Part shown: positions 1 through 64,000 of the stretch, one piece after another
How the letters are laid out: every line of letters begins with the position of its first letter
How positions within the stretch are numbered: the stretch's first letter is position 1
DNA from: Armatimonadota bacterium
GTDB taxonomy: Bacteria; Armatimonadota; SYMT01
DNA length: 64,000 nt
Assembly (NCBI GenBank): GCA_046292385.1
Contig: JBKBRF010000017.1
Location: 1 to 64,000 of the forward strand
Reading direction: 5' to 3'
Program-made: the position numbers and the translations under genes
The notes under the pieces: model-generated
What the model saw: only the letters and a program-made list of their open reading frames with translations
Told to the model about the DNA's origin: nothing
Databases searched by the model: none

Positions 1-68
1 GGCAATGCGGCGGCAGCCATGCCTGTAACTCGGTGGAGACCTCGTAGCGCAACCGCCAGTCAGGCACG

Positions 69-100
69 AAAAAAGGTGGTGGCAGTAATCTGCCACCACC
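69..100 (-). terminator. Rho-independent terminator-like hairpin
   Basis: 11-bp stem ggtggtggcag/ctgccaccacc with a 4-nt loop, followed on the minus strand by T6; lies downstream of the minus-strand Lrp-DUF2917 pair. Confidence 0.7.
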
Positions 101-254
101 AACTGCGGAACTTGGGCTAGCTCGGCTGGAGCACGAGGTCCAGAACCTCATGAAGCGTCTCGAGGTGATGGACCAGGACACTTCCGAGTGACCAGTGAGC
201 CATCGCTAGACCACCCGTCCCTCGCCGTCCGCCATTGTTTCCGCCCCGGCGTGC

Positions 255-590
255 TCAGCGCTCCGCGACGGTGAGGGTGGCCGGGGTCAGCGCCTGCACC
301 ACCAACGCTCCGGCGCCGGCGGTCTCCAGCGACTCCCCGGCGCGGAGTCGGTGATCGGTGAGGTCGCCGGCCTGCGTTACCCAGAGCTCGCCGGAGAGGC
401 ACCGCACCCGCATCCCAGCCGGCTGCGGACGCCCGCTCCACCCGCGCCGCTCTCCGGATCGCGCCTGCACGCTCAGCACGGCCCCGCTTTCCAGCACCAT
501 CCGGATCGGGCTGGAGGCCCGCGCGTCGAGCGTGGTGTCGCGGGCGACCCGTGGAAACTCGGCTGCCACGCTCTGAAGGTGTACGATCAT
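255..590 (-). CDS. DUF2917 domain protein
   Basis: Motif RVRCLSGELWVTQAGDLTDHRLRAGES; start overlaps the Lrp stop. Confidence 0.75.
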   Translation of the reverse strand: MIVHLQSVAAEFPRVARDTTLDARASSPIRMVLESGAVLSVQARSGERRGWSGRPQPAGMRVRCLSGELWVTQAGDLTDHRLRAGESLETAGAGALVVQALTPATLTVAER

Positions 591-1147
591 CGCTGCCTCC
601 GTTCCGCGGTCAGCACGCCGCCGGGGCCGTTCACGTGAGCGGCCCCCGTGGCTGCCGGCTTCTGCACGGCGGCCGCCGCAGGGCTGCCCGCCCGGATCTC
701 ACGTCCGGTCGTCTCCCCGAAGGTGGAGAGCGCGACCGTGGTCATCGTGTTCTGCACGCCCGGCAGGTCGAGGATCTGGTCCAGCAGCTCCTGCAGCGCC
801 AGGGAGGAGGCGGAGCGGGTCTTCACCAGCAGGCACCACTCGCCCGCGACGCGGTGGCACTCTTCCACCACCGCGGTATCGGAGGTGAGCGCCAGGATGC
901 CCTCGCCGACTGCCATGCACTTGGAGTTGATGCGGACCCACACGAACGCCGTGAGCGGAAGCCCAAGCGCCTCCCAGTCCACGACCGCGCGGTAGCCCCG
1001 CAGCACTCCCGCCTGCTCGAGCCGCCGCACCCGCTCGTGGACGGCGGGGCGGGAGAGGTGCACCTCCCGCCCGAGCTGCTCGTGCGTGAGCCGCCCGTTC
1101 TCCTGCAGCAGCCGGACGATTTGAATGTCGATCGCGTCGAGCTTCAT
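587..1147 (-). CDS. Lrp/AsnC family transcriptional regulator
   Basis: MKLDAIDIQIVRLLQENGRLT...LSRPAVHERVRRLEQAGVLRGY HTH plus C-terminal ECHRVAGE ligand-binding domain; start reassigned to ATG 1147. Confidence 0.92.
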   Translation of the reverse strand: MKLDAIDIQIVRLLQENGRLTHEQLGREVHLSRPAVHERVRRLEQAGVLRGYRAVVDWEALGLPLTAFVWVRINSKCMAVGEGILALTSDTAVVEECHRVAGEWCLLVKTRSASSLALQELLDQILDLPGVQNTMTTVALSTFGETTGREIRAGSPAAAAVQKPAATGAAHVNGPGGVLTAERRQR

Positions 1148-1461
1148 GCCCCTCAACCCTCCGTCCGACGATATGACGGTAGTATATCTATGGGGCCGAC
1201 GAGTGTTCAGGGGTCGCTGGGAGTTCCGACGAAGCGTCATGTTCAGCTTCGCTTCACGAGACGCGAGCGCGAAGAGGCACCGACGGTTCGTCGGCGTACT
1301 GCAGAAGAGAATCGTTTCGGTTGTTCGGCTGCTCACCCAGACGACGGGCCAGTCCTCACGGGCGGAGGCGGTATCTGGAGCTCGGGAAAGCTTCTGATCC
1401 ACCTGTCGCCCCGGGATAGGCGAAGCAGGAGTTTCCATCCGATCGCGCCGCACAGTACGTC

Positions 1462-1959
1462 ATGCACGTTGAAGTCCTCGCCGCGGGAGTCGCCGAGAAG
1501 CCACCCATCGAGCGCCTTTATCACCTGTACCTCCATGACCTCTCCGAGTTCGTGGAGCTGGAGGTAGACGACAGTGGGCTGTTCCCAGGCAGTGGATCCC
1601 TGGACGTGTGGTGGCAGAGTGACGCGCTCTTCCCGTTTCTGATCCGTGTGGACCGGAGGATCGCCGGGTTCGCCTTCGTCTGCTCGGTTCCCTATGTCTC
1701 GCGGGGGCGCACCTACCGGCTCAACGACTTCTTCATCCTGCGTGGTTACCGCCAGCAGGGTGTGGGGCGCACCGCCGCCGGCGGTGTTTTCGAGCGTCTC
1801 CGGGGCGACTGGGAGGTTGGCTGGGCCCCGGCAAACTTGCCGGCCGCCGCGTTCTGGAGGCGGGTGGTGGCGCAATACGCCTTCGGCACCCAGCAGGATG
1901 GTCTCGTGATGCAGTCTTCCGAAGAGGGCCTGCCGGGGCTCTATTTCAACAACGCATGA
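1462..1959 (+). CDS. GNAT family N-acetyltransferase
   Basis: FFILRGYRQQGVGR acetyl-CoA motif A and NLPAAAFW. Confidence 0.85.
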   Translation: MHVEVLAAGVAEKPPIERLYHLYLHDLSEFVELEVDDSGLFPGSGSLDVWWQSDALFPFLIRVDRRIAGFAFVCSVPYVSRGRTYRLNDFFILRGYRQQGVGRTAAGGVFERLRGDWEVGWAPANLPAAAFWRRVVAQYAFGTQQDGLVMQSSEEGLPGLYFNNA

Positions 1960-1990
1960 GCCGGGACCCACCGGGCGGCTTCCGTCGGGC

Positions 1991-3505
1991 TCAGCGACCC
2001 TGGCCCGGGTGAGCGCTGGTATAGCGGAGGTTGTCCAGGTAGAAGACGCACGCCTTGCCGTTGTTGTCCTGCATGTTGAAGACGCCGAAGCGGTCCATCA
2101 CCGCTCCCTCGGCGCGGGCGCCCGGCTCGAGCGGCAGTGTGAGCGACTGCGCGCCGAGTCCTACCGTGAGCGCGCCGCTTCCGCCCGCGGCGGAAGGGTC
2201 ATAGCGGAGCGACCATTCGTAGCGGCGCCCATCCGGGTAGAAGAGCAGCTCCGGCCCACCGAACGCCGCGCCGCGCAGGCGGTAAGCCCCCGGCTCTCCC
2301 TCGCGGCGAGCGCGGGAGGTGCCGTACATCGGCGCGAAGAAGCGGCCGGCGGTGGAGAGGCTGTCGAGGTAGACTCCCACGAAGCTCTTCGGCGGCCAGC
2401 CCTGCTCCCGGGAGTTGAACCAGCCGAGGTGCATCCCGGAGTCGATGGAGAAGGCGGGGAACGCCAGGGTGCCGCTGGCGGAGAGCGGGTCATTCAGCGT
2501 GAGGGTGCCGACGTCGTCGCCGTAGTAGCCCTTGAGCTCCGGCTCCTGCACGCGCCAGGCCCGGCCACCCAGCTCGCCGCGCCCGCCGCCGGCATAGCGC
2601 GTGCGCGAGTAGCCGAAGTCGTTGGAGCCGTAGTGGGCGCGGTCGACCACCCGGGCGCGGTTACCCTGGCCTTCCCAGCGCGGATCGACGGAGAGATCGA
2701 TCCGCTCTCCGTTCACCACCAGGTCGTCGAAGTAGGCAGTCAGCTCGTTCCCCGGGAGCTGGCCGTTGAAGAAGCCGAAGCGGTCGATCCGCGCGCCCAG
2801 TTTCCGCAGCTCCGGCCGCAGCGGGTGGACCGTCTCCGCGCCATCGAAGACAAAGGTGATCGTCCCCGGCCCGGCCGGGTCGTATCGGAGCGACCAGGTG
2901 TGCCGCTGACCGTCCGGCGCCACGCGCAGGAGCTCACGGTGATCCAGCTCCCGCACGTTCCGCTCCTGGTCGCCGCCGCCCCGGTTCACGAAGGTGCCGC
3001 CGGCGGTCCAGAGCCGGGTGCCGTAGCTGATCTCCACCGTCGCCCCGTCCGGCTCGTTGTAGCCTTCCAGCCGGAAGCCGACGAAGTCGACAGGCCGCCA
3101 GCCCTGCTCCCGGTGGTTGAAGAAGCCGGCGAAGACGGTGCTGCCGTTCTCGTAGCCGACGGTGGTGGTCGACTGCGTGAGGGCGAGCGTGCCGCTGGCG
3201 CTGAAGGCGTCGTCGAAGGTGAGCGCCGGCAGCCGCCTGGCGTAGGAGGCCGGCGTGAGGCTCCGCCAGACCGTCCCGCCGATGCGGCCATAGCGGAGGC
3301 CCGCGGCGTCCCGGCGGTAGCCGAAGTCCTGCTGCTTCACCTTCGGCGGCAGGGAGATCCGGTTTCGCGCCGCGTCCCAGCCCGGATCGCGGTCGAACCG
3401 CTCCACCTTCTGCCAGAGCCGCCCTTCCCCGGCCGAAACTCCCGGGGTGGTGCCGCAGGCAACGCCGGTCGCGAGTAGTAAAGGGGCCAGTATCCAGAGC
3501 CGCAT
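1991..3505 (-). CDS. Putative lipoprotein with an internally duplicated domain
   Basis: Lipobox-like LLLATGVAC; two homologous halves (DFGY...SASGTL...FN.REQGW.P..FVG...WSLRYDP...DRFG.FN). Confidence 0.7.
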   Translation of the reverse strand: MRLWILAPLLLATGVACGTTPGVSAGEGRLWQKVERFDRDPGWDAARNRISLPPKVKQQDFGYRRDAAGLRYGRIGGTVWRSLTPASYARRLPALTFDDAFSASGTLALTQSTTTVGYENGSTVFAGFFNHREQGWRPVDFVGFRLEGYNEPDGATVEISYGTRLWTAGGTFVNRGGGDQERNVRELDHRELLRVAPDGQRHTWSLRYDPAGPGTITFVFDGAETVHPLRPELRKLGARIDRFGFFNGQLPGNELTAYFDDLVVNGERIDLSVDPRWEGQGNRARVVDRAHYGSNDFGYSRTRYAGGGRGELGGRAWRVQEPELKGYYGDDVGTLTLNDPLSASGTLAFPAFSIDSGMHLGWFNSREQGWPPKSFVGVYLDSLSTAGRFFAPMYGTSRARREGEPGAYRLRGAAFGGPELLFYPDGRRYEWSLRYDPSAAGGSGALTVGLGAQSLTLPLEPGARAEGAVMDRFGVFNMQDNNGKACVFYLDNLRYTSAHPGQGR

Positions 3506-3633
3506 CCGATCTCCTCGGCTGGGGAGCCACGATACTCCTCTGGGAGCGAGGCTCCTCCGCCGGGTTTCGCCAAACGACCTGCTGCTCGGCCGGCAGGCAG
3601 GAAGACGCGCCCTTCCAGGACAAACCCACCGGT

Positions 3634-4062
3634 ATGGAACCTCGTCTGACTCTCATCACCCTCGGCGTGCAGGACCTCGCCCGCGCCATCAAGTTCTACC
3701 GGGACGGACTCGGCTTCCCGATGTCGAGCGCCAGCCAGGACGATATCGCTTTCTTCCGCACCGGCGGCGTGGCGCTCGCGCTCTATCCGCGCCACCTGCT
3801 GGCGGAGGACGCCCAGGTGCCGGACTCCGCACCCGGCTTCAGCGGCATCACGCTGGCGCACAACGTCCGCGAACGGGAGGAGGTCGACGGGGTGCTGCAG
3901 GAAGCAGTCGAGGCCGGCGCGGAGCTGGTGAAGGCGGCGGAAGACACCTTCTGGGGCGGGCGCAGCGGCTACTTCCGGGACCCGGAGGGCCACCTGTGGG
4001 AGGTGGCGTGGAACCCCCACTCGCCGCTGGACGAGCGTGGGTTCATGACCCTGGCGGAGTAG
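3634..4062 (+). CDS. VOC/glyoxalase family protein
   Basis: LITLGVQDLARAIKFY...FWGGRSGYFRDPEGHLWEVAWNP. Confidence 0.9.
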   Translation: MEPRLTLITLGVQDLARAIKFYRDGLGFPMSSASQDDIAFFRTGGVALALYPRHLLAEDAQVPDSAPGFSGITLAHNVREREEVDGVLQEAVEAGAELVKAAEDTFWGGRSGYFRDPEGHLWEVAWNPHSPLDERGFMTLAE

Positions 4063-4072
4063 GAGGCAAGCG

Positions 4073-4507
4073 ATGGCAAAGCGCGTGCAGGTGGTCTTCG
4101 ACTGCCTCGACCCGGCCCGCCTCTCCCGGTTCTGGGCCGAGGCGCTGGGATACCGGCTCTCGCCCCCTCCGGAAGGCTTCGGCTCCTGGGAAGAGGCGCT
4201 CACCGCGTGGGGCGTGCCGCGCGAAGAGTGGAACTCCGCCTCCGCCGTGGAGGACCCGGAGGGAGCGGGCCCGCGGATCTACTTCCAGCGCGTCGAGACG
4301 CCGAAGCGTGAGAAGAACCGCGTCCACCTGGACGTCGACGCCAGCGGCGGCACCGGCACCCCGGCCGAGGAGCGCTGGCCCCGCATCCAGGCCGAGGTCG
4401 AGCGGCTGCGCGCCCTCGGCGCCGTCTCCATGCGAGAAGGGGAGCAGCTCGGGGTCCGCTGGGTGGTGATGCAGGATCCCGAAGGCAACGAGTTCTGCGT
4501 CCATTGA
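4073..4507 (+). CDS. VOC family (glyoxalase-like) protein
   Basis: VVFDCLDPARLSRFWAEALGY...KNRVHLDV...MQDPEGNEFC; SD aggagg. Confidence 0.9.
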   Translation: MAKRVQVVFDCLDPARLSRFWAEALGYRLSPPPEGFGSWEEALTAWGVPREEWNSASAVEDPEGAGPRIYFQRVETPKREKNRVHLDVDASGGTGTPAEERWPRIQAEVERLRALGAVSMREGEQLGVRWVVMQDPEGNEFCVH

Positions 4508-4510
4508 CTT

Positions 4511-4553
4511 TGGTTGCAGGTTGCCAGGTTGCAGGGTGCAGGTTCCAGGTTCC
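4511..4553. repeat. Heptamer tandem repeat (CAGGTTG/CAGGTTC)n
   Basis: About 6 imperfect copies immediately after a stop codon. Confidence 0.6.
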
Positions 4554-5004
4554 AGACCCCTGCCCGTAGCGAAGCGATCTGTGCTCGTGTCAGGCGTTTC
4601 GCGGCCAAAGCGGGCCATGGCCATCGATACCAGGCGGGGCATGAGGCATCCGGAGACACTGCCGTAAGGCAGGGTCGGAGGATGCCACCTGTGACCACCC
4701 CTGGTGTGGCAGGGGTGGTAGCTCGACGGCGGCCGATTCAGCCCGTGAACACGGCCTGGGTGGAGATCACGGCGGAGGCGCGGGAAGAGCTTGGCGCATT
4801 GCACTCCCGCAGCGGCCTGCTAGCGGAGGCGAAGCCGGAGCGTGAAAAGGCCGCGGAGGGCCACCGCCGCGGGAGGGCTGAAGCGGCCGACTAGGGCTCG
4901 GGGTGGGGGCGACGTGGACAACTCTGCCTCACGACATTAACGGTAGAAGTCTCACGCCGTCAGAAGCCAATCACGCGACCGGATCCAGGTATAGAAAGAC
5001 AGCC

Positions 5005-5670
5005 ATGACCACCGAAGAAATCCTGGCCCAGCTCCAGGCCCTCGGCAGCGAGAAGGGTCGTCAGCTCAACGCCCGGCACGGCGCGGGGGAGAACCAGTTC
5101 GGCGTCAAGATGGGCGACATCCGCGCGGTGGCGAAGCCGCTGAAGAAGAACCCGGAGCTGGCCGCCGAGCTGTGGTGCACCGGAATCTCGGACGCCATGC
5201 TCCTGGCGGTCCTGCTCATGGATCCGAAGCGGCTCTCCGTAGACGAGCTGGAAGCGATGGTCTCCGCCGCCACCTATCCGCAGCTGGCGGACTGGCTGAA
5301 CAGCTACGTGGTGAAGCAGCACCCCCGGAAGGAGCAGCTTCGGCAGCAGTGGATCGACTCGCCCGATCCGATGCTGGGGCGGTCGGCATGGAGCCTGACT
5401 GCCGCGCGAGTGGAGAAGGACCCCGCGGGACTGGACCTCGCCGCCTTGCTGGACCGGCTGGAGGCGGAGATGGGCAGCGCGCCGGCTCCCACGCAGTGGA
5501 CGATGAACTTCACCCTGGCGGCCATCGGCATCCATCACCCGGAGCACCGGGAGCGCGCCCTTGCGATCGGGGAGAAGCTGGGGCTCTACCGCGACTACCC
5601 CACGCCCAAAGGCTGCACCTCCCCCTTCGCCCCGATCTGGATCACTGAAATGGTCCGGCGCCAGGGCTGA
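5005..5670 (+). CDS. DNA alkylation repair protein (AlkD-like)
   Basis: FGVKMGDIRAVAK...QWTMNFTLAAIGI...YRDYPTPKGCTSPFAPIWI. Confidence 0.85.
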   Translation: MTTEEILAQLQALGSEKGRQLNARHGAGENQFGVKMGDIRAVAKPLKKNPELAAELWCTGISDAMLLAVLLMDPKRLSVDELEAMVSAATYPQLADWLNSYVVKQHPRKEQLRQQWIDSPDPMLGRSAWSLTAARVEKDPAGLDLAALLDRLEAEMGSAPAPTQWTMNFTLAAIGIHHPEHRERALAIGEKLGLYRDYPTPKGCTSPFAPIWITEMVRRQG

Positions 5671-5932
5671 TCCGGGCTCAGAGCGAATCGCGGCGGCAGA
5701 GCCCGCCGTTCAACAGGGGCCTGCCGCCGGCTCCGGGCCCCCGATGGTGTGTCCAGGTACTTCTTTCGGGATTGAGTGGGAGCAAGGGAGAGTGGGGGAG
5801 TGGGAGACCCACTCCCGGAAGCAGCTTCTCAAGCTCGCCCTCTCCCCCACTCTCCCTTGCCAAATCCACCCATCCCTCCCGGCCTGGCGGAGGGGTGGCG
5901 GGAAGTCACGGACACGTTTCCCAATGGAGTTC

Positions 5933-5986
5933 TGAGCCCGCGCAGGCGGGCTTCGCTCCGTGTAGCCTCGACTTTAGTCCGAGGCG
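5933..5986. repeat. REP-like palindromic element
   Basis: agcccgc-gcag-gcgggct hairpin plus cttcg...gtagcctcgactttagtccgagg; resembles the copies at 28815, 36793 and 46811. Confidence 0.55.
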
Positions 5987-6014
5987 AAAGCGGCCAATCA
6001 CTCCAGCGTACCCC

Positions 6015-6899
6015 TTAGCTCTTCTTGAGATGCCTCTCGAAGAACGCGAGGCGCGCCTGCTCCGCTCGCTCCGCGTCTTCGCCGCGGAAGCCGTGACCGG
6101 CGCCCTCCAGCGTCAGGAGCTCCGCCTCCACGGCGGAGGCCTTCAGCCGGTCGAGCATCCACTGTGCCTGCTCGTAGGCGACGTAGTTGTCTTTCGTCCC
6201 GTGGATCAGCAGGGTCGGCGCGGCGTTCGGGGTGACCCAGTAGAGGGGGCTGGAGCGGATGTGTCGTTCTCGAGCCTGCTCCAGGTTGCCACCCAGGAAG
6301 AGCGGCAGCACCTCCGCCGCGTCGACGCTCTTGCCGTACGACTGGGTGAAGTCGGACGGGCCGTAGTAGTTCACCACGCAGGTGACCCGGCTCGACTGCT
6401 CCGGGTGGCCGCCGGTGCCTTCGAACTCCTCCACGTCGGCCGTCACCCCCAGGAACTGGGCCAGGTGCCCGCCCGCGGAGTCGCCGGTGGCACCGATCCG
6501 GGCGGGGTCGAGGTGGTACTTCGCCGCGTTGGCGCGGAGCCAGCGCACCGCCGCCTTGACGTCGTGGACTGCCGCGGGGAACTGGTACCTGGGCGCCAGG
6601 CGGTAGCTCACCGTCGCCGCGACGTAGCCCTGCTCCGCCAGCCGCCGGATCAGCGCGTCGTGCCCGGAGCGGTTCCCCGCCCGGAACCCGCCGCCGTGGA
6701 TGCAGAGCACCGCGGGGAGCGGTCCCGCCCCCTCCGCCGGCCGCGCCAGGTTGAGCTGGAGGTGCTGCCCGTCCGGATTCGAGTACTCCAGGTTGTTCTC
6801 CACCACCACCGGGCGCGCCGGTGCCGCCGCCGCGGCCGGCTCCCGGCACGCCGCCACGGCGGCCGCGGCGGCGCCGGCGAGAAAGACTCTTCGCTGCAT
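6015..6899 (-). CDS. Alpha/beta hydrolase (esterase, BD-FAE-like), Tat signal
   Basis: IHGGGF, GDSAGGHLA, LIHGTKD, GAGHGF; N-terminal MQRRVFL. Confidence 0.9.
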   Translation of the reverse strand: MQRRVFLAGAAAAAVAACREPAAAAAPARPVVVENNLEYSNPDGQHLQLNLARPAEGAGPLPAVLCIHGGGFRAGNRSGHDALIRRLAEQGYVAATVSYRLAPRYQFPAAVHDVKAAVRWLRANAAKYHLDPARIGATGDSAGGHLAQFLGVTADVEEFEGTGGHPEQSSRVTCVVNYYGPSDFTQSYGKSVDAAEVLPLFLGGNLEQARERHIRSSPLYWVTPNAAPTLLIHGTKDNYVAYEQAQWMLDRLKASAVEAELLTLEGAGHGFRGEDAERAEQARLAFFERHLKKS

Positions 6900-7059
6900 C
6901 AAAGCCCTCCGATCCCTGGTCTTCGCCCAGGACCGGCGCGGCAGCGCGCCGGCAGACTGCTACCCCTCCTCTTCACCGCCGGGCCGGTCACCGCCTTCGA
7001 GATGCGCAGCGCTCGTCGGACTCCGCTCGCCGGTGCTCCCTGCCGCGGCCTCTGCCGCG

Positions 7060-7596
7060 TCACTCGATACCCAGTCGTTTCAATGCCGCGTCCAGGCCAG
7101 GGAAGTCGAGGCCGGACGTCCGGAAGGTGATGATCCCCTTCCGGTCGAGGACGAAAGTAGCGGGCACGGCGGTGACCTGGTAACGCTCCGCGGTGCCGTA
7201 GGAAGGAGGCTTCTCCAGATCCTGCTCCCGGTCCAGCCCCACCGGAAAGGTGACGCCGCTGTGGGAGAGATACGCGCGAACCGTCTCCCGCTCGTCGTTG
7301 AGGTTGACGCCGACGATCGCCAGGCCGCGATTCTGGTGTCGCTGGTAGAGCTTCTGAAGGTGAGGCAACTCCTCCCGGCACGGCGGTCAACCGACGCCCC
7401 AGAAGACGACCACCACCGCCTTCCGTCCGGAGAGCGCCTGCGAGAGCGAGATCTCCCCGCCGTCCGGGCGCGGCAGCACGAACGCAGGGGCGGGCTTCCC
7501 CACGGGAAGCAGCCTTCGGGTGGAGGCGCTCTCCGCACCGGCTGCGGTGGCCGCGAGCCAGATCGCCAGTAAGGCTGTGATGGCTCGAATTCGCAT
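7060..7596 (-). CDS. TlpA/redoxin family protein with in-frame UGA (putative selenocysteine, UxxC)
   Basis: Signal peptide, VGKPAPAFVL, then FWGVG-TGA(7387-7389)-PPCREELPHLQKLY...VGVN...VPATFVLDRKGII in one frame. Confidence 0.8.
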
Positions 7597-7610
7597 GGAG
7601 ATCACCGGCG

Positions 7611-7997
7611 CTAAGGTCGCAGCGTGCGCGGAAGCTTGCCGGAGGGCTGGAGGATCAGTACCGGCTGACCCCCCTTCTCCACCTCGAGGTGCGCCACCGC
7701 CGAGTCGCCTTCCAGGAGGAGTAGTCTCGGCCCGTGCTCGGGCGCGACGCTCAGGTTGACCTGTCGATCGTGATCCGGATCGTGCAGGGCGAGGGTAGCC
7801 GAGCCGGCCGATCGCGCTTCCAGGACCCCGCGAACCACTCCTTTCTCGTCCACCAGCTCGATCTTCCGGACGCGCAGCGTCTCGGCGCTCAGGGGCTGCT
7901 TCTGCTCCGGCACGGCGGGCTGAGCGTGCAGCGTGAGCCCGAGGAGCAGTCCGCAGCCGAGCAGCGCGGCGGTCCGTCCCAAGAGGTGCTTGCTCAT
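7611..7997 (-). CDS. Hypothetical exported protein
   Basis: Signal peptide, SD ggaggg, operonic position. Confidence 0.7.
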   Translation of the reverse strand: MSKHLLGRTAALLGCGLLLGLTLHAQPAVPEQKQPLSAETLRVRKIELVDEKGVVRGVLEARSAGSATLALHDPDHDRQVNLSVAPEHGPRLLLLEGDSAVAHLEVEKGGQPVLILQPSGKLPRTLRP

Positions 7998-8039
7998 CTC
8001 CCTCCCTCCCGTGAGGCGAGCGCACGATTGCGTCGCCGA

Positions 8040-9770
8040 TCACTCGCCGGTCTCCCGATCCAGCGCCTGCTCGATCTGCTCGCGGTGCCGGGACGGATAG
8101 GCGCGCTCGAGCTCGGCGGCTTTCCGGAGGGCCGCCAGCGCCTCCGGCCGCCGGCCCAAGTCCCGGCAAAGCTGGTAGAGCAGGAGCCACTCCCGGGAGA
8201 GCTCCCGCAGGCGCGCGCCGGTTGCCCGCTGCTGCTCCACCGACAGCTCCACCACCCGCCGCTGCCACTTCAGCGCCTGCTCCACGTCCCGTGCCTCCGT
8301 GCGGAAGTGGTGGGCCCGGGTGGCGGCCGCCCATTCCCGGATCGTCCATTCCGGCTCTTCGCCCCCCGGAGCCAGGGCCAGGAGCGGCAGGTAGTCCGGG
8401 GCTGCCGCGGCCGCGGGCCGGGCGACCGGGAAGCGGAGCGTGACCTGCCACGGCGCGCCTTCGTCCGCCGGGAGCGGGGGCTGCGCCCGGAACGTCAGGA
8501 TCAGCTCCCGGGGCGCGCGGCGTGGCTGCGGCTGCGGAATCACCCACCAGCTTGCGTGCAGGTCCGGAATGCCGAGGTCTTCCTCATGCGGTGCGCTCGG
8601 ATCCCGGGCCGCCCGGTACGGCCACCGGGGGACCGGCGGAAGGTAGGGGGTGCCGAGATCGTCTCGCAGCTCCACGCTCCAGTCCCGCTCGGGATCGCCG
8701 CTCCGGCTCACGGTGTAGAGCAGGAACACGTCCCCGTCCGGATTCAATTGCAGGTCCCGGACCGCGAATTCCCGGTCCGGTATCCGGCCCCTCGCCCGGA
8801 CCGTCCTGACCCGCTGCTGCCACTCCCGCCGCCTGGCTGCGAGATCCACGTAGCGCGTGGACGGGGGGAATTCGGGCCGGAACAGCTCCGACGGCAGCGC
8901 CACGTTGAACGTCGCCTCTCCCACCCGGTCGGTGATCCACGTGCTGCCGCTGAGACTCTGGCCCTCCCAACGGATCGGGAGATCGGTGGTCCGGTCCACG
9001 AGCATCCGGACACGTGCGACGCTCTCGCCGGAGAGCTCCAGGATCAGCTCGCGGGCGGGCCGGCCCTCGACCACCGGCTCGCCCACGATCCGGGTGCGCG
9101 AGCCGATGCCGGAGCGGACCTGGTCTCGAAGGATCGCCTGGAGCGTGAAGCCAGAGGAGGAGGCGAATGCCGCCGGGCGCTCCGCGTTCGAGACGGTGAC
9201 CCGCCGAAGCCCGGGCTGGTAGAGGTACCGCTTCCCCTCGCGGCAGATCTCGATCCGCCGGCCGCCGCCGCCCTCCACCCTCCAGGACGCCTCCTGATAC
9301 CACACCTCCTGCTCTTTCTCGCGCCGGGCATCCGCAGTCACCGACCAGAACGTGATGTGGGCAGACCGCGCGCCCGACATCGCGCGCTCGATCCGCTGCA
9401 CCGCCTGCGCCGCCGCGAGGTTCGGCTGCATCAGCAGCATCAACACGGCCGCTCCTACGGAAGCCGCCAGGGCGACCCCGCTCCGCAGCAGGAGGCGCCT
9501 TCCCCGACCGGCCGAGAGGGTGGGGTGGCTCTGCGTTCCGGAGGCGGCCAGGGACGAGAGAGCCGCGTCGACCCGCTGTGAGAACGCTGGGGTCGGCGGG
9601 AGCTCGGCGAGTGACCGGAGATCGGCCTGCAGCGCCTCGTAGTGCCGGAGCGCCTCGCTGCAGGCCGGGCAGGCGCGCAGGTGGCGTGCCAGCCGCCAGC
9701 GCCGAAGTCCGTGCAGCTCACCGGCGACAAGGGAGATGATCTGCTCTTCGTTCCGGCTGGTGCACGTCAT
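8040..9770 (-). CDS. Zinc-finger (ZAS) anti-sigma factor with TM helix and large extracytoplasmic region
   Basis: HLRACPAC motif, a TM segment, LolA-like/TPR-like C-terminus; directly downstream of the ECF sigma gene. Confidence 0.8.
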   Translation of the reverse strand: MTCTSRNEEQIISLVAGELHGLRRWRLARHLRACPACSEALRHYEALQADLRSLAELPPTPAFSQRVDAALSSLAASGTQSHPTLSAGRGRRLLLRSGVALAASVGAAVLMLLMQPNLAAAQAVQRIERAMSGARSAHITFWSVTADARREKEQEVWYQEASWRVEGGGGRRIEICREGKRYLYQPGLRRVTVSNAERPAAFASSSGFTLQAILRDQVRSGIGSRTRIVGEPVVEGRPARELILELSGESVARVRMLVDRTTDLPIRWEGQSLSGSTWITDRVGEATFNVALPSELFRPEFPPSTRYVDLAARRREWQQRVRTVRARGRIPDREFAVRDLQLNPDGDVFLLYTVSRSGDPERDWSVELRDDLGTPYLPPVPRWPYRAARDPSAPHEEDLGIPDLHASWWVIPQPQPRRAPRELILTFRAQPPLPADEGAPWQVTLRFPVARPAAAAAPDYLPLLALAPGGEEPEWTIREWAAATRAHHFRTEARDVEQALKWQRRVVELSVEQQRATGARLRELSREWLLLYQLCRDLGRRPEALAALRKAAELERAYPSRHREQIEQALDRETGE

Positions 9771-10314
9771 TCGCGTCCTCCTCCGCTGCTTCCAGGAAGC
9801 GCCGCATCCGCCGGCTCGCTTCCGAAACGCGCCACTTCACGGTCCCGATCGGCTCCCCGGTGATCTCCGCCGCTTCCCGGTAAGTGAGCCCCTGCGACAT
9901 CACCAGGAGCAGCGCCTCCCGGAACGAGGGCTCCAGCGCCTCGATGCCCTGCGTCAGGAGCAGGGATCGCACTACGTGCGCTGCCACCGGCGTCCCGGGG
10001 TCGCGAGGCTCCGGCTCGCAGCCCGGGGAGCAGGTAGCCGGGCGGCGGGCGGCGCTCCGCCGGCGGTCGCGCCAGAGGCGCGTGGCGATACCGAGGAGTC
10101 AGGTGAGCAGTCCGGAGCGGCCCTGGAAGGCCGCGTGGGAGCGATAGGCGGCAACGAACACCTCCTGCGCCAGGTCCTCCGCCTCCGCCCGGTTGCTGGT
10201 GAGGCGGTAGGTGAAACCGAGTACCCGGCCGGCGAAGCGGCGGTGGACCGCAGCGAACGCTTCGGGCTCTCCGGACCGTATCCGCCGTATCCACTCCGTC
10301 TCGTCCGGCTCCAT
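9718..10314 (-). pseudogene. ECF sigma factor interrupted by in-frame TGA at the conserved region-2 Trp
   Basis: AEDLAQEVFVAAY...GRSGLLT-TGA(10099-10101)-LLGIA continues in frame to GLTYREAAEITGEPIGTVKWRVSEA (region 4). Confidence 0.8.
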
Positions 10315-10660
10315 GCTCGATGTCCTCGCCAGTGAGTAGCCGCCGGAAGGCATTTGGTTGGTACCCGTTCGATTTCATCTTGGCGAGTTTCCCGGAGCGG
10401 GCCGCGTGCGCCCATTGACCGGCAACCGCGGGCTGGTGAAGCCGCCGGACCTGCGGATCGGCTGCCGCCGCGACCGCGGGAGCACGGCGGGAAAGTAGGG
10501 CTTCCCGAACGGGAAGGTGGACTCCACTCCCGGTGCTGAACCACTGGTTAATGAGGCCCGCCTCGCGATCTGTCCGGCCCCGCTCGGGAGCTTCTCCCCG
10601 GCCGCTGCGCCGCGCCGGACCGCCCTTCGCGGGTGCGGCCGTGCTGAGAGGAGAACCGCC

Positions 10661-11248
10661 ATGGAGAGGCCCTGGGAACCGGCGCTGCTGCGCGCCGCGC
10701 GGGCGCTCAACGCTCCGGGCGCCGGCGTCGAATGGGTGGTCGTCGGCTCCGTGGCGTCCGTCGTGCAGGGCTGCGAGATGACGCCGCGCGATCTCGACCT
10801 GATCTTTCCCTCGCTCGACGCCCTCCGGCGGGCGGTGGTGCTACTCTCGCAGGCGGAAGAGGTGCCGTCCCCGGAGATCGTCTCCCAGAGCTTCCCCGGC
10901 GGCTTCGAGTGGCACAAGGCGCAGTGGAGCCGGGACGGCTTCGTCACGGAAGCGGTCTTCATCGCCAGCGGGGGCGGCATTCCGGATTCCCCGGGCGGCG
11001 ACGGCATCTGGGAAGGCGGCAGGCACATCTGGAGCCGGCTGCGCCGGATATCATTCCACGGGGAGCGGATCCCGGTGGTGCCGCTGGAGATCCAGCTCGA
11101 GTCGCAGCTGCGCCGGGGCGTCGTCGACCGCGCCGAAGTGATCGGGGAGACGCTGCGCTTCCGGGGCTACGATCCCGAGCTGCTCCTGGAAGGCCTCTCC
11201 ACCGCCCACCTCGCCCTCTGGCAGCAGGGCATCCCCTCCGCCGAGTGA
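10661..11248 (+). CDS. Nucleotidyltransferase-like hypothetical protein
   Basis: WVVVGSVA...PRDLDL (GS...DxD) motif. Confidence 0.65.
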   Translation: MERPWEPALLRAARALNAPGAGVEWVVVGSVASVVQGCEMTPRDLDLIFPSLDALRRAVVLLSQAEEVPSPEIVSQSFPGGFEWHKAQWSRDGFVTEAVFIASGGGIPDSPGGDGIWEGGRHIWSRLRRISFHGERIPVVPLEIQLESQLRRGVVDRAEVIGETLRFRGYDPELLLEGLSTAHLALWQQGIPSAE

Positions 11249-11255
11249 GCCCGCT

Positions 11256-11729
11256 ATGTCCACCGCTTCTCCCACCGTCGTCACCTTCATCGCAGCCGGC
11301 TTCAACACTACCGATTCCAGGCCGGAATTCATCAACCCGGAGAACTTCGGGGACGATGTGGCGCGAGTGCTGATGGAGCGCCTGCGCGGGCAGGGAGTTT
11401 CGGTGGACCCGGAGCTGGGTCAGGAAGATTACGGCTGGTACTTCAGCTTCACCACCGGCGGAAGGGAGTACGACTTCCTGCTCGGCCTGCGAGATGGTGA
11501 GCTCTCGGAGTGGGTGGGCTGGCTGGAAAGTGGCGCCGGCTTCTTCGCCTCGCTCTTCGGGGCGCGGAAGCGGGGCGTGCAGCCGGAAGCAGTGCGGGCG
11601 CTCGACGCGGCACTCTCCGCTCTGCCCTCCGTCCGCGACGTGCGGTGGCACCTGCGCGCCGACTTCGACTCCGGCCGGGAGGAGCGAGGCATACCCGGTC
11701 CTCTGCCGGATCCAGGGGTCGGCGCCTGA
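11256..11729 (+). CDS. Hypothetical protein
   Basis: Good codon bias, operonic; QEDYGWYF motif. Confidence 0.7.
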   Translation: MSTASPTVVTFIAAGFNTTDSRPEFINPENFGDDVARVLMERLRGQGVSVDPELGQEDYGWYFSFTTGGREYDFLLGLRDGELSEWVGWLESGAGFFASLFGARKRGVQPEAVRALDAALSALPSVRDVRWHLRADFDSGREERGIPGPLPDPGVGA

Positions 11730-11750
11730 GGAAGATGGGAGATCTCGATC

Positions 11751-12656
11751 GTGTCCCTGCCTCCTGAATATGAACCGGCGGAGATCGCCGCGCTGGCGGC
11801 CCGGCATGGACTGAGCGTGGAGCCGGAGAGCCTGGAGCTGAACCAGGCGGGGCTCGACTTCCTGGTCGCCTTCGCGCGCGCCGGGGACGGCACCGACTGG
11901 GTGCTGCGGATTCCCCGCCGTCCGGACGCGGCGGAGAAGGCGGTGCTGGAGGCGCGGACGCTGGACCTGGTCCGTCCTTATCTCCCGGTGGCGGTCCCGG
12001 ACTGGCGCGTGCGGAGCGCCGGGCTGATCGCCTATCCCCGGCTGCCGGGGAAGCCGGGGCTCACGTACGATCCGCAGACAGGAGAGACCGTGTGGCACCT
12101 GGACCGGGAGTCGCCGGTCTTCGCCCGTAGCTTCGCCCGGGCGCTCGCCGCGCTCCACGCGGTGCCGGTCGAAGAGGCGCGCTCGGCCGGGCTTCCGGTG
12201 CTCGCGCCGGCGGAAGCCCGGGCGCAGTACCGGCGCGACATGGAGCAGGTCCGGACGGAGCTGGGTGTATCGCCGGAGCTCTGGGAGCGCTGGCAGGGCT
12301 GGCTCGCCGACGAGACGCTCTGGCCCGACTTCTCCGTGCTGATCCACGGCGACCTCTACGCCGCCCACGTGCTGGTCGATGACGAGTCCCGCGCCCTCGG
12401 CATCCTCGACTGGACCGAGGCCCGGGTGGGCGACCCGGCTGCCGACTTCATGTTCCACCTGATGGGCTTCGGCGAAGAAGGGTTCGACCGGCTGGTGCGG
12501 GAGTATGTCGCCGCCGGCGGCCGGGTGTGGCCCCGCCTGCGCGAGCACTGCGAGCAGATGCTCTCCGCGTTCGCGGTGAATTACGCCCTCTTCGCCCTCA
12601 CCACCGGGGACGAGCAGCACCTGGCCCTGGCTCGGCAGCAGTTGGGGGTCGCGTAA
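11751..12656 (+). CDS. mph: Macrolide 2'-phosphotransferase (Mph family)
   Basis: NQAGLDFLVAFA, WVLRIPRRPD, IHGDLYAAHVLVD, GILDWTEARVGDPAADF. Confidence 0.8.
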   Translation: MSLPPEYEPAEIAALAARHGLSVEPESLELNQAGLDFLVAFARAGDGTDWVLRIPRRPDAAEKAVLEARTLDLVRPYLPVAVPDWRVRSAGLIAYPRLPGKPGLTYDPQTGETVWHLDRESPVFARSFARALAALHAVPVEEARSAGLPVLAPAEARAQYRRDMEQVRTELGVSPELWERWQGWLADETLWPDFSVLIHGDLYAAHVLVDDESRALGILDWTEARVGDPAADFMFHLMGFGEEGFDRLVREYVAAGGRVWPRLREHCEQMLSAFAVNYALFALTTGDEQHLALARQQLGVA

Positions 12657-12698
12657 CCCTGCGCGCGGGCAACCCGTCGAACGGGCGGAGGAGACGCC

Positions 12699-13217
12699 AT
12701 GCCACTGCGATTCAACCGCCGCTCGCTCTGGGTGCTGGGGCTGGGAGCCGTCCCCGCCGCGGCCGCGCAGTCCGGTGGCGCTCCCGAACCCCGGAAGACG
12801 GCGCAGCCGGTGCCGCTGAAGCTGGACGGGCCGATCCGTGTCGACGTGAAGTCCCACCCGGTGCTCTGGAACGGCCACGCCTACCACCTGCTCCGGATCT
12901 GGGAGGCGCGGTTCCAGCGGTCAAGCGAAGGGCGGCTGACGGCGGTCCTCCAGCTCAGCACCATCACTTTCGACCAGGTGGAGTACGACGTCTCCGCCGC
13001 CGTCCTCGATGCTGCCGGGACGCTCCTTGGCACCGCGCGGGCTCCGGTGCAGGTGGAGCGGGTCTGGCTCGGCAAGGCGCTCACCACGTCCGGGAAGCTG
13101 GAGCTCGACTTCGGGATCTCCCTCGATTACGAGCGGGCGGCTGCGTTCTCGCTCGGGATCAGCCGGCGCCGGGTGCTAACGCCGGACGAGTGGCAGAACG
13201 AGGCGCCGCAGGCGTGA
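12699..13217 (+). CDS. Hypothetical exported protein (Tat-like signal)
   Basis: NRRSLWVLGLG signal; SD ggagg. Confidence 0.7.
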   Translation: MPLRFNRRSLWVLGLGAVPAAAAQSGGAPEPRKTAQPVPLKLDGPIRVDVKSHPVLWNGHAYHLLRIWEARFQRSSEGRLTAVLQLSTITFDQVEYDVSAAVLDAAGTLLGTARAPVQVERVWLGKALTTSGKLELDFGISLDYERAAAFSLGISRRRVLTPDEWQNEAPQA

Positions 13218-13740
13218 CGGCAAGCACCCACCCGTCGCCCCGCCGGAACAACTCCGCTGCGGACCAGGGTCGCACGGTTCCCGAAGTGGGATCGAATACC
13301 GCGAAGCCATCCCGCTCGCGGCGCTCCACCACGAGGAAGTGACCGGGTTGGACATAGGCCACGAAGGGCCGGGGCACCCGGTAGAGCGCTTCCGCGCTTT
13401 GCGCCTGGAGCCCGCGGGCAGAGAGGCCGTGGGCGCGGACTGCCTCCGCCAGATCGTGGAGGGAGCTTCCGCGGGGATCCACGCGGCACAACTGCTCCAG
13501 GTCGTCCGGAGCCCAAGGGCGTCCGTAGGCGTTGAGGACCGTGGCGATAGCGGCCGGACCGCAGGTGGCGGCGCTCCACTGGCGCACCTCCATCTGCGGC
13601 TCTACCGGCTGCTCCGGTACCGGTCCGAAGCACTGCCAGCCCTGCCACGCCAGCAGCGCGCAGAGCGCCAGGAGCAGCCCGGCGCCGGCGGGAAGTCGCC
13701 GGAGATCTACCAGCCCCGAGTTCATCGGTAGTCGTGCCAT
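13159..13740 (-). CDS. Stand-alone C39-like cysteine peptidase with N-terminal TM/signal
   Basis: QWSAATCGPAA, GHFLVV, VFDP (Q-C-H-D set). Confidence 0.8.
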   Translation of the reverse strand: MARLPMNSGLVDLRRLPAGAGLLLALCALLAWQGWQCFGPVPEQPVEPQMEVRQWSAATCGPAAIATVLNAYGRPWAPDDLEQLCRVDPRGSSLHDLAEAVRAHGLSARGLQAQSAEALYRVPRPFVAYVQPGHFLVVERRERDGFAVFDPTSGTVRPWSAAELFRRGDGWVLAVTPAAPRSATRPALAPGAG

Positions 13741-13749
13741 GGGGTCCGG

Positions 13750-15042
13750 CTACGCCGTCGTGGTGGACGCCACCGCCGGACCACGCCACGACTGCCGCAG
13801 CCACACCGCGTAGAGCGCCGCGAGCGGAACCACACGCCACGAGTGGTGGAGCAGCGAAACCGCGGAAGAGAAGTGGTACTGGGGATCCTGGTTGAAACCG
13901 AGGTCCGGCACGTCGTAGAAGACAAACGGCGACGGCAGCGCCAGCAGCACGACCACTGCGATCAGCAGTCGCGAGGGGGACCGCCACAGCCCCAGCACGA
14001 GGATCGGCAGCAGCAGCGTGAGGTGGTGCTCCCACACGTCCTTGTAGATCAGGAAGTAGAGACAGGTCCAGAGAGCGGCGAGGAGCCACACCGGCGCCTC
14101 CCCCGGAAGCTCTTTGGAGGCGCGACCGGCGGCTCCCGCGCACCGGGCGCGGAGCCGCAGCACGACGGGACGCAGTGTGACCCACAGCGCGGGCAGGAGC
14201 AGCAGGGCCGTGAGCAGGCCGCGCACCGGCTTGAAGAGCGGGCCGGGGCCGGTGAATTGGTAGATCAGCCCGCTCAGGCCGATGTTGCCGGCGTGCCACT
14301 GCGGGAGCGGGTCGACGTTCACCCGCACGAAGAGTGCCCAATCGTGTGGGAAGAACAGAAAGTAGACCCCGTTCAGCAGGATGAGCGCGCCGCACACCGC
14401 CAGCCCCATCCACCCCCGGCGGTCCCGCGCGAAGAGCGGCGCCCACAGCAGCGACGCCGGCTTCCACAGCACGCTGGCGATCCACCAGCCCAGCCCCGTC
14501 CGCGAGCGGCCCTCTTCCAGCGCGAGTACGGACCAGAAGAGCAGCGAGCCGAGCAAGAACGTGAACTGGCCGATCCACAGCTCCAGGAAGTAGGGCGTGA
14601 AGCCGAGCCAGACCGCGCCCAGCACCGCGCCCCGCAGGCCCCCTCCGCTGCGGCGATAGGTGAGCCGGACGTTGTGGAGCAGACACGCTTCGCAGATCGT
14701 CAGCCAGAGCACGTACGCCGCCGTCGGTGGAACCAGGCTCAGGAGCGCCCCGATCGTATAGGCCGCCACCGGCAGGTAGCGGAACGGGTAGGCGTACGGA
14801 ATGACGGTCTCGCCGGGGCCGAACCGGAAGATCGAGTCGCCGTGGAGCGCGCTGTAGCCCGCCTGGTAGAGCGCGAAGAAATCGGCTCCCGGTCCGAAGC
14901 GGTGGACCGAATCGTTGAAGAGCGGGACCATCCAGCCGGTGCGCAGCGAGAGCCAGAAGAAAAGATGAACCAGGCCGGCGGCCAGCCAGATCCAGAGCTC
15001 CGGGCGCAGGCGGACTCGGGGAACGGCAGCGGCGAGGCTCAT
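13750..15042 (-). CDS. GT87-like (GT-C) membrane glycosyltransferase
   Basis: ADFFALY, PFRYLP, GQF, WKP, WEHH; multiple TM helices. Confidence 0.75.
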   Translation of the reverse strand: MSLAAAVPRVRLRPELWIWLAAGLVHLFFWLSLRTGWMVPLFNDSVHRFGPGADFFALYQAGYSALHGDSIFRFGPGETVIPYAYPFRYLPVAAYTIGALLSLVPPTAAYVLWLTICEACLLHNVRLTYRRSGGGLRGAVLGAVWLGFTPYFLELWIGQFTFLLGSLLFWSVLALEEGRSRTGLGWWIASVLWKPASLLWAPLFARDRRGWMGLAVCGALILLNGVYFLFFPHDWALFVRVNVDPLPQWHAGNIGLSGLIYQFTGPGPLFKPVRGLLTALLLLPALWVTLRPVVLRLRARCAGAAGRASKELPGEAPVWLLAALWTCLYFLIYKDVWEHHLTLLLPILVLGLWRSPSRLLIAVVVLLALPSPFVFYDVPDLGFNQDPQYHFSSAVSLLHHSWRVVPLAALYAVWLRQSWRGPAVASTTTA

Positions 15043-16214
15043 CGCGCCCGCCCGGACTGCGCGCGGAAGCGAGCCGCGTACTCGCTCGTGAGCTTCAGGT
15101 AGAGGTCTCCGTGCTCCACCGACGGCTCGATCTCCGTCCCGTCGTGCCACTGGTTGAAGCTGCGCACCAGCACCCAGTCCGGCCGCAGTGCGAGGGCCGC
15201 TTCCCAGCCTCGGCGGTAGAAGTCTCCGGAGTTCCGGCCGATCACCGCCCCGTTTCGTACCAACCGGCTCTCGTCGTAGCCCGGACTCACCGTCGCCACG
15301 GCGATGCGGTCCCATTGGTGCGCGCGCTCCGCCGCCGGCCGGAGCACCCCTTCCCAGCGAGTCTTCCACTCCGCCGGGGGCACCCCCGCCAGCGCCGGCG
15401 CGGGATTGTTCCGGTGCGTGCCGTCGAAGACCATCGCTTCGGAGAGCCCGTCCCCGTCCGCCACCGCCAGCACTCCCGGTGGCACTGCCCGATTAAGACC
15501 TTCCAGAACGCCAGCCCACTGCTCCGGATCGAGCTGCCGGACCGCCCGCTCGTACAGGAACAGGACAGGCCGATCCTCCACCTTCAGGTAGGCGGGCGAC
15601 TTCGCCAGGACTTCCAGCTCATCCGCCAGCCACTGCAGCGCCGCCGCGGGAGTAGTACCCTGCGGAAGCTGCTCCACGTAGAGACAGACGCGGAGACCTT
15701 CCCGCTGCGCTAGCGGCAGCAGTTTGCGGATTGCGGTGCCGGTGAAGTCCTTGGGGCCCCACCAGGAGCAGGCGATCGCGTCGACTCCCGCCGATTTGAG
15801 CTGCTTAAAGTGTCGGGTGACGGCGGCGGGGTCGGTGCTGTCGTAGAGGCCCGCCTGCGGCGTGTGCGCGAATTCGGGACTCCGGCGCGCGCTCGAGTCG
15901 ATCTTCCCCACGTGCCGCGCCTGGCCCGAGACCTTCGGGAGACCATACCAGGGATAGTAAAGCGCCAGTACCAACCGAGGCGGCGCCTCTAGCTTTCGCG
16001 CGGCCCGGGCCAGCACCACCTCCCGACCACCCGGCTTCGATGCCTGCGCGGCCGCATCGGCGCCCCCGAGTAGTAGCGTCGCCATCGCTCCTGCGACGAG
16101 CAGAGCAGCGACGGCGCGGCCACATCTTCGGTAATTCGCCTCTCTATAGCTGGGGCAACCGGCGCCATCGCCGGCGGGAGAACTGCTCTGATACTGCATC
16201 GGCATGTCTCTCAA
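15039..16214 (-). CDS. GH99-like glycoside hydrolase (start uncertain)
   Basis: LALYYPWYG, GLYDSTD, SWWG, PGYDES, SFNQWHDGTEIEPS. Confidence 0.75.
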   Translation of the reverse strand: MRDMPMQYQSSSPAGDGAGCPSYREANYRRCGRAVAALLVAGAMATLLLGGADAAAQASKPGGREVVLARAARKLEAPPRLVLALYYPWYGLPKVSGQARHVGKIDSSARRSPEFAHTPQAGLYDSTDPAAVTRHFKQLKSAGVDAIACSWWGPKDFTGTAIRKLLPLAQREGLRVCLYVEQLPQGTTPAAALQWLADELEVLAKSPAYLKVEDRPVLFLYERAVRQLDPEQWAGVLEGLNRAVPPGVLAVADGDGLSEAMVFDGTHRNNPAPALAGVPPAEWKTRWEGVLRPAAERAHQWDRIAVATVSPGYDESRLVRNGAVIGRNSGDFYRRGWEAALALRPDWVLVRSFNQWHDGTEIEPSVEHGDLYLKLTSEYAARFRAQSGRAR

Positions 16215-16236
16215 TGGTGTGCTTTAGCGGCGCCGG

Positions 16237-16626
16237 TCAGAGTTCCTGGTAGCGGGTGAAGAGCCACTTGCCGCCGGATTTCTTCCAGGTTTCCTGGTAA
16301 CGCCCGGAAAGCTGCTTCGGATGCCCGTTGGCATCGGTGTAATGGGTGGTGACCTGGGTGCGAAGCTGGGCTGCGTCGCCTTTGATCGCGAGCTTCTCGA
16401 TCTTGAGTGACACCCGCATTGAAGGGTCCCGATCGAACGCCCGGTAGTAGACGTTCATCATCCAGTCTCGGTTCAGCACCTTCCCGGACTTGTCCTTACC
16501 AACGAAGGACGGGTGCAGAAATGCTTCGACAGCCGGCCCGTCGTGCTTGTTGATGGTACTCACAAAGGCTTCACGACGGCTTCCAACCTGCCTCGCGCCA
16601 CCAGAACCCTGTGCGTGCGAAACCAC
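16237..16626 (-). CDS. NTF2-like/DUF4440 protein (N-terminus possibly eroded)
   Basis: FLHPSFVG...GRYQETWKKSGGKW; upstream in-frame stops. Confidence 0.65.
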   Translation of the reverse strand: MVSHAQGSGGARQVGSRREAFVSTINKHDGPAVEAFLHPSFVGKDKSGKVLNRDWMMNVYYRAFDRDPSMRVSLKIEKLAIKGDAAQLRTQVTTHYTDANGHPKQLSGRYQETWKKSGGKWLFTRYQEL

Positions 16627-16779
16627 GGCACATTAGTTCAGTCAATGCAGCCAAGCAAACTGCGGAAACCGACTCATGGTATCAGATCTTCCGATGCCAG
16701 GCTGTTGCCTAGACCAATACTATTGCACGGTGAGTGTTGTATCCGTTGCATGGAGAGAGGCGTCGATGAGATTCTGCCG

Positions 16780-17544
16780 CTAGGAATAGGGGTCCAAGAT
16801 CGCTCCACAACTCGCGGGATCGAAGCCGCTAGGCCAGACGGTAATCTTGTCATATTTGCAATGCCGCAGATTTGCGTCAGAGAGTTCTGCATCAGTCAGG
16901 TCTGCGCCGTGCAAGTTCGCAAACATCAGGTTGGCGCCTCTCAGGTTAGCACCGCGCAGGCAGGCGCGTTGAAGCTGAGCACCACAAAGTGCGGCATCGA
17001 CTAGTACAGCGCCGGCCAGGTTGACCCCTGACAGATCGCTACCTTCCACTGTTAAGATCGTTCTTGTATTCGATCTATCCCGGATGTGAATGCAGGGCTT
17101 GTCGTTGTAAAAAACCGCGCCGGAACGCTCTACATCGAAATCAGCAGGCCAATACGTCTGATGATTGTAGAGTGCCCCTGTCAGATTGGCGTTCTCAAGA
17201 TTAGCACCGTTCAGGTTCGAGTACCGCAGATCACTGCCTGTAAGCGTCGACCCACTAAGGTCGGTCCCTGTAAGATCCGCTCCAATAAGGATGACCTTGT
17301 CCAGCTGTGCTATCGGGATACTGGACCCAGAAAAACAGGCACCCGTCGCATCAGCAGATGACATCCTGCACCCTCGCAGGTTCGAGTAGACCAGAGTTGC
17401 CCCTCGTAGGCTAGCACAACTGAGGTCAGCGTCTTGAAGGTCGACAGCAATGAGAAAGACATGCTGTAGGTCGTAACTGACATTTCGAGACCTTTCAATG
17501 GTCGCGAGGGTGTTTCCCGACAATTTTGATCTGATACTCAGCAT
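16780..17544 (-). CDS. Pentapeptide repeat protein
   Basis: A(D/N)Lxx repeats in two blocks, each ending Y...T.WP..FD....GA. Confidence 0.85.
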   Translation of the reverse strand: MLSIRSKLSGNTLATIERSRNVSYDLQHVFLIAVDLQDADLSCASLRGATLVYSNLRGCRMSSADATGACFSGSSIPIAQLDKVILIGADLTGTDLSGSTLTGSDLRYSNLNGANLENANLTGALYNHQTYWPADFDVERSGAVFYNDKPCIHIRDRSNTRTILTVEGSDLSGVNLAGAVLVDAALCGAQLQRACLRGANLRGANLMFANLHGADLTDAELSDANLRHCKYDKITVWPSGFDPASCGAILDPYS

Positions 17545-17576
17545 TCCCTCAGCTCCGGATCAGGTGAGACTCGGCT

Positions 17577-17891
17577 CTAGTGGTATTGAACCACCGAATC
17601 TGTGTGAAGGCAGTCGAAGCAGAAGAACACATAGATCATCCCTGCGTCTCCAAAGACAAATCCCTTATCGGGATCCAGTTCGGAGAATTCTACTGAATCG
17701 ATCTGTCCTACAAACGACATCAATTGGGAGCAGTGGGAGCAGGACGGCGTCTCGTCGGCCTGGATCCATTCGGGCACTCCTCCAAGCTTCGTGCGCAGGC
17801 CGATGGAGTGAGGGTACGGTAATGGCTCGGTTGTACTACCGACTCCAGCTCGTTGGAGACGTACGCGGTATTCGGTGAGAGTGTCCGCCAT
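17577..17891 (-). CDS. DUF1963/YwqG-like protein (possible immunity protein)
   Basis: KLGGVPEWIQ..ETPSC..C...MSFVGQIDS...FGDAGMIYVFFC; SD aaggag. Confidence 0.75.
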   Translation of the reverse strand: MADTLTEYRVRLQRAGVGSTTEPLPYPHSIGLRTKLGGVPEWIQADETPSCSHCSQLMSFVGQIDSVEFSELDPDKGFVFGDAGMIYVFFCFDCLHTDSVVQYH

Positions 17892-18208
17892 TATGACTCC
17901 TTAAGATCGGTTGAGGAAGCCTCGGTTAGAGTCCTACTATAGCAGTTGGTGACTGCTAAGGGTCCTGGCGAGTAAACCGTAATGTTCTGCGACGGTGGTA
18001 GGCTCGAAAAAGCTGCCAAGTTACTCGCTGGGACCCTTACGGGGCATTTCTACGGGATGATCCCAGTTACCCATCGTTGTAGATCCGCAGACCCGGTCCG
18101 CAGACGCAGGTTCAGAGTCTGTGTTTCATCTCTAGTTCCAGGTTACGGTGACTTCAGTAGTTCTCCATGGGTTCTTCCGACACGGGTCAGGGTGCATAAC
18201 GTATCGCA

Positions 18209-21200
18209 CTACTGCTTGTAGTGCTGAAATGGGAGATTCTCAAGTCCGAATTCCTCCATCATTTCCATTACCTTTGACCATATTTCATCGTGGGTAGCAT
18301 TCGGATTGGCGTCTCTGAAGCGCTTCCACTCGCTGTTCCACCAACCCCCACGACCGCTGCCGCGCCCGCCACCGTGTAGTACCTTGTGCCATTCGCGAGG
18401 AAGTTGGACGGTGAAGTGATCGATATCGATGCCTCGACCTGCAAACCAGGACCTCTGAAACTGCGGGAAAACGTGATGCAGCGGGTCGCAATTGTTGTGA
18501 ACCCATAGTCCGCCCGCGTAGTAAGTATGGGTATTCTCTACCTCAAAATTGTAGACGATGAACTCGCCCTTGCGGGACGAGGTGCGCGCCACTCTCACTG
18601 AATGGCCACTGGCATCCCGTAGGAGGTCGCTCCGGGCTAGTCTCCTTGCGGCGACGAAGCCTTTGCCCTCGACCCAGAATGGGTGTTCGCCCGTGGCTTC
18701 GATGACATGGCCATCCTCCATCGTGATGGTGAATAGCTCGTCGGCCTGTCGTTTGAACGTCCGTACGACCGCCTGGTAACTCTGCTCGCCCGATGCCGGG
18801 TCCGCAGAGAGAACCTCATCACCCGCCTTGATCTTCTCGATCGGCTTCTGGCCCCGATCAGTGATGATGAGTGTTCCCGCTGGGAAACAACTGGTGCGTC
18901 CAACCCGTGTCAGAGTGCCTATATCACCAATGGAACCCAGTGCCGGTGCGACCGAGATCACCCCTGTAATTGTGCGGGCTACGCGTTCGCCGGTGCTGAG
19001 CCGACAGCCGAATACGTTGTACCCTGCCGCCCCAGTGATCAGATCATAGCCCGGCATCAGGGCTCCGAAGGTCCCCTCGAAGGTGTTCATCGCCAGGCGC
19101 ACGCCGTCCGGCTCCACCAGGGACATCCGGCTGGAGTAGAGATTGTCGAACGCCGGGCTGCCGTCGTCGTCGTAGATCGGGGAGAGGCCGGAGGGGTCCC
19201 GGAGGTTGACCGGGTTGTTGCCGACGTAGGCGTAGAGGTTGACGCCGGCGGCGAGACCGGCCGGGTCCGGGCTCATGAAGCGGCCCCACTCCGGCGCGTA
19301 GTAGCGCGCGCGGTAGAAGTAGAGGCCAGTGCCGTCGTTCTCGCGGCCGGTGTACTGGTACGGGCTCGTCGTGCCGTTGGCGCCGCTCTCCCCGAAGGGG
19401 CCGTACTGGTAGCTCCGGACTACGGAGCCGGAGCCGTTGGTCACCGTGCGGACGCTCCGCTGGTGGTCGGTGGTGAAGTACTCTCCGTTGCGCGCCAGCG
19501 GCGTGTCGATTCCCGTGCCGTGGAGCGTCTGGGCGGTGCCGCTGCCGGTGATCTCGCTGACCAGGTTTTGGCCATCGTAGAGGAACGAGGTGCCGGCGCC
19601 GTTCACCGTCTTCGCGGTGCGGCGGCCGGCCACGTCGTAGCCGAACGTGGCGGTCAGGTTGGGGCGGGTGAGCGAAGTGAGCCGCCCGCGCACGTCCCAC
19701 CCGTAGGTGTCGTTCCCGTACGAGGTCACGCGCCCGTTGGCGTCCAGCCCCACCGGCGCGCCGTTCACCGCCGTCATCCGGTTGGCGACGTCGTAGGTGT
19801 AGCCGGTGGTGGTGCCGTTCAGCGTTTGGGAGAGGCGGTTGCCCAGCCAGTCGTAGGTCCAGGAGTACGCCGCCCCGGGACCCGTCGCGCTGGTGAGCCG
19901 GTAGAGGTCGTCGTAGCCGTAGGTCCAGGTGCTCCCGTTCGCGGTGTGCTGCGTGATGTTGCCCACGCCGTCCCGGGTGTAGCTGTGGCTATCCAGGGTA
20001 GTGCCGCTGCGTACCGCGGTGAGGGTCTGCAGGCGCCCAGCGTTGTCGTAGACCCGGTTGACGCTGACTCCGTTGGGCAGGTTGTCCTGGGTACGGCGGC
20101 CGGCGCCGTCATACACGAAGAATGCGGTGAGCCCGTTCTGCGTGATGGAGCTCAACTGGTCGGTCGGGCTGTAACCGTAGGTGACCGTCCCCTGGCCCGG
20201 CACCTGCAGGCTCGTGCGGCGGCCCAGGTTGTCCAGGGCCCAGGAGACGGTGCCGTGCGGTCCCGCCTCCGCGGTCACCCGGCCGAGCGGATCCCGGGTG
20301 TAGGTGTAGCTGCCGCCCACGCTATCCACGAGGCTGGAGAGCAGGTGCGTGGTGGCGTCGTAGTTCAGCGTGATCGTCGACTCGACCGTCCCGTTGGCCC
20401 GCTTGTAGGTGACTCCAGTTAGCCGGTCTCCCGTGCCGAAGCTGTAGACCGCCTTCTGCCCCAGGTGGTCGGTCTTGGAGGTCGGGTTCCCATTTGCGTC
20501 CCAGGTCACCAGCGTGGACTGGTTCAGCGGGTTGGTGGCGCGGGTGACGCGCCCCATGCTGTCGTAACCCCAGCTCCACGTTCGCCCGGCCGCGTCCAGG
20601 ATCTGGGTGAGATCGCCCTCGTTGTTGTAAGTGAAGCTGGTGGTGGCGGAGGCGGTGCCGCGGAATTGCTTGACCGAGGTCACCTGGTCCATCGCGTTGT
20701 AGGTCGCCTCGGCGCGCTTGCCGTTCGCATCCTGCACCGCGATGAGGCGCCAGAACGAGTCGTAGGTGAAGACGCTCTGCTCGTTTCGCAGGTTGGTCGC
20801 GGTCAGCACCTGTCCGTTGGCGCCGTGCGTGTAGGTGACCTTGCGGCTGGTCGGGTCGGTCACGGAGAGCAGGTCGCCGTCGGTGTCCCACGCAAAGGTG
20901 GTGGTCTGGTTGCGGGCGTCGGTTACGGCAGTGACGTTCCCGGTGTTGTAGTCGACCGTCGCCTGCCAGACCCGGTTCAGCGGGTCGGTCACCGAGGTGA
21001 CCCGGTGCCACTTCGAGTCGTAGGTGGCCTGGGTGGTCACGGTGCCGCCGGTGGCGGTGGGACTGGTGACGGAGAGCAGGTTGCCCGTGGCGTGGTCCCA
21101 GTTGAACTGGGCCGTGCGGTTCTGATCGTCGGTGATCGAGGTGACCAGCCGGGTCGAGCCGCCCCGGGTAAAGGTCGTCGCCCGCCCGAGCGGGTCGATG

Positions 21201-22357
21201 ATCTTGTTGATGCTGTAGCCCGGCGTCGCCTGGTTCCAGGTGAACTCGTACTTGGTGACGTTGCCGCGGGAGTCGGTCACCGTGGTGGTGCCGGACTGGC
21301 CGGGCGCCGGCGGGTAGCTGGCGGTGATGTAGCCGTTGTCGGGGAACGTCTGCTTGATTACCCGGCCCTGACTATCGTATTGGTTCCAGATCCGGTTCAC
21401 GCCGTTCCGGCTGATCCCTAGAATCAGCGGGAGGGTTTGGCCGTCGTTTCGGGTGTACTGTGTCCAGCCATAACCGGTCGACACACCCATCGGATCGGTC
21501 ACGCTGTAGAGGGTCCGGTTCAGGTTGTAAACAAACGACCAAGTCTTGGTCGGGTAACTCGAACCCTTGATCGTCACTTTCTCCAGCAGGCCGTCGAAGC
21601 TGCCGTGATCATCATTGGGGCCGAAGGAGTTCTGGTAGTATTGGAGCGTAACGCTTCCCTGGCTGACTCCATTAGTCCACTGCTGGAGGCTGGTCGGATA
21701 GTAGGGAACCAGAGCATTCGTGTATCCGATTTGAACAAAGTTACCGAACCGGTCGACGATCTTTCGCAGTACGCCGTAGTTGGCGAATTCAAAGGTCGCG
21801 CCGGATTTCCACTTCAGGTAGTACTTGGTGGCCGCATTCGGACTGTTGTCCACCGTGAGCGTAGCGCCCAACAACTCGGGATCGGTCGTACACTTGTAGT
21901 AGGAATAGCCACTCGGATAAGTTACCTGCGTGTCGAACACGAAGTGGCGATGCCCGGGGGTGCGGAGCTCGAATCTGTTCGGATTGCCGTTCCACTTGCG
22001 GATCAGGAATTGCGTGGAGAGCGTGGTCCCCACGCCGAGCGGTCCCTCCGTGGCATTCTGGGACTGCATCTGCCAACCGAGCGTGATCGGGATCCGTCCC
22101 GGGAGCTGCGCCAGGATTTCGTTCGTCTGGAACGCCCCGCTCGCCACGTCCACCGGGTCCCCGAAGCTCTGGCCGCCCGTCCCGAGGTACGGCGCGTTGC
22201 AGGTGCACCCCGTCGTGGCGTAGCTTCCGACCAGCCCCCGCATCAGGCGGCCGCGGACCTCGATCAGGTCGGTAGGGGCCAGCAAGCTGACCAGACCCAG
22301 CAGCAGGAGGACTACCAGTCCCAGGTGCAGGTTCTTGCTCGGAGATCGGCCAGCCAT
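18209..22357 (-). CDS. RHS/YD-repeat polymorphic toxin with HINT domain and DUF2380-like C-terminal toxin
   Basis: GDPVDVASG (DUF6531-like), YD repeats, YAYVGNNPVNLRDPSGL, SCFPAGT...VYNFEVENTHTYY...VHN HINT, HHVFPQ...H..LH...WN.EW..F tip. Confidence 0.93.
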   Translation of the reverse strand: MAGRSPSKNLHLGLVVLLLLGLVSLLAPTDLIEVRGRLMRGLVGSYATTGCTCNAPYLGTGGQSFGDPVDVASGAFQTNEILAQLPGRIPITLGWQMQSQNATEGPLGVGTTLSTQFLIRKWNGNPNRFELRTPGHRHFVFDTQVTYPSGYSYYKCTTDPELLGATLTVDNSPNAATKYYLKWKSGATFEFANYGVLRKIVDRFGNFVQIGYTNALVPYYPTSLQQWTNGVSQGSVTLQYYQNSFGPNDDHGSFDGLLEKVTIKGSSYPTKTWSFVYNLNRTLYSVTDPMGVSTGYGWTQYTRNDGQTLPLILGISRNGVNRIWNQYDSQGRVIKQTFPDNGYITASYPPAPGQSGTTTVTDSRGNVTKYEFTWNQATPGYSINKIIDPLGRATTFTRGGSTRLVTSITDDQNRTAQFNWDHATGNLLSVTSPTATGGTVTTQATYDSKWHRVTSVTDPLNRVWQATVDYNTGNVTAVTDARNQTTTFAWDTDGDLLSVTDPTSRKVTYTHGANGQVLTATNLRNEQSVFTYDSFWRLIAVQDANGKRAEATYNAMDQVTSVKQFRGTASATTSFTYNNEGDLTQILDAAGRTWSWGYDSMGRVTRATNPLNQSTLVTWDANGNPTSKTDHLGQKAVYSFGTGDRLTGVTYKRANGTVESTITLNYDATTHLLSSLVDSVGGSYTYTRDPLGRVTAEAGPHGTVSWALDNLGRRTSLQVPGQGTVTYGYSPTDQLSSITQNGLTAFFVYDGAGRRTQDNLPNGVSVNRVYDNAGRLQTLTAVRSGTTLDSHSYTRDGVGNITQHTANGSTWTYGYDDLYRLTSATGPGAAYSWTYDWLGNRLSQTLNGTTTGYTYDVANRMTAVNGAPVGLDANGRVTSYGNDTYGWDVRGRLTSLTRPNLTATFGYDVAGRRTAKTVNGAGTSFLYDGQNLVSEITGSGTAQTLHGTGIDTPLARNGEYFTTDHQRSVRTVTNGSGSVVRSYQYGPFGESGANGTTSPYQYTGRENDGTGLYFYRARYYAPEWGRFMSPDPAGLAAGVNLYAYVGNNPVNLRDPSGLSPIYDDDGSPAFDNLYSSRMSLVEPDGVRLAMNTFEGTFGALMPGYDLITGAAGYNVFGCRLSTGERVARTITGVISVAPALGSIGDIGTLTRVGRTSCFPAGTLIITDRGQKPIEKIKAGDEVLSADPASGEQSYQAVVRTFKRQADELFTITMEDGHVIEATGEHPFWVEGKGFVAARRLARSDLLRDASGHSVRVARTSSRKGEFIVYNFEVENTHTYYAGGLWVHNNCDPLHHVFPQFQRSWFAGRGIDIDHFTVQLPREWHKVLHGGGRGSGRGGWWNSEWKRFRDANPNATHDEIWSKVMEMMEEFGLENLPFQHYKQ

Positions 22358-22749
22358 GGGGTACCTCGGGGGCGGAATCGGTGCGAATGCTTTTACTTTC
22401 GCAAGGTTTCAGTGAACGTTGCCAGCGGACGTTTGACGCCAATCGCTCCTTTCCCTCCAGTCAGAAACATTATTTTTTATCTCTTGTAACTTGACGTATG
22501 TTCACTCTGCGTGGAGGGATGCGAGTGGTTGCTCGGTCGTGAGGCGGGAGGGCTCCTGCGGCCGGGCGGCTAACCGCCTTCCGAAGGGGGGGCCCTCGAT
22601 GCCGTTCCCTCTTGCCCAAAAGCCGGGGGAGCCAGGGCAATTCTCCGGCCAGCGATCGACTCGCCGGCTCCAGAGGCTCGGAATTCATCCCTCATCGTTC
22701 ATCCCGCATCCCTCCCGAAGGGGCCTGTCGGAAACAGGAGACTTAGCGC

Positions 22750-23511
22750 ATGGACCTGACCGGTAAAGTAGTGATCGTGACGGGCGCGGCCTCGGGGATC
22801 GGGGCGGAGATCGTGCGGCTGTTCCTGGAGGCGGGGGCGCGCCTGGTGGCGGTCGATCTCGACCCGCGGCTGCAAGCCTCCACGGAGGAGCTGACGGCAC
22901 GCTATCCGGAGCGGCTGCGGTGTGTGGTCGGCGACGTCTCGCAGGAGGCGACCGCGCTGGCGTACACGCGAGAGGCGCTGGAGGCGTTCGGGCGGATCGA
23001 CGTGATGATCAACAACGCGGCGGTGGCGTGCGTCAAGCCGATCGCGGACCACACCCCGGAAGAGTGGGACCGGGTGATGAACGTCAACGTCAAGTCGCTC
23101 TACTGGTCCGCCCGCTGCGTCGTCCCGGAGATGAAGAAGAGCGGCGGCGGGCTGTTCCTCAACACCGGCTCGATCTCGTCCGTGGTCGGGATGCCGCTGC
23201 AGGGCGCCTACGCTCCGTCCAAGGGCGCCGTCATCCAGATCACGCGGCAGATGGCGGTGGAGTACGCGGCGGACGGCATCCGCGCCAACGCGGTCTGCCC
23301 GGGCACGGTCGACACCCCGCTGGTGCGCAAGGCCGCGGAAGACTCCGGCGACGCGGCGGCGTTCATGGACTCGCTGGAGAGCGGTCACCCGATCGGCCGG
23401 ATCGCCAGCGCGGAAGAAGTGGCGCGCTTCTACCTCTTCCTCGCCTCCGACCACGCCCGGTTCTTCACCGGCGCCGTCCTGATGATCGACGGCGGCTACA
23501 CCGCCCAGTAG
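22750..23511 (+). CDS. SDR family oxidoreductase
   Basis: TGAASGIG, NNAA, YAPSK, NAVCPG. Confidence 0.93.
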   Translation: MDLTGKVVIVTGAASGIGAEIVRLFLEAGARLVAVDLDPRLQASTEELTARYPERLRCVVGDVSQEATALAYTREALEAFGRIDVMINNAAVACVKPIADHTPEEWDRVMNVNVKSLYWSARCVVPEMKKSGGGLFLNTGSISSVVGMPLQGAYAPSKGAVIQITRQMAVEYAADGIRANAVCPGTVDTPLVRKAAEDSGDAAAFMDSLESGHPIGRIASAEEVARFYLFLASDHARFFTGAVLMIDGGYTAQ

Positions 23512-23589
23512 CGTCGCCCGTCTGAGGCGGAGCGAGACGGTTCGTGTGCGGGCGGTTCGGCTTTTGCCCCCCGTTCGGGGGGTGAACCT

Positions 23590-24681
23590 TTAGCCTTCTG
23601 CCTTTAGCCTTTGGAAGATCCACCCGTACGCCGCCTCCCGCGTCTCCTGCGGCCAGTCGTGGCCGGCGTCCGGGTAGAGGGCGGAGAGACGGTCCGCGGC
23701 GCCGTAGAGGCGGTAGACCGGCTCCGCGGCGCTCATCACCTCTCGCACGCCCTGGACGTCGAAGTTGCTGTCGTGGAGCGGGGCGCAGGCTAGGAAGGCG
23801 CGGGGCGCGAGCGTGGCGACGACCTCGTGGAAGTCGAACGGCATCTTTTCCGGCGTGGGGAAATCGGTGCGGATGCGCGGCATGTAGGCGGGACCGGTCC
23901 AGCCGGTCAGATTGCCGCCGTAGTACCGCGGGAAGGCGGTAAAGCCGCAGCTGGAGGCGAGCGCGCGGATGCGGCGGTCGAACGCCGCGGTGAAGAGCGT
24001 GTTGTGCCCTCCGAGGGAATGGCCGAGACAGGCAATTCGCTTTCCGTCGACCTCCGGCAGCGACTGGAGCAGGTCGGTCGCGCGCATGTTGTCCCAGATC
24101 GCCTTCATGCTGCCGCTCTGCCAGCCGCGGGCATAGACGTCGATCTTGTGGTCGGCGAAGCTCGGGTAATCGGGGGCCAGCACCACGAACCCGCGCTCCG
24201 CGAGCTCCTTTCCGTAGTGCAGGCTCGGCGCGCCGCCGAGGCCGACCGGCTCCGATTTGCCGATCGGCACCGTCTGGTGCAGGCAGAGCGCGGCGGGGGC
24301 GCGGCCGCGGCGCTCCTTCGGGAGTAGCAGGTAGGCCGGGACCCGCTCTCCCGGCGCCGAGGCAAAGCTGAGCTTCCGGCGGAGATAGCTCGGTGTCTCT
24401 TCTTCACCCTCGACACGAACGTCGAGCGGAACCCGGTGCTCCTTTCCCGGGAGCGGGCCCATCACCCGCTGCATGTTCAGCAGGATCTGCGCCCGGCGCT
24501 TCTCCCAGTCCGCCTTCGTCGTGATCCGGCGCTCGGGACCGTCGGGGATCTCCTTCAGCCGGAGGAGGTCGGAGCGGTCGGGGTAGACGGGCGTCTCCGC
24601 CCGGGCCTCGGAGGCGGCGAAGAGCGCGGCACCGGCGAACAGGAGCTGGCGGCGGCTTACGGATGGAGGCTGGCGGATCAC
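23590..24681 (-). CDS. Alpha/beta hydrolase (dienelactone hydrolase-like), Tat signal
   Basis: SRRQLL, CLHQT, GHSLGG. Confidence 0.85.
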   Translation of the reverse strand: MIRQPPSVSRRQLLFAGAALFAASEARAETPVYPDRSDLLRLKEIPDGPERRITTKADWEKRRAQILLNMQRVMGPLPGKEHRVPLDVRVEGEEETPSYLRRKLSFASAPGERVPAYLLLPKERRGRAPAALCLHQTVPIGKSEPVGLGGAPSLHYGKELAERGFVVLAPDYPSFADHKIDVYARGWQSGSMKAIWDNMRATDLLQSLPEVDGKRIACLGHSLGGHNTLFTAAFDRRIRALASSCGFTAFPRYYGGNLTGWTGPAYMPRIRTDFPTPEKMPFDFHEVVATLAPRAFLACAPLHDSNFDVQGVREVMSAAEPVYRLYGAADRLSALYPDAGHDWPQETREAAYGWIFQRLKAEG

Positions 24682-24699
24682 TCTGCGTCTCCCGTGCGA

Positions 24700-25137
24700 T
24701 CAGGATGCTTCGAGCTCCTCGAGCAGCTCCCGCACCTTCCGCTCGATCTCCGGCAGCGCTTCGTCCGCCGGGACCTCGTCTACGTCGCTCACGTGCCAGA
24801 ACCGGATCCGATTCTCCCACTCCGCGAAGTGGCGGACCACCATCGGCCGGTGCTCCGCTTCCTTGAGGGCGATGATCAGCCCGGCTCCCTGCAGGTCGGC
24901 ATCGGTGAGTGTCTGGCACTCCGGGCCGCACTGCTCCAGCGGAATGCCGCGCGCCTCCAGCGCCTGGCGCGCCAGCGGGGAGAGCCCCTTCTGCTGCGGC
25001 TTCAGGTTTAGCCCGCGGGAGAAGGCGCGCCAGGAGAGGCCGCGCTCCGCCGCGTGGTGGTTGAACACCGCCTCCGCGAAGCGGCTGCGGTAGAAGTTTC
25101 CGGTGCAGAGGAAGAGAACGGTGCGGGTCTGGGTCAA
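24700..25137 (-). CDS. Low molecular weight protein-tyrosine phosphatase family
   Basis: VLFLCTGNFYRSRFAEA P-loop; TTG start inferred. Confidence 0.85.
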   Translation of the reverse strand: MTQTRTVLFLCTGNFYRSRFAEAVFNHHAAERGLSWRAFSRGLNLKPQQKGLSPLARQALEARGIPLEQCGPECQTLTDADLQGAGLIIALKEAEHRPMVVRHFAEWENRIRFWHVSDVDEVPADEALPEIERKVRELLEELEAS

Positions 25138-25148
25138 CGGTCTGGCCT

Positions 25149-25829
25149 CTAGAGATAGTCTGCGAACGCGCGGCGGAATGCCTCCTTCCCACCGGTCGGC
25201 AGCCAGTCGCCGTGGGTGAGGAGCAGGCGGTCGAAGTCCCAGCTCTCGATCCGGCGGAGCGACGCCTGGGCGGCGGCGCGGTCCCGGACGGAGAGATCGA
25301 ACGAGCGGGAGCGGGAGACCTTTCCGAGCACCCCGAGCGCGCGGGCCCACAGACGGGTGCTCCAGGAGCGGTCCGCCGGGATGTTGAAGCAGAGGTCGGT
25401 CAGGATCAGGGTCCGGGTGGGGCGGTGGTAGAAGACCACCTCGTCGTAGAGGCGGCTGCCGCGGAAGACGTGCTGGTCCAGCACCTCGGCCCACCCCGGC
25501 TCCGGCTCGTCCCGCAGCAGCTCCGGCGCGAGCGCCTTCAGCTTCGGAAGCGAGCCGGGAACGGCGTAGACGCGCGCCCGCGGGTAAGCGCGGGCGTGCT
25601 CCGGCAGGTCCTCGTAGTGCATCCCGCTGGGGGAGATAAGGTACTCGACCGGTCCCAGCGCGTCGAGCTCCGCGCGCAGCTCCGGCGTCAGCGTCACCGG
25701 CGAGTGGAGGAAGAGGCCGCCCGCCGGCAGGCGGACCACCGTCATCCGCGCTCCGAACTCGAACCCCGCCTTCGAGGCCGGCGCGTCGGCGATCCAGAGG
25801 TCGGTCGCCAGGTTTCGCAGCGATGGCAT
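25149..25829 (-). CDS. DUF4336 family (MBL-like) protein
   Basis: RMTVVRL..GGLFLHSPV, EVVFYHRPTRTLILTDL, WDFDRLLLTHG. Confidence 0.85.
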   Translation of the reverse strand: MPSLRNLATDLWIADAPASKAGFEFGARMTVVRLPAGGLFLHSPVTLTPELRAELDALGPVEYLISPSGMHYEDLPEHARAYPRARVYAVPGSLPKLKALAPELLRDEPEPGWAEVLDQHVFRGSRLYDEVVFYHRPTRTLILTDLCFNIPADRSWSTRLWARALGVLGKVSRSRSFDLSVRDRAAAQASLRRIESWDFDRLLLTHGDWLPTGGKEAFRRAFADYL

Positions 25830-25933
25830 CGGTGGTCGCTCCTCTTTCCAACCTGGATAAGTATGGCGTGCCGCACGGGAAAGAGGCAGGCGCTCGGAGG
25901 GCGGGGGACGCGCCGGTCCGTGCGAGGCGCGGC

Positions 25934-25962
25934 TTGACGTGCCTGGGGAGCGGCGATACCCT
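25934..25962 (+). promoter_or_regulatory. Putative sigma70 promoter for the dehydrogenase E1 gene
   Basis: TTGACG-N17-TACCCT. Confidence 0.45.
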
Positions 25963-26099
25963 TAGAATGGCAACCGTGTCGATATTGCGCGGCGACCCTC
26001 CGCCTGCGGGCGAGGGCCCCGACCCCTTTTCCGGCGAGACCCGACCTCCGGGGTCCCGCCTTCGGCCGTGTTCTTGCGGTGCGGCCGCCCCGAGGCATC

Positions 26100-28358
26100 A
26101 TGATCACCGATTCCCAGTTGGAGCAGCTCGCGAGGCCCTCTCTGGCCGAACAAGTGCGGGCGGGAAAGTACACCCGTGAGGAGCTGGCGGACTACCTGCG
26201 CACGATGTGTGAGATCCGCGAGTTCGAAGACGGGCTCTACAACCTCTACCGTGCGGGCAAGCTGCGCGGCGCCACCCACATGTCCGCGGGCCAGGAAGCG
26301 GTCCCCACCGGCGCCGTCGCCGCCATCACCCGCAAAGACCTGATCGCCAGCACCCACCGCGGCCACGGCCACTGCGGCGCGATGGGGAACCTCTGGGCGG
26401 ACAACTCCGAGGAGCGCCAGGCGCACTGGAACGCGATGATGGCCGAGCTGTTCGGCCGCTCCACCGGTTACTGCCGGGGCCGCGGCGGCTCCATGCACAT
26501 CGCGGACGTGGAGAAGGGCAACCTGGGCGCCACCGGCATCGTGGCGGGGAACCTCCCGGTCGCCACCGGCGCGGCGCTGGCGGAGAACCTGAAGGGCAGC
26601 GACAGCGTGGTGCTCTGCTTCTTCGGAGACGGCGCCACCAACACCGGCGCGTTCCACGAAGCGCTGAACATGGGCGCCTCGCTCTTTTGCGGGCTGCCGG
26701 TGATCTACATCTGCGAGAACAACATGTACGGCATGTCCGTGCCGTTCAACCAGAGCTCGATCGAGGGTCTGCACTGCGCCTCCAAGATCGACAACATCGC
26801 CGCGCGCGCCGCCGCCTACCCGATGCCGGGCGTGATCGTCGACGGGCAGGACGTGCTGGCGGTGAGGACGGCGGTGGAAGAGGCGGTGGAGCGCGCCCGC
26901 ACCGGCGGCGGCCCCACCCTGATCGAGGCCCGGACCTACCGCTACTACGGCCACAGCCTGAGCGACGCCCGCGCCTACCGCACCCGCGACGAAGAGCGGC
27001 AGTGGCGCGACCGGGACCCGATCGACGTCTTCGCGCGGAAGCTGGTCGACAGCGAGCTCTTCACCCAGGAAGAGGTCGACGCGATCAAGGCGGAAGCGAA
27101 GGCGACGATCGACGAGTCGATCCGCTTCGCCCTCGACAGCCCGCTCCCCGATCCGTCCGAGCTGCACGACAACGTCTACGTCGATCCGGACCCGGTGACG
27201 GTCGCCGCGCAGGTGAAGACGGAGCAGGAGCTCTGGAAGCGGGTGAAGCCGGCGGAGCAGGCGTTCTACCGGACGTTCCACGAGGCGACCGCCCAGGATC
27301 CGACGAACGTGCTCCCCAAGGTCGGCAAGGCGGAGCAGGAAGCGCTGCAGGCGGAGCACGGCATTCGCATCATCCCGATGGTCGAAGCGCTGCAGGAAGC
27401 GCACCGCGAGGAGATGCAGCGGGACGAGCGTGTGATCGTGCTGGGGGAAGACATCGGCATCTACGGCGGCGCTTACGGCGCCACCCGGGGCCTCTTCCAG
27501 GAGTTCGGCGCTCGCCGCGTGATCGATACCGCCATCTCCGAGGCGGCCGTGGTCGGCGCCGCCTGCGGGGCGGCGATGCGGGACCTCCGCCCGATCGCGG
27601 AGATCATGTACATCGACTTCATCACGATCGCCAGCAACCAGCTCGTCCACAACATCGCCTACAACCGCTACCAGTTCGGCGGCAAGATCAAGGTGCCGTG
27701 CGTGATCCGCACGGAAGGCGGTGTCGGCCGCTCCTTCGCGGCGACCCACAGCGAGAGCCTGGAAAGCTGGTTCATGCACATCCCCGGCCTCTACGTGGTG
27801 ATGCCGAGCACCCCGTACGACGCCAAGGGGCTCCTGAAGAGCTCGATCCGGGACGAGAACCCGGTCCTCTTCATCGAGCACAAGGAGATGTACGCCAAGG
27901 TGACCGGCCCCGTGCCGGAAGAGGAGTACCTGATCCCGCTCGGTGTGGCCGACGTGAAGCGACCCGGCAAGGACGTCACGATCGTCGCCTACAGCCGGAT
28001 GGTCCACTTCGCGCTCGCCGCCGCCGCCGCCCTGGAGCGGGACGGCATCTCCGCCGAGGTGATCGACCCCCGCACCCTCAACCCGCTCGACCTCCCCACG
28101 ATCGCCGAGTCGGTCCGCAAGACCGGCCGGCTGGTGATGGTGCAGGAGTGCTACCCGCGCGCCAGCGTGGGCGAGGACATCATCCGCCGGGTGATGGAAT
28201 ACCGGTTCGACAACGGCCGCACCGGCTTCAGCTACCTCGACGGCCCGCCGACCCTCCTCGCCGCCGCGGACACCCCCGTTCCGATGAGCGCGCCGCTGGA
28301 GGAAGCCGCGGTCCCGACCGTCGCCGGCATCGTCGAGGCCTGCCGCCGCCTGGCGTAG
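26100..28358 (+). CDS. 2-oxoacid (pyruvate/acetoin-type) dehydrogenase E1, fused alpha/beta subunits
   Basis: GQEAV, GRGGSMH, FGDGATN (TPP motif), YRYYGHS; beta part GEDIG, DTAISEA, HSESLE. Confidence 0.92.
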   Translation: MITDSQLEQLARPSLAEQVRAGKYTREELADYLRTMCEIREFEDGLYNLYRAGKLRGATHMSAGQEAVPTGAVAAITRKDLIASTHRGHGHCGAMGNLWADNSEERQAHWNAMMAELFGRSTGYCRGRGGSMHIADVEKGNLGATGIVAGNLPVATGAALAENLKGSDSVVLCFFGDGATNTGAFHEALNMGASLFCGLPVIYICENNMYGMSVPFNQSSIEGLHCASKIDNIAARAAAYPMPGVIVDGQDVLAVRTAVEEAVERARTGGGPTLIEARTYRYYGHSLSDARAYRTRDEERQWRDRDPIDVFARKLVDSELFTQEEVDAIKAEAKATIDESIRFALDSPLPDPSELHDNVYVDPDPVTVAAQVKTEQELWKRVKPAEQAFYRTFHEATAQDPTNVLPKVGKAEQEALQAEHGIRIIPMVEALQEAHREEMQRDERVIVLGEDIGIYGGAYGATRGLFQEFGARRVIDTAISEAAVVGAACGAAMRDLRPIAEIMYIDFITIASNQLVHNIAYNRYQFGGKIKVPCVIRTEGGVGRSFAATHSESLESWFMHIPGLYVVMPSTPYDAKGLLKSSIRDENPVLFIEHKEMYAKVTGPVPEEEYLIPLGVADVKRPGKDVTIVAYSRMVHFALAAAAALERDGISAEVIDPRTLNPLDLPTIAESVRKTGRLVMVQECYPRASVGEDIIRRVMEYRFDNGRTGFSYLDGPPTLLAAADTPVPMSAPLEEAAVPTVAGIVEACRRLA

Positions 28359-28465
28359 GCCGAAACGTAGCCGGTATTTGCCGGCGGGTACAGATCAGGG
28401 CGAGTGGGAGAGGCTGCAGCGCGCGGCCGGTCCCACTCGCCCCTTTTGCATGGAATGACACGCGG

Positions 28466-28804
28466 ATGGCAACCTACCGCGGAACCGTGCGAGGTGGAGC
28501 AATCGAGCTGGACGAGCCGATTCCCTTCAGCGAGGGACAGCGGATCACCGTTCAGGTCGACCTTCCAGCCGAGGAACTATCCGCTCGAGTCGAGGCGGCG
28601 CTCCGCGAGGAGTTCCCGCGTGACACGATCGACCTGGAGCCGGGGTACGGTGGGCGCGTCCGCGCGAAGATCGTGTCGCGCCGATTCAACGGCATGAGTG
28701 AGCGGGAGAAGCAGGCGTTCGTATGGGATCTGCTGCGCGCCCGCCTGGGAACCGAGAGCCAGGGCGTCACCTACGTGCTCGCCTACGGCACCGATGAGTT
28801 GTAG
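28466..28804 (+). CDS. Small protein: DUF104/antitoxin-like N-terminus plus BolA-like C-terminus
   Basis: YRGTVRGGAIELDEPIPFSEGQRITVQV followed by IVSRRFNGMSEREKQAFVWDLL. Confidence 0.65.
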   Translation: MATYRGTVRGGAIELDEPIPFSEGQRITVQVDLPAEELSARVEAALREEFPRDTIDLEPGYGGRVRAKIVSRRFNGMSEREKQAFVWDLLRARLGTESQGVTYVLAYGTDEL

Positions 28805-28814
28805 CTCGGCACCA

Positions 28815-28958
28815 GGCGGTTGAAACCGCGGCAACCACCGCACGAAGTTTTATCCCCCGGACGGGGGACCCCCTTCGGGGACTGAGAGGGACCTCTCTCA
28901 GGCGTCCGGAGGACGCGTGGCCGAAGGCCGTCCAGCGAGGGAATTCATTCCCTCGCCG
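28815..28958 (+). repeat. REP-like composite palindromic element
   Basis: ggcggttgaaaccgc...gcgtccggaggacgcgtggccgaaggccgtccagcgagg; inverted homolog at 46811-46931. Confidence 0.8.
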
Positions 28959-29028
28959 ACTGGCGCACACCCCGCTCGTTGGGCGATGCCACCGTTACTG
29001 CCCTCGACCTCCCAAACGCGTGATGCGC

Positions 29029-30459
29029 CTATGTGGACGTGGCCGCGACCGCTTCAGGATCCTGCACAGCTCCGAGGCCCTCGCTGACGGGGATGCCGCG
29101 GCCGAGGCGGGCGGCGATCTCTTCCATGAGCCGCAGGCCGCGGTCGACCAGCGCCTGGTGGCGGAGGTCCTTCTTCTTGATCTTCGGCTCGATCGGCGGG
29201 AGCAGACCGAGGTTGGAGTTCATCGGCTGGAAGTTGTCGCTCGGTCCGTGGGCGATGTACTCCGTGAGCGCACCGATCATCGTCTCCGGCGGCAGCACCA
29301 CCGGCTCCTCGCCGCGGAGCAATCGGGCCGCGTTGAGGCCGGCGAGGATGCCGGTGGCGGCGCTCTCGGTGTAGCCTTCCACGCCGGTCATCTGGCCCGC
29401 GAAGAAGAGCGGCGCGCGGCGGCCGGCGCGGGCGCGGACCTCCTCCCGCAGCGCCATGGAGGGCTCCAGCAGCTCCGGCGAGTGGAGGTAGGTGTTGCGG
29501 TGCATGACGCCGAGGCGGACGAACTCCGCCTTCTCCAGGCCGGGGAGCATCCGGAAGATCCGCTGCTGCTCCCCCCACTTCAGGCGGGTCTGGAAGCCGA
29601 CCATGCTGTAGAGCGTCGCCGCCTGGTTCTCCTGGCGCAGCTGGACCACCGCGAACGGGCGCTTGCCGGTGCGCGGGTCGAAGAGCCCGATCGGCTTCAT
29701 GGGGCCGTACGCCAGGGTCAGCTCTCCGCGGCGCGCCAGCTCTTCCACCGGCAGGCAGCCTTCGAACAGCTTCATCGGCTCGAAGTCATGCACCGGCGTC
29801 AGCTCCGCGGCGAGCACCTCGTTCCGGAAGCGGTGGTACTCCTCTTCGTTCAGCGGGCAGTTCAGGTAGCCGCCGGCGCCGCCCTCTTCCTGGCCCTTGC
29901 CCCAGCGGGACGCCTCGAAGACGATCGAGCGGTCGATCGAGTCGGCCTCGATGATCGGGGAGGCGGCATCGTAGAAGTAGAGCTCTTGCGTGCCGGTGAT
30001 CCGCTGGATCTGCGCCGCCAGCGCGTCCGAGGTGAGCGGGCCGGTCGCCACCACCACCGGCACGTCGTCCGGGATCTCCGTCATCTCGTCCCGGACCAGG
30101 GTGATGTTCGGGTGCTCCTCGATGGCGCGGGTGATCTCGTGGGCGAAGACGGCGCGGTCGACCGAGAGCGCACCGCCGGAGGGGACGGCGCTGCGGTCCG
30201 CGGCGGCAATCACCAGCGAGCCGAGCATCCGCATCTCCTGCTTCTGCATGCCCGCCGCGGTGTGCGGCAGGTTGTTCTTCAGCGAGTTGCTGCAGACCAG
30301 CTCGGCGAGGTCGCCGGTCTTGTGCGCGGGGGTCGGCCGTACCGGCCGCATCTCGTAGAGCGCCACGCGCGCGCCCGCCATGGCGGCGGACCACGCCGCG
30401 TCGGTGCCGGCCAGCCCGCCGCCGATCACCACCACCTCGGTACCATCAGGAATCTTCAT
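29029..30459 (-). CDS. trmFO: Methylenetetrahydrofolate--tRNA-(uracil-5)-methyltransferase
   Basis: GGGLAG, AELVCSNSL, FYDAASP, VGFQTRLKWGEQ, GVMHRNTY, AGQMTGVEGY, FQPMN. Confidence 0.96.
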   Translation of the reverse strand: MKIPDGTEVVVIGGGLAGTDAAWSAAMAGARVALYEMRPVRPTPAHKTGDLAELVCSNSLKNNLPHTAAGMQKQEMRMLGSLVIAAADRSAVPSGGALSVDRAVFAHEITRAIEEHPNITLVRDEMTEIPDDVPVVVATGPLTSDALAAQIQRITGTQELYFYDAASPIIEADSIDRSIVFEASRWGKGQEEGGAGGYLNCPLNEEEYHRFRNEVLAAELTPVHDFEPMKLFEGCLPVEELARRGELTLAYGPMKPIGLFDPRTGKRPFAVVQLRQENQAATLYSMVGFQTRLKWGEQQRIFRMLPGLEKAEFVRLGVMHRNTYLHSPELLEPSMALREEVRARAGRRAPLFFAGQMTGVEGYTESAATGILAGLNAARLLRGEEPVVLPPETMIGALTEYIAHGPSDNFQPMNSNLGLLPPIEPKIKKKDLRHQALVDRGLRLMEEIAARLGRGIPVSEGLGAVQDPEAVAATST

Positions 30460-30507
30460 AGCGGTCCTATGGTACCACCCGGGCCGGCTGCGGTAAAGGA
30501 ACGGCGA

Positions 30508-31659
30508 CTACCGGTGCTCGGACGGGTGCTGGGGCGTGGCGGCCGGCCGTGGGAGCGGTTTCGCCTTCACGATCCGGGGCTGCCAGCCCTGCTCGATCTC
30601 GATCTCGGCGACCAGGTAGCCTCCCGCCCCGGCGGCGCGGGACTGTTCGATCTGCGCCTGGCGCTGCGCGGGGGTGACGTCCCAGCCCTGCAGCACCGCC
30701 ACCAGCCGCTCCGCGGGAACGGCGGCGCCTTTTCGCAGCGGCGGCATCTTCTGGAACGAGCCGAGGGCGTGCCGTACCCACGCTGCCTCCGGTCCGTAGC
30801 GGGGGAGGTCCTTCTTGAAGGCCCGGTAGGGGAGCAGAGCGGCGATCCGCTTCGCCTCCTTCGCCACCGGCATCAACTGCTCGGTGTAGGCGGTCCAGCA
30901 CGCCCCGGTGAAGCAGGAGACGCCGTCACACGCTTCCCCTTCGGCCATCTCGTGTTCTTCGCACTCGGTGGTCCAGACCGGGATGATCTCACTGCCGGGG
31001 GAGAGCTTCCGCACCTCCGCCACGAAGCGGGCCGCGGCGTCCGCCGGAAGCTCCGTGGCCGTGCGAACGGGGCCGTAGTCCGGCGTCCACCGGCAGAGCG
31101 GGTTGCCGCAGCCGCAGGCGGAGGGCGCCGCCTGGAGGTCGTTCAGGAAGATGCCCTTCGGCGTGGGGAGGTCCCGCAGCAGCTCTCCCACCCGGTGGAG
31201 GTGCGCGGCAAAGGCCTCGCGGTAGCGGATCGGCACCCAGGGGTAGTTCTTGACCACCTCCCCGGCCTCCGGCTGCCGCACGCGCGGGAAGTGCCGGCGC
31301 CACTGCGAGTGGCCCTGGAGGCTCGCCATCCACTGCGGGTTGGTATCCGCCAGCTCCGGACAGCGTCCCACCTCGACCCAATAGTAGAGCTCGAGCCCGG
31401 CGGAAGTGACCCGCGCCGCCGCCCGCCGCAGCGACTCCCGCTCGCCTCGCGCCAGGGGCAGCGCCACGCCCGCAGCGCCCTCGCGCCGTATCCGCGCGAG
31501 CTGGTCCTCCTTCGCCTGGTCAACCGGGAGCAGCACGGCGCACAGCTCGCCGGGACGTGGGGGAGACGTGCCGGATGGCTTCGCTTCCGAGCGCATGCCG
31601 GGCGGGACGGCGGTGCCCGCCAGCAGTGCTGCGGCGGCGATCAGCGAGCGCGCGATCAT
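30508..31659 (-). CDS. Hypothetical exported protein with Cys cluster
   Basis: Signal peptide; SACGCGNPLCRW and CDGVSCFTGAC motifs. Confidence 0.7.
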   Translation of the reverse strand: MIARSLIAAAALLAGTAVPPGMRSEAKPSGTSPPRPGELCAVLLPVDQAKEDQLARIRREGAAGVALPLARGERESLRRAAARVTSAGLELYYWVEVGRCPELADTNPQWMASLQGHSQWRRHFPRVRQPEAGEVVKNYPWVPIRYREAFAAHLHRVGELLRDLPTPKGIFLNDLQAAPSACGCGNPLCRWTPDYGPVRTATELPADAAARFVAEVRKLSPGSEIIPVWTTECEEHEMAEGEACDGVSCFTGACWTAYTEQLMPVAKEAKRIAALLPYRAFKKDLPRYGPEAAWVRHALGSFQKMPPLRKGAAVPAERLVAVLQGWDVTPAQRQAQIEQSRAAGAGGYLVAEIEIEQGWQPRIVKAKPLPRPAATPQHPSEHR

Positions 31660-31672
31660 TATGTGGACCCTT

Positions 31673-33733
31673 TCAGCGGGAGCGGACCAGCCGGACGGCA
31701 TGTCCGCCGCCCGCGGCGAGCGCGGCCTGGATCGTGTCGGCGGCGGTGACGGTGCGTTTGGAGGTGATCAGCTTCGTCGCCTCCCTCGCGCTCGGATCGT
31801 CGGCCCAGATCTCCGCCGTCCAGCTCCCGCCGCCGAGGAAGGCGAGCGGAATGGAGACCTGTCGCGGGGTGTCGTCATTCATGGTGCCGACGTACCACTC
31901 CTCCCCCTGGCGGCGCGCAATCACGATGAAGTCGCCGACCTGCGCGTTCAGCACGCGGGTCTCGTCCCAGTTCGCGGGGACCCGAACCATGAAGTCCAGC
32001 CCCGGCTGACCGCGGTAGGCGGCGGGGTAGTCCGCCATCATCGACATGTGGTTCTGGTAGACCACGTACATCGCCAGCTGGTGCGCGCGGGTGCCCTGCA
32101 CGGGGGGAGCGAGGTTGCGGAAGCGGTAGTCCCGGGTGAAGACGTTCCGCATCCCGCCCTGGTGGTAATCGAGCGGCCCGGCGAGCATGCGGACGAACGC
32201 CGCGTTGACGTTGTGCTCCGGCGGAGTGCCCAATCCGCCCGGCTGCTCCCATTTGTTGTACTCCTGGTTCAGCACCCCTTCGTAGGAGAGCACGTTCGGC
32301 CAGGTCCGCTCCATCCCGGTCGGCTTGTAGGAGCCGTGGAGCGTGACCGTGAGGTGGTGCTTCGCGGCCTTTTCCGCCATCTCGTGGTAGAAGCGGACCA
32401 TCTCCTGGTCGTCGCGGTCCATGAAGTCGACCATCACGCCCTCGATGCCCCACTCCTCGTACTTGCGGAACGCTTCGTCGATCTGCGGCTGGAGGGCCTT
32501 CCAGTGCATCCAGAGCCGCAGCCGCACCCCCTTCTCCCGGGCGTAGCGGAGTAGCTCCGGCAGGTCGATCGACGGGGCGGCTGTCGTGACGTCGGTCGGT
32601 CCCACCGGCGCGATCGGTCCCCCGTACCAGGCGATGTCGAGGCCGTCGAGGGAGTGGTAAGGGATCCCCTGCTCCGCGCAGAAGTCGATGTAGTGCTTCA
32701 TCGTGGCGGTGTTGACACCCGGCTTGAAGTCGACGCCTTCGAGTACGTAGCCGTTCCACCAGGGGAAGGTGGTCTTGCCCGGCTTGATCCAGGAGGTGTC
32801 CTGGATCGCCGGCGGGTCGCTGAGGTGGAAGACGAGATGCGACTCGACGAGGCGTCCCGGGTGGTCCGCGATCATCAGCACCCGCCACGGTGAGGCGTGG
32901 GGAGTCTTGCCCAGGACCTTCGCTCCGTCGCGCCGGCCCGGCAGGGGGGACAGCTTCGTGGTCAGCGTTCCCGGCCGGCCTGCGCTCCCGGAGAGGTACA
33001 TGCCGGCGTAGTCGGTCAGGTTCGCCTCGGTCACCGCGAGCCAGGACCGCGGGGAGCCGCCGCGCCCGCGCTCCAGCAGCAGGGGCAGGCCGACCAGCCG
33101 CTGCGGACCGATCTCCGATACCGGCCGCGTCTCGTAGTACTTCTCGTAGGAAGTGGTGTAGCTGTCCAGAGGGAGGAGCCGCGCCGGCGGATCGCCGGGA
33201 AAGGTGAGCTCGGTCCGCTCCTCCGTCAAGACGAAGTCGGCGAGCGGCTTCTGCACCGGGAGCCGGTAGCGGAACGCGACGCCGTCGTTGAACGCGCGGA
33301 ACGCCAGCTCGAGCTTCCGGCCGGGCGCGGCCGTCTCCTCCAGCGAGACGACCAGCTCCCGGTGCTGATCACGCGCTCGGGAGGCCTTTCCGACCGGGAT
33401 GCGATAGGTCTCGTCCTGGGTCCTCCGGCGGGTGCGGACGATGCGCAGGTGGTCGCCCAGCAGTCCCGAGCCGGCGAGCTCCAGCGCGAGGCGTCCGGTG
33501 GCGACCGGCTCGCCGCGATAGGTCACTTCGAGCTCGGGCCGGCCTTCCGCTCCCAGCCGGAACGCCAGGCGGATCTGTCGATCGGGAGAGGTCAGCTCCA
33601 GCGGCACCGCGGGCTGCTCCGCCGCGGAAAGCGGCGCGAGAGAGGCGGCGAGCGCGAGAAGCAGGAGGCAGGGCGGCAAAATTCCGCAAGGGGGCGTGGG
33701 CACGGTCCGGTGCTCCTTTAACCAGGCATTCAT
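31673..33733 (-). CDS. Glycoside hydrolase family 97
   Basis: FRAFNDGVAFRY, SWIKPGK, VDFMDRDDQ, RTWPN..EGV, RMLAGPLDY, TRAHQLAMYVVY. Confidence 0.92.
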   Translation of the reverse strand: MNAWLKEHRTVPTPPCGILPPCLLLLALAASLAPLSAAEQPAVPLELTSPDRQIRLAFRLGAEGRPELEVTYRGEPVATGRLALELAGSGLLGDHLRIVRTRRRTQDETYRIPVGKASRARDQHRELVVSLEETAAPGRKLELAFRAFNDGVAFRYRLPVQKPLADFVLTEERTELTFPGDPPARLLPLDSYTTSYEKYYETRPVSEIGPQRLVGLPLLLERGRGGSPRSWLAVTEANLTDYAGMYLSGSAGRPGTLTTKLSPLPGRRDGAKVLGKTPHASPWRVLMIADHPGRLVESHLVFHLSDPPAIQDTSWIKPGKTTFPWWNGYVLEGVDFKPGVNTATMKHYIDFCAEQGIPYHSLDGLDIAWYGGPIAPVGPTDVTTAAPSIDLPELLRYAREKGVRLRLWMHWKALQPQIDEAFRKYEEWGIEGVMVDFMDRDDQEMVRFYHEMAEKAAKHHLTVTLHGSYKPTGMERTWPNVLSYEGVLNQEYNKWEQPGGLGTPPEHNVNAAFVRMLAGPLDYHQGGMRNVFTRDYRFRNLAPPVQGTRAHQLAMYVVYQNHMSMMADYPAAYRGQPGLDFMVRVPANWDETRVLNAQVGDFIVIARRQGEEWYVGTMNDDTPRQVSIPLAFLGGGSWTAEIWADDPSAREATKLITSKRTVTAADTIQAALAAGGGHAVRLVRSR

Positions 33734-33805
33734 TCGCGGGGGACCCCAGACTATGGTAAAGAAGGGAGGGTGAGCGATCTTCCCCCGCCCTCGTCCTTCC
33801 ACGTC

Positions 33806-35146
33806 ATGAGCTTCCCACTTCGTTTCGTTCGCTTCGGCGTCCCCGGCCTGCTCTTCCTGCTGGCGATTCCGCTGGTGGCGCAGGAGCGCCGGTCCCGGCC
33901 GCCCGCGGTACCGCCGGCCGTGGCGCACCAGCCGCTGGCGATTCCCGACCGGGTGATCCTGACCTGGAACGGCGACCCTGCCCACTCGCAGGCGGTGACG
34001 TGGCGGACCGATACCTCCGTGGAGCGGGCCATCGCGCAGCTCGCGGAGGCGACCCACGGGCCGGAGTTCCAGAAGAGCGCGCGGACGGTCGAGGCGACCA
34101 CCCAGCCGTTCACCAGCGACCTCGGCCCGGCACACTACCACAGCGTCACCTTCGCCGGGCTGGCGCCCTCCACGCTCTACACCTACCGCGTGGGCGACGG
34201 CACCAACTGGAGCGAGTGGTTCCAGTTCCGCACCGCCTCCGAGGAGCCGGAGCCGTTCTCGTTCATCTACTTCGGCGACGCGCAGAACGACCTGAAGTCG
34301 CTCTGGTCGCGCGTCATCCGCCAGGCGTACTCCGACGACCCGAAGGCGCGGTTCCTGCTGCACGCGGGCGACCTGATCAACGTCGCCCCGCGCGACGCCG
34401 AATGGGGCGACTGGCACTACGCCGGCGGCTGGGTGAACGGCATGATCCCCAGCGTGCCGACCCCGGGCAACCACGAATACGGCCGCGGCCGGGACCTGAA
34501 GCCGCTCCTGGCGCCGCACTGGCGGCCCACCTTCACGCTGCCGGAGCATGGCCCGAAGGGGCTGGAGGAGACGGTCTACTACCTCGACTACCAGGGGGTG
34601 CGGATCATCTCGCTCAACTCCAACGAGCGGCAGGAGGAGCAGATCCCCTGGCTGGAGCGAGTGCTGGCCGAGAACCCGAACCGGTGGACGATCCTCACCT
34701 TCCACCACCCGCTCTTCAACGCCGCGAAGGGACGGGAGAACGAGAAGCTCCGCAACCTGTGGCAGCCGGTCTTCGACCGGTACCGGGTCGACCTGGTGCT
34801 GCAGGGACACGACCACACCTACGCCCGCAGCAACCTGATGTCCGGTGCCAACGTCCGCGACCCCGAGGCGGGGACCGTCTACGTCGTCTCGGTGAGCGGA
34901 CCGAAGCTCTACAACGTGGAGCGGGAGCCGTGGATGAAGCGGGTGGCGGAAGACACGCAGCTGTACCAGGTGATCTCGATCGACGGCGGCCGGCTCCGCT
35001 ACCAGGCCCGCACCGCCACCGGCGAGCTGTACGACGCCTTCGACTTGCTGAAGCGCGACGGCGAGCCGAACGAGCTGATCAACCGCATCCCGAAGCGGAT
35101 GCCGGAGCGCCTCCGCCCGCCGGCTCCTGCCGCTACTGCTCGTTGA
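33806..35146 (+). CDS. Purple acid phosphatase-like metallophosphoesterase with FN3-like N-domain
   Basis: FGDAQ, HAGDL, GNHEY, FHHP, QGHDHTY. Confidence 0.9.
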   Translation: MSFPLRFVRFGVPGLLFLLAIPLVAQERRSRPPAVPPAVAHQPLAIPDRVILTWNGDPAHSQAVTWRTDTSVERAIAQLAEATHGPEFQKSARTVEATTQPFTSDLGPAHYHSVTFAGLAPSTLYTYRVGDGTNWSEWFQFRTASEEPEPFSFIYFGDAQNDLKSLWSRVIRQAYSDDPKARFLLHAGDLINVAPRDAEWGDWHYAGGWVNGMIPSVPTPGNHEYGRGRDLKPLLAPHWRPTFTLPEHGPKGLEETVYYLDYQGVRIISLNSNERQEEQIPWLERVLAENPNRWTILTFHHPLFNAAKGRENEKLRNLWQPVFDRYRVDLVLQGHDHTYARSNLMSGANVRDPEAGTVYVVSVSGPKLYNVEREPWMKRVAEDTQLYQVISIDGGRLRYQARTATGELYDAFDLLKRDGEPNELINRIPKRMPERLRPPAPAATAR

Positions 35147-36380
35147 TCGGGCGGCCGGGTGGGGGCGGGCCGGGGTCGGTCCAGCTCCAGGTGGGGCGGT
35201 AGCGGATCGCCAGGTGGGGCGTCTCCATCGCCGTGCCGCCGCCGTGGCGGGAGTGGAGCAGGGCGTCGAGCGCGCCGCTCGTCAGGAGGGTCCGCTCCAC
35301 CGGCCAGCTCGGGCGCCCGGTGTGGATCATCTCCTCGATCCCGTTCAGCAGCAGCGTGAAGTGGTAGAACGGGCGCGCCTCCTGCGTCCAGAAGAGCGTC
35401 GCTTCCGGCTCCTTCCCTTCCTCTCTCCAGGCGATCGACCACTCTCCCACGGCCGGGTTCAGGGTGAAGACGCTCGCCTTGAAGCCGTCCCGGTACTCCA
35501 GCAGGAAGACGGTCGGGTTCGGCACCGCCTTCTCCAGGTCGTCGACGGGGCGGGAGAGCCGTCCCAGCGCCTGCTGCAGCAGCGCGCGGTCGTATCTCCC
35601 CTGCCGGCCCGCCTCCCACACGGCGGGCCCTTCCAGGCACTGCACGCGCCGGATGCCGCTCTCCCCGCCCTTCCGCTGCTCCGCTACGCACTGCAGCATC
35701 TCCATCGCGTGGAAGCCGTAGCCGTAGAGCGTGTGGTAGGAGACGGCGACCGCCTCCCGCAGCGGGGCTCCCTTTCGGGGCGCGACGGGCGGGCGGCGCC
35801 AGGTGAGCGGGACGGATGAGCCGGCCATCAACGGGAATCCCAGCTCCCGCGCCGTGTCGTACATCTCCCGGCTCTCTTCCCAGGAGTGGGAGAGGTGCTT
35901 GTCCGTAAAGACCGACACCGAGCGCTTCGACTTTCGGAAGACCTCCACCGTCTCGTCGAAGAACCGCTTGCGCGGGTAGAGCTCGTGGCCCTGCGGGCTG
36001 TGCGGGTACTTCCCGTGCTCGCCGACGAGGATCACGCCGTCGACGGCCAGCCGGTCGCCTCCGAGCGTGAGGGTCTCGCGGATGTTCGGGTAGATCGGGA
36101 AGCCGTACTCCCGGGCAAACTTACGGCTCAGGTCGTTCTCCGGGAACTGGTCCACGTAGAGCGCGGCGAGCTGGAGGTCGGGCTTGCGGCCTTTGAAGTC
36201 GAGCGTCTTCGTCTGGAAGAGGCGGCTCAGGATGACGTCGGCGTGGGAGTTGTGGTGGTAGACGGTCACCACGCCCGCCACGCGCCTGGGGCGCCGCGGG
36301 GCGGCGGAGGCGGCGGCGCCGAGCAGGGCCGCGGGGGCGCCGAGGAGCAGGGCGCGGCGGTGGAGGGTGGAGGGGTTCAT
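35133..36380 (-). CDS. Conserved hypothetical protein (oxidoreductase-like), Tat signal
   Basis: HRRALLLG; SHADVI, AVDGVILVGEHGKYP, MAGSSVP, YGFHAME. Confidence 0.75.
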   Translation of the reverse strand: MNPSTLHRRALLLGAPAALLGAAASAAPRRPRRVAGVVTVYHHNSHADVILSRLFQTKTLDFKGRKPDLQLAALYVDQFPENDLSRKFAREYGFPIYPNIRETLTLGGDRLAVDGVILVGEHGKYPHSPQGHELYPRKRFFDETVEVFRKSKRSVSVFTDKHLSHSWEESREMYDTARELGFPLMAGSSVPLTWRRPPVAPRKGAPLREAVAVSYHTLYGYGFHAMEMLQCVAEQRKGGESGIRRVQCLEGPAVWEAGRQGRYDRALLQQALGRLSRPVDDLEKAVPNPTVFLLEYRDGFKASVFTLNPAVGEWSIAWREEGKEPEATLFWTQEARPFYHFTLLLNGIEEMIHTGRPSWPVERTLLTSGALDALLHSRHGGGTAMETPHLAIRYRPTWSWTDPGPPPPGRPINEQ

Positions 36381-36792
36381 GGTGGATTCAGGTGCGGAAG
36401 ACGGACCCGGTTTCCCTGCTCCGCTCGGGCTGCAGCGTTTCGCCGGGGTGCAGCGCCGGGACCGTGGGTCCGACCCCGCGCCCTCGTTCCGGGATTCAGC
36501 CCTCCCGCGACGGGTGCCCTCCGCTGGCCCTTTCACACTTCGCTTCGCTCCGTTAGCGGGCCGCTGCGGGAGTGCTCCTCGACGCGCGCTTCCCGCGCCA
36601 TATTCGTGATCTACACGTCGGCTGTGCTCACGGGCTGAATCCCGGCCCTTCGAGCGATCCCCCCTTGGCCAAGGGGGGATCACAGGTGGCGTCCTCCAGC
36701 GGCGCCTGCGGCTCCGCTTCCAGACGCCCCGGGTTTCTGGCTGCACTGACGATGGCGAGTAGGGGTTCTCCCGACGACCAAACCAGGTCATC

Positions 36793-36843
36793 TGAGTCCC
36801 CGCAGGGGGACTTCGTGCCGTTGTTGCTGCGGTTTCAACCGCC
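36793..36843 (-). repeat. REP-like element (short copy)
   Basis: agtcccc-gcag-ggggact-tcg...gcggtttcaaccgcc, shared with 46811-46931. Confidence 0.7.
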
Positions 36844-36963
36844 CGACAGGCTGATCCACTGCCCCTCGGATGTTTCGACCATCCGGCAGGTGTGGGAGGC
36901 AAGCGGACGGGTGGGGGTGAACGTGGAGGGGTTCCCCATTCCTCCCGCTTCGAGTCCCTCCTC

Positions 36964-38007
36964 GTGAACCCGATCCAGACCCGTCTCCTCGATTACCAGG
37001 CGGAAGGCGACCGCGCTCTCCGCACCGCCGCCGGGCTGCTGCGCGCGGGCGGCCTCGTCGCCTTTCCTACGGAGACCGTCTACGGCCTCGGCGCCCTGGG
37101 CCTGAACCCTCATTCGGTGCGCCGGATCTTCGAGGCGAAGGAGCGGCCGGAGGCGGACCCGCTGATCCTGCACGTGGCGCTTCCGGAGTGGGCGCGGCTG
37201 CTGGCGGGAGAGATCCCCCACGCGTTCGAGCGGCTGGCCGCCGCCTTCTGGCCGGGCCCGCTCACGCTGGTGCTCCCGAAGAACCGGGACGTGCCGGACC
37301 TGGTGACCGCCGGCCTCGACTCGGTGGCGGTCCGGATGCCCTCCCACCCGGTGGCGCTGCGGCTGCTGCGGGAGGTGGGGGAGCCGCTCGCGGCCCCGAG
37401 CGCCAACCTGTTCGGGCACACCAGCCCCACCACGGCGGCGCACGTGCTCGCCGACCTGAACGGCCGGATCAACGCGGTGCTCGATGCCGGTCCGACCGAC
37501 GTGGGCGTGGAGTCGACGGTCGTCGACGTGCGCGGCGACACGCCGGTGCTCCTCCGGCCCGGTGGTATCTCCCGCGAAGAGCTGGAGCGGGTGCTCGGCC
37601 GGCCGGTCGAGCTGCACCGCGGCGGGGAAGTAGAGCTTCGCTCTCCCGGCCTGCTCGCCCGCCACTACAGCCCGCGGGCGGAGCTGCGTCTCTTCGCCGG
37701 GGATGACGACTCGGCGGTGCTCGCCGCCATACAGCGCGACCTCGCCGGCGAGGCTTCCCCGGACCAGGCGGTGCTCGCCTATCAGGAGGACGTGCCGGTG
37801 TTCCAGTCGCTGCCGGTGCGAGTGATCGAGCTGCCGTCCCGCACAGAGCCGGAGCGGGTGGCACAGCGCCTCTACGCCGCCCTCCGCGAGGCGGACGAAG
37901 CCGGCGCCCGGCTCCTCTACGCGCGCCTGCTGCCCCCCGGCGGCCTCGCCGAAGCGGTGAACGACCGGCTCCTCCGCGCCGCCTCCGGCGTCCTTCGAAC
38001 GGTCTGA
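36964..38007 (+). CDS. sua5: L-threonylcarbamoyladenylate synthase (Sua5-type TsaC)
   Basis: VAFPTETVYGLGA, FWPGPLTLV, AAPSAN, GVESTVVD, SPGLLARHYSP plus SUA5 domain. Confidence 0.93.
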   Translation: MNPIQTRLLDYQAEGDRALRTAAGLLRAGGLVAFPTETVYGLGALGLNPHSVRRIFEAKERPEADPLILHVALPEWARLLAGEIPHAFERLAAAFWPGPLTLVLPKNRDVPDLVTAGLDSVAVRMPSHPVALRLLREVGEPLAAPSANLFGHTSPTTAAHVLADLNGRINAVLDAGPTDVGVESTVVDVRGDTPVLLRPGGISREELERVLGRPVELHRGGEVELRSPGLLARHYSPRAELRLFAGDDDSAVLAAIQRDLAGEASPDQAVLAYQEDVPVFQSLPVRVIELPSRTEPERVAQRLYAALREADEAGARLLYARLLPPGGLAEAVNDRLLRAASGVLRTV

Positions 38008-38117
38008 GACGGGCCGTCGACCGCTCTGCCACCCGTTCGCCGCACGGGCGGGCAGGGGAGCGTGGTCCTGCCGGTTAACGTTAGGAAGTCCTCTCTTTGC
38101 TCCAGTGGAGGCTTCCG

Positions 38118-38906
38118 ATGCGATTTCGCCTGCCGCTTCCGGCGACTCTCCTGGTCGCCCTCGCCTGCGCCGCGGTTCCCGCGCTCTCCGCCGCGCGGCC
38201 CGCGCCGATCCGCGCCGCCGCCACTCCGCAGATCTTTGGGATCTCCCCGGCGCGGGGAGAGCAGGGCGCCTCGCTGACGCTCGTCCTCCAGGGGACCCGC
38301 TTCGAGCACGGCGCGACCGTTAGCCTGGGAGAGGGGATCAGCGTGACGGAAGCGGTGGTGAGCGGGCGGGGAGTCCGGGCGCTGCTCGACCATATCCTGA
38401 CCCTGCGGATCGAGATCGCCGCGGACGCGGAGCCCGGCCCGCGGGATGTGACGGTCACCAACCCCGGCGGCGAGACCGCCGTCGCTCCCGCGGCCTTCGA
38501 GGTGGTCGCTCCACCCCCGGTGCCGCGGCCGGACCTGGCGGGCACCTGGAAGAAGGTGAAGGTCCGGAGCATCCCGGGCCGGCGGGGCGCGGAGGGCAGC
38601 ACCCTCTTCACCGGTACGCTGCAGGTCGCCAACTCCGGTGCCGCGGCGGCGCGCTCGTTCGTGGTGCGGTTCGTCGCGGCGGAGACCGCCGACGGTGAGG
38701 GCGCCCTCCCGCTCGGCAAGCCGAAGAAGGTGGCGCACCGCCTGAAGCCCGGCGCCCGCCACACCGTGAAGCTGAAGGCCCGGCTGCCGCGGAGCGCGCT
38801 CGATCCTACCGGGAAATACCTGCTGGCGCTCCTCGATTCCACCGATCGGGTGGAAGAGGGCGACGAGCAGAACAACGCCGTCGCCTTCGCCCTGCCGGTG
38901 CCGTAG
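38118..38906 (+). CDS. Exported protein with Ig-like (IPT) and CARDB-like domains
   Basis: Signal peptide; GPRDVTVTNPGG; VANSG...YLLALLDSTDRVEEGDEQNN. Confidence 0.75.
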   Translation: MRFRLPLPATLLVALACAAVPALSAARPAPIRAAATPQIFGISPARGEQGASLTLVLQGTRFEHGATVSLGEGISVTEAVVSGRGVRALLDHILTLRIEIAADAEPGPRDVTVTNPGGETAVAPAAFEVVAPPPVPRPDLAGTWKKVKVRSIPGRRGAEGSTLFTGTLQVANSGAAAARSFVVRFVAAETADGEGALPLGKPKKVAHRLKPGARHTVKLKARLPRSALDPTGKYLLALLDSTDRVEEGDEQNNAVAFALPVP

Positions 38907-38965
38907 CAGGTCTCCGAAGGCTCGCGCTCCTCTCGCGCCGGTGCTGAGACCCGGAAAAAAGCCTC

Positions 38966-39035
38966 TTGCGCCTCTGATATCGTGATGATATCATTCTGTC
39001 GTCGTGGTGACATCAGGGGCGAGGGCGGCCATACT
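38966..39035 (+). promoter_or_regulatory. Tandem sigma70 promoters overlapped by 11-bp phased TGATATCA-like operator boxes
   Basis: TTGCGC-N17-TATCAT (38966-38994, extended TGn) and GTGACA-N17-CATACT (39007-39035); boxes at 38975, 38986, 38997 and 39008. Confidence 0.7.
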
Positions 39036-39041
39036 GAGCGT

Positions 39042-39242
39042 ATGAGTGACTCGGCACCCCCCAAGAAACGGACGATGACGGCGGTCACCTATCCGAACCG
39101 CCTGCTGCACTACGACGACGACGAGGGAATGGCGCTGCTGCGCGAGATCGCGCGCCGGCACGGGCTCTCCCTCGCGGCGGCGCTGCGGATGCTCGTGAGA
39201 GAGGCCGCGGAGCGCCGCGGGATACGGAAGAAAACGGAATAG
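39042..39242 (+). CDS. Ribbon-helix-helix (CopG-like) DNA-binding protein
   Basis: 66 aa; beta segment, helix ALLREIARRH, GLS turn, helix LAAALRMLVREAA. Confidence 0.75.
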   Translation: MSDSAPPKKRTMTAVTYPNRLLHYDDDEGMALLREIARRHGLSLAAALRMLVREAAERRGIRKKTE

Positions 39243-39278
39243 GAGCCTATCCCTAGCGAGATCGGCTCTAGACTTTCG

Positions 39279-39348
39279 GCGCGGGCCGAAGTGCCTGGGT
39301 TCTCGTCTGCTAAACGAACCACCCCCAGGCGCACGTGCTTGCCCGCGC
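39279..39348 (+). ncRNA. Y-RNA-like A1 (Ro-binding stem; loop CUGCUAA)
   Basis: gcgcgggc-cg...cttgcccgcgc terminal stem, gtgcctggg/cccaggcgc upper stem. Confidence 0.75.
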
Positions 39349-39355
39349 ATCCTTT

Positions 39356-39477
39356 CCAGACGTAGCTCAACGGCAGAGCATCAGGTAAACCCTTCGGCGG
39401 TGACTTGCCCGGAGACGGGCCGGATGTTGAAGGTTAACGGCCCTTGAGGGGTGCAGGTTCGAATCCTGCCGTCTGGT
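39356..39477 (+). ncRNA. tRNA-shaped Y-RNA-like B1 (Ro helix replaces anticodon arm)
   Basis: Acceptor ccagacg/cgtctgg, D arm tagctc-aacggca-gagc, T arm gcagg-ttcgaat-cctgc; insert cttgcccg-gaga-cgggccg. Confidence 0.8.
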
Positions 39478-39584
39478 GTGAGATGGGCCGCTGCGAATCG
39501 GTTATCGGAGTTCAAGCCTTCCCGTCCCGACCTGTCGGGACGAGCCCACCGGGGGCACCCGATCGCGCTGCTTGCCTGTCTCGC
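39478..39584 (+). ncRNA. YrlA-like Y RNA C1
   Basis: gtgagatgggc-cg...cttgcctgtctcgc stem; interior T-loop-like ttcaagc hairpin, closed acceptor-like cgtcccga/tcgggacg, D-like agccc..gggc. Confidence 0.7.
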
Positions 39585-39588
39585 TTTG

Positions 39589-39656
39589 GAAGCGGGCCGG
39601 AGTGCCTGGGTTATCCTGTCACGATGAACCCCAGGCGCATGCAGCTTGCCTGCTTC
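39589..39656 (+). ncRNA. Y-RNA-like A2 (loop CUGUCAC)
   Basis: gaagcgggccggagtgcctgggttatc...cccaggcgc...cttgcctgcttc. Confidence 0.75.
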
Positions 39657-39689
39657 ACTCCTGGGGCTCTCCACGGAGCGGCCCCGGTT

Positions 39690-39812
39690 TCGGACGTAGC
39701 TCAGAGGTAGAGCACCAGGAAACCCCTTCGCTGCTCACTTGCCCGGAGACGGGCCGAAAGCTGAAGGTTACCTATACCCTGGCGGCCGCGGGTTCGAGTC
39801 CCGCCGTCCGGA
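39690..39812 (+). ncRNA. tRNA-shaped Y-RNA-like B2
   Basis: Acceptor tcggacg/cgtccgg, D arm tagctc-agaggta-gagc, T arm gcggg-ttcgagt-cccgc; insert acttgcccg-gaga-cgggccg identical to B1. Confidence 0.8.
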
Positions 39813-39840
39813 GTGTTCGCTCTCCTGGGAGCGGACTTTA

Positions 39841-39933
39841 GAGATGGGCCGCTGCGGCTCGCTTATCGGCACACAGGTGGGCTCGAGACCCACCACCCTT
39901 CGGGGTTGGCGAGCCGCGTCACTTGTCCATCTC
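39841..39933 (+). ncRNA. Y-RNA-like C2 (reduced YrlA-like)
   Basis: gagatgggc-cg...cttgtccatctc stem; ggtggg-ctcgaga-cccacc and accc-ttcg-gggt hairpins. Confidence 0.7.
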
Positions 39934-39939
39934 AGGTTA

Positions 39940-40100
39940 GAACCGACCCCGTGGGCAAAACGGGCTGCGCCTGGCTGTGAGGTGCGGATTTGTCGTCGCG
40001 GCGGAACGTCCGATATTCGTCCATATCGACCGTCCCGCCGCTCCTAATCTCCGCCCCTCTCGCTCAGGCTCGCCGTACCTTTGCCTACGCGGACCGGTTC
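39940..40100 (+). ncRNA. Unassigned long irregular hairpin RNA
   Basis: Nested pairings gaaccg/cggttc, cgtgggcaaa/tttgcctacg, gcctgg/tcaggc, gcgga/tccgc, gcggcgg/ccgccgc, cgatat/atatcg. Confidence 0.5.
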
Positions 40101-40103
40101 CTG

Positions 40104-40171
40104 GAAGCGGGCCGGAGTGCCTGGGTTATCTTAGGGAGATAACACCCAGGCGCGCGGAGCTTGCCCGCTTC
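40104..40171 (+). ncRNA. Y-RNA-like A3 (loop UUAGGGA)
   Basis: gaagcgggccggagtgcctgggttatc...gataac.cccaggcgc...cttgcccgcttc. Confidence 0.75.
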
Positions 40172-40233
40172 ACCTGTCGGGGTGCGGGGGACAACGGGGT
40201 CTCCCGCACCCTCCGGCCGAGGAGGGCCGTGCC

Positions 40234-41868
40234 ATGACCCAGTACCTGAAGAACGTTTTTTCCGCGCGTCAGACGCCGCAGTCGGAGCCGATCCCCGGCT
40301 CCGGGCAGGTGCCGAACAGCGCGGGCGGGTTCGCCTGGCAGGTCGACGATTGGGCCCGCCTCGATCGCTTCCTGATCCTCGGCAGCGAGGGTGGGTCGTA
40401 CTACGCCTCCGAGCGGAAGCTGACGCTGGAGAACGCGGACGCCGTGGTCCGCTGCCTGGAGGCGGACGGCGAGCGGCTGGTCCGCCGGGTGGTCGAGATC
40501 AGCGAGTCCGGCCGGGCGCCGAAGAACGACCCGGCGATCTTCGCCCTGGCGCTGGCGTGCTCCTTCGGCGACGAGCGGGCGCGCGCGGCGGCGTTCGCGG
40601 CGGTGCCGCGGGTCTGCCGGATCGGGACGCACCTGTTCCACTTCGCGGAGTTCGTAAACGGGATGCGCGGCTGGGGACGCGGGCTGCGGCGCGCCGTGGC
40701 GGCCTGGTACCAGGAGAAGCCGGTGGGGGCGCTTGCGCTGCAGGCGGTGAAGTACCAGCAGCGGGACCGGTGGAGCCACCGGGACCTGCTCCGGCTGGCG
40801 CACCCGGTGCCGGCGGACGAGGACCGCACCGCCCTCTACCGCTGGGTGACCCGCGGGTGGGAGCCGGAGCGGGCGGACCGGTTCGGCCGCGAGGGCGAGC
40901 TGGCGCTGGTCGGCGGCTTCGAGGCGGTGAAGGCGGCCGCCACGGCGGCGGAAGTGGCGGAGTGCATCCGCACCTACCGGCTGCCGCGGGAGGCGGTCCC
41001 GACGCAGTGGCTGACCGACCGCGAGGTGTGGCGGGCGCTGCTGGAGGAGATGCCGATGACCGCGCTGATCCGGAACCTGGCGACGCTGACCCGCGTGGGG
41101 CTGGTGACGCCCGGCTCCGTGGGGACCCGGAAGGTGGTGGAGCAGCTCGGCGACCGGGAGCGGCTCCGGAAGGCGCGCGTGCACCCGATCCAGGTGCTCT
41201 CCGCGCTGAAGACCTACGCCTCCGGCAAGGGCGTGCGCTCCGACCAGAGCTGGGCGCCGGTGCCGCAGGTGGTCGACGCGCTCGACGCGGCGTTCTACGC
41301 GGCGTTCCGGAACGTGGAGCCGACCGGCAAGCGGTGGCTGCTGGCGCTCGACGTCTCCGGCTCGATGGAGTGCGGAGTGATCGCCGGGTGCCCGGGGCTG
41401 ACGCCGCGGGTCGCATCCGCCGCCATGGCGCTGGTCACGGCGGCGGTGGAGAAGCAGTACACGGCGGTAGCGTTCGCCTCCGAGGGGACCTTCGGGTGCC
41501 GGAGCGGGAGCGGGCTGCGGCCCCTGGCGCTCTCCTCGCGACAGCGCCTGGACGACGTGGTGAAGCTGACGCAGGCGCTGCCGTTCGGCGGCACCGACTG
41601 CGCGCTGCCGATGCTCTACGCGCTGGAGCGGAGGCTCGAGGTCGACTGCTTCGTGGTCTACACCGACTCGGAGACGTGGGCCGGAAGCGTCCACCCGGCG
41701 CAGGCGCTGCGGCAGTACCGGGAGTGGATGGGGATCCCGGCCCGGCTGATCGTGGTCGGCATGGTCTCCAACGGGTTTAGCATCGCGGACCCGAACGACC
41801 CCGGCATGCTTGACGTGGTCGGCTTCGACACCGCCACGCCGCAGCTGATGACGGACTTCGCCCGCTGA
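40234..41868 (+). CDS. rsr: Ro60/Rsr TROVE-domain RNA-binding protein
   Basis: NSAGGF, RLDRFLILGSEGGSYY, KYQQRDRWSHRDLLRLAHP, MPMTALIRNL, vWA MIDAS DVSGSM, GGTDC, YTDSET, DVVGFD; SD ggagg. Confidence 0.96.
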   Translation: MTQYLKNVFSARQTPQSEPIPGSGQVPNSAGGFAWQVDDWARLDRFLILGSEGGSYYASERKLTLENADAVVRCLEADGERLVRRVVEISESGRAPKNDPAIFALALACSFGDERARAAAFAAVPRVCRIGTHLFHFAEFVNGMRGWGRGLRRAVAAWYQEKPVGALALQAVKYQQRDRWSHRDLLRLAHPVPADEDRTALYRWVTRGWEPERADRFGREGELALVGGFEAVKAAATAAEVAECIRTYRLPREAVPTQWLTDREVWRALLEEMPMTALIRNLATLTRVGLVTPGSVGTRKVVEQLGDRERLRKARVHPIQVLSALKTYASGKGVRSDQSWAPVPQVVDALDAAFYAAFRNVEPTGKRWLLALDVSGSMECGVIAGCPGLTPRVASAAMALVTAAVEKQYTAVAFASEGTFGCRSGSGLRPLALSSRQRLDDVVKLTQALPFGGTDCALPMLYALERRLEVDCFVVYTDSETWAGSVHPAQALRQYREWMGIPARLIVVGMVSNGFSIADPNDPGMLDVVGFDTATPQLMTDFAR

Positions 41869-41961
41869 GGGATGAAGGATGAGGGATGAAGGATGAGCTC
41901 GAGCCGGTGCTCAGCGGGCTCATCCTCTTCCTTTAGCCTTTTGACTTTAGCCTTCTGCCTT
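41866..41961. repeat. Heptamer tandem repeats (GGATGAA/GGATGAG and CTTTAGC-like) between convergent genes
   Basis: gagggatgaaggatgagggatgaaggatgag and ctttagccttttgactttagccttctgcctt. Confidence 0.6.
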
Positions 41962-42773
41962 CACATCCCCACTCCCGTGTAGTGCTTCAGGCCCCAGCGC
42001 CAGGCGAGGCGGGAGAGGAGGTAGACGGTGACTAGCCAGAAGGCGAGCATTCCGAGGCCGAAGCCGACCTCGTCCGGCGGTACCCGGCCGAGGAAGAGAT
42101 CGGCGGCGAAGGAGAGGGTGTAGCGGAACGGCAGGTAGCGCGCCGCCTCTTCCACGGCGCCGGGGAGCAGGGCGAGCGGCACCACCTCGCCCGAGAGAAA
42201 GCTCGCCGGCATGTAGTAGAAGAGGAAGAGGCTCCGCACCTCGGTGAACCGCAGCGCCAGCAGGCCGAGCGTGTAGACCAGGCAGAACGAGAGCAGGTGT
42301 CCCCCCGCCACCGCCAGCCAGAACGCCCACCCGAGGTGGTAGCCCTCCCAGCGCACGTACTGGTGGAAGACGAGCAGCCACACCCCGAAGACCGGGATGA
42401 ACAGCACCGCTCGCAGCAGCCGCCAGGAGATGCTCCCCGCGAAGTGATACGCCATGTAGCTGAACGGCCGCGTCAGCATGGCGGAGAAGCGCCCCTCCCG
42501 GATCTCGAACTCGATGTCCCACTGCGCGTGGCTGATCATCAGGTTCTTCAGGCAGAGGATCACCAGGTAGTAGGTGACCATCTGGCCGGGCGAGAGGCCC
42601 TGGATGGTGGCCCGCCCGCCGTAGCTCGCCAGCCAGACCAGCGGCAGCAGGATCGCGGGGACCGCGTCGGTCAGCATCCAGATCACCGCCTGCCCGCGGT
42701 AGGTCAGGCTATCCGCCATGTAGACGGAGAAGACGGTGAGGAACTTCCGCAGGCCGCGGGCGGGGGAGGTCAT
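41961..42773 (-). CDS. ABC-2 family (DUF990-type) permease
   Basis: EIREGRFSAMLTRP, FLSGEVVPLALLP, LPFRY. Confidence 0.88.
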   Translation of the reverse strand: MTSPARGLRKFLTVFSVYMADSLTYRGQAVIWMLTDAVPAILLPLVWLASYGGRATIQGLSPGQMVTYYLVILCLKNLMISHAQWDIEFEIREGRFSAMLTRPFSYMAYHFAGSISWRLLRAVLFIPVFGVWLLVFHQYVRWEGYHLGWAFWLAVAGGHLLSFCLVYTLGLLALRFTEVRSLFLFYYMPASFLSGEVVPLALLPGAVEEAARYLPFRYTLSFAADLFLGRVPPDEVGFGLGMLAFWLVTVYLLSRLAWRWGLKHYTGVGM

Positions 42774-42880
42774 GCGCACGATTCCGGAGCGTCTGCGGGC
42801 GGGCAGCGCACCTCGATTCTATCCCTCGGGTCCGGCCCGTTAGCGGTGCCCGTCTGAAAGGCGAGCGAGGAGAGAGCGGG

Positions 42881-43489
42881 ATGGGGTCGTGGTCGGACGA
42901 AGAGATCCTGGCGGGGATGCGCGACCCGGCCCGGCGGGAGCGCGCCTTTCGCGAGCTGCAGGGCCGCTACGTGCCGTGTCTGCTGGGGCTGCTGGCGCGG
43001 ATGTGCCATGGCGACCGCGAGACCGCGGAAGACGTGCTGGTCCGCGCGCTCTACAAGGCCTACCGCGCGCTGGCGGAAGAGGGGACTCGCTGCCGCGCCC
43101 TCTCGAGCTGGCTTTACACCGTCGCCTCCCGCACCGCGCTGGACGAGCTCGCCCGGATCCGGTCTGCGGAGCCGCCGGGAGGGACGCTCCCCCTGGCGGA
43201 AGAGCTGACGCGCCAGCCCGCGCCGGAGGCGGAGGGCCGCCTCCCTCCGGAGATCGGCCCGGCGCTGGATGCGGTGCTGGAGCGGCTCGACCGGGAGGAC
43301 GCGCGCTACCGCGTGCTGCTGGAGATGGAGCACGTGGGCGCGTGCGACCGGGGCGAGATGGCGGAGGCGACCGGTATTCCGCGCAAGCAACTCGCGCAGT
43401 ATCTGAAGCGAGCCCGGGAGCGGTTCGCGCGGCTGGCCCGGGAGTATCCGGCGCTCGCCTCGCTGGCCGCGGAAGAGGAGGGGGAGTGA
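42881..43489 (+). CDS. ECF-like RNA polymerase sigma factor
   Basis: AEDVLVRALYKAY, SSWLYTVASRTALDELAR, region 4 EMAEATGIPRKQLAQYLKRAR. Confidence 0.75.
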   Translation: MGSWSDEEILAGMRDPARRERAFRELQGRYVPCLLGLLARMCHGDRETAEDVLVRALYKAYRALAEEGTRCRALSSWLYTVASRTALDELARIRSAEPPGGTLPLAEELTRQPAPEAEGRLPPEIGPALDAVLERLDREDARYRVLLEMEHVGACDRGEMAEATGIPRKQLAQYLKRARERFARLAREYPALASLAAEEEGE

Positions 43490-44145
43490 TGGCAGAGCGA
43501 CCCGAGAGCGACGAGCGCCCGACCCCGGTGGGTGAGGAGGCCGTCGGGGCCCGGCTGGCGGGGCTGCTGCTCGTCCGCCGCGCGGAGCTTTCGCCGGAGA
43601 CGGTCGCCGCGCTGGACCGCCTCGCTCCCCCGGCAGAGCCCGGCCCGGCGCTCCGCCGCCGCCTGCGGGAGCTCTCCGCGCGAGCGGAGCTCGACCTCCG
43701 CTTCGAGCAGGAGCACGCCTCCGGGAGAAGGTCGCCCTCCCTCGGCGCCTACCTGGTCTTCCTTCGCACGCAGGCGGGGCTTACCGCGGGGGAGGCGGCG
43801 CGGAAGCTCCGGATCGACCTCCAGCTCCTCGGCGACCTGGAGCGCGACACCCTCCGGCCCGCCCAGGTCCCCGCGCGGAAGCTGGCTGCCCTGGTGCGGC
43901 GGCTGCAGGGCACGCTGGAGATGACGGAGCGCCTGCTGCAGGGCCTGGTCCGCGCCCCGCGCCAGCTCGCCCGCCCCGCGCCCGGGCGCCTCTACCGCAC
44001 CCGCCCCGGCGCCACCCCGTCTGAAGCGGCAGCCGCCTCCCGAGAGGCGCGCGGCGAGCCGGTGGAGTGGATCGACAACCCGGAGTATGCGGAAGAACTG
44101 GAAGTCGTGGAAGAGCTCGCGCGAAAGCTTCGGGAAGCGTGGTGA
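43489..44145 (+). CDS. XRE-type HTH protein
   Basis: SLGAYLVFLRTQAGLTAGEAARKLRIDLQLLGDLERD; ATG overlaps the sigma stop. Confidence 0.7.
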   Translation: MAERPESDERPTPVGEEAVGARLAGLLLVRRAELSPETVAALDRLAPPAEPGPALRRRLRELSARAELDLRFEQEHASGRRSPSLGAYLVFLRTQAGLTAGEAARKLRIDLQLLGDLERDTLRPAQVPARKLAALVRRLQGTLEMTERLLQGLVRAPRQLARPAPGRLYRTRPGATPSEAAAASREARGEPVEWIDNPEYAEELEVVEELARKLREAW

Positions 44146-44232
44146 GGGCAAGTTTGAGAGCTGAAAGAAGAGAGATGAAAGAACGGTCGGCGACGCACGA
44201 TGCCGCGACCTACTCCCCGGAGACAGACTCTT

Positions 44233-44757
44233 TCATCTCCCTTCTCTCATCTTCAAGGCTTGCACCCGCCAGTAGACGGCGGCTACGCTGACCTCGTACT
44301 TGCGGGCGAGGCGGTGCGGCTGCGGGTGCCGCTCCCAGTCCGGCGCGAAGAGGGCGCGCGGGAGCAGCAGCTCTCCCGCGAAGGCGTTCGCCTCCGCTTC
44401 GAGCAGGTCGGTCCGCTCCCACGGGTCGCCGGGCGGCTCCGGGAGCCGGTCCGCAGCTCCGCGCAGGAAGGAGAGGTCGCGCACCGGGTGCTGGTGATGG
44501 CGCAGCGCCAGGTGGCCGAGCTCGTGCGCCAGCGTGAAGCGGAGCCGCTCCCGCGGGAGCGACCGGTTCACCGCCAGGTGCGGCACCTCGCCCTCCCACC
44601 ACGATTCCCCCTCCACCTCCGGCGGGAAGTCGAGCAGCTCCACCTGCACCCCCTCCAGCACGAGCAGGTACTCCACCTCCACCGGCGCCGCGGTCACGCG
44701 GTGCCGGCGCAGGTACTTCCCGGCCATCTTCCGGGCGAAGTCGAGACGAGGACGCAT
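44233..44757 (-). CDS. ImmA/IrrE family metallo-endopeptidase
   Basis: RLRFTLAHELGH, EAEANAFAGELLLP, LARKYEVS. Confidence 0.9.
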   Translation of the reverse strand: MRPRLDFARKMAGKYLRRHRVTAAPVEVEYLLVLEGVQVELLDFPPEVEGESWWEGEVPHLAVNRSLPRERLRFTLAHELGHLALRHHQHPVRDLSFLRGAADRLPEPPGDPWERTDLLEAEANAFAGELLLPRALFAPDWERHPQPHRLARKYEVSVAAVYWRVQALKMREGR

Positions 44758-44778
44758 GGAAAGGCTAAAGGCAAAAGG

Positions 44779-44901
44779 CTAGAGTTCCGAACCCCCGCAT
44801 CCGGAGAGCCGGGTTTCTTGGTTCTACCTTTGGATGGGAAGGCGAAAGGTAGAAAGTCAAAACTCTAGAGTTCCGAACCCCCGCATCCGGAGAGCCGGGT
44901 T
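44779..44901. repeat. 37-bp perfect direct repeat x2 flanked by heptamer arrays
   Basis: ctagagttccgaacccccgcatccggagagccgggtt at 44779-44815 and 44865-44901. Confidence 0.85.
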
Positions 44902-45011
44902 CCCACTTTAGCCTTTAGCCTTTTGACTTTTGCCTTTAGGGATGCCTCTGCACTCCGTCCTTCAACGAGCGTTAGCGTTCTCCGTCCTCTTCTCGCAGGG
45001 AGGCGGTGGCG

Positions 45012-45992
45012 ATGGCGCAGATTGTGGCGGAGGGGCTGGCGAAGACGTTCTACGTCTCGGAGCGGGAGCCGGGCTTCTGGGGGGCGGCGCGGGGGTTGGT
45101 GCGGCGGCGGCAGCGGAAGGTCTGCGCGCTGGACGGCATCTCGTTCCGGATCGAGCCGGGCGAGCTGGTGGGGTACATCGGGCCGAACGGCGCGGGGAAG
45201 TCGACCACCATCAAGGTGCTCGCCGGGATCCTGGTGCCCGACTCCGGCCGGTGCGAGGTGATGGGCCGGGTGCCCTGGCGCCAGCGGATCGAGCACGTCT
45301 CCCGGATCGGCGTCGTGTTCGGGCAGCGGACGCAGCTCTGGTGGGACCTGCCGGTGGTTGAGTCGCTCGAGCTGCTCCGGGACATCTACCGGGTGCCGCC
45401 CGCGCTCTACCGCCGCACGCTGAACGAGCTGGTGGAGCTGCTCGACCTCGCGCCGCTCCTCGATACGCCGGTGCGCCAGCTCAGCCTGGGCCAGCGGATG
45501 CGGTGCGACCTCGCCGCGGCGCTGGTCCACGCGCCCGAGCTTCTTTTCCTGGACGAGCCGACGATCGGCCTCGACGCCGTCTCCAAGCTGGCGGTGCGTG
45601 ACTTCGTCCGGCGCCTCAACCGGGAGCGGGGCGTCACGGTGCTGCTCACCACGCACGACATGGACGATATCGAGGCGCTCTGCACCCGCGTGATGGTGAT
45701 CGGGGGCGGCGCGCTGCTGACCGACGGCACGCTGGAAGAGCTCCGCGCGCGGGTGACCCGGGAGCGGTGGTTGATCGTCGACCTGGAAGATGGCTCCGGG
45801 GAGCTGCACGACCCCGCGGCGCAGGAGATGCGGCGGGAGGGCCAGCGGGTGAGCCTGCGCTTCGACCCTTCGGAGGTCGCTCCCGCCGAGCTGATCTGCC
45901 GCATCGCGGCCCGGTACCGGGTGCGGGACCTCTTCGTCCAGAACCCGCCGATCGAAGAGATCATCGCACGGCTCTACGGAGCGCCGGCGTGA
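45012..45992 (+). CDS. ABC transporter ATP-binding protein
   Basis: GPNGAGKST, VFGQRTQLWWDLP, LSLGQRMR, LFLDEPT. Confidence 0.95.
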   Translation: MAQIVAEGLAKTFYVSEREPGFWGAARGLVRRRQRKVCALDGISFRIEPGELVGYIGPNGAGKSTTIKVLAGILVPDSGRCEVMGRVPWRQRIEHVSRIGVVFGQRTQLWWDLPVVESLELLRDIYRVPPALYRRTLNELVELLDLAPLLDTPVRQLSLGQRMRCDLAAALVHAPELLFLDEPTIGLDAVSKLAVRDFVRRLNRERGVTVLLTTHDMDDIEALCTRVMVIGGGALLTDGTLEELRARVTRERWLIVDLEDGSGELHDPAAQEMRREGQRVSLRFDPSEVAPAELICRIAARYRVRDLFVQNPPIEEIIARLYGAPA

Positions 45993-46780
45993 AGGGGTAC
46001 GGGTCGGTCTTTCAGGCGCGCTTCCGCCTCCTGCTCCAGTACCGCGCCGCCGCCACGGCCGGCTTCGCCACCCAGCTCTTCTGGGGGCTGATCCGCGTCA
46101 TGATCTTCGACGCCTTCTACCGCCAGGGCGGGGGCGAGCAGCCGCTCAGCTTCCCGGAGGTGGTGACCTACGTCTGGCTGGGCCAGGCGACTCTGGCGCT
46201 GACGCTGGGCGGGGCGGAGGCGGAGATCCGGGCGATGGTCCGCTGCGGGACGGTCGCCTACGAGCTGGTGCGCCCACTCGATCTCTACGGGTTCTGGTAC
46301 TGCCGCACGTTGGCCGGGCGCGTGGCGCCGATGCTGCTGCGCGGCGTGCCGCTCTACCTGGCGGCACTGCTGTTCTTCGGGCTCGGCCCGCCTGCCGGTC
46401 CGGAGGCGGCGCTCGGGTTCGCCGCCTCTCTCGCCGCCGCGGTGCTGCTGGCCGGGGCGGTCTTCATGCTGATGAACGTCTCGCTCTTCTGGACCGTCTC
46501 CGGCGAGGGGGTGGCCCGCTTCGGCCCGGCGCTCATCTACGTCTGCTCCGGGCTGCTGGTGCCGCTGCCGCTCTTCCCGGAGTGGGCGCGCGCCGCGCTC
46601 GGCTTCCTGCCGTTCCGCGGCCTGGCGGACGTGCCGTACCGGATCTACCTGGGTCACCTGCCGGCGGAGGCGGTTCCCGGCCTGCTGCTGCACCAGCTCG
46701 CCTGGACGGCGGCCCTGGTACTCTTCGGACGGTATCTACTCGCCCGCGCGGCCCGGCGCCTGGTGGTGCAGGGAGGCTGA
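45989..46780 (+). CDS. ABC-2 family permease
   Basis: QYRAA, YVWLGQ, GTVAYELVRP, SGLLVPLPLFP, LVVQGG end. Confidence 0.9.
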   Translation: MKGYGSVFQARFRLLLQYRAAATAGFATQLFWGLIRVMIFDAFYRQGGGEQPLSFPEVVTYVWLGQATLALTLGGAEAEIRAMVRCGTVAYELVRPLDLYGFWYCRTLAGRVAPMLLRGVPLYLAALLFFGLGPPAGPEAALGFAASLAAAVLLAGAVFMLMNVSLFWTVSGEGVARFGPALIYVCSGLLVPLPLFPEWARAALGFLPFRGLADVPYRIYLGHLPAEAVPGLLLHQLAWTAALVLFGRYLLARAARRLVVQGG

Positions 46781-46810
46781 GCGGTGCTGAAGCTCGGCAT
46801 CCGTGGGGCC

Positions 46811-46931
46811 GCGAGGCATTGAGATACCTCGCTGGACGGCCTGCGGCCACGCGTCCTCCGGACGCCCGAATCGAGCCCTCTCAGTCCGCGAAGGCGGACT
46901 TCGCGCCGTCGTTGCCGCGGTTTCAACCGCC
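46811..46931 (-). repeat. REP-like composite element inside the ABC operon
   Basis: Inverted homolog of 28815-28958. Confidence 0.8.
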
Positions 46932-46954
46932 CGGTCTTCCATCAAACAACCGTC

Positions 46955-47758
46955 ATGCTCAACTCCCTTCACCTCTACCTCCGCTACCTCGCTCTCTCCG
47001 TCCGGGGGCAGATGCAGTACCGCGCCTCCTTCCTGATGTTGACGGCGGGACACTTCCTGCTCACCGGAACGGAGTTCCTGGGCGTCTGGGCGTTGATGGA
47101 GCGCTTCGGCGGGCTCCGGGGCTGGCGGCTGCCGGAGGTGGCGGTGCTGTACGGCGCGATCAACGTCTCGTTCGCGCTGGCGGAGGGGGTGGGGCGGGGA
47201 TTCGACATCTTTTCTCAGCAGGTAAAGTCGGGCGACTTCGACCGGCTCCTGCTGCGGCCGCGGAGCACCGCGTTCCAGGTGGCGGCTTCGGAGGCGCAGC
47301 TCTTCCGGGTGGGGCGGCTGGCACAGGGGGCGCTGATCCTGGCGTGGGGGCTCGCGTCGGCGCCGATCGACTGGAGCCCCGCCGCGGCGCTGCTGGTGCC
47401 GGCGATGGTCCTCGGCGGCGCCTGCCTCTTCTACGGGCTCTTCGTGCTCCAGGCGACGCTGGCGTTCTGGACCGTCGATTCGCTGGAGGTCTTCAACACG
47501 GTCACCTATGGCGGCATCGAGACGGCGCAGTACCCGCTGGAGATCTACCGGCCCTGGTTCCGCCGCTTCTTCACCGTGGTGGTGCCGCTCGCCTGTGCCA
47601 ACTACCTGCCGGTCCACGCGCTGCTCGGCCGCCCGGATCCGTTCGGAGCTCCGCCGCTCCTCCAGTGGGCCGCGCCCGCGGGCGGGCTCCTGTTCCTGCT
47701 CGTATGCCTCCGGGTCTGGAAAACCGGAGAGCGCCGCTATTGCTCCACCGGAAGCTGA
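46955..47758 (+). CDS. ABC-2 family permease
   Basis: QMQYRASF, GDFDRLLLRP, QYPLEIY, YCSTGS end. Confidence 0.9.
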   Translation: MLNSLHLYLRYLALSVRGQMQYRASFLMLTAGHFLLTGTEFLGVWALMERFGGLRGWRLPEVAVLYGAINVSFALAEGVGRGFDIFSQQVKSGDFDRLLLRPRSTAFQVAASEAQLFRVGRLAQGALILAWGLASAPIDWSPAAALLVPAMVLGGACLFYGLFVLQATLAFWTVDSLEVFNTVTYGGIETAQYPLEIYRPWFRRFFTVVVPLACANYLPVHALLGRPDPFGAPPLLQWAAPAGGLLFLLVCLRVWKTGERRYCSTGS

Positions 47759-47935
47759 CCCGGCGCGCCGCGTGTGATTAAGATTCGTGCGTTGAATGTT
47801 TGCTGCACCAAGGGAACGCGGTGGGGGGGAGGCGAACGTGGGAAGGGCGGGGCACGCCGAGGCGAAGAGCTCCCCGCCCGCGCACGATCCGGAGCCGGCG
47901 ACCCGCGGGAGCCGCAGCAGAGCCCGAATTGACGA

Positions 47936-50053
47936 ATGGTTGAGACGAACCCGCAAACGCTGGCGCTGGTAAGAATGGCCGTGGCCCGTGTCGCCTCCGA
48001 TCCGGAGGACGAGCAGCGCTATCTGGAGCTGAACTGGGCGCTGGACCGGGCGGTGGAGCGCGATTTCCGCTACCGGGAGCTGCTGGCGATCTTCGAGGAA
48101 GGCGCCGCCACCGCCGCGGAGGATGTCTCCTGGGCCTGGTGGCTCGCCGCCGGCCTGGGGGGGAACCTGACCGGGGACTCGGAGCGGGCCACCCACCTGC
48201 TGGAGCAGGCGCGGCGGGAGCTGGAGGCGCAGGGCCGCGACCACACCGCCATCGGCTCCTTCACCTGCGGAGAGCTGGCCCGGGCCTACTACCACTGCGG
48301 CGGCGCCCCGGCGGAGGAGGCGGCCACCCGCGGCCTGCAGCTCGCCCGCTCCGCCAACTCGCCCCTGGCGGAGGGCTACGCCCATCACTACCTGGGGCTA
48401 ATCCTGGTCCGGCGGCGGGAGTACGACTACGCCCGGCGCCACATCCTGGCCGCGCGCGAGCTGTTCGAGCGGATGAAGCAGCGCCACGGCCGCGCGCGCG
48501 TGCTCGATTCTCTGGCCAGCCTGGAGATGGACCTGGGGCACTACGAAGTCGCCCGCCAGCTCCTGGAGGAGAGCCTGGGGGTGAAGAGCGAGTTCCGCGA
48601 CCTCCGCGGCCAGGCGCTCACCTGCTCCAACCTGGGGCGGCTCTACACCGGCCTGGCGGACTACTCCCAGGCGCTCCACTACCTGGACCGCGCCCGGGAG
48701 CTGAGCACCCGCGTGGGAGACGAGCGGACCGCCACTCTGCTGCGGATCCGCCTGGGCGAGCTGCACCTGCGGCACAACCACGCGGAGCTGGCGCGAGTGG
48801 AGCTGGAAGCCGCCTTCCGCATGGCGCGAGACCGCCACGACGAGATGCTGGTGGCGACCGCCTGCTTCGCCCTGGCGGAGGCGGAGCGCCGCCTGGGGCA
48901 CTATCCCGACGCGCTGCACTCGATCCGGCTGGCGGAGCGGTTCTTCGGGAAGAGCGACGACGTGGTGATGCGGGACCGCGTGGCGCTGCGCCGCGCCCTG
49001 CTGGAGGGGGTCGACTTCGAATCGTCACGGGTCGAGGGTCCGCTCAACCGGCTGCGGGCCTGCGACGCCTCCGGCGCGCTGGCCGACGCGCTCTTCGAAG
49101 CGGCCAGCTTCTTTCACGAGCGAGGGCGCGTGCAGCAGGTGGCGGCGCTCTACGCCGAAGCGCTCGACGCCGCCGAGCCGGCGCAGGCGATCCAGCTTGC
49201 GGAGCAGATGCGCAGCCGGGCCGAAAGCGTGGAGGGGCGCGCGTGGGTCGACGCGATGCTGAACGTCAAGCACCACAAAGACGAGCTGGAGCAGGCGTAC
49301 GGGGAGCTGCGCCGCGCCGAATCGCTGCGGGACGCGCTGACGCAGATGATCGTTCACGACCTCAAGAATCCGCTCACCGCGATCACTCCCTGGCTCCAGA
49401 CGATCCAGATGGGCGGTCTCTCGGAAGACGAGACCGAGTCGGTGCTGCAGACGGTGATCGATGAGTGCGACTACCTGCTCCGCACCATCGAGGACCTGAA
49501 CGACGTCGGGAAGATGCAGCACGAGCGCACGCTCGACCTCTCCCTGGAGCGGCTCGACCTGACCGAGCTGATGAACGAAGTGGCCCGCCGGCTGCAGACC
49601 CGCGCCCGCGATGCCGGCATGACGATCCGGTGCGACTGCCCCCGGGCCTCGCTGCTGCCGGTCCGAGGGGATCGCTCCAAGCTCCGCCGCGTGCTGGAGA
49701 ATCTGGTCGCCAACGCGATCAAGTACGGCCGGCCCGCCGAGGGCTCCGGCCTGCCGGCGGAGGTGGAGATCCGGGCGCGCGTGGAGCCGCCGCCGCCGGA
49801 CGGGGGCTCTCCCTCCGTACGGGTCGAGGTGTGCGACTTCGGTCCCGGGATCCCGCTGGCGGAGGCGGAGCGAGTCTTCGAGCCGTACTACCAGGCCGAA
49901 GCCGGCCGCAAGCGCAAGGCCGGGGTCGGCCTGGGCCTCGCCTTCTCCCGCATGGTGGTCCAGGCGCACGGCGGCGCCCTCTGGACCGAGCCGAATCCTC
50001 ACGGCGGCAGCGTCTTCGCCTTCCGCCTCCCCGCCGAGGACCTCTCGAGCTGA
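47936..50053 (+). CDS. Cytoplasmic TPR-containing sensor histidine kinase
   Basis: TPR-like helices, no obvious TM; HDLKNPL H-box, ENLVANAIKY, DFGPGI, GVGLGL. Confidence 0.9.
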   Translation: MVETNPQTLALVRMAVARVASDPEDEQRYLELNWALDRAVERDFRYRELLAIFEEGAATAAEDVSWAWWLAAGLGGNLTGDSERATHLLEQARRELEAQGRDHTAIGSFTCGELARAYYHCGGAPAEEAATRGLQLARSANSPLAEGYAHHYLGLILVRRREYDYARRHILAARELFERMKQRHGRARVLDSLASLEMDLGHYEVARQLLEESLGVKSEFRDLRGQALTCSNLGRLYTGLADYSQALHYLDRARELSTRVGDERTATLLRIRLGELHLRHNHAELARVELEAAFRMARDRHDEMLVATACFALAEAERRLGHYPDALHSIRLAERFFGKSDDVVMRDRVALRRALLEGVDFESSRVEGPLNRLRACDASGALADALFEAASFFHERGRVQQVAALYAEALDAAEPAQAIQLAEQMRSRAESVEGRAWVDAMLNVKHHKDELEQAYGELRRAESLRDALTQMIVHDLKNPLTAITPWLQTIQMGGLSEDETESVLQTVIDECDYLLRTIEDLNDVGKMQHERTLDLSLERLDLTELMNEVARRLQTRARDAGMTIRCDCPRASLLPVRGDRSKLRRVLENLVANAIKYGRPAEGSGLPAEVEIRARVEPPPPDGGSPSVRVEVCDFGPGIPLAEAERVFEPYYQAEAGRKRKAGVGLGLAFSRMVVQAHGGALWTEPNPHGGSVFAFRLPAEDLSS

Positions 50054-50174
50054 TTCGCGCCCCGCTGCGCGCCTCGCGAGCTCCGCACCCGTCCGCCGCC
50101 CCGGCCCGGCTTCCCCGGCCCGGACCGCCAACCGAGCAGCCGCCTGTAAAAAAAGCGCTCCTCATTCAATCGAT

Positions 50175-50190
50175 TGGCACGGCTCTTGCT
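50175..50190 (+). promoter_or_regulatory. Sigma54 (-24/-12) promoter
   Basis: TGGCACG-gctc-TTGCT matches the consensus TGGCACG-N4-TTGCW. Confidence 0.75.
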
Positions 50191-50514
50191 TACTCATTCA
50201 TCCGGTTGACAGAATGGCCCATTCGGTGGACGAGCAGGCAGGCCTGCGGATCGCGCCGAAAACGCCAGAATGAAGTAGGAGCGCACGATTGGCCGGTCGG
50301 ACAGCGAGAACTGTCCGGTTGACCAAACGGCCGGCCCCACGCAGAGGGTAACCTGAACGGGTAGCCCACCCTCCGTGAGCTGCGAAGCTTGAAGCGATTT
50401 GGGAGCCCCGATTCCGGAGCTCCCGGCGAGCGAGTGCCCGTAGTACGGCGCGCGCCCCGCACTCTGTGAACGAGCCGCCGGCGGAGACCCTGCCGGCCAA
50501 GAAATGGTGAGAAG

Positions 50515-52533
50515 ATGCATCGATCCCTGAGCATCCTGGGGGTTGGGCTGGGGCTGACGGCACTGGCGGCGGGAACCTCCGGTGTCCGAGCGGGAGCTTC
50601 CGCTTCGGTCACTCTCCCGCCGGCGCTGAAGGCGAAGCTGGCGTCCAACCTTTACCGCGCCGAGGCGCGGGCGGGACGGCGAACCTACATTGTTCAGTTC
50701 CGCGACGCGAAGCGCGGCCTGGAGCTGGTACGACGGAGCGGGGCTACCGTGGAGCACGCGTTCAGCGTGCTGCCGATGGCGAGCGTGACCGCGGCTCCCG
50801 ACGAGCTGAACCGGCTCCTGGCTTCCTCCGAGGTGACGAACGTCAGCTCGGACGCCACCGTGAAGAAGTCGATGGAGTTCGCGATCCCCGCCGTGCGGGC
50901 CGACATGCCGCACAAGGTCGGCTTGAAGGGCAGCGGCGTCACGGTGGCAGTGATCGATAGCGGCATCGCCAATCACTGGGACATCCGCGAGGATCGCTCC
51001 GGGCAGCGCCAGAGCCGGGTGCTCGCCGGAGTGGACTTTGTCAAAGGTGGGTCCAGCACGGCGATGGGCAACGACGAGTGCGGTCACGGCACGATGGTTG
51101 CCGGGATCGCGTGCGGCGACGCCACCTCCAGCACCATGAACACCGATCGTGCCTGGAACACCCGGCACTTCTTCGGCGTGGCGCCGGCTACCAGCATCCT
51201 CAACCTGCGCGTGCTGGACAAGCACGGGCAGGGCACGGTGACCAACGCCATCAAGGCGCTGGAGTGGTGTATCCAGAACAAGACGAAGTACAACATCCGC
51301 GTCGTCAACATGTCGCTCGGCCATCCGCCGTTCCAGAGCTATCTGGAAGACCCGCTCTGCCAGATGACGGAGCAGGCGTGGAAGGCGGGCCTGGTGGTGG
51401 TGTGCGCGGCGGGGAACCGCGGCCGGGCGGTGGCGAACGACCAGAACGGCGGTGCCCGGTACGGCACGATCAACAGCCCCGGCAATAGCCCGTACGTGAT
51501 CACGGTGGGCGCCACGCGGGACAGCGGGACGGTCACCACGGATGACGACTGGGTCGCATCCTACAGCAGCCGCGGGCCGACGCGCATCGACCACATCGTG
51601 AAGCCGGACCTGGTGGCGCCCGGCAACCGGATCATCAGCCTGCGGCACCCCGGCAGCGAGTTGGAGCGCGTGGCAGGCGGCACCAACCTGATCGAGAACT
51701 GGTACTACTGGCAGCGGAAGAACGACAAGGACGTGAACGGCACGTCCAAGGACTACTTCCACCTGTCCGGGTCCAGCATGGCGGCGGCGGTGGTTTCCGG
51801 CGCGGCCGCGCTGATGGTCGGCCTCGATCCGTCGCTGACGCCGGACACGGTGAAGGCGCGCCTGATGCTTACGGCCCGCAGCGAGTGGCGCGCGGACGGC
51901 CAGTCGCCGGACATCTTCAGCCGCGGCGCGGGGCTGCTCGACGTAGACCGTGCCCTCCGCTGCCGGGTGGTGGCGACGCGGCCGGCCCTCTCTCCTTACG
52001 TCTCGCGGCACGAGAGCACGCTGACGTTCTACTACGGGCGAGGCCTGGGTGGAGAGGAGACGTTCTGGAGCGGCCTGGGTGTCCAGGCGCACCAGGCGCT
52101 CTGGAGCGACGACACGCCGAAGTCGTCCACCGGCACCTACCCCGGCTCGGGCGGGACCAGCACCTATCCGGATATGTCGTACTACGATCCCAAGAAGTAC
52201 ACGTACAATCCGGACGACTACAAGTCGCAGGCGCTCTGGAGCGATCAGGCGCTCTGGAGCGACGACGCCCCGCGTGCCCAGGCGGACACGGCGCAGGCGC
52301 TCTGGAGTGACCAGGCGCTCTGGTCCGACGGTCCTGCCGCGCAGGCGGAAGCGCAGGCGTTGTGGAGTGATCAGGCGCTCTGGTCGGACAGCCCGGCCGA
52401 CGCCATGCAAGAGCTCCAGAACTGGGCGCAGCAGGCGCTCTGGTCGGACGATAAACCTCGCAGCGATAGCGGGGAGCTCACCCAAGCACTCTGGTCGGAC
52501 GTGTTCCGAGTGTCCGTTCTGGGGGACGAATGA
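50515..52533 (+). CDS. Secreted S8 subtilase with nine C-terminal QALWSD repeats
   Basis: Signal peptide, propeptide; VAVIDSG, GHGTMVAG, AAGN, LSGSSMAA. Confidence 0.92.
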   Translation: MHRSLSILGVGLGLTALAAGTSGVRAGASASVTLPPALKAKLASNLYRAEARAGRRTYIVQFRDAKRGLELVRRSGATVEHAFSVLPMASVTAAPDELNRLLASSEVTNVSSDATVKKSMEFAIPAVRADMPHKVGLKGSGVTVAVIDSGIANHWDIREDRSGQRQSRVLAGVDFVKGGSSTAMGNDECGHGTMVAGIACGDATSSTMNTDRAWNTRHFFGVAPATSILNLRVLDKHGQGTVTNAIKALEWCIQNKTKYNIRVVNMSLGHPPFQSYLEDPLCQMTEQAWKAGLVVVCAAGNRGRAVANDQNGGARYGTINSPGNSPYVITVGATRDSGTVTTDDDWVASYSSRGPTRIDHIVKPDLVAPGNRIISLRHPGSELERVAGGTNLIENWYYWQRKNDKDVNGTSKDYFHLSGSSMAAAVVSGAAALMVGLDPSLTPDTVKARLMLTARSEWRADGQSPDIFSRGAGLLDVDRALRCRVVATRPALSPYVSRHESTLTFYYGRGLGGEETFWSGLGVQAHQALWSDDTPKSSTGTYPGSGGTSTYPDMSYYDPKKYTYNPDDYKSQALWSDQALWSDDAPRAQADTAQALWSDQALWSDGPAAQAEAQALWSDQALWSDSPADAMQELQNWAQQALWSDDKPRSDSGELTQALWSDVFRVSVLGDE

Positions 52534-52586
52534 AAATGCGAAAACGAGTTGCATCCCATCGTGGCGTCCGCTCGACACTACTTCCG

Positions 52587-52715
52587 ATGCTGAAGTATCT
52601 GGTCGTAGGACTCCTCCTCGCCGGCGTGGCCCTCGCTCCGGTCACGGCCCACGCGGCTGGCTGCGCCGGGGACTCGCCGAAGCCTCAAAAAACACAGGTT
52701 CTCTGGAGCGACTAA
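52587..52715 (+). CDS. Small secreted peptide ending QVLWSD
   Basis: 42 aa MLKYLVVGLLLAGVALAPVTAHA-AGCAGDSPKPQKTQVLWSD; alternative start 52530. Confidence 0.7.
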   Translation: MLKYLVVGLLLAGVALAPVTAHAAGCAGDSPKPQKTQVLWSD

Positions 52716-52743
52716 CCGCTTTCAGGGTTCCGGAACGCGCACC

Positions 52744-52779
52744 GGACAGCCCGGCCTCCACCTGGAGGCCGGGCTGTCC
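52744..52779. terminator. Strong hairpin between convergent genes
   Basis: ggacagcccggcctcca/tggaggccgggctgtcc. Confidence 0.6.
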
Positions 52780-52871
52780 TGCGTACGGCTGCGGAGCTCA
52801 GTGGGAGAGTGAGAGAGTGGGATCCGGGGCCGGCCGTGTGGCGCCGGTCTCCCGGATCCCCGGCGCACCGT

Positions 52872-53555
52872 TTAGAGCTGTTTGAGGTGGAAGTCTTTGA
52901 ACTGCACCTTCATCGGCGGGCCCTGGTGGAGCTGCAGCGCGAGGATGCCCTCCGCCGCGCGGCCGTCGGTATCCTCGTCCGTCGTCTCGGCCGTCACCAC
53001 GCCGTTGATCTCGTGGCGGAGCTGGTTGCCGCGAGCGACGAGGTGGTACTCGTTCCACTCCCCTTTCCGCACCGCCGCCTTGATCTTCTCCGGGTCTCCC
53101 ACGGTGCCCACCACCTTCGGCTTGCCGTCTTCTCCGATGACGGTCCGCTGTCCCGGCTCGGCCAGGACGCCGCGTCCGCGCTCCTCGTAGATCAGGCCGT
53201 TCCAGCGGTCGCCGGCTTCGAAGTCGGCCTGGTAGCCTGCCACCACCCAGTTGCCCAGGTGCTTGCTGCGGTACTGGATGCCGGAGTTGCCGCCTTCGAT
53301 GCGGAACTTCACCCGGAGGTCGAAGTCCTTCAGCGTGCCGCCCTTCCAGATCAGGAAGGTGTTCTGCGGCGTGGGGCGGTCCGGCGTGGTGGTGCCGGTC
53401 AGGGCGCCGTCCTGCACGGACCAGAACTTCGGATCACCGTCCCAGCCGGTCAGGTCCTTCCCGTTGAAGAGGCTGCGGGAATCGGGCTGGGCGGCAGCCA
53501 CGGTCGCGGCCGCGAGGGCGACCAGCGCGGTAAGGGAAATCAGGCGATGAGCCAT
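52872..53555 (-). CDS. DUF1080 (3-keto-disaccharide hydrolase) family protein
   Basis: LFNGKDLTGW, NSGIQYRS, GYQADF, GEWNEY, LQLHQG. Confidence 0.9.
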   Translation of the reverse strand: MAHRLISLTALVALAAATVAAAQPDSRSLFNGKDLTGWDGDPKFWSVQDGALTGTTTPDRPTPQNTFLIWKGGTLKDFDLRVKFRIEGGNSGIQYRSKHLGNWVVAGYQADFEAGDRWNGLIYEERGRGVLAEPGQRTVIGEDGKPKVVGTVGDPEKIKAAVRKGEWNEYHLVARGNQLRHEINGVVTAETTDEDTDGRAAEGILALQLHQGPPMKVQFKDFHLKQL

Positions 53556-53631
53556 CCGGACGTCTCCTGCGGAAGCCGCGAGCGCCGACGGTCCGGCGCC
53601 GCACTACCGAATTTCCGCCGCCGTGCCCCGC

Positions 53632-54816
53632 TCACCTGCCCGCAGTGGCCTCGGCCAGCTCCGCGGCGGCGAGCGCGCGCTCGTCCGGGCCGCGCCTCGC
53701 GCTCGCCGGCGCGCCGCTGCCGCGCTCGCGCACCACTCGGATGAAGTGATCCGTGAAGATCGCGTTCCGCATCACGATCTCGCGCGGCATGTGGCAGCTT
53801 ACGCAGTTCCCCCGCGGCTGCTCCGGGCAGACCGCCAGGTGCGGCTGGCCGCCGTGGCAGCCGGAGCAGACTTTCTTGTAGTGCTCCGGGTCCTTGCTGC
53901 TGTTTCCGTGCGGCTGGTGGCAGGAGACACAGGAGAGGCCGCCCGGGGTCTCCGTGTAGCACTCGCTGCGCACCAGGCGCGCCGGGGCAAAGCGGATCAT
54001 CACCGGCGCGTCCGGGTCGGTTCCCGGCGGCGGCTCCAGGCGATGACAGGTGGCGCAGAACCGCACGTTCTCTGCGCCGGAGCCGGAGCCGGGATTGGGA
54101 ATGCTCCCCTTCGCCTGTCCGAGACGAGCCAGGCGGATGTGCTCGGCGCCGCCGCCGTGGCAGCGCTCGCACTGCACCCCTGCTTCGATGCGCGAGAGGT
54201 CCGGCCCATCCTTCTGCTGCAGCACGCCGGTGGCATGGCAGTCGAAGCAGGCATTGATCTCGTCCGGCGGCAGCGGGCGGCCGGCGGCGCTGCGGGAGCG
54301 GAGTGAGGGGTCATTCAGGAGGAAGCCGACAGTAAAGTCCCAGCCGGCGTTCCGATAGTAGGTGACGGGTGCCTCGACCCACTCACCGTTGGGGGTCTGC
54401 CCCACCGGGGTCATTGCCAGGGTTCCCGACCCGAACGCCCACTGCGTCGGGTTCCAGAGCGGGTTCCCGTTTAGCTGTCCTTCCACGCCGAAGACGCCGT
54501 CCTTCTGCGCTGCTCGCGTGAGCATCGGCAGCTCCGGATCGGAAAGCCACTTCGGCTCCGGGAGCGGAGAAGTGGCGGCGAACTGCTCCATCGTCGCCAG
54601 GGTGTGGGCGTGGTGACTCTCCGCGTGCTCGTCCACCAGGGCCGCGTGGCACTCCGCGCAGGCCTGGGAGCCGGCGAATCCTGGAACGAAGGCGCGCGGC
54701 GGCTGCGGCTCCGGACGCAGCGCCAGCGCAGCGACCCACGCCCCATACCCCGCGAGGGCCAGGGGAAGCAGCGCCAGCAGCCATCGCAGAGAACGGCCGC
54801 GAAGGAAGACGGGCAT
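53632..54816 (-). CDS. Multiheme c-type cytochrome
   Basis: Seven CxxCH motifs; N-terminal TM; C-terminal CVSCHMP...FTDHFI. Confidence 0.85.
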   Translation of the reverse strand: MPVFLRGRSLRWLLALLPLALAGYGAWVAALALRPEPQPPRAFVPGFAGSQACAECHAALVDEHAESHHAHTLATMEQFAATSPLPEPKWLSDPELPMLTRAAQKDGVFGVEGQLNGNPLWNPTQWAFGSGTLAMTPVGQTPNGEWVEAPVTYYRNAGWDFTVGFLLNDPSLRSRSAAGRPLPPDEINACFDCHATGVLQQKDGPDLSRIEAGVQCERCHGGGAEHIRLARLGQAKGSIPNPGSGSGAENVRFCATCHRLEPPPGTDPDAPVMIRFAPARLVRSECYTETPGGLSCVSCHQPHGNSSKDPEHYKKVCSGCHGGQPHLAVCPEQPRGNCVSCHMPREIVMRNAIFTDHFIRVVRERGSGAPASARRGPDERALAAAELAEATAGR

Positions 54817-54934
54817 TACAGTCGAAAAGGCTAAGCAGACCGAGGAAGCCGGGGGAATGTTCCCTGCCGGACACCGGCAGTCGGTCCGCACGATTGGCAG
54901 CAGTAGCTTCGCCGCCGGCGAGCTCGATTCCTGA

Positions 54935-56161
54935 ATGAGGACGATGTCGAGAAACGGACAGCAGTCTCGCCGCCGCAGCGCCCGGAAGCTCGCGTTCGGG
55001 GTGCTCCTGCTCCTCGCCCTGGCCATTCCCCTCGATCTGTTCGTGACCGGGCGGGACGCAAGGGCGCGCTGGATCAGCGCGCTGCCGCCTGGCGCGGTGC
55101 GTCAGCTCGGTCGCAGCTTCCCGCAGGATCCACCGGTCCTTTTCGCTCTGGCGCGCTCCCAGCGGAACCAGGGCGACAGCGCCGCTGCCGTGGAGACCCT
55201 CCGCCGCGCGACGGAGCTCGATCCCACCTTCCAGCTGGGCCGGGGCGAGTATGCCGACACGTTGATCGACGTCGGACGCACGGCGGAGGCGCGATCGATC
55301 TCCCGCGAGTGCCTGATGAACCATCCCGAGGTGCTTCCCGCGCTGGTGGCGGAAGGGAGACTCTACGCGTCCCGAAACGAATGGCGTGAGGCCGCCCGCT
55401 CCGCGGCGGAGGCGCTCCAGGTGGCGCCCACCTCTCCGGATGCGTGGCTGCTTCAAGCCCGCGTCGACGCGGGGCAGAACCGGTGGCAGGAGGCCGCGGC
55501 CGCCGCGTCCCGCGTGTCGGGTATCGGCAGCCGGCAGTGGGAGGCGCGAGTGATCCGGGCGGAGGCGGCGATGGAGCTCGGGGACTTCACGCAAGCCGTG
55601 GAGCACGCCGAAGCGGCAGTAGCGCTCCGGCCGGTCGAGCACCGGGCCCAGACTTGCCTGGCGCGGGCGCTGCTGCAGGTGGGGGAGCCGGGCGCGCTGG
55701 AGCGTGCGAGGGGGGTCGCGGCGGAGGCGGTTCGGCTGGCCCCGCTGGACCGGCAGGCGCTCCTCGCCGCCGCGAGTGTGGAAGTGGCGCAATCTCGCTG
55801 GGATACCGCGCGAGAGCAGCTCGAGACGATCCTGCAGGGCTGGCCGGACGCGAACGACGCTCGCCTGCTGCTCTCGCGAGTGGCGAAGGCCAGCGGAGAT
55901 CTCGCCGCCGCCCGCCGCTGGACCACGGAGCACCTGCGCTGGGAAAAGTTCCTGGGTGAGCGGGACATGCTGCTCGAGCGGGTGCGCGCGGTTCCCTACG
56001 ACCCGCAGCCGTGGGTCGATCTCGCCGTGAGATACCAGGAATTCGGGATGTGGACGGAGGCCCGCCGCGCGGCGGGCGAAGCGCTCAAGAAGACGCGGGA
56101 TCCGGGCGCGCTTGCATTGATGCATTCTTTACTGGGGGGGAAGGAGAAACCATCCCCCTGA
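54935..56161 (+). CDS. Membrane-anchored TPR protein
   Basis: N-terminal TM followed by TPR-like repeats. Confidence 0.8.
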   Translation: MRTMSRNGQQSRRRSARKLAFGVLLLLALAIPLDLFVTGRDARARWISALPPGAVRQLGRSFPQDPPVLFALARSQRNQGDSAAAVETLRRATELDPTFQLGRGEYADTLIDVGRTAEARSISRECLMNHPEVLPALVAEGRLYASRNEWREAARSAAEALQVAPTSPDAWLLQARVDAGQNRWQEAAAAASRVSGIGSRQWEARVIRAEAAMELGDFTQAVEHAEAAVALRPVEHRAQTCLARALLQVGEPGALERARGVAAEAVRLAPLDRQALLAAASVEVAQSRWDTAREQLETILQGWPDANDARLLLSRVAKASGDLAAARRWTTEHLRWEKFLGERDMLLERVRAVPYDPQPWVDLAVRYQEFGMWTEARRAAGEALKKTRDPGALALMHSLLGGKEKPSP

Positions 56162-56214
56162 TCGAACCCTCTTTTTAAGTACCGTTTAAGAAGACGGGAA
56201 GGAGGTGAGCAGGC

Positions 56215-56469
56215 GTGCAGCAAGAGGTCAGCAAGACGACCATGATCGCGGCAGTCGTTGTCGCGGTCCTGGTGCTGGGTGGTCTGGGTTGGTGGATCAC
56301 GTTTGGGTCGAGCATGGCAACACCCCCGCCCCCGCGTACAAACCAGCCTCCGGGTGGGTACGAGGCTACCGCGAGTGGTCCGGCCGCCAAGATGCGAGGG
56401 ATGAGCCCGGGCGTCACCCCAGGCGCCAACGGAGCGGCCGGCGGCTACAACGGCGTGCCGGGCCAGTGA
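56215..56469 (+). CDS. Small single-TM hypothetical protein
   Basis: SD aggaggt, TM helix, Pro/Gly-rich tail. Confidence 0.65.
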   Translation: MQQEVSKTTMIAAVVVAVLVLGGLGWWITFGSSMATPPPPRTNQPPGGYEATASGPAAKMRGMSPGVTPGANGAAGGYNGVPGQ

Positions 56470-56492
56470 CGGCCTTCGGAAGGAGATGAAGA

Positions 56493-57401
56493 ATGGAACG
56501 GGTTAAGAAACCGTTTAAGAAACGGGTCTCGGGCCCTTCGGGCTTTACCCTGATCGAGCTTCTCGTGGTCATCGCGATTATAGCCATCCTTGCGGCGATT
56601 CTCTTCCCCGTCTTCGCCCAGGCCCGAGAAGCCGCGCGGAAGGCGAGCTGTCAGAGCAACCTGAAGCAGCTCGGTGCCGCGATGCTGATGTACAGCTCCG
56701 ACTACGACGAGAAGCTGCCTCACGCGGGCTGGAACAGCGGCGGCGACGTGGGTGGTCTCCTGATCCCGACTACAGCAAGCTGTATGGCAACCGGGGCCAC
56801 GGTGGTTTGGAACGGGCAGATCGTGCCGTACGTCAAGAACCACGGCGTTTACAAGTGCCCCAGCGATCCGATCAACCGGGCGGTGAGCTACCTGTACAAT
56901 CAAGAGCTCTCCTGGCGGGCGGGCGGTGGCGATCCGCGCGCCAATCCCACGAAGGTTCCGGCGATCCCCTCGCCGGCAGAGGCGTTCCTCCTGGTTGACG
57001 GGGGGATCCAGCCCACGGGACCCGGGATGTACGGACTGGCCGCCAACACCCCGCGAGACCAGTGGGTACGGATCGACATCCAGTGCGGCGACTACACCGA
57101 GCCGCGCTCCTGGGACCGCCTGGTCGATCGCCATCGCGCGGGCCGCACCCACGGCGGGGGCGCCAACTGGCTCTTCGCGGACGGCCACGTGAAGTGGGCC
57201 AAGCTGCAAACGCACCAGCTCGGGACGGGGGCCGGCGACTGTCGCACCGGCTTCAGCCAGCCGAACGGTCATCGGACCAGCAGCGTGCCGATCTACTGGG
57301 CCAGCAACGTCGATAAGCCGTGCGGCCCGGACAACGGCGTAACCGATCCGTGGCAGCTCTGGGAGGACTGGGAGGAGCCGTCGCCGAACCCGGCGCAGTA
57401 A
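56493..57401 (+). CDS. Prepilin-type N-terminal cleavage / DUF1559 protein with H-X9-DG motif
   Basis: [58 protein letters not shown]. Confidence 0.93.
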
Positions 57402-57430
57402 GTCCCGGTCCAGGCCTCGAGCCTGAGCCA

Positions 57431-57472
57431 GAGAACGGCCGCGGGGAAGCAGCACTCCCCGCGGCCGTTCTC
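57431..57472. terminator. Hairpin between convergent genes
   Basis: gagaacggccgcgggga/tccccgcggccgttctc. Confidence 0.6.
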
Positions 57473-57499
57473 GTTCTCGGAGGTGGAGCCGCTCCGCCG

Positions 57500-59182
57500 C
57501 TATTCCGGCTCCTGAATAGTGAGGTACTGGTCCCCGGCTACGTTTCGCAGCCGGGTCCGCTTGCCGGAAGGCCAGTCGATCTCGACGCGGTCCGCTGCCG
57601 GGGCGCCTCCGAGCCCGACGAGGACGCGCGGATCGTTAGAGGAAAGCAGGCTCCCGGACGGCTGCGCTTCCAGGCGCTGCGTTCGACCGCCCGTCGTAAC
57701 CCGAATGCGTGCGCCGATGCCGTCCCGGTTGCTCCGTGTCCCGCGCAGCCGGATCCCCAGCCAGTGGCCGGTCGACTCCAGGCAGTTCCGGAGCAGCAGC
57801 GGCTGTCCTTCCAGATCGATGACCAGCGCGTCCACGCGGCCATCGTCGTCGAAGTCGCCGAACGCCGCTCCGCGCCCCACGATCTCGCGGAGGCCCGGCA
57901 GAGCGGCAGCCGAGACATCGTGGAACTTACCCTGCTGGTTGCGCAGCAGCAGCAGCGGCTGACGATACCGCTCGACCGAGCGGAGCTGCTCGACGTTGTC
58001 CTCTACGTGTCCGTTCACCACCAGGAGGTCTCTCCAACCATCATGGTCGAAGTCGAGGAACCTCGCTCCGAAGCCGACCAGCGGGTGGGTGGGACCGCCT
58101 ACTCCGGCGGAGTAGCTTTCTTCGCTAAAGACGCTGCCGTCGCTGCGGTAGAGGGCCGTCGCCTGGGCGCTGAAGGTGGTGACCAGCAGGTCGCTCCGGC
58201 CGTCGTTGTCGTAGTCGCCCCAATCGACTCCCATCCCCCCCTGGCGCCGGCCGTTCGCATCGTAGGCGGTGCCACTCTCGATGCCGATGTTCTTGAAACC
58301 GACGGCACCCCCGGCCGCGCCCTGATTGAGGAAGAGGTCCCCGGCAATCATGTCGTTCGCCAGGTACAGGTCGGGCCAGCCGTCGTCGTTGAAGTCCTGG
58401 AACATCGCGCCCCAGGTCCGGCCGTGGGCGGTGTGCAGTCCCGAGGCGCGAGTCGCCTCCCGGAAACGACCCCCGCCCAGGCCCCGGTAGAAGCGGCCGA
58501 TCTCCGGCTGATACAACTCCGGCCCGCAGACGGCCGATACGTCGCCATGGCGGCAGTACCGCTGGTCACGCGCCGGATCGAAGCGGGCGAACGCGCCGAT
58601 GTACAGGTCGAGCAGTCCGTCCCGATCGACGTCTCCGAACGCGATGCTCTGGCCCCAGGTGGGGAAAGTGACTCCGGAGGAGCGCGTGACGTTGACGAAC
58701 CGCCCCTCCCGATTCTCGAGCATCGCCCCGCAGCGGTATCCGGAGAGGCAGAGATCCGGGTCTCCGTCGTTATCCCAGTCCGCCGCGCCCACGCCGATCC
58801 AGAACCCGGGGAGCGACAGCCCTGTCTCCGCGGTCACGTCGGTGAACCGGCCCCGGTCGTTTCGGAACAGCGCGGGGAGGCCCCGTCCGACCAGGAGTGC
58901 GTCGAGGTCGCCGTCGCTATCGTAGTCGAGCCAGGCGCAGCCGGAGCCGTTCGTCTCCAGAATGTCGCGCGGGCGCTCGGTCGGCTCGTTGGCGGAATAC
59001 CGGATGCCGCGCTCCGCCGCCTCGTCCACGAAGACCCGCTCGCCGCCTTCCACTGCGCGCGCGGGGGTGGGCGCGGGCGCGGCGGTGCCGTGGGTGCGGC
59101 AGCCCCCGCCCCACAGCAGGGCTGCGGGGACGGAGAGCGCCGCCAGGACCCGGCCTTTAGTGGAAGTGAGACTCGATTTCAC
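57500..59182 (-). CDS. CRTAC1 family (FG-GAP repeats + ASPIC/UnbV) protein
   Basis: DYDSDGDLD-type repeats, GRGAAFGDFDDDG, SNRDGIGARI. Confidence 0.9.
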   Translation of the reverse strand: MKSSLTSTKGRVLAALSVPAALLWGGGCRTHGTAAPAPTPARAVEGGERVFVDEAAERGIRYSANEPTERPRDILETNGSGCAWLDYDSDGDLDALLVGRGLPALFRNDRGRFTDVTAETGLSLPGFWIGVGAADWDNDGDPDLCLSGYRCGAMLENREGRFVNVTRSSGVTFPTWGQSIAFGDVDRDGLLDLYIGAFARFDPARDQRYCRHGDVSAVCGPELYQPEIGRFYRGLGGGRFREATRASGLHTAHGRTWGAMFQDFNDDGWPDLYLANDMIAGDLFLNQGAAGGAVGFKNIGIESGTAYDANGRRQGGMGVDWGDYDNDGRSDLLVTTFSAQATALYRSDGSVFSEESYSAGVGGPTHPLVGFGARFLDFDHDGWRDLLVVNGHVEDNVEQLRSVERYRQPLLLLRNQQGKFHDVSAAALPGLREIVGRGAAFGDFDDDGRVDALVIDLEGQPLLLRNCLESTGHWLGIRLRGTRSNRDGIGARIRVTTGGRTQRLEAQPSGSLLSSNDPRVLVGLGGAPAADRVEIDWPSGKRTRLRNVAGDQYLTIQEPE

Positions 59183-60359
59183 TGAGCAGCCTGGAGGCGT
59201 CGGTATCGGCAGGATTACGGCGGATCGCGGAGAGCACGGCCTTGTGCGCCGGCTCCCAGAGCTCCATGTCGCGGTAGAGGCGGGCGAGGGCGACCCAATG
59301 CTTCGCCTCGTCCGGTTGAAGCGCCACGCGGTCGTGCAGCTTGACGCGCTGCTGCTCGAAGCGGTCCCATTTCTGGAACTCGGCGTCCACCTGCTTCGCC
59401 TCCGCGCTGCGTCCGAGCGCGCGCAGGGAGCGGGCGAGCGCGTAGCGGGCGGAGTTCAAAGACGGGTCGGCGCGCAAGGCGAACCGGAATTGCTGCTCCG
59501 CTTCCAGGTGCTTTCCCTCGGACTGGAGCACGGTGCCGAGGCCGGTATAGGCGCGCCCGGAGGTTTCACCCAGGGAGGTGGCGCGCTCGAATGCCGCCCG
59601 CGCGCGCTCCCGTTGGGCCGCGCCCCCCAGGAGGAGCGCCTGCCCGAGCTGGGTGTGGGTGTTGGGGTCCTTCGGCGCGGCGGCGACCGCCGCTTCGGCG
59701 TGCCGCTCCGCCTCGGCGAGCTTGCCGAGCTGCATTGCGGCTTCCGAAGCGAGCACCAGCGCCGCCGCGCTCCCCGGGTCGAGCGCCGCGGCGTGCTCGA
59801 AGTCGGCCAGCGCCTTTCCGTAGTCTCGCTGCCGCAGGACGGCGTCTCCGCGCAGGAGCCAGGCCTGCACGTTCTTCGGGTCCGACTGGATCGCGGCGTC
59901 GGCCGCCTGGAACTGCCGGCGCCACGCCTCCTGACCCTGGTAGAGCATGGCGAGGCCGAGGTAGGCGTCGGTGCTGGCGGGATCGTCCTGGATCGCCTGC
60001 CGCAGGTGCAGCAGCGCCTCCTGGTCCCGCCCGATCGAGACGAGGAGCGATCCCAGCGTGGCGCGCGCGCGGCTGAACTTGGGATCGATCTTGAGCGCCT
60101 CTTCCAGGGCGGCGAAGCCCTGGTCCGCCTGTCCCAGCTCCAGCTTCTTTCGCGCCAGGTAGTACTGCACCAGCGGATCGTCTTTCCGCGCGGCTTCCTT
60201 CTCAAGCTGCTGCACCGACATCCGCGCGAGCTGCGGCTCCCGCGGCGTGGGGTTGAACCAGATGCGCTGGATGCCCAGGGCGACGAGGCACAGCGCCAGG
60301 CCGCCGGTCAGCAGCGACAGGCGTTTGCGTTGGGACGGGTTCAGTGCAGCAGGTCGCAT
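59157..60359 (-). CDS. Membrane-anchored TPR protein
   Basis: N-terminal TM plus multiple TPRs; start could be up to 60410. Confidence 0.8.
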   Translation of the reverse strand: MRPAALNPSQRKRLSLLTGGLALCLVALGIQRIWFNPTPREPQLARMSVQQLEKEAARKDDPLVQYYLARKKLELGQADQGFAALEEALKIDPKFSRARATLGSLLVSIGRDQEALLHLRQAIQDDPASTDAYLGLAMLYQGQEAWRRQFQAADAAIQSDPKNVQAWLLRGDAVLRQRDYGKALADFEHAAALDPGSAAALVLASEAAMQLGKLAEAERHAEAAVAAAPKDPNTHTQLGQALLLGGAAQRERARAAFERATSLGETSGRAYTGLGTVLQSEGKHLEAEQQFRFALRADPSLNSARYALARSLRALGRSAEAKQVDAEFQKWDRFEQQRVKLHDRVALQPDEAKHWVALARLYRDMELWEPAHKAVLSAIRRNPADTDASRLLSEIESHFH

Positions 60360-60766
60360 AGACTTCAGCGAGACGGGGGCAGAGCGATGCAGTGAGGTTA
60401 ACTTGGACACGCTGGCAGACAGTTCCCTCCGCCCCGCACTTCCACCGCAGGACGAAGCTCGGGTGCTACCGAACCTAGCTATTCAAAGGCGGAGGGATCG
60501 GCGAACCGGCCGATCCGGAGTCGTTCGCCGGAACCGCGATCGGAAATGAAGCTGCCAGTCGTTCTCCTCACTGCGGGAGCGCCGGTGTTGTCCGTCCTCC
60601 CCGACCGGCCGCCGGCGCGGCCCCTCCGCCGGACGGATCGACGCTTTGCCCACGCGTCACGACCACCGCGGTGGGCTGCCACCCCCGGCCCCGGCCCCGG
60701 CCCCGCGCGACCGCGGCTTGCCGCCGCGCGGACGGCGGCGGGAGGTCGGAGGAAGAGGGAACTGCT

Positions 60767-61792
60767 ATGAGCGGGACAGTGCTGTCCGAATCGGAGCACC
60801 GCAGCGCGCCTCGGCGCGGCGGCCGGAAGCTGAAGCTGCTGTTGGCGGCGCTGGCGGTCCTCGCGGCGGCCGGGACCGGGACCTGGTACGTAGCGTTCCG
60901 GCTGCCGGCGGAGCGTGCCCGGGCGGCGTTCGAGACGGCGGCGCGCGGAGTGGAGCAGCAGCAGTCCGGCGACCTGGAGGCGGCCATCCGCTCGTTTCAA
61001 GCGGCCACCCGGCTCGATGCGGACAACTCACGCGCGTGGCTGCTGCTGGGCCAGGCGCATCGTGAGCGGGCGTCCGACTCCGCCGAGGGTCTGAAGGCGC
61101 TGGAGAGGGCGAGCGCGCTCGCCCCCACGGAGGCGCCGGTGGTCCGGGAATACGGCTTTGCGCTGCGGCAGACGGGCCGTTTCGAGAAAGCCCGGGACGT
61201 GCTGCGCCGCGTGGTGGCGCTCGATCCGACCGACGCCGCCGCCCGGGTGGAGCTCGCCCAGGCTCATCTGGGTCTCGACGGCTCACCGGAGAACCTGGAG
61301 GCGGCGATCAGCGAATTGAGAACGGGCCTGGACCTGGAGCCCGGCAACGCGCGAGCCCGCTACTTCCTGGCGCGGACTCTGTTCCAGCGCGAGCAGCTGC
61401 CGGAGGCGGAGCGAGAGTTCAAGCTCACGCTTTCGCTGCTTGCCGCCGGAGCCCGGCAGAGTCCCGGAATCATGGATGGCTTTCTGAACAACTCGGCGCG
61501 CTGGCTGAGCTTCGTCAAGAGCGCCCACCACTACCTGGGGCAGATCGCCTACCGCAGCCGGCGGGACGCCGAGGCGGCACGCTACCGCGCAGTGCACGAA
61601 GACATCAAGCGGTACCTCGAAGTGACGAGGGAGCCGTTTCGCATGCTGACGGTGGACGCGAACGATCCGGCCGCCAGGGCGGCGCTGAGTAAGATCTACG
61701 TGCGCTTTGGCTTCCCCAGGAGCGGTCCGGACGGCGCCGCCGCGGCCCGCCGGTGGATTCCCTCGGTGGCGGAGCCGAAGGGCGATGAGTAG
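60767..61792 (+). CDS. Membrane-anchored TPR protein
   Basis: N-terminal TM plus TPRs. Confidence 0.8.
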   Translation: MSGTVLSESEHRSAPRRGGRKLKLLLAALAVLAAAGTGTWYVAFRLPAERARAAFETAARGVEQQQSGDLEAAIRSFQAATRLDADNSRAWLLLGQAHRERASDSAEGLKALERASALAPTEAPVVREYGFALRQTGRFEKARDVLRRVVALDPTDAAARVELAQAHLGLDGSPENLEAAISELRTGLDLEPGNARARYFLARTLFQREQLPEAEREFKLTLSLLAAGARQSPGIMDGFLNNSARWLSFVKSAHHYLGQIAYRSRRDAEAARYRAVHEDIKRYLEVTREPFRMLTVDANDPAARAALSKIYVRFGFPRSGPDGAAAARRWIPSVAEPKGDE

Positions 61793-63476
61793 GCTCCGCA
61801 CCGGCTGGCTGCTGGCGTGGGCTCTGGCCGCCCTGGCGCTGGCGGGCTGCGAGTGGACGCGCGCCGCCGCCCCGAGCGCGGATCCGGGGTCCGCCCCGGA
61901 GCTCTCCGTGCCCTTTGAAGAGGTCTCGGCGGCGGCGGGAGTGGAGCTCGTGCAGGGCCATCCGGACCGCCTGCTCGACATCCGGGAGGTGACGGGCAGC
62001 GGCGCCGGCTTCCTCGACTTCGATGCGGACGGAGACCTCGACCTGGTCCTGCTGGCAACGGATCGCTGCGCGCTCTACCGGAACGAGGGGAGCGGTCGCT
62101 TTCAGGACGTTAGCGCGACCGCGGGACTCCCGCAGAAGGGGCAGTGGACCGCCTGCGCTGCCGGGGACTACGACGCCGACGGGTTTCCGGACCTGTTCCT
62201 GAACGGCTTCGATTGCGTGGCGCTTCTGCACAATGAAGGGGGGAAGCGGTTCCGAGACGTCACCGCCGCGGCCGGGTTGACGATCCCCAGCCTTCCGGAG
62301 CCCCACTTCGGCGTTAGCGCCGGCTGGGCCGATTACGATCGTGACGGGCAGCTGGACCTGTACGTGGGACGTTACGTCCGCTTCGGACCCAAGTCGCCGC
62401 GGTTCTGCCCCTCGCGGACGGGGGGGCTCGTAACCTGTGGCCCCGCGTACTACCAGCCGCAAATCGGCGCGCTCTACCGCAACGTGGGGGGCGGCCGGTT
62501 CGAGGAAGTCACCGAGTCCACCGGAGCGCATCGCGTAGACGGAAAGACGTGGGGCGTGCGGTGGCTCGACTTCGACGACGACGGGTGGGACGATCTGTAC
62601 CTGGCGAACGACGAAGTGGCGGGCAACCTGCTCCGGAACGTGGCTGGCAAGCGCTTCGAGGACGTGGCGGTTGCAGCCGGGGCCGCTTACGATCGGGACG
62701 GCCGCGTACATGGTGGGATGGGGGTCGACTCCGGCGACTTCGACGGGGACGGACGGCTCGACCTGATCGTCACCACGTTCGTGCGGGAGTCGTATAGCCT
62801 CTATCGCAACCTGGACGGGCGTACTTTCACCGACGTTGCCCCCGTTACCGACCTCGCCCAGCCGACGCATGCGCCGTCGGGCTGGGGGACCAAGCTGTTC
62901 GACTACGACAACGACGGTCGGCTCGACGTGATGTTCGTCAACGGCCACGCCACCGATACCGACACCAATCCGCAGGTCCGCGCCGACCTCGAGCAGTCGA
63001 TGCAGCTCTTCCGCAACGAAGGGAAGCGGTTCCAGAGTGTTCCCCTGGGAGCCCTGGCGAAGCCGATCGTGGGGCGCGGCGCGGCATTCGGGGACTACGA
63101 TAACGACGGCTTCTGCGACGTGGCCGTCATCGACATGGAAGGCCGCGCGCTCCTCCTCCGGAACCGCGGCGCCTCCGCCCCGGGCGGGGCCCACTGGATC
63201 GGCTTCCGGCTGGAGGGCGGAAACGGGAACCGGGACGCCCTGGGCGCGCGGGTCACGCTGCAGGCGGGCGGACGGAGCCAGGTGGCGGAGGTCCGCACCT
63301 GCGGGAGCGTCTTCTCCACGCACGACCCGCGGGTCCGGTTCGGCCTCGGCCCCTCCGCGGAGGTGCAGGAAGTGTCGGTGCGGTGGCCGGACGGAAAGCT
63401 GGAGCGCTTCACCGGGCTCGCGGCGGATCGGTATCACACGCTGACGCAGGGAAGGGGCGCGGCGGCGAAGCCGTGA
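61785..63476 (+). CDS. CRTAC1 family (FG-GAP + ASPIC/UnbV) lipoprotein
   Basis: Lipobox LAGC; DFDADGDLD repeats; GNRDALGARV. Confidence 0.9.
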   Translation: MSRLRTGWLLAWALAALALAGCEWTRAAAPSADPGSAPELSVPFEEVSAAAGVELVQGHPDRLLDIREVTGSGAGFLDFDADGDLDLVLLATDRCALYRNEGSGRFQDVSATAGLPQKGQWTACAAGDYDADGFPDLFLNGFDCVALLHNEGGKRFRDVTAAAGLTIPSLPEPHFGVSAGWADYDRDGQLDLYVGRYVRFGPKSPRFCPSRTGGLVTCGPAYYQPQIGALYRNVGGGRFEEVTESTGAHRVDGKTWGVRWLDFDDDGWDDLYLANDEVAGNLLRNVAGKRFEDVAVAAGAAYDRDGRVHGGMGVDSGDFDGDGRLDLIVTTFVRESYSLYRNLDGRTFTDVAPVTDLAQPTHAPSGWGTKLFDYDNDGRLDVMFVNGHATDTDTNPQVRADLEQSMQLFRNEGKRFQSVPLGALAKPIVGRGAAFGDYDNDGFCDVAVIDMEGRALLLRNRGASAPGGAHWIGFRLEGGNGNRDALGARVTLQAGGRSQVAEVRTCGSVFSTHDPRVRFGLGPSAEVQEVSVRWPDGKLERFTGLAADRYHTLTQGRGAAAKP

Positions 63477-63564
63477 ACTTGCTCTGCGGAGCGGTGCGTG
63501 AAGCCGGACCGCTCCGCGGCCCGCGCGACCGGCGCGGCCGCGGCCCCGGAAGCGGTCGCCCCTG

Positions 63565-64000
63565 ATGAACCTCTGGACCCTCGTCCTGCTCTGCTGCGTC
63601 CTTCTCTCGGCTGCCGGCGTCGCCGGCCCGGCCGACGCGCGCGACGGCGACGGTGCGATCCGCCCCGTCGCGCTGACCTGCGAGTACGCGGTGAACCCGC
63701 TCGGAGTCGACTCTCCCGCGCCCGCGCTCGGCTGGCAGCTCCGCGCGGCCGACCCGAAGGCGCGCGGCCTGTCGCAGTCCGCCTACCAGGTCCAGGTCGC
63801 CACCTCCCCCGCGCAGCTCCGCGCCGGCAAAGCCGACGTGTGGGACAGCGGCCGGGTGGAGTCCGCGGAGAGCGTGCAGGTGCCGTACGGCGGCCGGCCG
63901 CTCCGCTCCGGCGAGCGGGTCTACTGGCGGGTGCGGGCCTGGGACACGGCGGGAGCGCCTTCGCCCTGGAGCGAAGCGGCCTGGTGGGAGATGGGGCTGC
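63565..64000 (+). CDS. Alpha-L-rhamnosidase (GH78)-type N-terminal domain, truncated by window end
   Basis: LTCEYAVNPLGVD, QSAYQVQV, WDSGRV, YWRVRAWD, WSEAAWWEMGL. Confidence 0.8.
   Translation, partial: MNLWTLVLLCCVLLSAAGVAGPADARDGDGAIRPVALTCEYAVNPLGVDSPAPALGWQLRAADPKARGLSQSAYQVQVATSPAQLRAGKADVWDSGRVESAESVQVPYGGRPLRSGERVYWRVRAWDTAGAPSPWSEAAWWEMGL

Follow-up and report, generated by a model that had tools for sequence, protein, structure and literature searches.

In this study we describe three small hairpin RNA units whose apical loops resemble the anticodon loops of tRNA. The units, here called A1, A2 and A3, belong to an array of seven Y RNA modules located directly upstream of the Ro60/Rsr gene of a bacterium of the phylum Armatimonadota. 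Among homologous units the anticodon-like loop pattern occurs in excess over chance, it is spread within the family, and the family is linked to Ro60. As the best explanation of these observations as a whole we favour, tentatively and with less than even confidence, that the tips of the A units were selected as look-alikes of the anticodon arm and engage a factor which reads anticodon loops. About a third of the related RNAs found in other bacteria also end in such loops, so that in this class of Ro60 partner RNA the tip may mimic the part of tRNA which reads the codon.

Organization of the array

The window, i.e. the whole analysed DNA stretch of 64,000 nucleotides, contains rsr, a Ro60 ortholog of 544 aa (40234–41868, + strand) recognized by its Pfam domain matches (vWA_Ro60, E 1.3e-63; TROVE, E 5.4e-47). 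All modules of the array lie on the same + strand. The small hairpin units are A1 (39275–39350; supported by fold, alignment and covariance models, 73.1 bits with model R1 and 65.5 bits with R2), A2 (39586–39658; fold, alignment, R1 92.6 bits) and A3, which adjoins rsr (40101–40173; R1 95 bits). A1 consists of a Ro60-site helix (GCGGGCCGAAG / CUUGCCCGC), a 9-bp upper stem and a 4-bp apical stem, with the 7-nt loop CUGCUAA (39307–39313) at the tip of the hairpin. The apical stem of A2 (UUAUC/GAUGA) reaches 5 bp when one G-U pair is counted and carries the 7-nt loop CUGUCAC (39616–39622), and the 5-bp apical stem of A3 (UUAUC/GAUAA) carries UUAGGGA (40131–40137). An earlier note on this DNA had placed the loops, CTGCTAA, CTGTCAC and TTAGGGA in DNA letters, at these coordinates, and each was indeed found there, tipping a hairpin in a conserved unit.

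The remaining four modules are of two kinds. B1 (39356–39477; Rfam tRNA 49.6 bits, fold) and B2 (39690–39812; Rfam tRNA 50.2 bits, fold) are tRNA-shaped. In B1 an open acceptor stem, a D arm and a T arm are accompanied by a 56-nt insert instead of an anticodon loop, and this insert contains a Ro60-site helix capped with a GAGA loop; B2 has a 58-nt Ro60-site insert where the anticodon loop would stand. The larger modules C1 (39478–39585; R2 30.4 bits, L156 666–773) and C2 (39838–39938; R2 31.2 bits, L156 1027–1124) both contain a Ro60-site helix. In C1 (−53.8 kcal/mol, z −3.32) the UUAUC motif is present and the apex is branched, with a T-loop-like loop on one of its hairpins; C2 (−49.7 kcal/mol, z −3.37) has CUUAUC and an apex of two hairpins. 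A short G+C-rich hairpin (39661–39687, + strand; −18.4 kcal/mol, z −2.8) separates A2 from B2, and a strong hairpin in the rsr leader (40179–40212, + strand; −40.1 kcal/mol and z −3.02 for the fold of 40170–40233) is followed on its 3' side by the ribosome-binding site GAGGAGG. ARAGORN called no tRNA gene in the window, the Rfam tRNA matches were confined to the B modules with none on the A units, and the A units, having no cloverleaf of acceptor, D and T arms, are not tRNA genes.

The A units as small hairpin Y RNAs

The Ro60 reading frame starts 61 nt past A3, and A1–A3 are located 61–960 nt upstream of it on the + strand, which agrees with the position expected of Y RNAs, i.e. on the same strand and within about 2 kb of rsr. 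A similar linkage is seen elsewhere: a Ro60 fragment was present within 400 nt in 47 of 120 metagenome loci with A-type units, and three of six other genomes of the same family possess Ro60, each with an A unit beside it. The motif GNCGAAN0-1G, described for the 5' strand of the bulged helix of bacterial Y RNAs (Chen et al. 2014, PMC4201824), is present in A1 as GCCGAAG, and we also counted it as present in A2 and A3, where GCCGGAG is one letter off.

The alignment of 93 distinct units of the family had 88.3% of cells paired, as compared to 73.9% after shuffling; both sides had changed in 14 of 20 pairs, and none of 500 shuffles scored as high. Pairing of the lower helix was nearly complete (99.1% of cells) and that of the apical helix, in the model alignment, only 63.1%. 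By these features the A units fall into a known class, the small hairpin Y RNAs like YrlB and Yrn2. The conserved bulged lower helix is probably the site at which Rsr binds them, and they are probably cut from one precursor together with both tRNA-shaped and both larger Y RNA modules.

The three A units share 82% mean column identity over an alignment of 78 columns. No shuffled sequence among 200 folded as well as A1 (−36.6 kcal/mol, z −3.28; 4-bp stem and 7-nt loop) or A3 (−38.3 kcal/mol, z −4.15), and ten of 200 folded as well as A2 (−30.4 kcal/mol, z −2.14; 7-nt loop). In the lowest-energy fold of A3, additional U-A and U-G pairs shut the loop to 3 nt. A pyrimidine at position 32, U33 and a purine at 37 (tRNA numbering) are present by sequence in all three loops, and the length of 7 nt is given by the lowest-energy fold for A1 and A2. 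The stem under the loop has 5 bp in A2 and A3 and 4 bp in A1; in homologs it mostly has 3–5 bp.

Anticodon-like loops among homologous units

Homologs were collected with a search pattern which fixes GGGTT and CCCA and leaves the loop unconstrained. From 127 unique matches 43 were removed, either because an N was present or because fewer than three of the four base pairs could form where the upper stem is variable, and the remaining 84 units were counted. A terminal loop of 7 nt was found in 29 of the 84 units (5.2 ± 2.2 in 100 shuffles, maximum 10), and 23 had a 7-nt loop of the form Y-U-NNN-R (mean 0.33, maximum 4 in 100 shuffles). A less strict count gave 31 fitting units (about 37%; below, the looser count), against a mean of 2.2 and a maximum of 7 in 200 shuffles, and these loops were spread over 17 of 42 clusters. 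The comparison of homologous loops proposed in the earlier note, a random outcome of which would have refuted its idea, did not refute it: the length of 7 nt, U33 and R37 were all enriched.

The flanks of the twenty-nine 7-nt loops were rather uniform (C20/U6 at position 32, U23 at 33, A26 at 37 and A17/C9 at 38), and the centre was more variable (G17 at 34, C14 at 35, A17 at 36). The same loop frame occurred on unrelated stems (AUC/GAU, UCA/UGA, UCGA/UCGA, CACA/UGUG and UUGG/CCAA), and within one cluster of 31 members the frame remained constant while the triplet changed. G37 was present in three loops of the family, and in two of them (A3 and the unit L127:362-434) it is preceded by G36, as in tRNA. 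That the central triplet is variable, as had been supposed, holds in so far as it varies more than the frame; it is not free, since 17 of 29 loops have G34 and 26 of 29 have A36 or U36. This bias is also compatible with drift around one ancestral loop.

The anticodon-like loop was missing, by the looser count, in 53 of the 84 units (about 63%), and other loop lengths were frequent: 6 nt in 14 units, 3 nt in nine and 5 nt in seven. Since most units do without it, such a loop is dispensable for the core role of the family. In viral contigs 15 pattern matches were found in 14 loci, and anticodon-like loops only in L174 (two units), whose contig is equal in length to the metagenome contig of L050; blastn with A3 gave no match in either the phage or the plasmid record collection.

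It could be argued that the pattern arose by chance or is an artefact of fold prediction and of the search pattern. Our loop calls are indeed lowest-energy folds of short stems, many closing stems having 3–4 bp as compared to 5 bp in tRNA, the pattern used for collection fixes GGGTT and CCCA, and the related sequences are not independent. However, the observed counts lie far above those of the shuffles (23 against a maximum of four, 31 against a maximum of seven), the loop itself was left free by the pattern, and it recurs in 17 separate clusters. A similar share was also obtained outside the pattern, where four of 11 units fit by lowest-energy fold and five of 11 by the looser count. Such a reading is largely refuted, and we regard it as very improbable.

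Comparison with host tRNAs

The host set consisted of 56 tRNAs called by ARAGORN on the genome, some of them doubtful. The loop of A2 is identical in all seven positions to the host tRNA-Asp loop CUGUCAC, and that of A1 (CUGCUAA) agrees in six of seven with the tRNA-Ser(GCU) loop UUGCUAA; GCU and GUC are both anticodons of the host. The A3 loop also agrees in six of seven positions with the host tRNA-Pro(CGG/UGG) loops (UUCGGGA, UUUGGGA), with the same flanking letters and the sole mismatch at the wobble position 34, and no tRNA with the anticodon AGG is present among the 56 calls, some doubtful. The three loops had been proposed as mimics of Ser-GCU, Asp-GUC and Pro-AGG anticodon loops; for the third, the triplet AGG is not among the host anticodons called. 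Loops of other family members were, when compared by eye, identical to the host Asn, Phe, Cys, Lys, Ser(CGA), Ser(UGA), Glu and SeC loops. The likeness is restricted to the loop, and the hairpin stems of the A units bear no resemblance to the anticodon stems of the host tRNAs.

These observations bear on another explanation, quite possible if somewhat doubtful in our estimation, in which the tip is a generic U-turn display loop with no tRNA mimicry involved, serving as a stable means of exposing a few unpaired bases. It would be recognized by the usual effector of Y RNAs, such as the KH/S1 domains of PNPase in complexes of Ro60, Y RNA and PNPase, or by a complementary RNA, and its likeness to anticodon loops would be structural convergence. 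Such a loop would suit the short stems, which are not tRNA-like, the biased central triplet and the other loops carried by most family members. Small Y RNAs with pyrimidine-rich loops, Yrn2 and YrlB, are already known (PMC4201824), and the hairpin RNAs of phage phiLo bind Ro60 and PNPase (PMC12135203). A generic U-turn would, however, leave several features unexplained: the frame is kept at positions 32, 37 and 38 besides U33, with a composition as in real anticodon loops; several loops are letter for letter those of host tRNAs; and mimics of the tRNA body are present in the same array. The U-N-R rule is also broken, a purine being found at position 35 in only 9 of 29 loops.

RNA evidence and gene neighbourhood

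A search of metatranscriptomes returned one run, which contained 0.05 of the sampled words. Compared with positions 39250–40300, it yielded three contigs, one of which (268 nt, 8 differences) corresponds to 39845–40111 only; C2 is covered by one contig, from a close relative. None of the A units was covered in this one run, and the contigs do not show RNA ends.

No tRNA enzyme or anticodon nuclease linked to the locus was found among the reading frames compared near Ro60, in the window and at 13 genome loci. The 10 reading frames within ±5 kb in the window included nothing related. Among 39 of the 87 long reading frames from 13 genome loci, compared with Pfam, RtcB was present at one locus, RlaP at two and an NYN nuclease at one, the other matches being unrelated, and there was neither a consistent partner nor an anticodon nuclease near Ro60 in these 39 frames of 13 loci. 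The host has genes for Tgt and RtcB, both on other contigs. A Sua5/TsaC gene (36892–38007, about 1.3–2 kb upstream) was considered as a clue to t6A37 and rejected as a coincidence; it is on another contig than Ro60 in five of five relatives.

Possible role of the tips

The look-alike reading that we tentatively favour can be outlined as follows. The form in question is a 7-nt loop on a short stem: it begins at its 5' end with a pyrimidine and U, it ends at its 3' end with A, in rare cases G, and then A or C, and the three bases in between vary more. Such a tip is expected to fold as an anticodon-type U-turn and might engage a factor reading tRNA anticodon loops, be it a modification enzyme, an anticodon nuclease or other tRNA-binding partner. 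The outcome could be a tether between Rsr and the factor, or titration of the latter. As proposed in the earlier note, the loops of the A units could serve as decoys or sensors for anticodon nucleases, or could recruit modification enzymes or synthetases. An anticodon-arm tip would also complement the D-, T- and acceptor-arm mimicry of the tRNA-shaped modules in the array.

A bolder version, which we consider rather unlikely, is that Ro60 arrays of these bacteria show tRNA in pieces, with Rsr carrying a panel of anticodon-arm baits, here Ser-, Asp- and Pro-like. The elbow and the acceptor end would then be shown by the tRNA-shaped modules, and an assortment of anticodon loops by the hairpin Y RNAs. 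The baits might be modified by, trap or report on enzymes or toxins attacking particular tRNA anticodon loops, or might bring Rsr, together with its nuclease partner, to the binding sites of anticodon arms.

The mixture of tRNA-shaped and hairpin modules in one array could also be read as an evolutionary relic, in which modules derived from pieces of tRNA retain the ancestral loop frame and play no present tRNA role; a tRNA origin of YrlA and Yrn1 has been proposed as possible (Chen et al. 2014, PMC4201824). We find this improbable, because an unselected 7-nt frame would not last across 17 clusters with changed stems, and the remainder of the A unit is like an animal Y RNA or stem-bulge RNA (sbRNA), not like a tRNA.

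The anticodon loop is where most tRNA-cleaving toxins, and many modification enzymes, act. The role of the A-unit tips bears on what bacterial Y RNAs recruit beyond PNPase, and on what the second, small Y RNA does that is present in every species studied. If the tips are look-alikes of the anticodon arm, the tRNA mimicry of YrlA, limited to the elbow and acceptor end, would extend to the very part which YrlA lacks, and concrete predictions would follow loop by loop: Q34 in A2 (39618), where U-G-U, the recognition element of Tgt, is present, t6A37 in A1 (39312, an A preceded by U36) and m1G37 in A3 (40136, a G preceded by G36). Colicin E5 cuts the Asp, Asn, His and Tyr loops, a range that would include loops of the A2 type. 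The look-alikes would also tie Ro60 to the tRNA-damage signalling already demonstrated in Salmonella for the rsr-yrlBA-rtcBA operon (Hughes et al. 2020, PMC7790460).

Comparison with known systems

Like the A units in their proposed role, YrlA is a Ro60-bound RNA with a likeness to part of a tRNA. Enzymes of tRNA are known to act on Y RNAs, YrlA among them (Chen et al. 2014, PMC4201824), which offers a precedent for the reading favoured here. The mimicry of YrlA covers the D, T and acceptor arms, and an anticodon loop is lacking (Wang et al. 2018, bioRxiv 10.1101/312249), whereas the A units would imitate the anticodon arm alone; the statement of the earlier note that described YrlA RNAs do not copy the anticodon agrees with that source. 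Structurally, the A units are plain hairpins. YrlA is recognized by a D arm, a T arm and a closed acceptor hairpin set between the two strands of the Ro60 helix, and these the A units do not have; nor did any of the 13 matches to Rfam at E up to 10 belong to the YrlA family. With the anticodon stem-loop of tRNA the A units have in common the 7-nt loop, the pyrimidine at 32, U33, R37 and an A or C in position 38; they differ from it in having no tRNA body and in their unrelated stems, often of 3–4 bp.

The closest bacterial counterparts are Yrn2 of D. radiodurans and YrlB of S. Typhimurium and M. smegmatis, small hairpin Y RNAs whose loops are small and rich in pyrimidines (Chen et al. 2014, PMC4201824). 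Their genes, like the A units, lie next to rsr and accompany that of a tRNA-like Y RNA, and in M. smegmatis the small and the tRNA-like Y RNAs are processed from one precursor (PMC4201824). We liken them to the A units by description, not by sequence, and in the sections of Chen et al. 2014 available to us their loops are not termed anticodon-like; the sole remark on an 'anticodon arm' in those sections concerns Yrn1, with its 6-nt loop. Yrl1 and Yrl2 of the Thermus phage phiLo are simple hairpins with the CGAA motif, located upstream of the Ro60 gene, and they bind Ro60 and the host PNPase (PMC12135203). Their likeness to the A units is again one of description and not of sequence, and the accessible part of that report makes no mention of an anticodon-like loop. 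Our literature search gave no description of an anticodon-loop likeness of small hairpin Y RNAs, in accordance with the earlier note, which knew of none.

The A units also share features with animal Y RNAs and the stem-bulge RNAs of nematodes: a bulged Ro60 helix and an upper stem ending in UGGG, then UUAUC. They carry the animal-type UGGGUUAUC motif, which in the Y RNAs of animals and the sbRNAs of nematodes is of functional importance (Kowalski and Krude 2015, PMC4726728). With the Rfam model RF01656 (ceN72-3_ceN74-2), A2 and A3 scored 32.5 and 32.1 bits, below the gathering cut-off of 38 and thus outside that family, and units of two relatives scored 39.4 and 38.2 bits, above it. The A units differ from the animal RNAs in their bacterial host, in the tandem array beside rsr and in their apex, which is a small hairpin and not a large loop domain. 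In the review of Kowalski and Krude (2015, PMC4726728) the Y RNAs of bacteria are said to be 'not homologous with' those of the vertebrate clades, and the presence of UGGGUUAUC in bacterial units bears on whether bacterial and animal Y RNAs have a common ancestry.

Organization of the array upstream of the Ro60 gene

The interval 39275-40233 of the window is non-coding and lies immediately 5' of a 544-aa ORF (40234-41868, + strand), rsr, encoding a Ro60/Rsr ortholog (Pfam vWA_Ro60, E 1.3e-63; TROVE, E 5.4e-47). Within it we found seven RNA modules, all on the + strand: three small hairpins, A1, A2 and A3 (39275-39350, 39586-39658 and 40101-40173), with a mean identity of 82%; two tRNA-shaped modules (39356-39477 and 39690-39812; Rfam tRNA, 49.6 and 50.2 bits); and two larger Y RNA modules (about 39478-39585 and 39838-39938), which fold well and give about 30 bits with the A-unit model. 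Common to all seven is a GGGCCG.../...CUUGCC helix, the counterpart, judging by its sequence, of the Ro60-binding site in Y RNAs, for which the available part of Chen et al. 2014 (PMC4201824) gives the motif GNCGAAN0-1G.

In both tRNA-shaped modules a 56-58-nt insert replaces the anticodon loop, and ARAGORN called no tRNA in the whole window. These modules have an open acceptor stem and the ordinary 5'-to-3' order, encode no CCA, and carry a GAGA-capped Ro60-site helix extending from the anticodon stem. RNase P together with a 3' tRNA-processing enzyme could excise them, which would punctuate the array. In both larger modules UUAUC follows the upper stem and the tip is branched; the first has one hairpin with a 7-nt T-loop-like loop, UUCAAGC, and the second has one whose 7-nt loop, CUCGAGA, likewise conforms to the frame Y-U-NNN-R of anticodon loops (positions 32, 33, 34-36 and 37).

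A small ORF without Pfam match (38982-39242) lies directly 5' of the array, and two overlapping divergent promoter-like sites were noted before it at 38985-39035 (2 versus 0.2 expected from shuffles). A very stable hairpin, 40179-40212 (-40.1 kcal/mol for 40170-40233), separates A3 from the rsr ribosome-binding site; no U-run follows it, so it may serve in processing or stability. The sole RNA run found covered 39845-40111 only, by a 268-nt rhizosphere metatranscriptome contig with 8 differences, which spans the second larger module and the spacer and ends where A3 starts. Such contigs cannot reveal RNA ends.

Apical loops of the A units and host tRNAs

An earlier note had proposed that the tips of A1-A3 mimic the anticodon loops of tRNA-Ser(GCU), tRNA-Asp(GUC) and tRNA-Pro(AGG), and all three loops lie exactly where it placed them. 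The predicted folds have a 7-nt loop in A1 and A2, while the lowest-energy fold of A3 gains two extra pairs and leaves a 3-nt loop; since the flanking letters of A3 are those of host tRNA-Pro loops, this closure is no argument against an open loop. Compared with the tRNA set called by ARAGORN on the host genome, the A2 loop is identical to that of tRNA-Asp (CUGUCAC) and the A1 loop (CUGCUAA) is near that of tRNA-Ser(GCU) (UUGCUAA). The A3 loop (UUAGGGA) stands beside those of tRNA-Pro(CGG) (UUCGGGA) and tRNA-Pro(UGG) (UUUGGGA); no AGG anticodon was among the calls on the host genome. The stems under the loops have nothing in common with host tRNA anticodon stems. On another contig of the host genome (G000:C5:199142-199303) ARAGORN calls two adjacent tRNA-like genes, both with 8-nt anticodon loops and thus four-letter 'anticodons', ctct and cgaa.

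Homologous units

Run against genome records of Armatimonadota, a covariance model built from A1-A3 detected similar units 5' of Ro60 genes; it matched in 12 of 151 genomes sampled across the phylum (host included); a second model, from 27 hits, matched 4 of 8 genomes of the class. In the taxonomic family of the window three of six other genomes have Ro60, and an A unit adjoins it in all three. A metagenome search pattern in which the conserved stem letters alone were fixed matched at least 120 stretches of metagenome contigs, and in 47 of 120 among the matches listed the 400-nt flanks contained a Ro60 fragment. On the first 100 of the 120 loci listed the second model gave 100 hits, 93 of them distinct, frequently as tandem runs of three or four. 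The lower and upper helices are strongly backed by pair counts: 99.1% and 94.3% of cells are paired, both sides change in 11 of 15 pairs, and 0 of 500 shuffles scored as high. For the modelled apical helix the paired share falls to 63.1% of cells. Arrays with three or four consecutive Y RNA modules next to Ro60 occur often (loci L039, L051, L054, L092, L101, L103 and L127), and units of one locus mostly differ in loop, for example two in L050 and three consecutive ones in L127.

Enrichment of anticodon-like loops

The stem pattern gave 127 unique matches among those listed; 84 were kept, having variable upper-stem letters paired at 3 or more of 4 positions, and 43 were dropped. The apex of each kept unit was folded with the stem forced; the loop calls are predictions. 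Among the matches listed, a 7-nt terminal loop was obtained in 29 of 84 units (100 shuffles: mean 5.2, sd 2.2, max 10) and a 7-nt Y-U-NNN-R terminal loop in 23 of 84 (100 shuffles: mean 0.33, max 4); of the remaining units, 14 have terminal loops of 6 nt, 9 of 3 nt and 7 of 5 nt. A looser count, at least 3 pairs closing such a loop anywhere in the apex, gave 31 of 84 among the matches listed (200 shuffles: mean 2.2, max 7), spread over 17 of 42 clusters at 80% identity. Of 11 units outside the pattern (extra flank copies), 4 have the loop in their lowest-energy fold, and the looser count finds it in 5. A preference of homolog loops for 7 nt with U33 and R37 had been set beforehand as the point on which the proposal could fail, and enrichment was found. 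The likeness of the A-unit loops to anticodon loops is real; that it arose by chance or artefact is highly improbable given counts of 23 and 31 against shuffle maxima of 4 and 7.

In the 29 seven-nt loops among the matches listed, position 32 is C in 20 and U in 6, position 33 is U in 23, and position 37 is A in 26. The triplet is biased (position 34: G17, U7, C3, A2; 35: C14, A7, U6, G2; 36: A17, U9, C3), which makes drift around one ancestral loop possible; position 38 is A in 17, C in 9 and U in 3. A relic of tRNA origin is an unlikely explanation. The frame recurs on unrelated stems, and in one 31-member cluster the triplet varies while the frame is constant. By eye, several family loops are letter-identical to host Asn, Phe, Cys, Lys, Ser, Glu and SeC tRNA loops. 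G37 occurs in three loops, two of them with G36, a coupling that is a hint only, as A3 itself is one of the two cases.

Possible role and relation to known Y RNAs

We tentatively favour, at somewhat below even chances, a reading in which the A units are small Y RNAs bound by Rsr and present at their tip an anticodon-arm look-alike that engages a tRNA-reading factor. About 60% of the family have other loops, and closing stems are short. A generic loop displayed to PNPase or an RNA partner is nearly as likely. No tRNA enzyme or anticodon nuclease linked to the Ro60 locus was found: host Tgt and RtcB are encoded away from it, and Ro60 neighbours elsewhere are heterogeneous (RtcB in 1 of 13 loci, RlaP in 2, an NYN nuclease in 1). 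Sua5 near the array was considered as a functional link and judged a coincidence.

The A units fit the class of small hairpin Y RNAs described in the available part of Chen et al. 2014 (PMC4201824), where the Y RNAs of M. smegmatis are cut from one precursor. The kind of RNA is known, while its anticodon-loop frame seems not to have been described: no description of small Y RNA loops as anticodon-like was found in full-text searches of the literature. Supplemental Fig. S4 of Chen et al., where these RNAs are drawn, or the review by Sim and Wolin 2018 may bear on novelty. That described YrlA RNAs are without anticodon mimicry, as the earlier note held, agrees with the portion seen of Wang et al. 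2018 (bioRxiv 10.1101/312249), in which YrlA 'lacks the anticodon loop'. In published YrlA the acceptor hairpin is closed and the ends of the RNA lie within the Ro60 helix, whereas the tRNA-shaped modules of this array have the reverse topology.

With the nematode sbRNA family RF01656, A2 and A3 score 32.5 and 32.1 bits, below the cut-off of 38, which units of two relatives exceed (39.4 bits, L155 1186-1254; 38.2 bits, L159 1094-1163). The shared helix and the UGGGUUAUC motif account for this likeness. Excerpts of Kowalski and Krude 2015 (PMC4726728) term bacterial Y RNAs not homologous to vertebrate clades, and state that UUAUC, conserved in sbRNAs as well as in vertebrate Y RNAs, is required for their DNA-replication activity. 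The upper-stem motif UGGGUUAUC is the same in the bacterial A units, animal Y RNAs and nematode sbRNAs.

What the first reader, a model, noticed from the sequence alone, without database searches (positions are those of the whole stretch)
39279..41868. Array of seven Y-RNA-like ncRNAs of three architectures upstream of Ro60/Rsr
Seen: about 900 bp between the RHH gene and rsr holds seven structured units in the order A1-B1-C1-A2-B2-C2-(hairpin)-A3. Each has GGGCCG followed in the same 22-nt register by G(G/C)UU(A/C): gggccgaagtgcctgggttctc, gggccggatgttgaaggttaac, gggccgctgcgaatcggttatc, gggccggagtgcctgggttatc (twice), gggccgaaagctgaaggttacc, gggccgctgcggctcgcttatc. Each also has a partner strand CUUG(C/U)C. 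Established: Ro60 binds a bulged helix (GGUCCG/CUUGAC in animal Y RNAs), and bacterial Y RNAs (YrlA/YrlB, Yrn) lie next to rsr. From memory, human Y4 GGUCCGAUGGUAGUGGGUUAUC has the same register. Inference: a duplicated A-B-C cassette gives one Ro60 a set of interchangeable RNA adaptors. No rtcB, rtcA or rtcR is in the window.
Basis: partly seen in the sequence, partly recalled or inferred. Interest (0 to 1): 0.92.

Follow-up and report, generated by a model that had tools for sequence, protein, structure and literature searches.

The report
Seven Y RNAs, two tRNA-shaped, before rsr
The 0.9 kb in front of this bacterium's Ro60 (rsr) gene encodes seven small RNAs that share one Ro60-docking stem, a known kind of RNA, but two of them are built as ordinary-order tRNA look-alikes with the docking stem where the anticodon should be, a layout I did not find described.

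Summary
Seven units with GGGCCG-N9-GSUUMHC and a CUUGYC partner strand lie at 39279-40171 (+), directly upstream of rsr (40234-41868); 0.13 such motifs are expected by chance.

They are Y RNAs by every computational test I could run:
- They share a helix that covaries.
- They lie strictly on the rsr strand.
- Models of them hit only genomes that carry rsr: 0 of 117 rsr-less genomes of the phylum sample.

Rows of Y RNAs beside rsr are already known, so the array itself is not new.

The new part is the B units. They score as tRNA (about 50 bits) in normal tRNA gene order, with an open 7-bp acceptor stem, a D arm and a T arm. A 56-58-nt Ro60-docking hairpin closed by GAGA replaces the anticodon loop. 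Published YrlA is the circular permutation of this (closed acceptor, ends in the Ro60 stem). Rfam's YrlA model does not see the B units.

The same layout is conserved with covariation in 21 units from Armatimonadota, a Caldilineaceae MAG and an Entotheonella MAG.

Transcripts, processing and Rsr binding remain untested.

Earlier notes of this scan describe only permuted YrlA rows.

The parts
39007..39035 (+). Sigma-70-like promoter match (GTGACA-17-CATACT) just before the small ORF. It is a possible start of a transcript that runs into the array.
   Evidence: 2 promoter-like sites in 38850-42000 against 0.2 in shuffles. This is a consensus match only.
39042..39242 (+). Small ORF (66 aa from ATG 39042), weakly ribbon-helix-helix-like. 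It is not part of the conserved system.
   Evidence: RHH_1 and FitA-like_RHH at E 0.03-0.06, below cut-off; no tblastn match at E below 1 upstream of rsr in 29 other loci.
39279..39348 (+). A1: a minimal hairpin Y RNA. It has a lower stem, the bulged GGGCCG/CUUGCC helix, an internal loop, a 9-bp upper stem and a loop beginning UUCUC.
   Evidence: Model R2, 72.2 bits; fold z -3.3; covariation in alignment A1.
39356..39477 (+). B1: a tRNA-order Y RNA. It has a 7-bp open acceptor stem (CCAGACG/CGUCUGG), a D arm and an anticodon-stem equivalent. A 56-nt insert holds CUUGCCCG-GAGA-CGGGCCG and GGUUAAC, followed by a T arm and discriminator U. No CCA is encoded.
   Evidence: Rfam tRNA 49.6 bits with a 56-nt insert; R1 92.7 bits; ARAGORN calls no tRNA; no RF02553 hit.
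39478..39584 (+). C1: a Y RNA with the same docking module and a three-hairpin apical domain. The first hairpin has a T-loop-like UUCAAGC loop. C1 starts at the base after B1's discriminator.
   Evidence: R2 33.5 bits; fold z -3.1; 11 contiguous closing pairs.
39589..39656 (+). A2: a minimal hairpin Y RNA.
   Evidence: R2 70.8 bits; Rfam RF01656 32.5 bits, E 2e-4, below gathering 38.
39661..39687 (+). Hairpin (7-bp stem) followed by UUU, between A2 and B2. Its role is unknown.
   Evidence: Read from the sequence; no copy elsewhere in the genome.
39690..39812 (+). B2: a tRNA-order Y RNA. Acceptor UCGGACG/CGUCCGG, 58-nt insert with CUUGCCCG-GAGA-CGGGCCG, discriminator A.
   Evidence: Rfam tRNA 50.2 bits; R1 100.9 bits.
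39815..39836 (+). Hairpin (8-bp stem, 6-nt loop) followed by UUU, between B2 and C2.
   Evidence: Read from the sequence.
39841..39933 (+). C2: a Y RNA with the docking module (partner strand CUUGUC) and two apical hairpins. One has a CUCGAGA loop, the other a UUCG loop.
   Evidence: R2 41.1 bits; fold z -4.5.
39932..40100 (+). Inserted repeat element that splits the array. It has inverted-repeat-like ends, an internal 44-nt hairpin and a weak terminator-like site at 39965-39987.
   Evidence: 80% identical over 173 nt to G000:C55:13556-13728; terminator-like site.
40104..40171 (+). A3: a minimal hairpin Y RNA, 62 nt before the rsr start codon.
   Evidence: R2 71.6 bits; RF01656 32.1 bits; fold z -4.8.
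40180..40211 (+). 12-bp hairpin between A3 and the AGGAGG ribosome-binding site (40220-40225). No U run follows it.
   Evidence: Read from the sequence.
40234..41868 (+). rsr, the bacterial Ro60 orthologue (544 aa).
   Evidence: Pfam TROVE and vWA_Ro60; NCBIfam NF041674 at 609 bits; single copy in the genome.

Best explanation
The rsr leader encodes seven Y RNAs, the RNA partners of the ring protein Ro60/Rsr. All seven carry one docking module:
- a stem;
- the bulged helix GGGCCG / CUUG(C/U)C;
- a small internal loop;
- an upper stem whose 3' strand ends in GG, followed by UUAUC-like bases.

Three builds hang different domains on this module.
- A units (3) are minimal 68-70-nt hairpins, the most animal-like form.
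- C units (2) carry two or three extra hairpins, one with a T-loop-like loop.
- B units (2) are whole tRNA look-alikes in normal tRNA gene order. They have an open 7-bp acceptor stem, a D arm and a T arm. The docking module stands on the anticodon stem and is closed by a GAGA tetraloop.

B is thus the circular permutation of published YrlA, which is open in the Ro60 stem and closed at the acceptor.

Inferred mechanism. The row is transcribed with rsr as a precursor. B units are cut out like tRNAs (RNase P at the 5' end, tRNA 3' processing, CCA addition). Because units abut (0 and 7 nt around B1), this also trims their neighbours. Each mature RNA binds the outer face of Rsr through the shared module, and its variable domain sets which partner is tethered to Rsr. 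The partner could be PNPase as in Deinococcus or, for B, a tRNA-elbow or acceptor-end binder.

Shown here: sequence anatomy, covariation, and linkage to rsr. Inferred: transcripts, cleavage, CCA addition, Rsr binding and partners.
For: Motif clustering: 7 observed against 0.13 expected.

Open-type units:
- 18 A-type units from 14 loci are 94.4% paired, and 11 of 18 pairs show compensatory changes. 0 of 500 shuffles reach this, and slid controls give 27-49% paired.
- All 54 model matches in 31 sources are 93.3% paired, with covariation 0.64 against 0.20. All 54 lie on the rsr strand.

B units:
- They score 49.6 and 50.2 bits on Rfam tRNA, with a 56/58-nt insert at the anticodon loop.
- 24 of 25 candidates picked by motif plus D and T arms have 7 of 7 acceptor pairs.
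- After three Actinomycetota rows were dropped (see evidence against), 21 units remain. Their acceptor stem is 100% paired and all 7 pairs covary. The T stem is 99% paired (4 of 5 pairs covary). The structure is 96.5% paired overall, 0 of 500 shuffles.
- U8, A14, the D-loop G and GUUCGA..C of the T loop are invariant or nearly so.
- The two docking strands are 3-30 nt apart, with 5-7 contiguous closing pairs. 19 of the 21 have no T arm just upstream of the 5' acceptor strand.

Specificity and linkage:
- R1 (B model) gives 2 hits in the own genome at 100.9 and 92.7 bits; ordinary tRNAs score 52 bits or less.
- R2 (A model) gives 5 hits at E up to 1 in 7 Mb, all inside the array.
- In the 151-genome phylum sample, rsr is in 34 genomes, R1 in 23 (41 hits) and R2 in 24 (45 hits). 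All are rsr carriers, and 0 of 117 rsr-less genomes has a hit. 30 of the 34 rsr carriers have R1 or R2.
- 39 of 41 R1 hits and 43 of 45 R2 hits lie upstream of rsr on its strand within 1.8 kb.

Other points:
- In five genomes of other phyla, all 6 R1 hits are at the rsr locus.
- Only 7 of the genome's 56 tRNA genes encode CCA, so CCA-less B genes are normal here. 1 of 24 B units encodes CCA.
- Gaps between B units and their neighbours are often 0-17 nt.
- Established knowledge: Y RNAs lie within 4 kb of rsr on its strand, are processed from precursors, and M. smegmatis YrlA is cut by RNase P and CCA-tailed (Chen et al. 2014, PMC4201824, Results read in full).
Against: - No transcript ends, Rsr binding or processing are shown. 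The only RNA library that holds related sequence gave contigs from relatives (88-95% alike), which cannot prove transcription.
- B1 and B2 fold z-scores are modest (-2.0 and -1.1), and unconstrained MFE folds do not recover every helix.
- Units were first gathered with a regular expression that demands GGGCCG...GSTTMHC, so the invariance of those bases within the alignments is partly by selection.
- R1 was trained on 24 rows, 3 of which I later reassigned. Its calibration is rough, and the large searches used Infernal's stricter filters.
- Genomes of one phylum are kin, so the 0-of-117 figure overstates independence.
- In tandem arrays the two registers (tRNA order and permuted) can both be drawn. 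One Caldilineaceae unit (L052) and L022_-589 stay ambiguous.
- Only A1 fits Chen's GNCGAAN0-1G motif exactly.
- No promoter or terminator is convincingly placed.
- The 170-nt insert may split the array into two transcription units.
Confidence: 0.8

Rival explanations
1. Some units act in cis rather than as free RNAs. A3 in particular would be an Rsr-binding site in the rsr mRNA leader, through which Rsr feeds back on its own translation or stability. This is not exclusive of the main reading.
For: A3 ends 62 nt before the start codon and is followed by a 12-bp hairpin and the ribosome-binding site. In named MAG loci the model hit nearest rsr ends about 27-70 nt before the predicted start: L040, L041, L042, L043, L049, L052 and L055. 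The 170-nt insert separates A3 from the other six units.
Against: The same A-type hairpin also occurs far from the start codon (A1, A2), once downstream of rsr (G087) and once on another contig (G062:C28). Known Y RNAs upstream of rsr are cut from precursors (Chen 2014). No pairing between A3 and the ribosome-binding site was found.
Confidence: 0.2
2. The B units are canonical permuted YrlA RNAs read in the wrong register, an artefact of tandem copies.
For: This does happen. In three Actinomycetota loci (L046, L047, L054) my tRNA-order candidates are the D half of one permuted YrlA plus the T half of the next. A T arm lies 26-27 nt upstream of the '5' acceptor' strand, and there are only 3-4 closing pairs across a 42-48-nt 'loop'. 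Conversely, tandem B units give weak RF02553 hits in the other register (G096, G050).
Against: In the window the two docking strands are joined by only GAGA. No T arm precedes either B unit and no D arm follows one. B1 is flanked by A1 and C1. Ten loci have a single B unit with no neighbour to borrow from: L019, L021, L023, L024, L025, L026, L031, L005, L041 and L050. Rfam YrlA finds the permuted units (35-41 bits) but nothing in the window locus at E up to 1.
Confidence: 0.03
3. The B units are tRNA genes interrupted by an intron-like insert, or decayed tRNA pseudogenes. The Ro60-like motif would be incidental.
For: Full tRNA model match at about 50 bits, with the insert exactly at the anticodon loop. 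Real tRNA genes lie in or beside Y RNA rows in some loci (L022, L023).
Against: The insert is the conserved part: GGGCCG, GGUUA and CUUGCC are kept across phyla. In many relatives the docking module's upper stem takes the place of the anticodon stem, so no anticodon loop can be restored. The units occur only in rsr genomes and next to rsr. The acceptor and T stems covary, so they are under selection and not decaying. ARAGORN calls no tRNA.
Confidence: 0.03
4. The units are a family of structured repeats (REP- or MITE-like) with no RNA function, and happen to sit before rsr.
For: They are repeated and palindromic. One true repeat element has indeed been inserted into the array.
Against: They have no copies elsewhere in a 7-Mb genome. 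The strand is fixed relative to rsr in 31 sources. Compensatory changes keep the helices while the sequence drifts. The motif is the known Ro60-binding helix.
Confidence: 0.02

Closest known systems
YrlA (Rfam RF02553; Salmonella Typhimurium, Mycobacterium smegmatis; Chen et al. 2014 PMC4201824; structure in Wang et al. 2018, bioRxiv 10.1101/312249)
   Same: It is encoded beside rsr on the same strand. It joins a Ro60-docking stem to a tRNA-like domain with near-invariant D and T arms (GUAGCUCA..AGAGC; GGUUCGA.UCC), and YUAY follows the docking module. [quoted passage not shown]
   Different: The chain order is rotated. YrlA runs docking 5' strand - V - T - closed acceptor - D - docking 3' strand. 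B runs acceptor 5' - D - docking 3' strand - GAGA - docking 5' strand - V - T - acceptor 3'. RF02553 gives no hit on the window at E up to 10, while it scores permuted units of other loci at 35-41 bits. No genome of the 151 sampled reaches its gathering score.
Deinococcus radiodurans Yrn1, Yrn2 and RNAs a, b, d; M. smegmatis and Salmonella YrlB (Chen et al. 2014)
   Same: Several small RNAs lie in a row upstream of rsr and are made from a polycistronic precursor, which in Deinococcus also holds a real tRNA. Both strands of the Ro60 helix are kept, as in Deinococcus. The simple long hairpins (Yrn2, YrlB) are like A units, and a possible T arm in YrlB is like C units.
   Different: Here there are seven units in three builds. 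In Yrn1 the docking stem occupies the acceptor position and an anticodon-like arm is closed (Chen 2014, Results). In B the acceptor is a true open 7-bp stem and the docking module occupies the anticodon position.
Animal Y RNAs and nematode stem-bulge RNAs (Rfam RF00019, RF01656)
   Same: They share the register: GGUCCG / GGGCCG, nine bases, then GGUUAUC, with CUUGAC / CUUGCC as partner and a bulged C (alignment to RF01656). A-type units of two relatives even pass RF01656's gathering score (39.4 and 38.2 against 38).
   Different: These are bacterial and rsr-linked. The window's A2 and A3 stay below gathering (32.5 and 32.1 bits). RF00019 gives no hit on the window at E up to 10. This is a resemblance of the Ro60-binding module, not family membership.
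b7a-tRNA (band-7-associated tRNA) of Burroughs and Aravind 2016, known to me only through Wang et al. 2018
   Same: [quoted passage not shown]
   Different: I could not read the source paper (not held). Nothing in the passage seen mentions a Ro60-docking insert. Whether any b7a-tRNA equals the B layout is open.

Membership tests
Bacterial Y RNA (operational criteria of Chen et al. 2014) | Encoded within 4 kb of rsr on the same strand. | tested here: met
   All seven units lie 62-955 nt upstream of rsr on the + strand.
Bacterial Y RNA (operational criteria of Chen et al. 2014) | A conserved Ro60-binding helix with a bulged C (GGUCCGA-like 5' strand). | tested here: met
   GGGCCG/CUUGYC is present in all seven. 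The helix and its flanking stems covary in 54 open-type and 21 B-type units.
Bacterial Y RNA (operational criteria of Chen et al. 2014) | A stable small RNA bound by Rsr in cells. | not testable with these tools
   The only material is contigs of relatives in one metatranscriptome run, which show neither ends nor binding.
YrlA (Rfam RF02553) | Scores at or above the family's gathering score (69 bits). | tested here: not met
   No RF02553 match on 38900-40300 at E up to 10, on L001 at E up to 1, or in the own genome at E up to 0.001.
YrlA (Rfam RF02553) | tRNA-like D and T arms with the conserved elbow nucleotides. | tested here: met
   B1 and B2 match the full tRNA model. U8, A14, D-loop G, G53, U54, U55, C56, A58 and C61 are invariant or nearly so in 21 units. 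A and C units lack a D arm.
YrlA (Rfam RF02553) | Order T arm - closed acceptor hairpin - D arm, with the 5' and 3' ends in the Ro60 stem. | tested here: not met
   In B the D arm precedes the T arm, the acceptor is open, and the Ro60 stem is closed by GAGA.
YrlA (Rfam RF02553) | GNCGAAN0-1G motif near the Ro60-binding 5' strand. | tested here: inconclusive
   A1 has GCCGAAG. A2 and A3 have GCCGGAG, B1 GCCGGAU, B2 GCCGAAA, and C1 and C2 GCCGCUG.
tRNA (Rfam RF00005) | Cloverleaf above the gathering score. | tested here: met
   B1 49.6 bits and B2 50.2 bits against a gathering score of 29.
tRNA (Rfam RF00005) | A seven-base anticodon loop with an anticodon. | tested here: not met
   A 56/58-nt insert stands in its place. 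ARAGORN finds no tRNA in the window.
Nematode stem-bulge RNA (Rfam RF01656) | Scores at or above the gathering score (38 bits). | tested here: not met
   A2 32.5 bits and A3 32.1 bits. Two relatives' units pass at 39.4 and 38.2 bits, which I read as shared Ro60-module features.

The most novel reading that the evidence does not exclude
The B units are a distinct, widespread class of Y RNA that matures exactly like a tRNA: RNase P, 3' trimming and CCA addition. The result is a Ro60-bound RNA with a free, possibly chargeable, acceptor end. The same cuts punctuate the precursor and release the neighbouring Y RNAs. This tRNA-order form is also the ancestral state. A tRNA acquired a Ro60-docking hairpin in its anticodon arm, and permuted YrlA arose from tandem copies by a shift of register. 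That replaces the published idea that YrlA came from two plain tRNAs.
Probability: 0.3. Interest if true: 0.8.

Novelty: new variant of a known kind. Interest (0 to 1): 0.6.

Why it matters
Why bacterial Y RNAs imitate tRNA, and what binds that domain, has been open since 2014. The published view is that most YrlA RNAs cannot have a free CCA end.

A conserved form in native tRNA order, with a perfect open 7-bp acceptor stem, makes several questions directly testable:
- Is it cut by RNase P?
- Is it CCA-tailed?
- Is it charged?
- Does it bring Ro60 to tRNA-handling enzymes or to the ribosome?

It also gives a concrete intermediate for how the permuted YrlA arose.

On the practical side, Rfam's YrlA model finds none of the rsr-linked RNAs of this phylum above threshold. 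Such loci therefore go unannotated, or are half-called as odd tRNAs or even as nematode RNAs.

Tried and rejected
1. Expression. One run search found 20 runs holding part of the stretch, only one of them RNA (X20, share 0.06). Laying X20 and three DNA runs gave RNA-library contigs 88-95% alike over the small ORF into A1, A2 into B2, and C2 joined to an A unit. These come from relatives, are contigs only, and DNA carry-over cannot be excluded. I draw no conclusion on transcription.

2. RHH gene as a conserved regulator. tblastn of the ORF against 29 other rsr-upstream regions found nothing at E below 1.

3. rtcB linkage. RtcB is on another contig (C12:10616-11845). rtcA and rtcR were not searched.

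4. B-type in Actinomycetota. I first counted three such units (L046, L047, L054), then rejected them as tandem permuted YrlAs. Alignment A2 and model R1 still contain these rows. Alignment A4 does not.

5. First partner-finding script crashed part-way. It was redone.

6. Chen et al. Table S1 lists one putative YrlA for an Armatimonadetes species (128 nt, 382 nt from Ro). I could not establish its layout.

7. Literature on an unpermuted form. Searches found none. Not held and so unread: Burroughs and Aravind 2016, Sim and Wolin 2018, Boccitto and Wolin 2019, and the 2020 Annual Review. File 6 of Chen's supplement was not searchable. A description there cannot be excluded.

8. Earlier notes of this scan. 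There were none for this place. Notes on other genomes describe only permuted YrlA rows, and no note holds the word 'unpermuted'.

Full report
WHAT IS THERE

The window's rsr gene (40234-41868, +) is a clear Ro60 orthologue: Pfam TROVE and vWA_Ro60, NCBIfam Rsr at 609 bits, one copy in the genome.

The 955 bases before it hold seven units carrying GGGCCG, nine bases, then G(G/C)UU(A/C). The pattern matches 7 times in the window, all on the + strand, against 0.13 expected. Elsewhere in the 7-Mb genome a looser version occurs only at the rate of its reversed control, 48 against 48.

Each unit has the partner strand CUUG(C/U)C. Five of the seven fold clearly better than shuffles, with z between -3.1 and -4.8; the two B units are weaker, at -2.0 and -1.1.

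WHAT THE THREE BUILDS ARE

All share one module:
- a closing stem;
- the helix GGGC(C)G over CUUGCC with a bulged C;
- an internal loop;
- an upper stem of about nine pairs, whose 3' strand ends in the GG of GGUUAUC.

A units (39279-39348, 39589-39656, 40104-40171) are nothing more than this module with a small loop. Rfam aligns A2 and A3 to the nematode stem-bulge RNA family, which are Y RNA homologues. The register is the same (consensus CGGUCCGGaGucgaUGGGUUAUC ... CUUGACCG), at 32.5 and 32.1 bits with E about 2e-4, just under the gathering score of 38. A-type units of two relatives pass it.

C units (39478-39584, 39841-39933) have the same module with two or three extra hairpins at the top. 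The A-type model still finds them, at 33.5 and 41.1 bits.

B units (39356-39477, 39690-39812) are the surprise. Rfam's tRNA model matches them end to end at 49.6 and 50.2 bits, with a 56- or 58-base insert exactly at the anticodon loop. ARAGORN calls no tRNA. The insert is the docking module turned round: CUUGCCCG, a GAGA loop, CGGGCCG, then the upper-stem strand and GGUUA(A/C)C.

WHY B IS NOT ORDINARY YrlA

Published YrlA RNAs run Ro60 site, V, T arm, closed acceptor hairpin, D arm, Ro60 partner strand (Chen et al. 2014, PMC4201824, Results read in full). [quoted passage not shown] 2018 preprint 10.1101/312249; passages and Discussion read).

B runs acceptor 5' strand, D, partner strand, loop, Ro60 site, V, T, acceptor 3' strand. 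That is the native tRNA order.

- no hit on the array at E up to 10;
- no hit on the locus at E up to 1;
- no hit in the own genome at E up to 0.001.

The same model does score permuted units of four other loci at 35-41 bits.

RELATIVES

The closest named relatives of the Rsr protein are Armatimonadota MAGs, so the genome probably belongs to that phylum.

The motif upstream of rsr:
- It is present on the rsr strand in 14 of 15 phylum regions, with no hit on the other strand.
- It is present in 14 of 16 loci from named MAGs of several phyla, with one hit on the other strand.
- By this crude count, other loci hold as many units as the window: 7 in two Capsulimonadaceae MAGs and 8 in a Caldilineaceae MAG.

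Open-type units:
- Eighteen A-type units from 14 loci give 94.4% paired cells and compensatory changes at 11 of 18 pairs. No shuffle of 500 reaches this, and slid controls give 27-49%.
- All 54 matches of the A model in 31 sources lie on the rsr strand. They are 93.3% paired, with covariation 0.64 against 0.20. Eighteen of those rows trained the model, and the alignment is fitted to it.

B-type units:
- I took every motif with a D arm upstream and a T arm downstream, 25 in all. 24 had seven of seven acceptor pairs between the flanking heptamers.

A TRAP, AND HOW IT WAS HANDLED

In three Actinomycetota loci the 'tRNA-order' units proved to be the D half of one permuted YrlA and the T half of the next. 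A T arm sits 26-27 nt before the supposed 5' acceptor strand, and the docking strands are 42-48 nt apart with only 3-4 closing pairs. Each docking strand pairs better with its own unit's partner (seen in L047). I dropped these three.

The remaining 21 units (18 from phylum or Armatimonadota-titled loci, 2 Caldilineaceae, 1 Entotheonella) have docking strands 3-30 nt apart with 5-7 closing pairs. Apart from two tandem or tRNA-adjacent cases, they have no T arm just upstream. Ten loci hold a single such unit.

On these 21 units:
- the acceptor stem is 100% paired and all seven pairs covary;
- the T stem is 99% paired;
- the whole structure is 96.5% paired, 0 of 500 shuffles.

In the window the GAGA loop and the flanking A1 and C1 leave no other register. 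One Caldilineaceae unit and L022_-589 remain ambiguous.

The converse also occurs. Tandem B units give weak RF02553 hits in the shifted register (G096, G050). So the two layouts are one cyclic arrangement cut at different places.

LINKAGE TO rsr

The B model (R1) finds two hits in the own genome (100.9 and 92.7 bits); ordinary tRNAs score 52 bits or less. The A model (R2) finds five hits at E up to 1, all in the array.

In a 151-genome sample of the phylum:
- rsr is in 34 genomes;
- R1 hits at E up to 1e-13 are in 23 genomes, 41 hits;
- R2 hits at E up to 1e-3 are in 24 genomes, 45 hits;
- every one of these genomes carries rsr, and none of the 117 without rsr has a hit;
- 30 of the 34 rsr carriers have one or both.

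By coordinates, 39 of 41 R1 hits and 43 of 45 R2 hits lie upstream of rsr on its strand within 1.8 kb. The exceptions are:
- a contig-end case (G028);
- one distant B-like hit (G050);
- one A-like hit on another contig (G062);
- one A-like hit just downstream of rsr (G087).

Four rsr genomes without R1 hits have sub-threshold RF02553 hits next to rsr instead (G015, G043, G073, G123). Both layouts therefore exist within the phylum, in different lineages.

No genome of the 151 reaches RF02553's gathering score. Most of its weak hits are unlinked to rsr.

These genomes are kin, and the large searches used Infernal's stricter filters. The counts are descriptive, not a test.

HOW IT LIKELY WORKS

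Established: Ro60 binds the conserved bulged helix of Y RNAs, and the rest of the Y RNA recruits or gates partners. In Deinococcus, Yrn1 tethers Rsr to PNPase. Bacterial Y RNAs are cut from precursors, and M. smegmatis YrlA is cleaved by RNase P and CCA-tailed (Chen 2014).

Inferred here: the seven units are made as a precursor with rsr and cut apart. The evidence bearing on this:
- B1 is 7 nt after A1, and C1 starts at the very next base after B1's discriminator. Short gaps (0-17 nt) around B units recur in relatives.
- Only 7 of the genome's 56 tRNA genes encode CCA, so a CCA-less B gene would be tailed like any tRNA.
- tRNA-type processing of B would thus also shape its neighbours' ends, and would leave a Ro60-bound RNA with a free acceptor end.

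What the tRNA domain binds is unknown, here as for YrlA.

A promoter-like site lies at 39007-39035. No convincing terminator was found. The 170-nt insert (39932-40100), a repeat with a second copy upstream of an amidohydrolase gene, may separate A3 and rsr from the rest. A3 may also act in cis on rsr (rival 1).

EXPRESSION DATA

One metatranscriptome run holds related contigs over parts of the array. They come from relatives and cannot show transcripts, ends or strand. I treat this as no evidence either way.

COMPARISON WITH WHAT IS KNOWN, AND NOVELTY

Rows of Y RNAs beside rsr, tRNA mimicry and polycistronic precursors are all in print. Earlier notes of this scan report rows of three to five as common. 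Seven units in three builds is at the upper end but not different in kind.

The native-order, open-acceptor form is what I could not find described:
- not in Chen 2014 (main text);
- not in Wang 2018 (passages and Discussion);
- not in seven full-text searches;
- not in earlier notes of this scan.

Four relevant papers were not available to me, among them the one that defines 'b7a-tRNA', and one supplementary file could not be searched. The claim of novelty is provisional.

The published origin model derives YrlA from two adjacent plain tRNAs. The B layout suggests a simpler path: a docking hairpin acquired in one tRNA's anticodon arm, then a register shift in tandem copies. That is inference only.

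VERDICT

- The interpretation as Y RNAs is supported.
- The array itself is a known kind.
- The B units are a new variant of the YrlA kind.

Noticed in passing
window 39932-40100; G000:C55:13556-13728 (L070 about 1557-1729): A ~170-nt element splits the Y RNA array. It has an 80% identical second copy directly upstream of a secreted amidohydrolase-family gene on another contig. Its ends look like inverted repeats (AGAACC.. / ..GGTTCT), and it holds a conserved 44-nt imperfect palindrome. It could be a miniature mobile element or a shared regulatory leader.
   Followed up: partly
L046, L047, L048, L051, L054, L055 (Actinomycetota MAG loci); L022 1459-2535: Large arrays of ordinary tRNA genes, ten or more in a row, flank rsr and its Y RNAs. 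In some loci they lie on both sides of rsr.
   Followed up: no
L005 943-1085: Inside a relative's Y RNA row sits a tRNA-model match (47 bits) whose anticodon loop is replaced by a ~70-nt AT-rich perfect hairpin with no Ro60 motif.
   Followed up: no
L005 1094-1163; L021 3261-3329: Bacterial A-type Y RNAs pass the curated gathering score of the nematode family RF01656 (39.4 and 38.2 against 38). Automatic annotation could therefore label them as nematode sRNAs.
   Followed up: partly
window 38975-39045: Two direct copies of TGATATC overlap divergent promoter-like sites just before the small RHH-like ORF. The -10 match ends 7 nt before the ATG at 39042, so the ORF may be leaderless and self-regulated.
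   Followed up: no
G050:C1:2682244-2682380; G062:C28:68509-68580; G087:C3:66118-66185: Rare Y-like hits away from the usual place: one B-like (66 bits) 1.7 Mb from rsr, one A-like on another contig, and one A-like just downstream of rsr.
   Followed up: no
L024 about 3091-3245 (minus-strand locus; unit at -401 from the region's end): A unit with the docking module closed by a loop and an acceptor-like terminal stem (GAGGACG/CGUCCUC), but with no D or T arm. It looks like a stripped-down B layout.
   Followed up: no

Follow-up and report, generated by a model that had tools for sequence, protein, structure and literature searches.

The window, which is the whole stretch of 64,000 nucleotides of Armatimonadota DNA that was analysed, contains rsr, the gene of a Ro60 orthologue. 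Seven small structured Y-like units lie on the same strand within the 960 bases 5' of rsr (Table 1). They are tightly packed in the order A1-B1-C1-A2-B2-C2-A3, with gaps of 10 nt (A1-B1), 2 nt (B1-C1) and 4-6 nt (C1-A2), then 33 nt and 28 nt. Rsr is the presumed protein partner of the array RNAs. Both B1 and B2, whose ends lie 757 nt and 422 nt from the rsr start, are thus within the approximately 4 kb of a Ro60 orthologue, on its strand, that is typical of YrlA-type RNAs, and the same is found in relatives. A query of viral contigs with the Rsr protein gave no match. We scanned positions 38850-40300 for promoter-like sites and obtained two, as compared to 0.1 expected; none lies between array units. 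The sole match 5' of the array precedes a small ORF and is a possible start of a transcript containing the small ORF, the Y RNA array and rsr.

Table 1. Features of the rsr locus, numbered along the 64,000-nt window (R1 is the covariance model described in the text)
Feature	Position	Strand	Details
Sigma-70-like promoter match	39007..39035	+	GTGACA-17-CATACT; consensus match only
A1, simple hairpin Y RNA (YrlB/sbRNA-like)	39279..39348	+	ends form Ro helix; fold z = -3.08
B1, tRNA-ordered Y RNA	39356..39477	+	Rfam tRNA 49.6 bits; R1 83.6 bits
B1 acceptor stem	39356-39362 with 39470-39476	+	7 bp
B1 U8-A9	39363-39364	+	
B1 D arm	39365-39379	+	GCUC/GAGC
B1 anticodon-type stem	39381-39385 with 39443-39447	+	5 bp, UCAGG/CUUGA
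B1 Y module	39386-39442	+	Ro helix, GAGA loop, GGUUAAC
B1 Ro 3'-type strand	39403-39411		
B1 GAGA loop	39412-39415		
B1 Ro 5'-type strand	39416-39424		
B1 GGUUAAC	39432-39438	+	
B1 T arm	39453-39469	+	GCAGG-UUCGAAU-CCUGC
B1 discriminator	39477	+	U
C1, YrlA-type layout	39480..39582	+	MFE fold z = -2.76; motifs at 39485, 39571
A2, simple hairpin Y RNA	39589..39656	+	fold z = -3.37
B2, tRNA-ordered Y RNA	39690..39812	+	Rfam tRNA 50.2 bits; R1 86.5 bits
B2 acceptor stem	39690-39696 with 39805-39811	+	7 bp
B2 anticodon-type stem	39715-39719 with 39778-39782	+	5 bp, CCAGG/CCUGG
B2 Ro 3'-type strand	39737-39745		
B2 GAGA loop	39746-39749		
B2 Ro 5'-type strand	39750-39758		
B2 leftover segment	39771-39777	+	7 nt, CCUAUAC, 3' of insert
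B2 T arm	39788-39804	+	
B2 discriminator	39812	+	A
C2, Y RNA	39841..39933	+	fold z = -4.62; motifs at 39846, 39922
A3, simple hairpin Y RNA	40104..40171	+	just 5' of rsr; fold z = -4.96
rsr	40234..41868	+	Ro60 orthologue, 544 aa; Pfam TROVE 5.4e-47, vWA_Ro60 1.3e-63

The A units are simple hairpins. A1 has GGGCCG-N9-GGTTC at 39283 and CTTGCCCG at 39338. A2 and A3 align to the nematode stem-bulge (Y-homologue) family RF01656 across both strands of the Ro helix, at 32.5 bits (E = 1.5e-4) and 32.1 bits respectively, under the cut-off of 38. In the fold of C1 a terminal Ro stem encloses three hairpins: one is T-like, one has 8 bp (CGUCCCGA/UCGGGACG) and a CCUG loop, and one is D-like with 4 bp. 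C2, which lacks a D arm, combines its terminal Ro stem with two hairpins, one T-like (GUGGG-CUCGAGA-CCCAC) and the other capped by UUCG. No unit of the array matched RF02553, the Rfam YrlA model with a gathering score of 69 bits, at E <= 10 in the genome search or in a local scan.

B1 and B2 have the strand order of a tRNA. In both, the acceptor stem consists of seven perfect pairs and is followed by U8-A9; the D stem is GCUC/GAGC and its loop contains GG, the variable region measures 5 nt, and the T loop reads UUCGAAU or UUCGAGU. In neither is CCA encoded after the discriminator. The Rfam tRNA model (RF00005) scores both above its cut-off of 29 bits and aligns at all 71 positions, skipping 56 nt (B1) and 58 nt (B2) in the anticodon loop. 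This insert occupies the place where a tRNA has a 7-nt loop with U33 and a usable anticodon. In default mode ARAGORN called neither unit; with -i it reported B1 as tRNA-Pro(agg) with a 50-nt 'intron' and B2 as tRNA-Ile(tat) with a 51-nt 'intron', the kind of call that had been expected for such genes. The loop of the B2 intron-mode call has C at position 33. Intron mode made 22 calls over the whole genome, mostly implausible, and is unfit as a screen. In our own search of this genome for the B layout, B1 and B2 alone fit. We rejected a recent origin of the two units from a host tRNA: the best half-scores against the 56 tRNAs of the genome were 22-26, as compared to 29 between B1 and B2.

The first-pass annotation had given B1 and B2 a terminal 7-bp acceptor stem, U8-A9, a D arm, a canonical T arm and no CCA, and had placed in both an identical Ro helix with its strands in reversed order and a GAGA cap. 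All of these elements are present, and the 20 nt of ACUUGCCCG-GAGA-CGGGCCG are the same in B1 (39403-39422) and B2 (39737-39756). It had further proposed that an insert of about 65 nt replaces the anticodon arm. The insert is there but measures 50-58 nt, and since the 5-bp anticodon-type stem is kept, it is the loop and not the whole arm that has been replaced.

The insert carries the same motifs as the other units of the array. GGGCCG-N9-GSTTM occurs seven times in the 64-kb window, once per array unit (0.46 expected), and CTTGYCYR also occurs once per array unit, with seven matches in the 4.6-kb locus (1.04 expected). By their sequence, the two motifs correspond to both strands of the bulged Ro60-binding helix plus the GGUUAUC motif. 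The A and C units begin with the GGGCCG strand and the CUUGCC strand closes the RNA, whereas CTTGYCYR lies 5' of the GGGCCG strand in B1 and B2 only. In these two units the reversed strands are 4 nt apart, joined by GAGA, and the helix retains its bulged C, below which 5 bp are closed by the tetraloop. The spacing GGGCCG-N9-GGUUA in the B units equals that in the A and C units. The published 5'-strand motif of the Ro60-binding module, GNCGAAN0-1G, is fitted by GCCGAAAG in B2 and not by GCCGGAUG in B1; among 37 aligned units from this and related loci it occurs in nine, and GGGCCG-type strands occur in 31. Metazoan Y RNAs and the nematode stem-bulge RNAs (RF01656) share the bulged helix GGGCCG / CUUGCC and the GGGUUAUC motif with the B units, but they lack a tRNA body and invariably have the Ro helix at their ends.

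Bacterial Y RNAs are thought to have descended from tRNAs, and YrlA has been likened to a circularly permuted tRNA. In the published YrlA seed alignment (PMC4201824) the order is Ro 5' strand, GGUUAUC, V hairpin, T arm GGUUCGAAUCC, closed acceptor, D arm UAGCUCA..AGAGC and Ro 3' strand, which upholds the first-pass statement that canonical YrlA has the topology of C1. The order in B1 and B2 is acceptor 5' strand, D arm, Ro 3' strand, loop, Ro 5' strand, GGUUA, T arm and acceptor 3' strand. YrlA (PMC4201824, bioRxiv 10.1101/312249, RF02553) resembles the B units in its position beside rsr on the same strand, in the Ro 5' strand followed by GGUUAUC, in the T arm GGUUCGAnUCC and the D arm UAGCUCA..AGAGC, and in the covariation G15:C48 / A15:U48. 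The difference lies in the ends: YrlA ends in the Ro stem and has a loop-closed acceptor, whereas a B unit ends in the acceptor and has a loop-closed Ro helix. The YrlA arrangement of a T arm 5' of the D arm with a closed acceptor is found in C1 and is absent from B1 and B2. This comparison of layouts supports reading the B units as a circular permutation of YrlA in which the break has moved from the Ro stem to the acceptor stem. C1 had been described as the opposite permutation, with the Ro stem at the ends, a T-like arm, a closed acceptor and a D-like arm; its fold agrees, except that the D arm is degenerate. Both permutations, B1 and B2 on one side and C1 on the other, are present at this one locus, as had been proposed.

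The search for further 'intron-containing tRNAs' beside rsr, suggested in the first-pass annotation, was productive. A search with the Rsr protein gave relatives in 12 of 41 related genomes, plus 16 named MAG records labelled Capsulimonadaceae/Armatimonadota, Pirellulales, Solirubrobacterales, Gaiellaceae, other Actinomycetes, Caldilineaceae, Entotheonella and Pseudomonadota. Because MAFFT alignments misplaced the 5' half of the Y module, we used a covariance model (R1, built from 15 units) and a scanner of our own. R1 matches of at least 100 nt occur in 22 of 29 rsr-bearing sources. Under a strict script, in which a unit must show both Y motifs, a D stem, a T arm, U8 and an acceptor of seven perfect pairs, the 64 sources scanned gave 43 distinct units; these are spread over 26 sources from Armatimonadota, Actinomycetota, Caldilineaceae and Entotheonella. 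The tRNA-ordered Y RNA is a family and not a local oddity, and it lies beside rsr in at least four phylum-level groups. The TROVE domain is found in 33 of 151 Armatimonadota genomes. Among the listed R1 matches, which score at least 63.6 bits, all 31 of at least 120 nt sit in 22 of the 33 TROVE-positive genomes and none in the 118 TROVE-negative ones; a further 951 matches score lower and are outside this list, so the association applies to strong matches, and weaker long ones may occur in TROVE-negative genomes. Where a listed match and a TROVE gene share a contig, the match is usually less than 1 kb upstream on the same strand.

Some observations concern individual sources. The strict-script unit at L029:1114-1333 (220 nt) probably spans neighbouring tRNAs. 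In Actinomycetota loci rsr lies within large arrays of ordinary tRNA genes. A crude and noisy script for the closed-acceptor (C-type) form returned compact hairpins in five sources (the window, L024, L031, L046 and L053).

We examined covariation in an alignment of 37 units from 17 loci (A4), which was fitted to our own model; this favours pairing, and the controls with slid partners share the bias. Sliding the partners by 1-3 columns lowers the proportion of paired cells from 86.2% to 38.5-44.4%, and none of 500 shuffles attains the observed value. Pairing is found in 99.4% of cells in the T stem, 99.2% in the D stem, 94.6% in the acceptor, where there are compensatory changes at all 7 pairs, and 91.0% in the Ro helix, where changes are mostly C:G to U:G. 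The upper stem of the Y module is poorly aligned (52.6% of cells paired). By eye, this upper stem covaries (CCUUC/GAAGG, CCGUC/GACGG, ACAG/CUGU). The tertiary signature of tRNA is also present, with U8 in 32, A14 in 33 and GG in the D loop in 32 of the 37 rows. The Levitt 15:48 pair, scored in 35 rows, is G:C in 17 and A:U in 12; it is A:U in B1 and G:C in B2. In their T and D arms and in their tertiary-pair nucleotides, both units share the tRNA-like domain that characterizes YrlA.

The relatives fall into three layouts. The first has the Y module atop a 5-bp anticodon-type stem and includes B1, as well as B2 with its residual CCUAUAC; the second adds a GCAA-capped hairpin to this arrangement. 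In the third, the Y module lies within the 5' strand of the anticodon stem, and GGUUA is followed by a hairpin of 3-5 bp with a 7-nt loop. This third layout occurs in 19 of the 43 units, with a pyrimidine at position 32 (18/19), U33 (17/19), a purine at position 37 (17/19) and a middle triplet that varies. Its hairpin is the 'V' arm of published actinobacterial YrlAs (seed alignment in PMC4201824). The insertion point of the Y module among units is 28/29 or 31/32. Acceptor ends vary as well. In 36 of the 43 units, though not in B1, the discriminator can pair with the nucleotide that precedes the acceptor, which makes an 8-bp helix, so cleavage sites may differ between units. The pair G-1:C73 is found in 25 of 43. 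ACCA is encoded directly after the 8-bp helix in six units, which are closely related and therefore count as few events. Four units have G3:U70, two of them with A73, and G:U at 3:70 is no commoner than at other acceptor positions. B1 and B2 are without an anticodon-type hairpin, G-1:C73, G3:U70 or encoded ACCA.

We consider it probable that B1 and B2 belong to the YrlA lineage as Y RNAs associated with Rsr, that they keep the native strand order of a tRNA and that they mature in a tRNA-like manner. Anatomy, conservation, covariation, the linkage to rsr and the processing enzymes are direct observations, whereas co-transcription, cleavage, CCA addition and Rsr binding are inferred. Separate promoters would not fit into spacers of 10, 2 and 4 nt, and with the sole promoter-like site upstream at 39007-39035 the simplest reading is one transcript that is later cut. 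The genome has a bacterial RNase P RNA (265.7 bits), an RNase Z above its curated cut-off and a PF01743 CCA-type nucleotidyltransferase. CCA is encoded in only 7 of the 56 tRNA genes and not in the other 49, so CCA-less precursors are the normal substrates of this genome. Bacterial precedent comes from M. smegmatis YrlA, which has a 7-bp acceptor and, in the accessible text of the two YrlA papers (PMC4201824; bioRxiv 10.1101/312249), is cut by RNase P, trimmed at its 3' end and CCA-tailed in vivo. It resembles the proposed B RNA in being a Y RNA with an open, CCA-bearing acceptor. It differs in that its open end is made by cutting the closed loop, which gives a two-piece RNA, whereas in a B unit the open end follows from gene order and the RNA would be in one piece. 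Excision of the B units by RNase P and RNase Z, with subsequent CCA tailing, is probably the route to the mature RNA. CCA addition to their free acceptor ends, as proposed in the first-pass annotation, would be well motivated by the short spacers, by the presence of RNase P RNA, RNase Z and the nucleotidyltransferase, by the CCA-less tRNA genes and by the M. smegmatis case. Charging of B1 or B2 finds no support; neither unit has G3:U70 or G-1:C73. Several observations speak against the favoured reading: the helix below the bulged C has only 5 bp, GNCGAAN0-1G is absent from B1 and present in just nine of the 37 aligned units, RF02553 matches no unit of the array at E <= 10, and the upper stem of the Y module is poorly paired in the alignment.

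In the mechanism that we propose, the seven units and rsr would be transcribed together. RNase P would cut before 39356 and 39690, where the B units begin, and RNase Z after the discriminators at 39477 and 39812. The same cuts would define ends of the neighbours, 3' for the unit upstream and 5' for the unit downstream; the cut after 39477 would create a C1 5' end two bases before the C1 stem. The CCA-adding enzyme would then tail the excised B units. The GAGA-closed hairpin of the B RNA would dock on the Rsr ring, and its L-shaped tRNA body could act as an effector-binding or gating domain, as has been proposed for YrlA.

A search for transcripts gave 22 runs as assembled contigs, with one RNA run, and four runs were aligned to the locus. 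A metatranscriptome contig of 268 nt reaches from C2 into the beginning of A3 (39845-40111) and differs at 8 letters and 1 gap. A contig of the RNA run touches 19 nt of the T arm in B1 and, after unrelated sequence, 24 nt of the T arm and acceptor 3' strand in B2, so the run gave no informative coverage of either B unit and no RNA ends. Apparent joints at 39714/39787 in contigs were discarded, as they are ordinary tRNAs of other organisms that match the D and T arms.

Several other explanations were weighed against this reading. The B units could be processing punctuation, which would recruit RNase P and RNase Z to release the A and C units and have no role of its own once excised. Such a role would be consistent with the very short spacers, with the lack of promoter-like sites between units in the scanned region and with the several loci in which B units sit between other Y RNAs. 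Plain punctuation, however, needs no Y module, and the module is conserved in the B units, with the Ro helix 91% paired across the 37 aligned units and the GGGCCG-N9-GGUUA spacing the same in A, B and C. At some loci (e.g. G147), moreover, the B unit directly precedes rsr and no Y RNA lies downstream of it. We regard punctuation as unlikely. Quite unlikely, in our estimate, is a role as charged or translation-linked tRNA mimics, or as decoys or sensors for tRNA-targeting nucleases, in which the CCA end and an anticodon-like loop would do the work; a role of this kind, which we rate just as low, would bring Rsr to ribosomes, synthetases or damaged-tRNA pathways. The 19 of 43 units that keep the hairpin and 7-nt loop at the anticodon position point in this direction, as do the frequency of G-1:C73, the ACCA and G3:U70 units described above and the position of rsr inside large ordinary-tRNA arrays in Actinomycetota loci. 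Against it, B1 and B2 themselves carry neither the hairpin nor G-1:C73 nor G3:U70, the ACCA units represent few events, and G:U at 3:70 shows no excess over other acceptor positions.

That the B units are true tRNA genes, with an intervening sequence spliced out to leave a working tRNA, is very improbable. ARAGORN does call both in intron mode, removal of the module in relatives would leave a 5-bp stem with a 7-nt loop, and the genome has an RtcB. But RtcB is encoded on a different contig, AGG and UAU make implausible anticodons, and splicing would leave B1 with a 6-nt loop and B2 with a loop that has C at 33. The 56 tRNA genes of the genome already cover all 20 amino acids. Furthermore, the insert is the same Ro-binding module as in the A and C units, its insertion point varies, and no intron family, group I included, was matched in Rfam between 39200 and 40260 at E <= 10. 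Equally hard to credit is that the B units are decaying, functionless relics of tRNA or Y RNA duplications. Duplicated small RNA gene arrays often include degenerate copies, and the loss of the D arm in C2 fits such decay, but the design of the B units has been kept next to rsr in at least four phylum-level groups.

To our knowledge no effector that reads the tRNA-like body of YrlA has been found. If the B units are Y RNAs in tRNA order, as we favour, the B form would supply the missing non-permuted counterpart in the model of Y RNA origin, and one would expect RNase P and RNase Z to shape Y RNA arrays as a whole. The B units would also be one-piece natural substrates with which to ask if CCA or an amino acid can be attached to an RNA bound by Ro60. 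For annotation, B genes escape default ARAGORN and the Rfam YrlA model, and intron-tolerant finders would call them odd tRNAs. In the accessible text of bioRxiv 10.1101/312249 an origin of YrlA from dimeric tRNA transcripts is favoured, and trimming both ends of two B units in tandem would yield exactly the YrlA order, in agreement with such an origin. A bolder proposal from the sequences, which we hold tentatively and think rather unlikely, is that tRNA-ordered Y RNAs mature like tRNAs and some are aminoacylated, and that the B form is the ancestral link from tRNA to YrlA via tandem duplication and trimming. If some were aminoacylated, a charged tRNA mimic would be attached to Ro60 and could engage synthetases, EF-Tu or the ribosome, or sense anticodon nucleases. 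Candidates for charging would then be units with G-1:C73 (histidine-type), those with G3:U70 and A73 (alanine-type, as in tmRNA) and the ACCA-encoding units.

Two-piece tmRNA arises from permuted genes. Permuted tRNA genes occur in some algae and one archaeon, according to the accessible text of bioRxiv 10.1101/312249. Like the Y RNA permutation described here, these are natural circular permutations of a gene for a tRNA-shaped RNA. They are processed back to a working tRNA or tmRNA, whereas at this locus both orders seem to be end products whose presumed partner is Ro60. Another tRNA-ordered, tRNA-like RNA is the b7a-tRNA (Burroughs and Aravind 2016), which the same text describes as a predicted RNA of RNA-repair loci that is occasionally beside Rsr. 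There it is described as very similar to an authentic tRNA, with no mention of a Ro-binding module, and this description sets it apart from the B units. The b7a-tRNA lies beside Band-7 and RtcB genes; no Band-7 or RtcB domain was found among the 12 ORFs scanned next to the B units, and the RtcB gene of this genome is on contig C12, beside a methyltransferase, and not on the rsr contig. Our literature search included the accessible text of the YrlA papers (PMC4201824, bioRxiv 10.1101/312249), with Burroughs and Aravind 2016 and Sim and Wolin 2018 outside its scope, and within it we found no tRNA-ordered Y RNA with a closed Ro helix. Table S1 of Chen 2014 (PMC4201824) includes an Armatimonadetes genome, that of Fimbriimonas ginsengisoli, with a 'putative YrlA' of 128 nt located 382 nt upstream of rsr, and units of the B form may already have been counted in that table without comment.

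Dense arrays of ordinary-length tRNA genes surround rsr, the Ro60 orthologue gene, in six of the fetched relative loci (L numbers), all from Actinomycetota. Rfam returned a total of 90 tRNA matches over 16 rsr loci, with ∼25 in L028 and ∼21 in L029. In four of the six Actinomycetota loci (L028, L029, L030 and L036), the rsr-proximal end holds tRNA-ordered Y units, in which a tRNA body with an open acceptor carries the Ro-binding module in the anticodon loop. The position of rsr inside tRNA arrays, together with the Y units at its proximal end, suggests that the tRNA array units are linked to Ro60. An ordinary-length tRNA gene pair in L014, with CCA and CAU in the anticodon loops, alternates with Y units immediately upstream of rsr.

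Features discussed in the text, with positions in the relative loci or in the window
Feature	Position	Strand	Remark
rsr	starts at 3001 in each of L028, L029, L030, L033, L036, L037		Actinomycetota MAG records
Ordinary-length tRNA gene pair	L014:3225-3296, L014:3719-3791	-	Armatimonadota genome
G-1...C73 + ACCA units	L022:2057-2176, L023:2455-2576, L024:2078-2219, one each in L043, L044, L046		tRNA-ordered
G3:U70 units with A73	L022:2279-2387, L024:2462-2567		tRNA-ordered
tRNA-like unit adjoining rsr	L013:943-1085
Tandem tRNA-like gene pair	G000:C5:199142-199303 (= L073:6143-6304)
Small ORF	window 39043-39242	+	∼66 aa counted from ATG; 86 aa from GTG at 38982
C2-A3 spacer	window 39934-40103		170 nt

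In 19/43 tRNA-ordered units (sources L011, L014, L015, L017, L022-L024 and L043-L061) a short hairpin is retained whose 7-nt loop is anticodon-like (Y-U-NNN-R-N), with a middle triplet that is hypervariable. Actinobacterial YrlAs in the published alignment (PMC4201824) show the same loop signature in their 'V' hairpin, and the 2-bp closure flanking this hairpin covaries. Based on this signature and closure, the 'V' hairpin may mimic an anticodon arm instead of being a variable arm.

At the acceptor end, G-1:C73 is found in 25 of the 43 units, and in six related units the gene carries ACCA after G-1...C73, so that the acceptor helix measures 8 bp and the NCCA end is templated. Two others match the alanine-type acceptor of tmRNA in having G3:U70 with A73.

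In the L013 unit, an AT-rich palindromic repeat replaces the Y module in the anticodon arm. Further copies flank the locus (L013:630-700 and L013:1175-1250), so the repeat looks like a small mobile palindrome. The tandem tRNA-like genes of G000 do not differ in their D and T arms, and each has an anticodon loop of 8 nt, called 'ctct' and 'cgaa' by ARAGORN; downstream lie an FHA/zinc-ribbon gene, a kinase-PP2C fusion and a VWA gene.

Within the window, the small ORF, which has no Pfam match, sits between the promoter-like site and A1, the first Y unit, and may share a transcript with the Y array. No Y motif occurs in the C2-A3 spacer, where a weak hairpin resembling a terminator lies at 39965-39987; a metatranscriptome contig spans this spacer.
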